Below, piece by piece: positions 1 through 27,099 of a stretch of 27,099 nt of DNA; the first letter of the stretch is position 1; each line of letters begins with the position of its first letter. Where the stretch lies: NCBI RefSeq assembly GCF_004010195.1, contig NC_057759.1:3723044-3750142 (forward strand), given 5' to 3'. Below the pieces are notes generated by a model, which ran no database searches, was not told where the DNA came from, and saw only the letters and a list, made by a program, of their open reading frames with translations. The DNA is from Chiloscyllium plagiosum (Eukaryota). The position numbers and the translations under genes are program-made.

Positions 1-59
1 TTCATCAACGGCCTTTGATATTCGGCAATGATTGCACAGAGTTTAGCGTCATTTGTGAC

Positions 60-1640
60 TCCTCAGGTACTGAAGCAGTTCATGTTTAAACGCAACAAGT
101 TCTGGACAATATCAGGCTTGGGCCAACAAGTGGCAAGGAACATTCGCACCACACAAATGCCAGACAATGGCCAAAGGAAACTGTGAGAAGTAACGGGAAT
201 ACAGACTACTGGGATAATGGTAAGACTCTTGGTAGTATCAGTGAGCAAAGAGATCTCGGTGTCCATGTGCATAGATCCTTGAGAATTGACACCCTGGTTG
301 ATAGTTTTGTTGAGAAGGCGTATGGTTTGTGGGTAGAGGGATTTAGTTTCGGAGCCATGAGGTCATGTTGCAGCTGGACAAAATTCTGGTGCGGCCGCGC
401 TTGAAGTCATGTGTACATGTTGGTCGCTGCATTATAGGAAAGTTGAGGAGGCATTTGAACGAGTGCAAAGGAGATTTTGCAGGATGTTGCCTGGCATGGT
501 GGGGGGGCCTTATGAGCAAAGGGTGAGGGACATCAGGCTGCATTTGTTCGAGAGACGAAAGTTGAGAGGTGACTTATTCGAGACATACAAGATAATCACA
601 TGATTGGATCGGGTGGATAGTGAGAGCTTTTACCTCGGGCGATGCTGGCTAGCACGAGGGGACACAGCTTTAAATTGAAGGATGGGTGACTTCAGAGGTA
701 GATTCCTTGCTCAGAAAGTAGTAGGGGCGTAGAATGCCCTGCTTGCAAATGTAGTAGACTCACCAACTTTACTGGCATTTAAATAGTTATTATATAAATA
801 TATGGATAATAATGTTATAGTGTAGGTTAGATGGGCTTCAGATCGGTTTCACATGTCAATGCAACGTCGATGGCCGAGGGGCCTGTGCTAGACTGTATTG
901 TTCTATGTTCCATCGCAAGTAAGAGATGCTCTAACCACCTCCGTTTGACGTACAATGGTATTACCTTCACGGAATCTCCTACTGTCAACATGGTTGAGAT
1001 TACCATTGACAGGAAGGTCAGCTGGACTCACCACGTAAAACACAGTGGCTCCAACAGCCGTTCGGGGATGAGGGATACTACGGTGTGTAACTCACCTCCT
1101 GAAACCCTAAAATCGATACACAAAGCACAAGTCAGGAGTGTGATGGAAACGACCCCACATGCGTGAATTGGGGCAGCCGCAACAACATTATAACACTTGA
1201 CATCATGCAGGACAAAGTGACCCGCTTGATTGGCACATCTACAAGCTTTCAATCTCAGTACCACCAGTGTTCAGTAACAGCAGCATGTACTATTTACAAG
1301 ATGCACTGCAGAAATTCTCCAAATATCCTTAGTACCTTCCAAACCCATGACCACTTCCAAGTAGAAGGACGAGGGCAGGAGATACTTGGAAACATCACTA
1401 CCAGCAAGTTCCCCTCCAAGCCACTCACCACCCTGACTTGGAAATATACCACCTTTCCTTTCGCAGTCATTGGACAAAATCCTGGATTTCCCTCTCGACC
1501 GGCATTGTGGGTAAACCGACAGCAAATGGACTGCAGCGATTCAAGAAAGCAGTTCCCACCAGTTTCTTAAGGGCAAATAGGGACGGGCTATCAATGCTGG
1601 CCAGCTAACGACGCCAAAGTCCCATAAATGAAAAACAAAA
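60..1640 (+). mobile_element. Decayed LINE 3' portion (L2/CR1-group; shares tail with the SINE at 14340), split by a CR1 insertion
   Basis: RT C-terminal-like text (WANKWQGTFAPHKCQTM before 172; ...KAQVRSVME.. in ORF 831..1166) resumes after 910. Ends in gggcaaatagggacgggctatcaatgctggccagc...aatgaaaaacaaaa. Confidence 0.7.
173..910 (+). mobile_element. CR1 LINE 3' fragment
   Basis: Degenerate ORF2 C-terminus (EQRDLGVHVHRSL; ERVQRRFCRMLPG; RRKLRGDLFETYKI) and CR1-type tail ..gggcctgtgctagactgtattgttctatgttc. Confidence 0.9.
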
Positions 1641-1879
1641 ACTCAATACTAACATTATGTAGTGTACTATTTTATAGGATGATATCAGTTAAGGTTTATT
1701 TGGTTAACATTTACTTTGCAACTTGTTTATGCATTTGATTTAAAAATTTTGCTATGAAGATCTCTCTTTCTGGACTTTGCAATTGTTTTCTTCCACACTT
1801 TCTTCTTTCGAGTGTTTTGATTTTTTAAAAAATACGATTGTTCTTTTTTGTAAAAGTCTACTTTAAAATTATGGAACAG

Positions 1880-2209
1880 ATCAACTCTCCAAACCGAATA
1901 TCAAAGCGTTGTCAGATTCCGATGCCAATTCAAGCAGGGACATTGTATCGATTTCCTGCCAAGGTGATATTCGGCCCAGTGGAGGAATATTCTCCTTTTA
2001 CAATAGTCGGAGGAAAGATTTTAGACAGGAATATCATGTGACTGGTCTTGAAGATACTGCGGTCATTACCATCAACATCCATGAACATTCCTCTGCAGGA
2101 AACTACAGTTGTCGATATAAAACAGAGGTAAACGGACGTTCCATTCTTTCCCCGTTCAGCCAATCTGTTTCAGTCACAGAGAAAAGAAAGGACGATCACA
2201 CATCAAAAG
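1880..2209 (+). CDS. Exon: C2-type Ig domain plus short stalk
   Basis: Acceptor aacag| at 1879, donor AAG|gtaatt at 2210; 330 nt, phase 1-1 as typical of Ig exons. Motifs: A strand LSKPNI, VSISC (Cys 1957-1959), FSFY in place of the C-strand Trp, AGNYSCRY (Cys 2110-2112; Cys residues 51 apart), SPFSQSVSVT end motif. Overlaps ORF 1909..2262. Confidence 0.92.
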
Positions 2210-5200
2210 GTAATTATATGTTCGTGAAATTCTTCCTCATTTTCATAAATACATGCAGGTAAAGAAATTTACTGCTAGTTTTTTTTAATCCAATTTGATA
2301 GTTGCAAGAAATTCTGTTCAATGATTGATAGTGCTTCAGGCTTTATGTCTGTCCTCTGCCCTTGATGTAACTTGATGCAATTTGATCAAAGGTCTGAGCG
2401 TGGGTTATAAGCCCTTTCTCCTGTTAGGCGTCTCCCTAATTCTGAATTGGATGACGTCATCTTGATGCACAAACAATGCCAGATACTACTGCCATTGTTC
2501 AATGGGATATAACACTTGGGCATTGACAGAGACTGTCTGTGCATTGTCAGGCATAACCATTCGACAATCCAGGGCCCCAATTTTCGTAGCACGGTTAATT
2601 TTGAGTTGCACAGAAGGATGCATTTTTGTGAATTCAACAGAGCAGCTGAAACGTCTCCGAGGTTATCCCCCAGAGTAGGGGAAATAATCAAAATAACAAA
2701 CAGTGGACATGCCCAGTGAATGCTTTTGTGCAAAAATGGATGAGTGGGAGATTTCAAATTTCATGTCCTACAGTCCCGAAACAGGCCCCTCCACTCATAA
2801 AATATGTGCTAATGAATAACAGCTTATTTATTCTCTACTCCCACTGGCCAACCCATAGCCTTTTTTGCCTTGGCATTGTGAATACGTATCCACAGCCCCC
2901 TTCAATGGGATGAGAATTTATGCCTCTCCTACCATTACAGGCAGTGAGTTCCAGATTTCCCACAACCCTTTGGGTCTTCACAAAATCCTCTCATCGCTTG
3001 TAAACTGTCTGCCCGTTATCTTCAATCCATTTCCCCCTCACCGTCTCCCCAGTCATTGCTACAGTCAAGTGGCAAAGTTTCTTCTGTCAAACTAATCCCA
3101 GCCAGCATCATTTTATGGATGTCAATCATGTCACAATCTTTGAATATTCTTTGTTCTAAGGAGAATAACGCAGTCTGTCCAATCTCTCTCCACGAAAACT
3201 CTCCAGGCCCCCAAGGCAACATTCTATTAAATCTTCCTCTACAGCCACACGTAGTGACTGTTATGGGACAGACCAGATATTCGCTCCTACTCAATTCTCA
3301 GGAACAGTAAGCTTTTAAATATTGATTAGCTATATTGCTTGTTTAAGTTGGAATGTATGTCCAAAAGAGGACCATCTACTGTTTCAAAATGGATATTATT
3401 CTCAGTGGTGAAGCTGAAAATGTGTTGCTGGAAAAGCGCAGCAGGTCAGGCAGCATCCAGGGAACAGGAGACTCAGGAACAGTAAGCTTTTAAATATTGA
3501 TTAGCTATATTGCTTGTTTAAGTTGGAATGTATGTCCTTCTTCAGGGCTTATGCCCGAAACGTTGATTCTCCTGTTCCCTGGATGCTGCCTGACCTGCTG
3601 CGCTTTTCCAGCAACACATTTTCAGCTCTGATCTCCAGCATCTGCAGACCTCACTTTCTCCTCATTATTCTCAGTGGGACATACTGATGTTTCTTTGCCG
3701 TTCATTAATGTGATTCATTCTTTTGCAATACATAGCTGCCCAGAAGAGATTATATATGTTCGTCGGACTGGGATGTGCTGCTGTGATCATTGTTTTACTT
3801 GTGGTGCTGTGCCTTCTTATTGTCAAGAAAGGTAACTTATTCAAAAGTATAATATAATTGGTTAGGAGGGATGCGATAGTATTGGGAGAGGGTGAAGAGG
3901 AAGATTTACTAAGGGACAGTGGGGAATCTTGAACTTGCTGCCTGAAAAAGTGGGAGAAAACGGTTTAGATGTGCCGTTGCCATGCCAAGGCAATCGGTCA
4001 AGCGCTGAGGAAATGGGATTAGAAACGTTTTTGACCAGCACAGATCAGCATGGGACTGAGGTGTATTTTCCTGTGCTGTAGACTTGTATAACTGTGACAG
4101 TTTAGTGGGAAACTTGGAAACGTGAACAGATAGTTGTGATCAAGGTTTATGTCGTATTAATATTGTTTGAAAATATAGGTTCAATCAGGCCCTGGGAGTG
4201 TTTTGAACAGAGGTGCCTGAGAGTGTTTTGAACAGAGGTGCCTGAGGGTGGGGGTGTGTGTGGAGGCACATAATTCCTCTAAAGTGGCATCACAGGTAGA
4301 CAGAGTGGTGAATAAAGTGTTTGGCACACTACCCTGTATTGGTGAGAGCCTTGAGAACAGGATTTGGGACTTCTTATTGTGGCTTTAAAGGATATTGTTT
4401 CGGCCACTTTTGAAATAATACATAGAGTTCTGGTCATCCTGCTATAGGAAGGATGTTGTTAAACTAGAATAAATATATTTAAACAATTACAAGGAAGTTG
4501 CTGGGACTGAAGGGTTTGTGTTATAAGGTGAGGCAAGATGGACTGGGATTTTTTTTTTCTCAGGAGTGTCGAAGGCTGAGGGGTGATCTTATGATGGTAA
4601 GATAATCTAAGGTATGGATAGGGTGAATAGATAAGGTCTTTTTCAAAGAGTATTGAAGTCCCAAAATAGAGAGCATAGGTTTATGGTGAGGGGAGAATGC
4701 TGCAAAAGGGACCTCAGGTTCAACTTTATTGAGTAGAGGCTGGTGAGTATATGGAACGGGTTTGCAGAGGAAGTGGTAGAGGTGAGCAAAATTACAACAT
4801 TAAAAAGACATTTGGATAGGTACATGGACAGGAAAGTTCTACAGGGATATGCACCAAATGCAAGTAATTAGGACGAGTAGAGTTTGAGAAATCTGGTCAG
4901 CATCGACAAATGGGACTTAAGGGCCTGTATGACTCTAAGGTTCTAAAGGTTTTAGTTTTGTGTGTTCAGATCAGCTAGACACAGAGTTTACTTTCATTTT
5001 GGTTTATTCAGTGAATGACACTGGCGCATCTGGAGATTTGTTCTGTTCATATTCTTTGAAATGGGCTCTTTAAAATACTGATGTAAAATGTTCAGTTCAT
5101 TAGACAGAAAAGGTAGACGTGAGGATAAGTAGCAGTTGATAGGTACAAAAAGGAGTCCGAAAAGAATGTTTTTTTCAGAAAAATGAAGGAGAGGTCAATT

Positions 5201-8200
5201 CACTTTTAGAGACGAGGTTCTGAAGAGCAGAGGTAATAGATCCTGACCTGAACAGTGATGCCCACATTACATGAATGTATTTAAACAATAGCCATCAGAC
5301 TTGAAAGACAATTAACGATAAGTCAATCACTAACTTTCAATTGTAACTCCAGAAATTAGGCATAGGTTGCAAGAGCTAGTACATGGAGCCATCAGGCATT
5401 TTGTCCTTAACTCTGCAATAGTGCCCCAGTAACATTCAGATATAGAGAGACGTTTTTGTGTTGGCAATGAGGGCCTCATAGTAACCATTCAGTACATTTG
5501 TATTTTTTAGCCCTCTTGGCCTTTGATACATTCATAGGAGGTGTCCAATCGCGGTCGCTTTCCCTCCATACAGAGCCACAGCTTAACTCAAAAAGACAGG
5601 GGATGGTGTATTCTCAAATCTAATAGAGAAGCGTTTGTGAAGTAAAGCTGTGAAGGGGACAGGAGCCAGAGGCAGGTATGTGGAGTTAGTCCACTGATCA
5701 GCCATGATGTTCTTGAATGGCACAAAAGGCTTGAGGGCTGAACAGCCTGCTGATGTCGCTACTTTCCTAAGTGCAAAAGCAATGGGTGGCCGATAAACAA
5801 AACAAAATATTTGGCAACTGCACCAGAATGTATTGGGTCAAAATTACAATCTCTCTACCTTGACTTCAACCAGAGTTAGAATCCTAGTTAGAACCAGTCC
5901 AGCCTCTTCACCCACTCCAATCTCTCGCCCTCACAACGCACAGCCCTCCACTCCCTCTGCGCCAACCCCAACCTCACCATCAAACCTGCGGTCAAAGGGG
6001 GTGTGGTGGTCATTTGACGCACTGACCTCTACAGCGCTGAAGCCAGGCACCTACTCGAATGCACCTCCTCCTACGACCCCCTCAAACATGACCTCACCAA
6101 GCCATCATCTCCCAGACCATACACAACCTCATCATCTCAGGGGATCTCCCACCCACATCGTCCAAACCCATAGTTCTGGAACCTCACACTGCCAGATTCT
6201 ACCTCCTACCCAATATTCACAACCCTGACCTACCCAGGCTGACCTATCGTCTCAGCCTGCTCCTGCCCCACTGAACTGATCTCCACCTACCTTGATACTG
6301 TCCTGTCCGCTTGTTTCAGGAACTCCCTACATTCGTTTGGGAGACCACACACGCCTTCCACTTCCTCCAAGACTTCCGTTTCCCCAACCACCAATGCTTC
6401 ACCTTCACCATGGACATCCAATCTCTCTCCACCTGCAATCCCCATGGCCAGGACCTCCAAGCCCTCCATTTATTCCTCTCCCGTTGTCCCCACCAGTACC
6501 CTTCCACTGACACTCTTATTCATTTGGCTGAACTGGACCTCACACTCAATAATTTCTCCTTCCATTCCTCCCACTTACTCCTGACAAAAGGAGTAGCCAT
6601 GGGCACCCGCATAGGCCCCAGCTATACCTGTCTCTTTTTCGGCGACGTAGAACAGTCCATCTTCGAGAGATGCACCGGCACCACTCCCCACCTCTTGCTC
6701 TGCTACATTGATGACTGCATCAGTGCCACATCGTGCTCCCATGAGAAGGTCAAACAATTCATAAACTTTGCCAACACATTCCATTCCAAACTTAAAATCA
6801 CCTGGACCATCCCTGCCACTTCACTCCCCTTCCTAGACCTCTCCAACTCCATCCAGAAGGACCGACTTAACACTGACATTTTACAGACCCATCAACTCCC
6901 ACAGCTACCTGGATTACACCTCCTCCCACCCAACCTCCTGATTAAATGCTATCCCATGTTCCCAATTCCTCCACCTCCGCCACATCTGCTCTCAGGAGTA
7001 TCAGTCCCACCACAGAACACACCAGAAGACCCAATTGCCCTCCCACATGTTTGAAGATGCCCTTCAATGCATCTCATCCACGTCCCGCACGTCCGCCCTC
7101 ATCTCCCCTCCAACTGCAGTAAGTACAGAACCCCTCTGCTTCTCACCTTCTCTTGCACCAACATCCGCATAAATCACATCATCTGCCGACATTTTCGCCA
7201 CCTACAAACGGACCGCACCGCCAGGGATGTAGTTCCCTCCCAAACCCTATCTGTTTTCCAGAAAGACTGTTCCCACCATAACTACCTGGTCAGGTCCACG
7301 CCATAACAAGTGACCATCCCCTCCTTGCATCCTTGCACCTTCCCCTGCCACCGCAGTAATTGTAAAACCTGCACCCACACCTCCCCCCTTACATCCACCC
7401 AAGGCCTCATAAACCTTCCACATTCATCAAAGTTTCACCTGTACTTCGAAACATGCTATTTATTGTTTCTGTTGCTCGCGATGTATTCTCCTCTACATTA
7501 GGGAGGCTGGATGCCTTCTCACAGAGTACTTTAGACAACATCTCCGGGCCACTCACACCAAGCCATTCCACCACCCAGTGGCCGAATATTTCAACTCCCA
7601 CTCCTGCTCTGCTGAGGGCATGCAGGCCCTGGGCCTAGAACAAAGAATATAGAAATTCTAGAGCCTCCTCCGTCACCACTCCCTCCCACCCGACGTCTTG
7701 AAGAAGAAAGCCTTATCTTCCACCTTGACACTCATAAAACACCATGTCCATCAATATGGACTTAACCAGTTTCCTCATTTCCCTTACCTGCACTTTACCC
7801 CAGTTTCAACCTTCCAGCTCAATACCGCCCTCCTTACCTGTCCCGCTTGTCAATCCTCCTTCCCACCTATCCGCTCCACCCTCGACCCTGACCTATCACC
7901 CTTACGCACACCTCCATCCGCCTATTGCACTCTCAGCTCCCTTCTCGCCAATGCCACCTCCTCCCATTTATCTCTCCACCCCTGATGGTCTCGGCCTCAT
8001 TTCTGATGAAGGACTCCAGTCCTAACCGTCGATTTATCTGCTCCTTGTATGCTTTAAATATATTGTCAAGCACTCCGTTCAGTGCAGTCATTTCACAAAC
8101 TTCACGAGGGAGCAGTCTTTCTGAAGCAGTTAGGATGGATCACTCACTCACTGTCCTTAACAATATCCAGTCTCCACAGGGCAGGCCAGTTGCTCAGTGG

Positions 8201-11200
8201 TTAGCACTAACGCCTCCCAGCACCAATGATTTGGATTCAATTCCTTCCTTGGGTGACTTCTTTCACACTAGTTTTTGATGTTATAAAGCTGGAAAGGGTT
8301 CAGAACAGATTTACCAGAATGTTGCAAGCAAAGGAGAGCTTGAGTTCTGAGAGACTGGGGTTTTTTTTTCAAGAGAATTCCGACACAGTGGAAACAGGCC
8401 ATTGGGCCCAATATGTCCATACCGACCGTTTGAAAAGCATTCCACTGAGGCCCATACTCCTACCTGTTCTCGATTACCCTGAATTCCACATAACTAAAAC
8501 GCTTAACCTACGCATCCATGGATGCTGTGGGCAATTAGCATCACTCCTGGACTCAGTGTTTAAAACTGCTGTCTCACAGCGGCAGGGACCCAAAAGCTGT
8601 TCCACCCGCTGGCGATTGCCTGTGTGGAGTTTGCACATTCTCCCCTTGTCTGCATGGGTTATCTCCCGGTATTCAAGTTTCCTCCCACGAACCAAAGATT
8701 TGTAGGTTAGGTAAATTGACCATGCTAAATTGCTCATATAGTACAGGCTAGGTGGATTAGGTAAGGGAAACGTAGGGTTAGCGGGACAGGGTATGGATTT
8801 GAGATCTTCTTTAGAAGGTCAGTGCGGCTTTGGTGAGCTGAATGGCTTGATTCTACACTGTAGGACTTCTAAGTCGTTGATCTTTCATTGGAAAGCAGGA
8901 GGTTAAGAGGTGGCCTTATTGCGATTTATAGATAACTATAATCAAGATGAAAAGCGGGTGTCATTTCGCTAAGGTGGGGCGGGGGTTGGGTGGGAGTTCA
9001 AGATTGCAGGGCATATTCTTAAGGTTAGAGGAGAAATATTTTAAAATGACTTGAGGGGTATTATCGTTATCACAGAGTGTCTTTTGTGTGGAATGAACTT
9101 CAAGAGGAAGTGGCGTGTGTGGATATAGTTGCAATGTTTAAATGACACTTCCATAAGCACATGATAAAGAAATGTCTGGAGATATATAGGTCATGAGCAG
9201 GCAGGTGGGACAAGTTTAGTTTGGGACTATGGTTTGGCCTTGAACTGGTTGGAGAGAAGGTCTTGTTTCTGTGCTGTATGACTCTATGACTATCTGAATG
9301 GTGTTTGCATGTTCTCCTAATTGACTGGTTGGATTTCTATCTACTGTCCAAAGTTGTGCAGGTTAGCCGGATTGGCTTTATTAAATTATCCCGAAGTATT
9401 CGGGGTGTGTGGTCTCGGTGGATTAGCTGTAGGAAAGTTGGGTATGCAGGCAGAGGGTCAGGGTAGGTCTGGCTGGAATGTTCATTGGAAGGGGCAAATG
9501 GCCTGTATCTGCGCAGCGGGGGGTACTAAGCTGTAACAGGAAAAGCATGACTTTTTTGTCTTCTATTCTGCTCCTTATGTTTCGAATGTTCATATTCTTA
9601 ATGCGTATTGTTTTTTTTTCTTTTTGGGAGATTTCAGTTTAAATGTTTGATTCTGTCCAGTTTGACACCAAATGTTTTGGATTCATAAAAAAAACGAAAT
9701 TGCAGCAGAAACTGAAGAATTCTTGCAGTGTCTATGGAGAGTGGGAGAGAAACAGAGTTAACATTTCAAGTCCATAGCGCCATAAGAAATGGGAACAGGA
9801 GCAGGCCTTTCACTCCATAGAGCCTACTTCATCATTCAATAGAATTGTGGCTGATCGGACACTGCTCACATTCTCTTTCCTGCACCTCTCCTTGATTCCT
9901 TGACTGATGAATAAAATGTCTTTTGCAGCCTTAAAAACACATGAGGGCTCTGCCTTACCCGCCCTTGTCCCCCAAAACGCGAAGGCGCACAGATCTCTTT
10001 GGCAAAGACCATAAGACTGTAGGGCATAGGAGCAGAATTAGGCCATTCAGTCCATACAGCCTGCTCTTCCATTCGATCATGGATGACATGCATTTCAATC
10101 CCATGCTCCTGCCTTCTCCCAGTAAGCCTTGATCGACATTCCAATCATGAACCTATAGAAATACAGTCATTTAAAAAAATATATTCCACACCTTCTGCGG
10201 CAATGAGTTCCATAGGTTCACCATCTTCTAACTGAAGAAATCCTCTACTCAGTTCTAATGAGCCGTCCATTCACCATGAGGCTGTGCCCTCCGGTCCTTT
10301 TCTCTTTTGCTCGTGGAAATTCGACTCCTTGGCCGCAATATTCTGGCCTCTCAGTATTCTGTGACCTTCAATCTGGTCTCCAGCCTCATCCTTCTGAACT
10401 CCATGGAGTATAGACACAAAGTACTCAATCGCTTCCCAAAAGAAAGGCACTTTATATCCTGGATCGCTCTTGGAGACCCCTTCCAAGGCCAACGCATCTT
10501 TCTTAGATACAGGGCCGAAATCTGCTCGCAATTTTCCAAATGTGGTTTGATCAGAACCTTGTACAGTCTCATCAGTACATTTCTGGTCTTGCATTCTATC
10601 TGCTCAAAATGAAAACTATCGTTGCATTTGTTTTCCTAACTGCCAACTGAACCTCTCTGTTAACCTGAAGAGAATCCGGAACTCAGAGTCCCATGTCACT
10701 TTGTGCTTCAGATTTCTATTTGTAATGGTATACAGGTAATGTCAGACATGCTGTGCTTCTTTACCATTCTCCGTTTTAATTCTATTATCTAACACCCTGC
10801 AGTTCTTTGTTTTGTATTATTGACATTGACCATCATGTTTGAGGCATTTCAACTTTGCATTATTGTTTCATATCTCACAGGTCAGAATAAACGTCAAAAT
10901 ATTCCGAGGTGAGGATGTTATATGACTCGTGATAATCTGGCATTTGACAATATGCAACATTTCGAGAAATGTTTATTAAAACATTGTTATATCGAGTATT
11001 TGTTCCTTATTGATTTTTATGACATTAATTCCCATTACATCGGGAGAACGTTTGAGCCAATATATGTCTTTATTTTACAGGACTGCATCCACAGCAGTTC
11101 AAATTACAGACAGCAAAGACCAAGATGGCATTTGTAAGTATGTTGCAGAAGTTAGTGACTGGTTGTAATGACTGCGATAAAAAAGTAACATCTTTATTTG

Positions 11201-13591
11201 TGATTATTAAGGTGATAAATGTGTAAATGGTTTTAGTGGAGAATTCCTAAACCTCATTCCTGTTCATTGTATGATTATTCACTCTCAGTTAAGTGAGAGT
11301 CTCAACATCAGAAACAAGCATTGAAATAACTTGGTTCCTGTTGTAGTGGATACTGCAGAGGTCAAAAAGCTAAAGAAAATAACACCAGAAATGCAGGAGA
11401 ATCTCAGTCGGTCTGGCAGAATCTGTAGAGAGAGAGTGACAGCATGAATGTTTCTAGTCAAGTAACCCTTCTTGAGTAGTGCTAGCTAAAGGTCTTCCAG
11501 ACAAAACACAAGCCATTTAATTTGGGACACAGTGAATATCTTTTTGGAGACTCACTTCAAGTTAATTCAAGCATAGCATCTTAGAAACAAGCGTTTGAGG
11601 TGATGCCATTGCGTTTGCGTTCACTCCCAATCCCAATCTGTTTAACTCATAAGGCAATCCCTCCATTCCAAGGCAAATCCTGTTCAACAGAATATAAATT
11701 CAAAGATATTATTTGTCATCATTTTAATAGCCTACATGCTTGGTAAGGGTGTTTCTCTCGAATGGCTTGTGAGTGATGTCGACGAAGTGGGTTCTATTCA
11801 CCGGCTTCCTGAGGACTCCATCTCAACATCTCTCTGTTCTGAGCAATGGCCACCTTGAGTTTGAATCACCAGATATCCCTCTCCCACTCCAAGGCAAGGG
11901 TGTGGCGAGAGATTTTAAAATATTTCGACACATTTTATTTTGGGCGCCAGGTTTTAGCACACAAAAACTATTGACAACATAAATCACCAAGTCTCATTGC
12001 TGAAATAGGGAAAAATAAATCTAAATATCTGTGCTTCCTTTATACCAGACGACAACGCCAACTTGATCTATTGCAACTCCATGGTAAGCACACCATTATT
12101 AGTCAAACTCAAAGCATTTTATTTTATTATTTTCTTGTTATACAAAGTCTAATTAGTTTATCCTGTAGACAGAGAGAGTCTTAGGATAAACAATATACTT
12201 GGAGGGTGACGAAGATTAGGACAAGTATGGATTAATTAACAGAGAATGGGAAACGGGGAGGGATGCAGAAAATCAACACAAACAGCGGAACAATGGGCAG
12301 ACGGTGAAGAGAGTGGGACTAAAGTCAATGAAATAATGAGGTAGAGATAAACATAGGAAGCACATTACAAAGTGAAAGAGTCATAGGTTCGTACAGCATG
12401 GAAACAGAGCCTTCATCCCAAATCTTCCATGCCAGCCATGTTTCCTAAACCAAACTCGGTCCAATTTACCGAACTCGGTATTTGTCCCATATCCCTCTAA
12501 ATATTTCCTATTCATGTATCTGCCTAAATGCTTTGTAATTGAATCCACCTCTACCACTTCCTCTGGGAGCACATTCCATACACAAATCATCTTCAGCTCC
12601 ATTTTAAATCTTCCCCCCGACCTTAAACCTATTCCTTCTAGTTTTGGACTCCCTCACTATGAGGAAGAAACCTTGACTATTTTCCGTTTCTATGCCCCTC
12701 ATGACTTTACAAACCTTTATAAGATTACCCTTCAGCCTCCTACGCTCCAGGGAAAAATGTCCAGTTTATCCCGATAAGTCAATCATTAAATCCCAGTAAC
12801 ATTATTGTATTATTTTCTGTACCCTCGTTGGTTTAATAACATCTCTCTTAACGCAGGGCGACCTGAATTGTACGCAGTATTCTAAAAATGGCCTTGAAAT
12901 TGTCTTGTACAGCCGCGACATGACGCCCCAATTCCTGCACGCAATGTGCCAGTCATTGAAGCCAATTGTGGAAACACAACCTTCATCACCCTGTCTGTCT
13001 GTGATAGCACTTACAGGGAACTATACACCTACATTACTAGTGCCTTCTGGTCAACAACACTCCCCAGGACCCCACCATTAACTATGTAAGTCCTACCCTG
13101 GTTTGTCTTACCAAAATACAATACTCTGCATTTATCCAAATTAAACTACACATGTCACTCCTTAGCTCATTGGCCCATCTCATCAAGATCCGATTGTACT
13201 CTTAGATAAACTTCTTCACAGATTCTACTAATTTTGATGACATTCGCAATCTTACTAACCACTGTGATCTCAGCTAAATTGAGAGCCTGCAAAAAAAAGA
13301 GCAGAGTGTGGAGGTAGTGAGAAAGAGATTGACAGGAACCAAAAGGTTGTGATAGATGGACAAATTATATTTAAAAAGCCTTTCTAGAGGAGCAAAATCA
13401 CAAGATATCAATTTATACTTTACAAACACTACTTTCTATGTTGTTCAATGCAGGGCGAGTATTCCAAAGTACACGACAACAATTGTGAGAGCGTTACTTA
13501 TGCTGCGTTGAACATAGAAGTTTCGAATCAAAATACATCTGCCTCTGTCGTCAGGGAAGAGCTGTGCATGTATATGGACGTGAAAACATAA
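1880..13591 (+). CDS. 5'-partial multi-exon gene: type I transmembrane inhibitory Ig-superfamily receptor (LRC/LILR-like C2 Ig domain, TM, ITIM tail); join(1880..2209,3736..3831,10881..10908,11081..11133,12049..12083,13454..13591)
   Basis: Manual splicing: all six exons have canonical AG/GT ends and compatible phases (1-1, 1-1, 1-2, 2-1, 1-0, 0-stop). Product (~226 aa): (D)QLSKPNIKALSDSDANSSRDIVSISCQGDIRPSGGIFSFYNSRRKDFRQEYHVTGLEDTAVITINIHEHSSAGNYSCRYKTEVNGRSILSPFSQSVSVTEKRKDDHTSK-A-AQKRLYMFVGLGCAAVIIVLLVVLCLLIVKK-G-QNKRQNIP-R-TASTAVQITDSKDQDGI-Y-DNANLIYCNSM-GEYSKVHDNNCESVTYAALNIEVSNQNTSASVVREELCMYMDVKT*. No start codon or signal peptide in the window. Confidence 0.88.
2880..3280 (-). mobile_element. 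Old CR1 fragment
   Basis: Minus-strand remnants LFSLEQR..DMIDIHKM (ORF 3022..3294) and ggcagtgagttccagat resemble the CR1 3' region. Confidence 0.55.
3297..3537 (+). repeat. Exact 66-bp direct repeat (3297-3362 and 3472-3537)
   Basis: ctcaggaacagtaagcttttaaatattgattagctatattgcttgtttaagttggaatgtatgtcc occurs twice; the second copy is inside the Penelope-like insertion. Confidence 0.95.
3409..3663 (+). mobile_element. Young, 5'-inverted Penelope-like terminal-repeat insertion with 14-bp target-site duplication
   Basis: TSD attattctcagtgg at 3395-3408 and 3664-3677. Perfect 60-bp inverted repeat 3412-3471 / 3568-3627. gggcttatgcccgaaacg terminal motif is shared with the copies at 15411 and 22531. 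Confidence 0.88.
3736..3831 (+). CDS. Exon: transmembrane helix
   Basis: catag|CT...AAG AAA G|gtaact; 96 nt, phase 1-1. Encodes AQKR-LYMFVGLGCAAVIIVLLVVLCLLIV-KK: 25 uncharged, mostly hydrophobic residues followed by a basic stop-transfer. Confidence 0.92.
3895..4095 (+). mobile_element. Old CR1 3' end
   Basis: CR1-like 3' text ending ..ttcctgtgctgtagacttgtataact. Confidence 0.5.
4150..4945 (+). mobile_element. CR1 LINE 3' fragment
   Basis: aaagtggcatcacaggtagacagagtggtgaa, aggctgaggggtgatctt, aaaagacatttggataggtacatgg and tail gggcctgtatgactct. Confidence 0.85.
4196..4245 (+). repeat. 25-bp tandem duplication inside the CR1 copy
   Basis: gagtgttttgaacagaggtgcctga x2 (4196-4220, 4221-4245). 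Confidence 0.9.
5600..5770 (+). mobile_element. CR1 3' end (second subfamily), decayed
   Basis: gatcagccatgat...gaatggc...ggcttgagggctgaa; same tail type as 24780-24870. Confidence 0.55.
5890..8055 (+). mobile_element. Penelope-like retroelement (RT + GIY-YIG endonuclease), frameshifted
   Basis: ORF 6311..7054 has PLE RT motifs FTMDIQSL, GVAMGTRIGPSY, YIDD. A Cys-rich linker (CHRSNCKTC) precedes GIY-YIG-like CTSKHAIYCFCCSRCILLYI near 7440-7500. A C/T-rich 3' region leads to a terminal ctgatgaagg motif at 8003. Confidence 0.92.
8373..8540 (-). mobile_element. HE1-type SINE 3' half
   Basis: acagtggaaacaggccattgggccc...ataccgacc...gggcaattagcat is the reverse complement of the HE1 3' region. 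Confidence 0.75.
8547..8872 (+). mobile_element. HE1-type SINE, near full length
   Basis: ctcagtg..ctgctgtctcacagc, tgtgtggagtttgcacattctcccc, tttcctcccac..caaagat..ggttagg, ..ttctacactgtaggac. Confidence 0.85.
9690..9775 (-). mobile_element. Penelope-like terminal-repeat remnant (second family)
   Basis: gagagaaacagagttaacatttcaagtcca resembles the reverse complement of the terminus at 15299-15350. Confidence 0.5.
9780..10715 (-). mobile_element. Two adjacent CR1 3' fragments (~9780-9960 and ~10007-10715)
   Basis: Reverse tails cataagaaatgggaacaggagcaggcc and cataggagcagaattaggccattcag; RLYKVLIKPHLENC..LYLRK in ORF 10351..10572. Confidence 0.85.
10881..10908 (+). CDS. Cytoplasmic micro-exon 1 (28 nt; GQNKRQNIPR)
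   Basis: tttcatatctcacag|GT...CCGAG|gtgagg; phase 1-2, bridging the TM exon to the next exon in frame. Confidence 0.8.
11081..11133 (+). CDS. Cytoplasmic micro-exon 2 (53 nt; TASTAVQITDSKDQDGI)
   Basis: gtctttattttacag|G...GGCATTT|gtaagt; phase 2-1. Confidence 0.83.
11380..11478 (-). mobile_element. Penelope-like terminal-repeat remnant
   Basis: agaaatgcaggagaatctcagtcggtctggcagaatctgtagagagag...gtttctagtcaagtaacccttc. Confidence 0.55.
12049..12083 (+). CDS. Cytoplasmic micro-exon 3 (35 nt; YDNANLIYCNSM)
   Basis: cttcctttataccag|AC...TCCATG|gtaagc; phase 1-0. The first Tyr codon is split T|AC across the intron. Confidence 0.83.
12378..13262 (-). mobile_element. CR1 LINE 3' fragment in the last intron
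   Basis: Reverse tail gagtcataggttcgtacagcatggaaacag; VWNVLPEEVVEVDSI..HLGRYM (ORF 12381..12602). Confidence 0.9.
13454..13591 (+). CDS. Terminal coding exon with ITIM (VTYAAL) and distal ITIM/ITSM-like motif (CMYMDV)
   Basis: ttgttcaatgcag|GGC; 45 codons then TAA at 13589-13591. VTYAAL at 13493-13510 matches (I/V/L/S)xYxx(L/V); CMYMDV is at 13565-13582. Confidence 0.88.
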   Translation, partial: GEYSKVHDNNCESVTYAALNIEVSNQNTSASVVREELCMYMDVKT

Positions 13592-13776
13592 CAACGTTTT
13601 CACCGCCCCCCACCCCTTCATCGCCATTGCTTCCTTTGTCTGTCATGTTGTTTACTGAAGCACAACCGGTGAATCAATTCAATACCCCATCCTCCTTTAC
13701 ATCAACTGACGCAGCGAAAATCCGCTCCTGGTTCCCCGAGTTCTCAAAGTCTCTTTGCAACATTTCCTGGATTGAA

Positions 13777-13782
13777 AATAAA
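13777..13782 (+). promoter_or_regulatory. Candidate polyadenylation signal of the receptor gene
   Basis: First AATAAA I see downstream of the stop codon (~185 nt); not verified. Confidence 0.35.
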
Positions 13783-13841
13783 GCAAAACATTCCCCTCCG
13801 CTCCCAGATGAACCAGGCTTGACGACGAGACAGAGAGTAAA

Positions 13842-13885
13842 AGATAGAGATAGAAATAGATAGATAGATAGATAGAGAGAGAGAT
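13842..13885 (+). repeat. (GATA)n/(GA)n microsatellite
   Basis: agatagagatagaaatagatagatagatagatagagagagagat. Confidence 0.9.
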
Positions 13886-14119
13886 CACAAAGATTTTAAT
13901 TTCTGCTTAAGAGTTGCTTCTGAAGGTTTCCATCTCAATAAGCAATGTCTACGCCAAAGGGATCCAATGCTGCGAAGGTTCATGTCCGTCAGAACATTCG
14001 AGAATTATTAGACAGCAGAAAACAATTCAGAACACGTGAAAGCATGCAGATACGCAAGAAAATTACAGCAAAACAAACGCATAACATTCTAAACAATTAT
14101 ATAAAAATAGAAGTAGTTG

Positions 14120-14330
14120 AATGTCAGAAGAACAGGACTAGGCCATTCTGATATTCATTGAGATTGTGGCAAACCTGTAACCTAACTTCATAGACCTGCC
14201 TTTATCCCGTAACTCCTTAATACCTCTGCTTAACAAGAAAACAAAAATCTCTCTCAGATTTATTTCAAATAATTGATCTAAAATAAATGATTTGTGGAAG
14301 ACAGTTCCACAACAATCCTACACTTCGTGT
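14120..14330 (-). mobile_element. Old CR1 3' end, probably continuing at ~14670-14730 after the SINE
   Basis: aggactaggccatt..attcattgagattgtggc..tgtggaagacagttccac. Confidence 0.55.
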
Positions 14331-14334
14331 GATA

Positions 14335-14665
14335 CGTATTTTCATTAGACTATTAATCCAGAGAATCAGATAATGTTCTGTGGAGTGGGTTCAAATCTTG
14401 CTATGGCAGGGGTTAGAAATTTAATGCAATGATAATCTGGAATTAAGAGTTTAATGATGATGATGAAACTAATTCTGATTGTGAGAGAAAAAATCAATCT
14501 GTTTCACGAATCTCCTTGAGGGAAGACACTCTATTGTCCTTACTTTTACAGGCTGCACATGACTCCAGACCAACAGTGATGTTGTTGCCCTCTGGGCAAT
14601 TAGGCACGGGCAATAAATGCCGCCCCAGCCGGCGATACCAGCATGCCATGAACAATTATGTATAA
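14335..14665 (+). mobile_element. tRNA-derived shark SINE (SacSINE1/DeuSINE-like) with LINE-derived tail
   Basis: tagactattaatccagag..gggttcaaatc (B-box-like), tctggaattaagagt, gactccagac, tail gggcaattaggcacgggcaataaatgc. Confidence 0.75.
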
Positions 14666-14899
14666 AAAGGGTTCCCCATCATCTCTCCTGAATACACTGG
14701 TCCTAATGCCTAAACTCTGAGCCCCAGTGTGAGAATCTGTGGTACTGTGAAGATGAAATTCGTGTCAGACAAACAAGATCTCTTTTGTCTGTCTTTATCA
14801 TACACGACACTAAAATAACAAAATTCAGAGAACTGTTGAAAATAAATTATCAAAACTGACAGAGACATTGAATATCAGTCAAGGTCAAAGTAAGTGAGT

Positions 14900-15350
14900 T
14901 CACTTTGGAGAAATTGGATGTAGACTTAAGAAATTGGGCGGGTCTGGTCACATTTGGAGAGATAGGCAAGGAGAGTTAATATTCTACATCCAGTGATCTT
15001 TCCTCAGACCTAGAAACGTTTAGAAAAAGGTAGTAGGTGGTAAAGGAGTGTAAAACATAGAAGGAGATGTTATTTAGGGAAAGAGAATAAGGTAGCCAGA
15101 CAAAGGGTTGGTTAATCGGAAGCTAGGGAAGAAGAGAAGCTGAATAATAAAGATGATGAGGAATTGACAATGGGTTGGCAGTGCTGAAAGTAACGCATGC
15201 AGTTTTTGGAGTGTGGTTAACATTCACTATCAACAACTATGGATGCTTCCTTTGCTTTCCCGTGTTTCTTTCTGGACACTGCCTTCATCTAATCGGTTCT
15301 GAAGAAGGGTCACTGGACTGGAAACGTTATATCGGCTTTCTCTCTCCACA
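14900..15350. mobile_element. Decayed Penelope-like termini in opposite orientations
   Basis: Minus-strand terminus ~14900-15010 followed by GA-rich sequence; plus-strand ttctgaagaagggtcactggactggaaacgtta..ctctctccaca at 15297-15350. Confidence 0.55.
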
Positions 15351-15689
15351 TTCTGGATCAGTGGTGCTGGAGGAGCACAGCAATTCAGGCAGCATCTGAG
15401 GACAGGCAAAATCGACGTTTCGGGCAAAAGCCCTTCATCAGGAATAAAGGCAGAGAGCCTGAAGGGTGGAGAGATAAGCTAGAGGAGGGTGGGGGTGGGG
15501 ATAGAGTAGCATAGAGTACAATAGGTCAGTGGGGAAGGAGATGAAGGTGATAGGTCAGGGAGGAGAGGGGGGAGTGGATAGGTGGAAAAGGAGCTGGGCA
15601 GGTCGGACAAGTCCGGACAGGTCAGGGATCGAGTTGCTGGAGGTTAGAAGCTAGGATGAGGTGGGGGAACGGGAAATGAGGAAACTGTT
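15351..15689 (-). mobile_element. Young Penelope-like element 3' end, running into the gap
   Basis: gtggtgctgg..agcacagcaattcaggcagcatc..atcgacgtttcgggcaaaagcccttcatcagg. The G-rich tract ending aaatgaggaaactg mirrors cagtttcctcattt at 7767-7780 of the long element. Confidence 0.88.
15411..15442 (-). ncRNA. Minimal hammerhead ribozyme motif in the Penelope terminal repeat
   Basis: Minus strand CCUGAUGAA-GGGC-UUUU-GCCC-GAAAC-GUC-GAU: intact CUGAUGA and GAAA boxes, 4-bp stem II, GUC triplet. Minimal hammerheads are an established feature of PLE terminal repeats. Confidence 0.75.
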
Positions 15690-16622
15690 NNNNNNNNNNN
15701 NNNNNNNNNNNNNNNNNNNNNNNNNNNNNNNNNNNNNNNNNNNNNNNNNNNNNNNNNNNNNNNNNNNNNNNNNNNNNNNNNNNNNNNNNNNNNNNNNNNN
15801 NNNNNNNNNNNNNNNNNNNNNNNNNNNNNNNNNNNNNNNNNNNNNNNNNNNNNNNNNNNNNNNNNNNNNNNNNNNNNNNNNNNNNNNNNNNNNNNNNNNN
15901 NNNNNNNNNNNNNNNNNNNNNNNNNNNNNNNNNNNNNNNNNNNNNNNNNNNNNNNNNNNNNNNNNNNNNNNNNNNNNNNNNNNNNNNNNNNNNNNNNNNN
16001 NNNNNNNNNNNNNNNNNNNNNNNNNNNNNNNNNNNNNNNNNNNNNNNNNNNNNNNNNNNNNNNNNNNNNNNNNNNNNNNNNNNNNNNNNNNNNNNNNNNN
16101 NNNNNNNNNNNNNNNNNNNNNNNNNNNNNNNNNNNNNNNNNNNNNNNNNNNNNNNNNNNNNNNNNNNNNNNNNNNNNNNNNNNNNNNNNNNNNNNNNNNN
16201 NNNNNNNNNNNNNNNNNNNNNNNNNNNNNNNNNNNNNNNNNNNNNNNNNNNNNNNNNNNNNNNNNNNNNNNNNNNNNNNNNNNNNNNNNNNNNNNNNNNN
16301 NNNNNNNNNNNNNNNNNNNNNNNNNNNNNNNNNNNNNNNNNNNNNNNNNNNNNNNNNNNNNNNNNNNNNNNNNNNNNNNNNNNNNNNNNNNNNNNNNNNN
16401 NNNNNNNNNNNNNNNNNNNNNNNNNNNNNNNNNNNNNNNNNNNNNNNNNNNNNNNNNNNNNNNNNNNNNNNNNNNNNNNNNNNNNNNNNNNNNNNNNNNN
16501 NNNNNNNNNNNNNNNNNNNNNNNNNNNNNNNNNNNNNNNNNNNNNNNNNNNNNNNNNNNNNNNNNNNNNNNNNNNNNNNNNNNNNNNNNNNNNNNNNNNN
16601 NNNNNNNNNNNNNNNNNNNNNN
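15690..16622. other. Assembly gap (933 N)
   Basis: Run of n; both flanks are young repeats. Confidence 1.
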
Positions 16623-16760
16623 ATTGCCCGTAGTGTTAGGTAAGGGGTAAATGTAGGGGTATGGGTGGGTTGCGCTTCGGCGGGGCGGTGTGGACTTGTT
16701 GGGCCGAAGGGCCTGTTTCCACACTGTAAGTAATCTAATCTAATCTAATCTAATCTAATC
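16623..16760 (+). mobile_element. HE1-type SINE 3' end with (TAATC)n tail
   Basis: ggtgtggacttgttgggccgaagggcctgtttccacactgtaag followed by six TAATC units (16731-16760). Confidence 0.9.
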
Positions 16761-16762
16761 TT

Positions 16763-17082
16763 ATAAGAGGTACAGTTAGTACGTTTGCAGATGTCACCAA
16801 AATTGGAGGTGTAGTGATCAGCGAAGAGGGTTACCTCAGATTACAACAGGATCTTGAACAGATGGGCTCATGGGCTGAGAAGTGGTAGATGGAGTTTAAT
16901 TCAGATAAATGCGAGGTGCTGCATTTTGGGAAAGCAAATCTTAGCCGGACTTATACACTTAATGGTAAGGTCCTAGGGAGTGTTGCTGAACAAAGAGACC
17001 TTGGAATGCAGGTTCATAGCTCCTTGACAGTGGCATCGCAGGTAGATAGGATAGTGAAGAAGGCGTTTGGTATGCTTTCCTT
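16763..17082 (+). mobile_element. CR1 RT-domain fragment
   Basis: FADVTKIGGVV..LQQDL..WAEKW*MEFNSDKCEVLHFG..EQRDLG (ORF 16889..17092). Confidence 0.9.
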
Positions 17083-17590
17083 TAGGGTGTAGTTTGCTCG
17101 CTGAACTGTAGGTTTGATATCCAGACGTTTCATTACTTGGCTAGGTAACATTATCAGTGACGACCTCCAAGTGAAGCGAAGCTGTTGTCTCCTGCTTTCT
17201 ATTTATAACTTTTTCCTGAATGGGGTTTCTCTGGTCTGTGGTGATGTCATTTCCTGTTCGTTTTCTGAGGGGTTGATAGATGGCCTCTAGATCTATGTGT
17301 TTTGTTTATGGCGTTGTGGTTGGAGTGCCAGGCCTCCAGGAATTCTCTGGCATGCCTTTGCTTAGCCTGTTCCAGGATAGATGTGTTGTCCCAGACGAAA
17401 TGGTGGCTTTTTTTCATCCGTGTGTAGGGCTACGAGGGAGAGAGGGTCGTATCTTTTTGTGGATAGCTGGTATTCGTGTATTCTGGTGTCTAACTTTCTT
17501 ACTGTTTGTCCTATGTAGTGTTTGTGGCAGTCCTTGCATGGAATTTTGTAGATGATGTTGGTTTTGTCCATGGGATGTACTGGGTCTAGA
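17083..17590 (-). mobile_element. Penelope/Poseidon-type element 3' end (GIY-YIG endonuclease + terminal repeat)
   Basis: ORF 17362..17571 NIIYKIPCKDCHKHYIGQT..L.TRIHE is a GIY-YIG signature; hammerhead-like terminus at 17122-17158. Confidence 0.88.
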
Positions 17591-17604
17591 TAAGCTGATA
17601 CTAT

Positions 17605-18075
17605 AAAACCATAAGATATAGGAGCGGAATTAGTCTATTCACTCCATCCAAACTGCTACAGCACTCGATCATGGATGATATGTTTCTGAATCCTATTCTC
17701 CCATCTTCTCGCCATAACCCTTTATCCCTTGCTAATCAAGAAACACTTTATTGCTTAAAGCTTTCAAGTCTTACCGTCTTAAAATAACTCAATGACCTGA
17801 CCTCCACAATCTTCTACGGCAATGGGCTCCACAGATTCACGCTGCTCCAGCTGAAAGCATTCCTCCTCATCAAAATGGTCATCTCTTCACTCTGCGGCTG
17901 TGCCCTTTCGTCCTAATTTCTCCTAATTAAGGAAACATCTTCTAAATGTCCACTCTATCCAGACTTCAATACATTGCAAATTTCAATCAGATCACTTCCT
18001 CATCTTCTATACCTCATCGAGCACAGAGTTAGAGCTCTTAAACACTCCTCACCTGACAACCCGATTCTAGGCTCT
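17605..18075 (-). mobile_element. CR1 3' fragment
   Basis: Reverse tail accataagatataggagcggaattag; same subfamily as 10007-10715. Confidence 0.8.
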
Positions 18076-18709
18076 CCTTCGATTCAACTCTGTGAATCTC
18101 CTCCCTCATATATTTGTAGTCACATTTAGTCGATTGGTATACTCACGTCTTTATTTCAGCTTCATCCTTTCAAACTGTATTGGAAATGAGATCATTTTGG
18201 GGTCATTCCCTCTACGGGTTCCTACCCTTTATGTTCTCTGATCCTCCCCTATACTATGTATAGTAATCTTGGAAAGACTTTGAGGCATGGGCTATTATTG
18301 TACTGTTAGATTATTGTTTTTATGATGTCAGTGATTTCACTTTATTGCAGAGAGTAAGGTACGATTCATAAATTGAAGACTGAAACACGCTGAATTGAAA
18401 TAGAACTGATATAATTATTTTGATTTTGCTGTATCATTCAAGAAATGATCAATCTCCAACAGGCTGTGACAGCTTCCTTTTCAGGCCTATAAAAAGCTGC
18501 TGAGTTCCTATAACGGCAGAGGGGAAGAGAATGGGAGAAGGTGGGGCATTGTGTAAACTCAACTGGAAATTATTAATCCCAGTATCAAGGCGATACAATT
18601 TCTACTTCATATCTCTGACGATTACTTACTCGGTCCTCCCATCACTCGCCAGTGATTTGCATCTGTAAAAGTAAAGTGAAATTGATCAAAACTGAGAAGA
18701 GTTGTACAT

Positions 18710-19790
18710 AAAGTCATGGAGTCATACAGTATGATAACAGGCCAGTCGGCCCAACTCATCCATGCCAATCAACTTTCCTAAAATAAACTATTACCATATT
18801 CCTGCGTTGGACGTACATCCCACTCAAACTTTGCTCCCTAAGGATCTGTCCAAATGTCTTAAAAATAATTGCATCCACCTCCACCACTGTCTCTGGAAGC
18901 TAGTTCCATATGCACATCACAATTTCTGTGAAGAAGTTGCCCCTCAGTTCCCTCTTAAATCTATCCTTCTCACATTCAAATATGCCCTCTAGGTTTGGAC
19001 TCTGCTACCCAGGGGAAACAAACTTGGCTATTCACCTTACCTATGTCCCTTGTGAGTTTATTTGGAGACATCTGTATGTTCAACCCGTTAGCTTTTGACG
19101 CACCAGGGAGAAGAAAAAGCCCCACATTACCCAGGCTCTCTTTACTACTGAACCCATCCAGTTTTGATAACACTATGGCATTTTTTTCACCCATTCCTGT
19201 TTTTTATCGATTGGATTAGATTATCTACAGTGTGGAAACAGGCCTTTCGGCCCAACAAGTCCACACCGACCGCCGAAGCGCAACCCACCCAGACCCATTC
19301 CCCGACAGCTAACACTACAGGCAATTTAGCATGGCCAATTCACCTAACCTGCACATTTTTGGACTGTGGGAGGAAACCGGAGCACCAGGAAGAAAACCAC
19401 GCAGACACGGGGAGAATGTGCAAACTTTATATTTCCTTCAACAATTGTACACAGTATTCGAAACGTGGCCTGACCAATATATTATACAGCTGCAGCCAGA
19501 AACCCTGACTCCTGTACTTTGTGCTCTGACCAATGAAGGCAAGCATGCTAAATGACTTCTTTACCATCCTGTCTATCATGTACAAGAAACTGTGCAGCTG
19601 AACCTCTAACTCTATCTGTTCGACAACATTCCATCGTGTCCTACCATTAACAGTATAAGCCCTGCCCTGGTTTGTCTTAAGAAAATGCAATACCTTGCAT
19701 TTATCTGAATTAAATTCCATCTGCCACTTCTCAGCCCATTGGCCCAGCTGATCAAGATCACATTGTACTCTTGTCCACTATAATTTTGAT
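18710..19790 (-). mobile_element. CR1 3' fragment interrupted by a SINE
   Basis: MEFNSDKCKVLHF..LYNILVRPRFEYCVQL (ORF 19427..19720); reverse tail agtcatggagtcatacag. Confidence 0.88.
19209..19426 (-). mobile_element. HE1-type SINE, 5'-truncated, inserted in CR1
   Basis: gattagattatctacagtgtggaaacaggcctttcggcccaacaagtccacacc...cacggggagaatgtgcaaact. Confidence 0.9.
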
Positions 19791-20239
19791 GCACATATTG
19801 AATGCATGAGCTCCGAGAAATCTGGAGGTACGACAGCTATATCTTTCTTTGAGGCACGTCCAGTCATCAGCAGTGACACACAATCTCATGTTCGTTACTC
19901 TCGACCAAGACCCCTGCCAGTCACCCCTTCTAGTTCCAATTTCAAGCCCATCATAAATAGGAACAGAAATAAGGCACTTGGCCCCTGTGCCTGCTCCACC
20001 ATCCAAAGGAATAGTGCCTGATCCGACACTACTGGCAGTTTGTATCGATTGCACCTAGCACCATAACTATCCATTCATTCTTCTGTTTGGCACCTGATTT
20101 AGCACTTATCACCCTCTCGACTCATCACCAGCAATTCTTTCCTTTATTTTCTATCTTTTTCTCACATAGCAGCTGCTCTGTCACGATTTCTATTTCTGGG
20201 AACTGTCTACAGCATCAGTGTCCCTCTTTCACGATTGTT

Positions 20240-20432
20240 TTCAGACGAATGAATGGTCACAAAACTCAAAATGCCTATTTATCTCTCTCTCTCTTTGTCT
20301 TTTTACAGATGCCGCCAGACGGGCTGAGTTTCTCCAATACGTTCTGTCATTGTAATCTGTAACTTTAACTGTTTCTTCCTCTCACTCCACAGATTCTGCC
20401 AGACATGCTGATTTTCTCAAGCACTTTCTTTG
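20240..20432 (+). mobile_element. Penelope-like terminal-repeat remnants (two partial tandem copies)
   Basis: acagatgccgccagacgggctgagtttctccaa and acagattctgccagacatgctgattttctcaa. Confidence 0.55.
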
Positions 20433-21134
20433 AAATGATAATGTTAACTTTGTTTCTCTAAATAAATTAGATTTAATGCTTCAAGTACAGTCACCCTGCT
20501 TTACAACTCATAGTAATTTGGATAAAATGATATTTATGCTGAAGACAGGGGATTGGGTGGGGGGAGGGCAGAAATGTATTCACCCAGTCATTATTCTGTC
20601 CATGAAGAGGGACGGTATTTTCTTTCCTGTAATACTTGCCAGTTAGTTAACGTAGTTGGCAGGATGGCCAGTTTGCAATACAGGTTGCCAAAACTTTCTA
20701 GCCCTTGACTTCAACTTATGTGCTCCATTATCAATCCTTCCATCAAGGGTAAAAGTTTCTTCCTTTCTACACTGTCTATGCACCTCATCACTTGATACAT
20801 CTCAATCATGTTCCCCCACCGTCTCAATCTCCTCTGTCCAAAGCAAAACAAACTCAGTCTACTCACACAGAGGGAGAGAGATCCATGTTATTTTGATTAG
20901 TGGGTTTTTTTATGGTGCAGTCATAATGGACTGAATAGTCTTTTTTCCTGTGGGACTGTCGATCTCACTACAATTAGACTTGTGCAAGTAGATTCTTTTG
21001 ACATGTTTAGATGTGAATGATGGAACTATCTGTTGAATCCTTGCGCATCCTGACACTAAACCTTTGCTTGTGGTGCAAAATCTAGTTGGATAACACTAAA
21101 ATTGTGTATCTACGTCTGGTATTTGTGCACCGTC

Positions 21135-21270
21135 TTGTCACAGTCACACAGATCCACAGCACAGAAAAATAAGCAATGATCTATCTATCCTGATCACATT
21201 TTTCCGGCACTTGGCACATAACATTGTGTGTCTTGGCATTGCAAATGTCCCACTAAATGCTTCTTTAATA
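21135..21270 (-). mobile_element. Old CR1 3' end
   Basis: Minus strand aagaagcatttag..ccaagtgccggaaaa..ttctgtgctgtggatctgtgtgac. Confidence 0.55.
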
Positions 21271-22449
21271 CTCACTCTCTCAGGAAATTGTCAATTTCAA
21301 TTTCATTCTATCCATCCAGCTTTGCTTTAAACTCGATGATCTCTTTACACATTGCATCCTCTCACTTTCTCTCTGTAATCAGCCCGCTCTCTGCCTTTTT
21401 GTTACACTTGTACCCTTTTCCGACGTACCCTTGTTTTCTTTCTTATGCTCAAATACTATATGTTGCATTATATTTAACTGAAGAAGGCTTATGTTAAATT
21501 TCTTTGTGTCTGGAAGAAAGACACATTCTAACATCTGCAATAAAATCAGAAACACGTTTGCACTTGGTCTCAGATTTTGGATATTTGACAGCAGGATAAA
21601 TGGAACATAGGAATAAGACTACGTCATTCAACCCCTCGAGCCTAATGGAGGGATTGATGTCTGGGCGAATAGAATGAAGGTGATGGTCACAAAATTTTGA
21701 GAGGATGCATTACAAATTATCCATCCTCCGATCTAACTTAACTAACTGGCAAGTGTTATAGGAAAGATGGTTTTGTGGACTTCATTAGGGACTATTTGAT
21801 AACCTAATATGAAAGAGGTTATTTTAAAAATAGGCACATATAAAAAGGCTGGATTGATAATAGATCACATGGTTAACCGTTCTCTGCGGTTATTGATTAA
21901 AATATGCTGAGGGTTCAAATTAAGTTTCTCTTAGAACAACTCAACTCCTCAAAATGTTTCCTCAAGATTAAACAACGTAAGGTCAGAGGGGACAAAGAAA
22001 AGAGAATAAAGGGAAGATCCATGGATAACCAGTGCCCAACGTGGAATCAGTATTTCAAAGCCATCGTTGCGAATAAATGGTTCAGGTCAAAATGCAGAAC
22101 TCAACAAGAAAGCAGAATCACATATTGTTGACAAAGGGGATTAAGGAAAGGTATTCAATATAAAAAAAATTAAGTGGACAAAGCAGCAAATCCTCGAGGT
22201 AGATCAGAAAATTGGGCATATTTCAGGAACACTGAGATGGTGATTAAACACAAGTAAGTATGATGATAAAAGAAAATTTTTAAGAAACATAAAAATACAC
22301 AAAACTTCTATGTTTTCGTGAAAGAGAAGAGAGTAGCAATCTGTAGAAAATGCTGCAGGGTCTGCAGAATTTTGGAAGATGCTCATCAATGCATCTAATG
22401 TTTCTAAGATCACTTCATTCCCCACTCTCGGATGTTGATTATCAGGTCC

Positions 22450-22658
22450 TGGGGTGTGGAGTGTGGTGTTGGAAAACACAGAGAGACAGGCTGCATCCGT
22501 GGAGCAGGTAAATCAAAGTTCGTCAGGATTCCTGATGAAGAGCTTTTGCCCAAAACGTAGATTTTCCTGCTCTTCGGATGCTGCCAGATTTGCTATGCTT
22601 TTCCAGCACTGCACTCTCGACTCAAATCTCCAGCATCTCCAGTCCTCAATTTCGCCTG
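22450..22658 (+). mobile_element. Older 5'-inverted Penelope-like terminal-repeat insertion
   Basis: Imperfect inverted arms (gtgtggtgttggaaaacaca..gcatccg.. versus ..cggatgctgcc..tgcttttccagcact) around cctgatgaagagcttttgcccaaaacg. Confidence 0.8.
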
Positions 22659-22679
22659 GGTCCTAGTGTTTATGCACCA

Positions 22680-23540
22680 TTAATGCCATTATTTACTCCA
22701 GCACCAAATCCTTCCTAATAATGATACTATTCACTTTTCCTGACCATTCCACCTTTAGTTCTTTAACATTTCTGGGAACTGACTTCATCTTTTATGAAAA
22801 CAGAAGCAAAACATTTGATAAAATCTTCTGCCATTTCTTTATTCCCCAGTATAATTTCACTTCACGTCTGACAGCACTGGACCTCCATTTATCATTATAA
22901 GCTGCTTCTTCTGACATATTTATGGGTGTTTTTAAAGTTAATTTCTATGTTCAGTGCAATTTGCTCTTCCATGCTACTTTTCCTTCTTCAACATTTATTT
23001 TTGCTGCTTTCTAATATGAACTCGATCCTTAGACTTGCTGTTATCTTTGCTCTGACAATTTTACATCTCTCTGTTTGAAGCACTACTCTCCGTAATCTCT
23101 TTGGCAACACATAAGTGAACCACCTTTTTAAAAAAAATTGTGTCAGATGGGAACGAGTAATTGTTGTAATTCATAGGGTGCTATCTTCAACATGAACCAT
23201 TCCCTATCCGTCGTAATCCACTTTAATAAGACTCCACAATCTATCCTTGCCAATTCATGTCTCTTACACTCATTGTTCCTTTCATTTAGGATTCTAGTTT
23301 CTAGTTCACTACTTGATTCTTCATCTTCATGAATAATGTTGTTATATAATTGCAATCCATCTCAAGTATCCGGCCATAACAAGCCTGTTAATGCATTGTT
23401 TCTCATCGCGCATTGTACCATCGAGAACAGTCTGTTGGCTAGTTGGTTCTTCAAAGCTGTTTTGGAACAACCAGACGCCATCATCATATTTCAAGAAGGT
23501 AGCCCCGACCCCAACTTTGCTAGATATTTTAAGCAGGTTT
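22680..23540 (-). mobile_element. CR1 ORF2 internal fragment (end of endonuclease to linker)
   Basis: Minus-strand translation EEPTSQQTVLDGTMRDEKQCINRLV.. then ETRILN..RHELARID..LLK (ORF 23143..23355) matches the CR1 EEPT..LD..NE and ETR.LN..LA.IDW pattern. Confidence 0.7.
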
Positions 23541-24065
23541 AGTGTGAATATTCCAGGAGTGATGCACTTATTTTTTTAAAAAAACATAATTTTTTGCACC
23601 ATTTCCGAATGAGACATAAGCAGAAGAGAATATAATGTAGAATATCGTTGTCATTCCAAAAATCTAACAGATGACCCCAACTTAATGATGTTATTGCAAA
23701 TATTTGCAACAATTCCCATGCACATACACTTGCTAAAAAAGAAAATCACCACAGGTTGTTACATGAGACAGAGAGATGGTAGGCATATTCAGCATGGAGC
23801 ACCTTCTTCCATGGAGCTGTTTCTTTTACCAGCAGCCTCAAAACTGGTTGAGTAGCTGTTCTGAACCCAAAGCAAACCAGCGTTAAGCTAAGCGGGGAGA
23901 ACTGGCCATACACCTTTCATTGCACAAGTATTGTTTTTAAAAGTTGAAAGCTTGCTAAAGTAGATCAACGCAGCAAATTTGCAACCTATGTGACCCCTGA
24001 AAAAAAGGACAATGTAACCTTGTTTAAGTGAGCATCATCATCACAAGTTATTCTTCTAAAGTAAA

Positions 24066-24102
24066 ACACACACGCAGTCACACAGACACACACAGACACA
24101 CA
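24066..24102 (+). repeat. Imperfect (CA)n microsatellite
   Basis: cacacacgcagtcacacagacacacacagacacaca. Confidence 0.75.
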
Positions 24103-24239
24103 AACTTGGAAATACAACATCATTTTGTCTTTTTTTCTTAACCATATATAAGTTAGTCACCCAGAATTACGGTTACACCATTACTACAGAAATCTCTGTT
24201 GTCTTGCTTAATGACTGAATATTCTTGTTTTGAAGTAAA

Positions 24240-24872
24240 ATGGAATGCTACCATTTCTTTTAAGAGAATTTGAGTACAGGAGCAGTAAAGTCTTATTTCA
24301 CAACGGACTTTGGTCAGGCTGCACCTGCAGAACTTGTGCAGTTTTGTCTCTATATCTCAGGAAAGATGTACTGCCTATGCAGAGAAAGCCATGAAGATTC
24401 ACCAGACTTCGTGAATAACCAGCCTTGGAGCAATATCCTATGAAGAGAGGTGGCCAAACTGGGCCTGTATTATCGAGGGATATGATGGATGTGCAGCGAT
24501 GTCATTGAAAATATCGTAACACAATCCTTAAAGGGAAGGATATGGTATATAGGTTTATTATTTACTAGCTGCGAGAGCCGAGAACTAGTCAGATTGTTGA
24601 AATGAGTGGGACTTCTGTTCAAGATGAGGATTTACTTTGTTTTGCTCAATGGATCATAATCGTTCAGAAATCTGTACTTACAGGGGGGTAGGGTTTCCCC
24701 ATCACTGTGTATGTTTAAGGTAGAAGCTGATCGATTTCTAATTACCAATCATTAACTGCCTTTTGGGAATGGAGTGTGTAAAATGCAGTGAAGTGCTTGA
24801 TTAGTTGTGATTATGTTCAATGGGATGGACGTTGAATGGGCTGAATGGCTGAATCTCCTGTTTCTACGTTCC
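24240..24872 (+). mobile_element. Decayed CR1 3' fragment
   Basis: gagaatttgagtacaggagc, ttggtcaggctgcacctg, tatctcaggaaagatgtact, gattcaccagact, tail gggctgaatggc..ctcctgtttcta. Confidence 0.75.
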
Positions 24873-26149
24873 TCTCTTGTTGGAAGCAGCACTTCCTGTT
24901 TATTTTGTTTTCTCGGAAAAGAACTCAAATATTTTCCATCCCTAATTAGAAAACTCTGCTGAGAAATGAAAAAAAAGTCTTGTCAGCTCAAAGACTTATT
25001 TTCTGAATTAATGCAATAGTTATGAAAAGCACTGTGTAAGAATACAGCTGTCCTTGTGTCAGGAAGTGACTGAAGATTAGTAAAGTCTGAGTCAAGCCTC
25101 ATCGAAGCAAACATGCCCAGGAAAGGTATCTGAAAGATCTGTGTTTCTGTAAATGACAACTTCAACACATTTCGTGAAAATAAATTCAATTCAATTCAGC
25201 TTATTTAACCCCTGACCCGGAAAAGCAGCATCGGTAACTTTTATTTTTCGTAAAATGCAAGTAAGGTGGAGTTCAACTGAAGAAATGATACATGTGAATA
25301 CAGAAAGATAGACAAACATAACATTTGCTGCTTAAATTTCAAACAGCGTTTTTCAAATGAAGTGCACACCCATCAGTATTACATCATTCCATTAACACTG
25401 TAACTCCTGAGCCCTGGTATAATGTACATGACTTAATTTATACCGTCATATATTTACCCACTGTGGTTAAAACATTAGTTAAGAAATATAAAAAAAAGTT
25501 GAACAAAGTGAAAAAAATAGAGTTCCCCTCAGCAAGTTTAAAAGTTAAAAATGTTCGAATCACAAAAGTTCAATTTTAACCTGTGTGTACAAAAAGGCTC
25601 CGGTTAGATTACAGAGTAGCGCAACGCTGTTGAAATGCTGATCAAGTAATGCACTGAAACGTTACACAATCTGGCAAAGCTTCCAACTGAATTTGTGTCA
25701 GAATTCAGAGGCATAAAACTTATTTTCTCAATTTTTTAAACCGTTGTTGTGATGGAACTGGAGAATCCTGCTAATGTTTGCATGCGACACCCGTGTCAAG
25801 AAGAGATAGGTATGGATTCTTCCCGGAAAACAAAACAGTCGTGAAGCTAGCAGCCTCTTCAGGCGCCTCTTTCCTCTCAGAGTGTGTGAACCGCGTTGCC
25901 AAATGATGCAAGAATCTCCACGTTATTTCTTAGTATCTTCCAATAACACATTGAAACCAACAGACTTTTTTTTCTTGAAATGTGTGAAAGTAGTTTTGCA
26001 ATTCCCACAAAATAAGAGAAAATGTGAACCGAAATAAAACTGTATTGGTATTTCAGGTCGATGGGTATCAAAGCTGCTTGGAATTTCATCTCGAGCAATA
26101 GACAGAAATGTGTCCAGAAACATTTTTAAAAAATGTTTTCACATATGAC

Positions 26150-26320
26150 CAGGCTAAATCGCCCATAATGCTTCGGGATATGTAGGTTAAGTGAATTAGT
26201 CAGGGGTAAAGAGAGGAAAATAAGGTAGGGAATGGTTCTGAGTGGTTTACCCTTTGGAGGGTCAGTGTGGACTTGTTGGGCCAAATGGTCTGTTCCACAC
26301 TCTAAGGATTCTATGAATCA
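26150..26320 (+). mobile_element. HE1-type SINE 3' part
   Basis: ggagggtcagtgtggacttgttgggccaaatggtctgttccacact..gattctatg. Confidence 0.8.
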
Positions 26321-26344
26321 CGTCACATTTGGTTTTAATTTTCA

Positions 26345-26696
26345 GGCGGCATGGTGACTCAGTGTCTAGCACTGCTGCCTCACAGCTCCAGGACCCGGCG
26401 CCAGGTTCAATTGCAGACTCGGGCGAAAATCAGTGTGGAGTTGGCACATTAGCCCCATGTCTGCGTGGGTTTCTTCCAGGTGCTCCGGTTTCCTCCCACA
26501 ATCCAAAGATGCGCAGGTTAGGTGAATTGGCTACGCTGAATCCATGTTCCTTGGTGTTTATGTTAGGTGCATTAGTCGGTGTAAATGTACCGTAAGAGGG
26601 TAGGGAATTGGGTCTGAGTTGGTTACTCTTCAGAGTGTCACAGCGGACCTGTTGGTTTGAAGGTCCTGTTTGCCCACTTGTAGGGATTCTAATTCT
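26345..26696 (+). mobile_element. Full-length HE1-type tRNA-derived SINE
   Basis: ggcggcatggtgactcagtg..agcactgctgcctcacagc (A-box-like), ggttcaattgc (B-box-like), gtgctccggtttcctcccacaatccaaagatgcgcaggttagg, tail tgtagggattctaattct. Confidence 0.9.
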
Positions 26697-27099
26697 GGAG
26701 GGAGGCAAAGCCAAAGAGCAATAAGCATTTAGTGATTCGGTACCAAATAGAAAGGGGACGGAAGAAGGTGGATAGGGGTGTCAAAAAGAAAGTAATTGAT
26801 AGAAAGGATATTGGAACATCCTGAATCTGATGTGAAAGAAAATTAGTAATGCTTTGATATTAAATATAATCTGTGCACTTTTCATCTGCAGTGCCTGACC
26901 TACAGGACATTGTGTGTTTTGTGTTTATACGATCATGGGACCACTATCAACAGCTTGATATAAGTGCACTCTCCTGTTGATTACTTTTATTGTTGTCAAA
27001 CATTACTTTGTCGTGACTTATCCAAAGGCTACATGAGAGTTTAAAGGAAATTGAATACAGCCAAGTTGCAAAACAGAGTCATATGACATATATGCAGCA

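Follow-up and report, generated by a model that had tools for sequence, protein, structure and literature searches.

The question raised by this locus is where a shark receptor obtained its cytoplasmic tail. In a stretch of 27,099 nucleotides from Chiloscyllium plagiosum (referred to below as the window, in which positions are counted from the first letter) a 53-nt exon, a 35-nt exon and a terminal exon follow an Ig domain of LILR/KIR-like appearance, and the tail that they encode recalls CEACAM1-L in sequence and exon geometry. According to the original prediction this could be an ancient tail module, either shared by the CEACAM and LRC receptor families or shuffled between them. The analysis favours another answer, to which we assign a probability of about 0.72: the gene, LOC122544524, codes for a two-Ig, LILR/KIR/CHIR (LRC)-type receptor, likely with the role of an immune brake, whose tail was likely inherited together with the ectodomain and not taken from CEACAM. 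Coordinates marked C50 refer to the chromosome (8 Mb) that carries the gene.

Structure of LOC122544524

The nine-exon model of the gene agrees letter for letter with the 345-amino acid RefSeq protein XP_043539765.1 of Chiloscyllium plagiosum, which is named 'uncharacterized'. The product has a split leader with a 36-nt mini-exon, two Ig domains, an uncharged transmembrane (TM) segment and an ITIM tail. The two leader exons (31 nt, C50:3716524-3716554; 36 nt, C50:3718008-3718043) and the exon of the first Ig domain, D1 (291 nt, C50:3720870-3721160), are located upstream of the window. The remaining exons are on the + strand of the window: the second Ig domain, D2, with the stalk (330 nt, phase 1-1, 1880..2209), the TM exon (96 nt, phase 1-1, 3736..3831), whose hydrophobic span contains no charged residue, and cytoplasmic exons of 28 nt (phase 1-2, 10881..10908), 53 nt (phase 2-1, 11081..11133) and 35 nt (phase 1-0, 12049..12083), followed by the phase-0 last coding exon (13454..13591), which closes with the stop codon. 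The 28-nt exon has the same size in paralogs, and the next exon is also 53 nt long in the paralog LOC122544523; in LOC122544524 it starts with a split Arg codon and ends with a split Tyr codon. Two tyrosine motifs, with a tyrosine spacing of 24, are encoded on the + strand by the last exon. VTYAAL (window 13493..13510) is a canonical ITIM by sequence and fits the published consensus S/I/V/LxYxxI/V/L (PMC13278318). The distal ITIM-like CMYMDV (window 13565..13582) is non-canonical because of the Cys at position -2, where several relatives have Ser.

The 53-nt, 35-nt and last exons have AG/GT splice ends. Joints connecting the 28-nt, 53-nt, 35-nt and last exons, with TM sequence in front, were found in assembled contigs of three of four runs; the fourth run consisted of raw reads, of which about 6% were sampled and none could be placed. 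The contig runs are not recorded as RNA, but their contigs skip GT..AG introns. The junction from the TM sequence to the 28-nt exon was at a loose contig end in runs X15 and X19. The transcript runs past the stop codon to at least window position 14000. The three tail exons, which had been predicted with these sizes and phases, are thus confirmed by splice sites, the RefSeq model and spliced contigs, but the predicted chain had missed the 28-nt 1-2 exon between the TM and the 53-nt exon.

According to the RefSeq annotation, the TM exon is absent from one kind of isoform of the gene, the 35-nt exon from another and D1 from a third. Omission of the 35-nt exon in isoform X3 causes a frameshift, with loss of both distal tyrosine motifs. 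The three kinds would be soluble, signalling-dead and one-domain forms, respectively. In one contig of run X19 the 36-nt leader exon was joined directly to the 53-nt exon (window 11081), skipping both Ig exons, the TM exon and the 28-nt exon. The intron after the TM exon contains a decayed reverse-transcriptase-like retroelement frame, judged by eye (window 6296-7054, +), and there is an assembly gap of 933 bases at window 15690-16622.

Ig domains of the LRC type

When a profile of 15 family proteins was searched against PDB, PirB ranked first (1e-30), followed by FCRL5 (7e-29), LILRB2 (1e-20), LILRB1 and KIR3DL1. CEA was 23rd (1e-11) and CEACAM1 40th (3e-9), 19-21 orders of magnitude below PirB. 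With eight carpet-shark proteins the search returned PirB (3e-8), CHIR-AB1 and LILRB2, and there was no CEACAM among the 12 matches; the best PDB match of D1 alone was CHIR-AB1. Foldseek, queried with a weak structure model (pLDDT 56.6), found ten matches at E<=0.001, all of them to OSCAR, NKp46, PirB, LILRB2 or LILRB4 (one LILRB2 entry is titled only 'Protein receptor'), the leading alignments having 13-21% identity. In a tree of 61 domains, built on few columns, D2 grouped with 17 of the 21 LRC-type domains of marsupials and turtle (support 99/95), which came from opossum, koala and leatherback, and D1 grouped with the remaining four (92/87). Twelve shark CEACAM domains and the FCRL-like domains stood apart from both, at a modest support of 88/69.

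The leader points in the same direction. Its division over two exons is shared by KIR3DX (PMC8562567), and in CEACAM genes the leader is completed within the N-domain exon (PMC13278318). No CEACAM-type IgV N domain is present in the full nine-exon model, where two leader exons are followed by two C2-type domains. As a rule, the second leader exon of LRC genes is 36 nt long, as it is here. Taken together, these comparisons indicate that the Ig domains of LOC122544524 are of the LRC type. The PDB ranks, the Foldseek matches and the domain tree thus bear out the predicted LRC-type rather than CEA-type character, and an ordinary CEACAM, with its Ig domain among CEACAM C2 domains, does not emerge from the tree.

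Because FCRL5 came close behind PirB, the family could also be regarded as related to FCRL/LITR, or as an independent shark paired-receptor lineage, and not as an orthologue group of the tetrapod LRC receptors. We consider this improbable: D2 falls with domains of LRC type from marsupials and turtle and away from the shark FCRL-like and CEACAM domains, the top Foldseek matches are LRC receptors, and the second leader exon of FcR-like genes has 21 nt (PMC2413239), against 36 nt in the shark gene.

Comparison of the tail with CEACAM and LRC-type tails

The original prediction had compared the tail with the human CEACAM1 tail sequence, and had derived a shared pattern, VTYxxLN(I/F)E..TSAS..YxxVK. 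Exon 8 of human CEACAM1 has 32 nt. Among 15 family tails, eight of them from carpet sharks, YAxL and YxxVK were present in all 15, and only YAxL(N) and YxxVK were fixed, whereas TSAS occurred in two and LN[I/F]E in three. Thus the tyrosine motifs of the pattern, and the spacing of 24 in this gene, hold, but TSAS and LN[I/F]E are not conserved in the family. The pattern VTYxxLNF occurred 172 times in the genome, less often than its control, and the two places inspected contained no receptor gene.

A profile was built from the 15 family tails and used to score other tails, the CEACAM tails among them being those of sharks. Ten shark CEACAM tails scored 0-6.3 bits, the animal's own CEACAM reaching 0.1 bits. 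The four ITIM-type tails among the shark CEACAMs (0-2.3 bits) were equalled in 14-93 of 500 shuffles. Nine non-core LRC-type tails scored 9.2-23.6 bits, each with 0 of 500 shuffles and with an opossum IGSF1-like protein at the top (23.6), although these nine were chosen from 55 scored tails drawn from matches of the family profile, which makes the comparison partly circular. Last exons of FCRL-like genes scored 14.8 and 5.3 bits, which may be within reach of any tail with two tyrosines. With the reverse profile, made from four shark CEACAM tails, three of 12 family tails were at or below 1% of shuffles (best 10.7 bits), and the tail of LOC122544524 was equalled in 14 of 300.

The 53-nt exons of LOC122544524 and of shark CEACAM showed neither nucleotide nor protein similarity above shuffles: 18 of 53 bases are shared, a value attained by 289 of 2000 shuffles. 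The isoforms of a leatherback relative diverge at V-Y versus V-F, which suggests that a phase-1 intron interrupts its Tyr codon, as it does in LOC122544524. An ESM Atlas search with the TM segment and tail yielded nothing but sub-0.9 matches (C1orf162, LST1, SCIMP and SIT), which serve as no more than leads. The prediction of a tail relationship or exchange specific to CEACAM was therefore not supported at this point, since shark CEACAM tails were near noise on the family profile and tetrapod LRC-type tails were clear of it.

The CEACAM gene of the same shark

Chiloscyllium plagiosum has an intact-looking CEACAM gene of its own (C47:5085650-5154997, +), about 85-150 kb from LIPE, which also maps to chromosome C47. 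An N exon and seven IgC exons were seen, together with the TM exon and three tail exons. The IgV N domain has CEACAM1 as its best PDB matches, and other sharks have orthologues of the gene among their CEACAM-like RefSeq models. Its TM exon (118 nt, phase 1-2) is followed by exons of 53 nt (2-1) and 44 nt (1-0) and by a phase-0 last exon, the tail exons being placed with the C. punctatum protein P0219 and not with reads. The 53-nt exon opens in a split Arg codon, as does that of LOC122544524. In this tail the first motif, YSQP, is non-canonical and the second is of the form TxYxxL; other sharks have ITAM-type CEACAM tails. Additional CEACAM N exons were located on C47 at 4.95 and 6.6-8.2 Mb, and the 200 kb on the opposite flank of LIPE contained no CEACAM.

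Since the 53-nt 2-1 / 1-0 layout is present in the CEACAM of the same genome, the match in layout is real. In print the first cytoplasmic exon of CEACAM1, given as 53 nt in the original prediction, is 53 bp in snake, dog and human, and its skipping yields the short form, CEACAM1-S (PMC13278318 among other sources). The short RefSeq form of LOC122544524 skips the 35-nt exon instead; in both genes a frameshifting exon skip can remove the motifs. The exact 53-nt 2-1 exon with its split-Arg start in both genes is an observation that speaks against the favoured reading; its rough chance is 1 in 21 for a single comparison.

Could an LRC-type ectodomain have acquired a CEACAM1-type tail by shuffling, or could the exchange have gone the other way? 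The common 53-nt 2-1 exon would fit such an event, as would a whale-shark CEACAM-like record possibly located on the same chromosome as members of the family. That record (P0210, with several N domains) and the family records P0004, P0005 and P0009 show the same longest contig figure, 9,681,543, possibly reflecting linkage or else an assembly effect. In Chiloscyllium plagiosum, 13 of 15 CEACAM N-domain matches were on C47 and two were unplaced, none being on C50. Shark CEACAM tails failed to match the family in either direction of the profile comparison, the motif matches are specific to certain paralogs, and the matching tail is carried by tetrapod LRC-type proteins. Moreover, the TM exon is of phase 1-2 in CEACAM, in contrast to 1-1 plus a 28-nt exon in LOC122544524. 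Shuffling is thus very unlikely, and the tail-profile scores appear largely to refute it.

Searches for the markers that flank the LRC (TTYH1, LENG8, CNOT3 and PRPF31) placed none of them on C50. CNOT3 was on C39, Tweety and SAC3/GANP matches could not be assigned to TTYH1 or LENG8, and genome searches for PRPF31 and the cornifelin family found nothing.

Exon phases in FCRL-like neighbours

LOC122544524 is flanked on C50 by FCRL-like genes. Multi-Ig genes of this kind, at C50:3840697-3866115 (-), 3925169-3927287 (+), 4129186-4143731 (-) and 2502959-2520101 (-), are interleaved with the LRC-type family; one of their Ig exons matches FCRL5 at 1e-36, and one gene copy has a stop closing its TM exon. 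Tail exons of 31 nt (1-2) and 35 nt (1-0), then a two-tyrosine last exon in phase 0, were seen in the copies near 3.84-4.14 Mb; a 2-1 exon was not found in this region, which has gaps and a stop in one TM. In the apparently intact gene at 2.50-2.52 Mb an ab initio chain was obtained, with its tail exons at C50:2502959-2515175 and consisting of TM (1-1), 31 nt (1-2), a 2-1 exon with two candidates (23 or 65 nt), 57 nt, 66 nt, 32 nt (1-0) and a last exon (0). The tails of LILRB genes have the phases 1-2, 2-1, 1-0 and 0. Together with the split Tyr codon in leatherback, these observations suggest that the tail phase scaffold is not specific to CEACAM; it appears to recur in the FCRL-like neighbours. 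These resemble LOC122544524 in chromosome, in scaffold and in a YATL-type last exon, and differ from it in having different Ig domains, five or more in number, and extra symmetric tail exons.

A possible, though doubtful, alternative is that the 2-1/1-0/0 tail cassette goes back to one ancestral module that predates the split of sharks and bony fish, with CEACAM, LRC-type and FCRL genes as its heirs and with sequences that have since diverged except for the tyrosine motifs. Tentatively, one ITIM receptor living before the gnathostome split would then be the ancestor of all three families, its cassette still visible in sharks, the 53 nt kept exactly in CEACAM and LRC-type genes, and FCRL-like genes interspersed in sharks among the members of a true paired LRC-type family. 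Three families of one genome can be aligned in this manner (CEACAM, TM/53/44/last; LOC122544524, TM/28/53/35/last; FCRL-like, TM/31/(2-1)/57/66/32/last), shark, snake, dog and human all retain the 53-bp CEACAM exon, and weak residual scores were seen on the reverse CEACAM profile. However, the 53-nt exons are not alike above shuffles, the FCRL-like exons are ab initio picks with an ambiguous 2-1 exon, a junction can have only three phases, and the comparison was made post hoc. A length of 53 bp also recurs: the KIR cytoplasmic exon of this size named in the original prediction is found in print as exon 8. The phase of this KIR exon is a different one.

An ancestral cassette is compatible with an LRC-native tail as far as function is concerned, and differs from it on the origin of the layout. 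Of the predicted shared or shuffled ancient module, the layout, common to a true shark CEACAM, stands, and the CEACAM-specific sequence tie does not. With TSAS and LN[I/F]E not conserved, shark CEACAM tails near noise, an extra 1-2 exon, the same scaffold in FCRL-like genes and the CEACAM on another chromosome, a CEACAM-specific graft is unsupported. The ITIM tail is best read, from these comparisons, as native to the LRC-type lineage.

Relatives and paired forms

Genome searches gave 13 D2 and 16 D1 matches, mostly on C50 and many of them with stops, seven last-exon matches and six activating-type TM exons at E<1e-5. A paralog in head-to-head orientation with LOC122544524 (C50:3691225-3707400, -), about 16-32 kb before the window, is likely a pseudogene: its D2 and TM exons are both interrupted by stops, the 36-nt exon has lost its acceptor, and the last exon is frameshifted. 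An orphan last exon of the LRC-type family was seen at C50:3679078-3679197.

The profile of the eight carpet-shark proteins retrieved 688 representatives at E<=0.001. Twenty relatives taken from the best 150 of these came from sharks, rays, a chimaera, turtles, opossum and koala (two without taxon shown), with automatic RefSeq names such as LILRB3/B5, LAIR1, IGSF1-like and A1BG-like, and CEACAM5-like for one ray record. When the tail alone was used in a word-seeded search, only seven carpet-shark proteins emerged among nine candidates. Two relatives, P0035 with an ITIM tail and P0043 with an Arg in the TM and a short tail, have 94% identity across 211 residues of the ectodomain and form a paired set of inhibitory and activating type. 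Two large proteins, P0033 of sawfish (3218 aa) and P0034 of electric ray (2368 aa), contain many repeats of the family's Ig pair and short tails. The Pfam family Ig_C19orf38 (HIDE1) matched D2 of P0035 and P0043 above the cut-off and the D2 of the window weakly, which suggests that C19orf38 may be a distant relative.

Activating partners in the LRC are described as having an NxxR TM, a DYT-like start and an acidic residue closing the TM (PMC6557307). The activating-type relatives have a DHT-like start and an acidic TM end, with Arg but no Asn in P0043, P0054 and P0092 and with His or Gln in carpet sharks. In Chiloscyllium plagiosum the activating-type TM exons are located at C50:3944911, 817132, 1753960 and 5477061, C98545:23584 and C61561:706; in the three that were read out, the Arg by which tetrapod LRC receptors pair with FcR-gamma is replaced by His or Gln.

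Discussion

By analogy with LILRB and PirB, ligand binding would cluster the receptor, Src-family kinases would phosphorylate both tail tyrosines, and SHP-1/SHP-2 would dock there with their tandem SH2 domains. Activating signals would thereby be damped, those of the activating-type twins among them. The putative ligand may, as a guess, be a conserved host surface or matrix protein. LOC122544524 is thus most likely, we infer, a SHP-1/2-recruiting inhibitory receptor paired with activating-type relatives. It resembles LILRB, PirB, inhibitory KIR and CHIR-B in its C2-type Ig domains, split leader, uncharged TM, small-exon ITIM tail and paired activating-type relatives, and tails of LRC-type proteins from marsupials and turtle score on its family tail profile. 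It differs from them in low identity, extra cysteines in D1 and the non-canonical distal motif, and the activating TMs of carpet sharks are mostly without Arg.

With CEACAM1-L and shark CEACAM the gene has in common the 53-nt 2-1 exon, the short exon of phase 1-0 that comes next, and a last exon that begins in phase 0 and encodes two tyrosines. In contrast to CEACAM it has no IgV N domain, two leader exons, a 1-1 TM exon followed by 28 nt, a 1-0 exon of 35 instead of 44 nt, and a locus on C50 and not beside LIPE on C47. In our reading, the likeness to the human CEACAM1 tail comes from the two SH2-binding motifs, with chance matches added in a spacer of low complexity, on an exon-phase scaffold that is common to several ITIM receptor families.

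According to a 2014 survey, sharks have no homologues of LRC or FCRL genes (PMC4016189), and a 2019 study calls the origin of the LRC unclear (PMC6557307); further literature cited comprises PMC5112662, PMC3628338, PMC13262535, PMC1458963, PMC2110893, PMC4810170, PMC2490704 and PMC6288254. A literature search, with most subscription journals outside its scope, found no description of this shark receptor family. RefSeq has already given relatives automatic names of the LILRB-, LAIR1- or IGSF1-like kind. The tail comparison shows a route to testing whether CEACAM, LRC and FCRL receptors share a signalling cassette. As an expressed, intact LRC-type inhibitory receptor within a paired elasmobranch family, LOC122544524 would push the LRC family back to the base of the jawed vertebrates.
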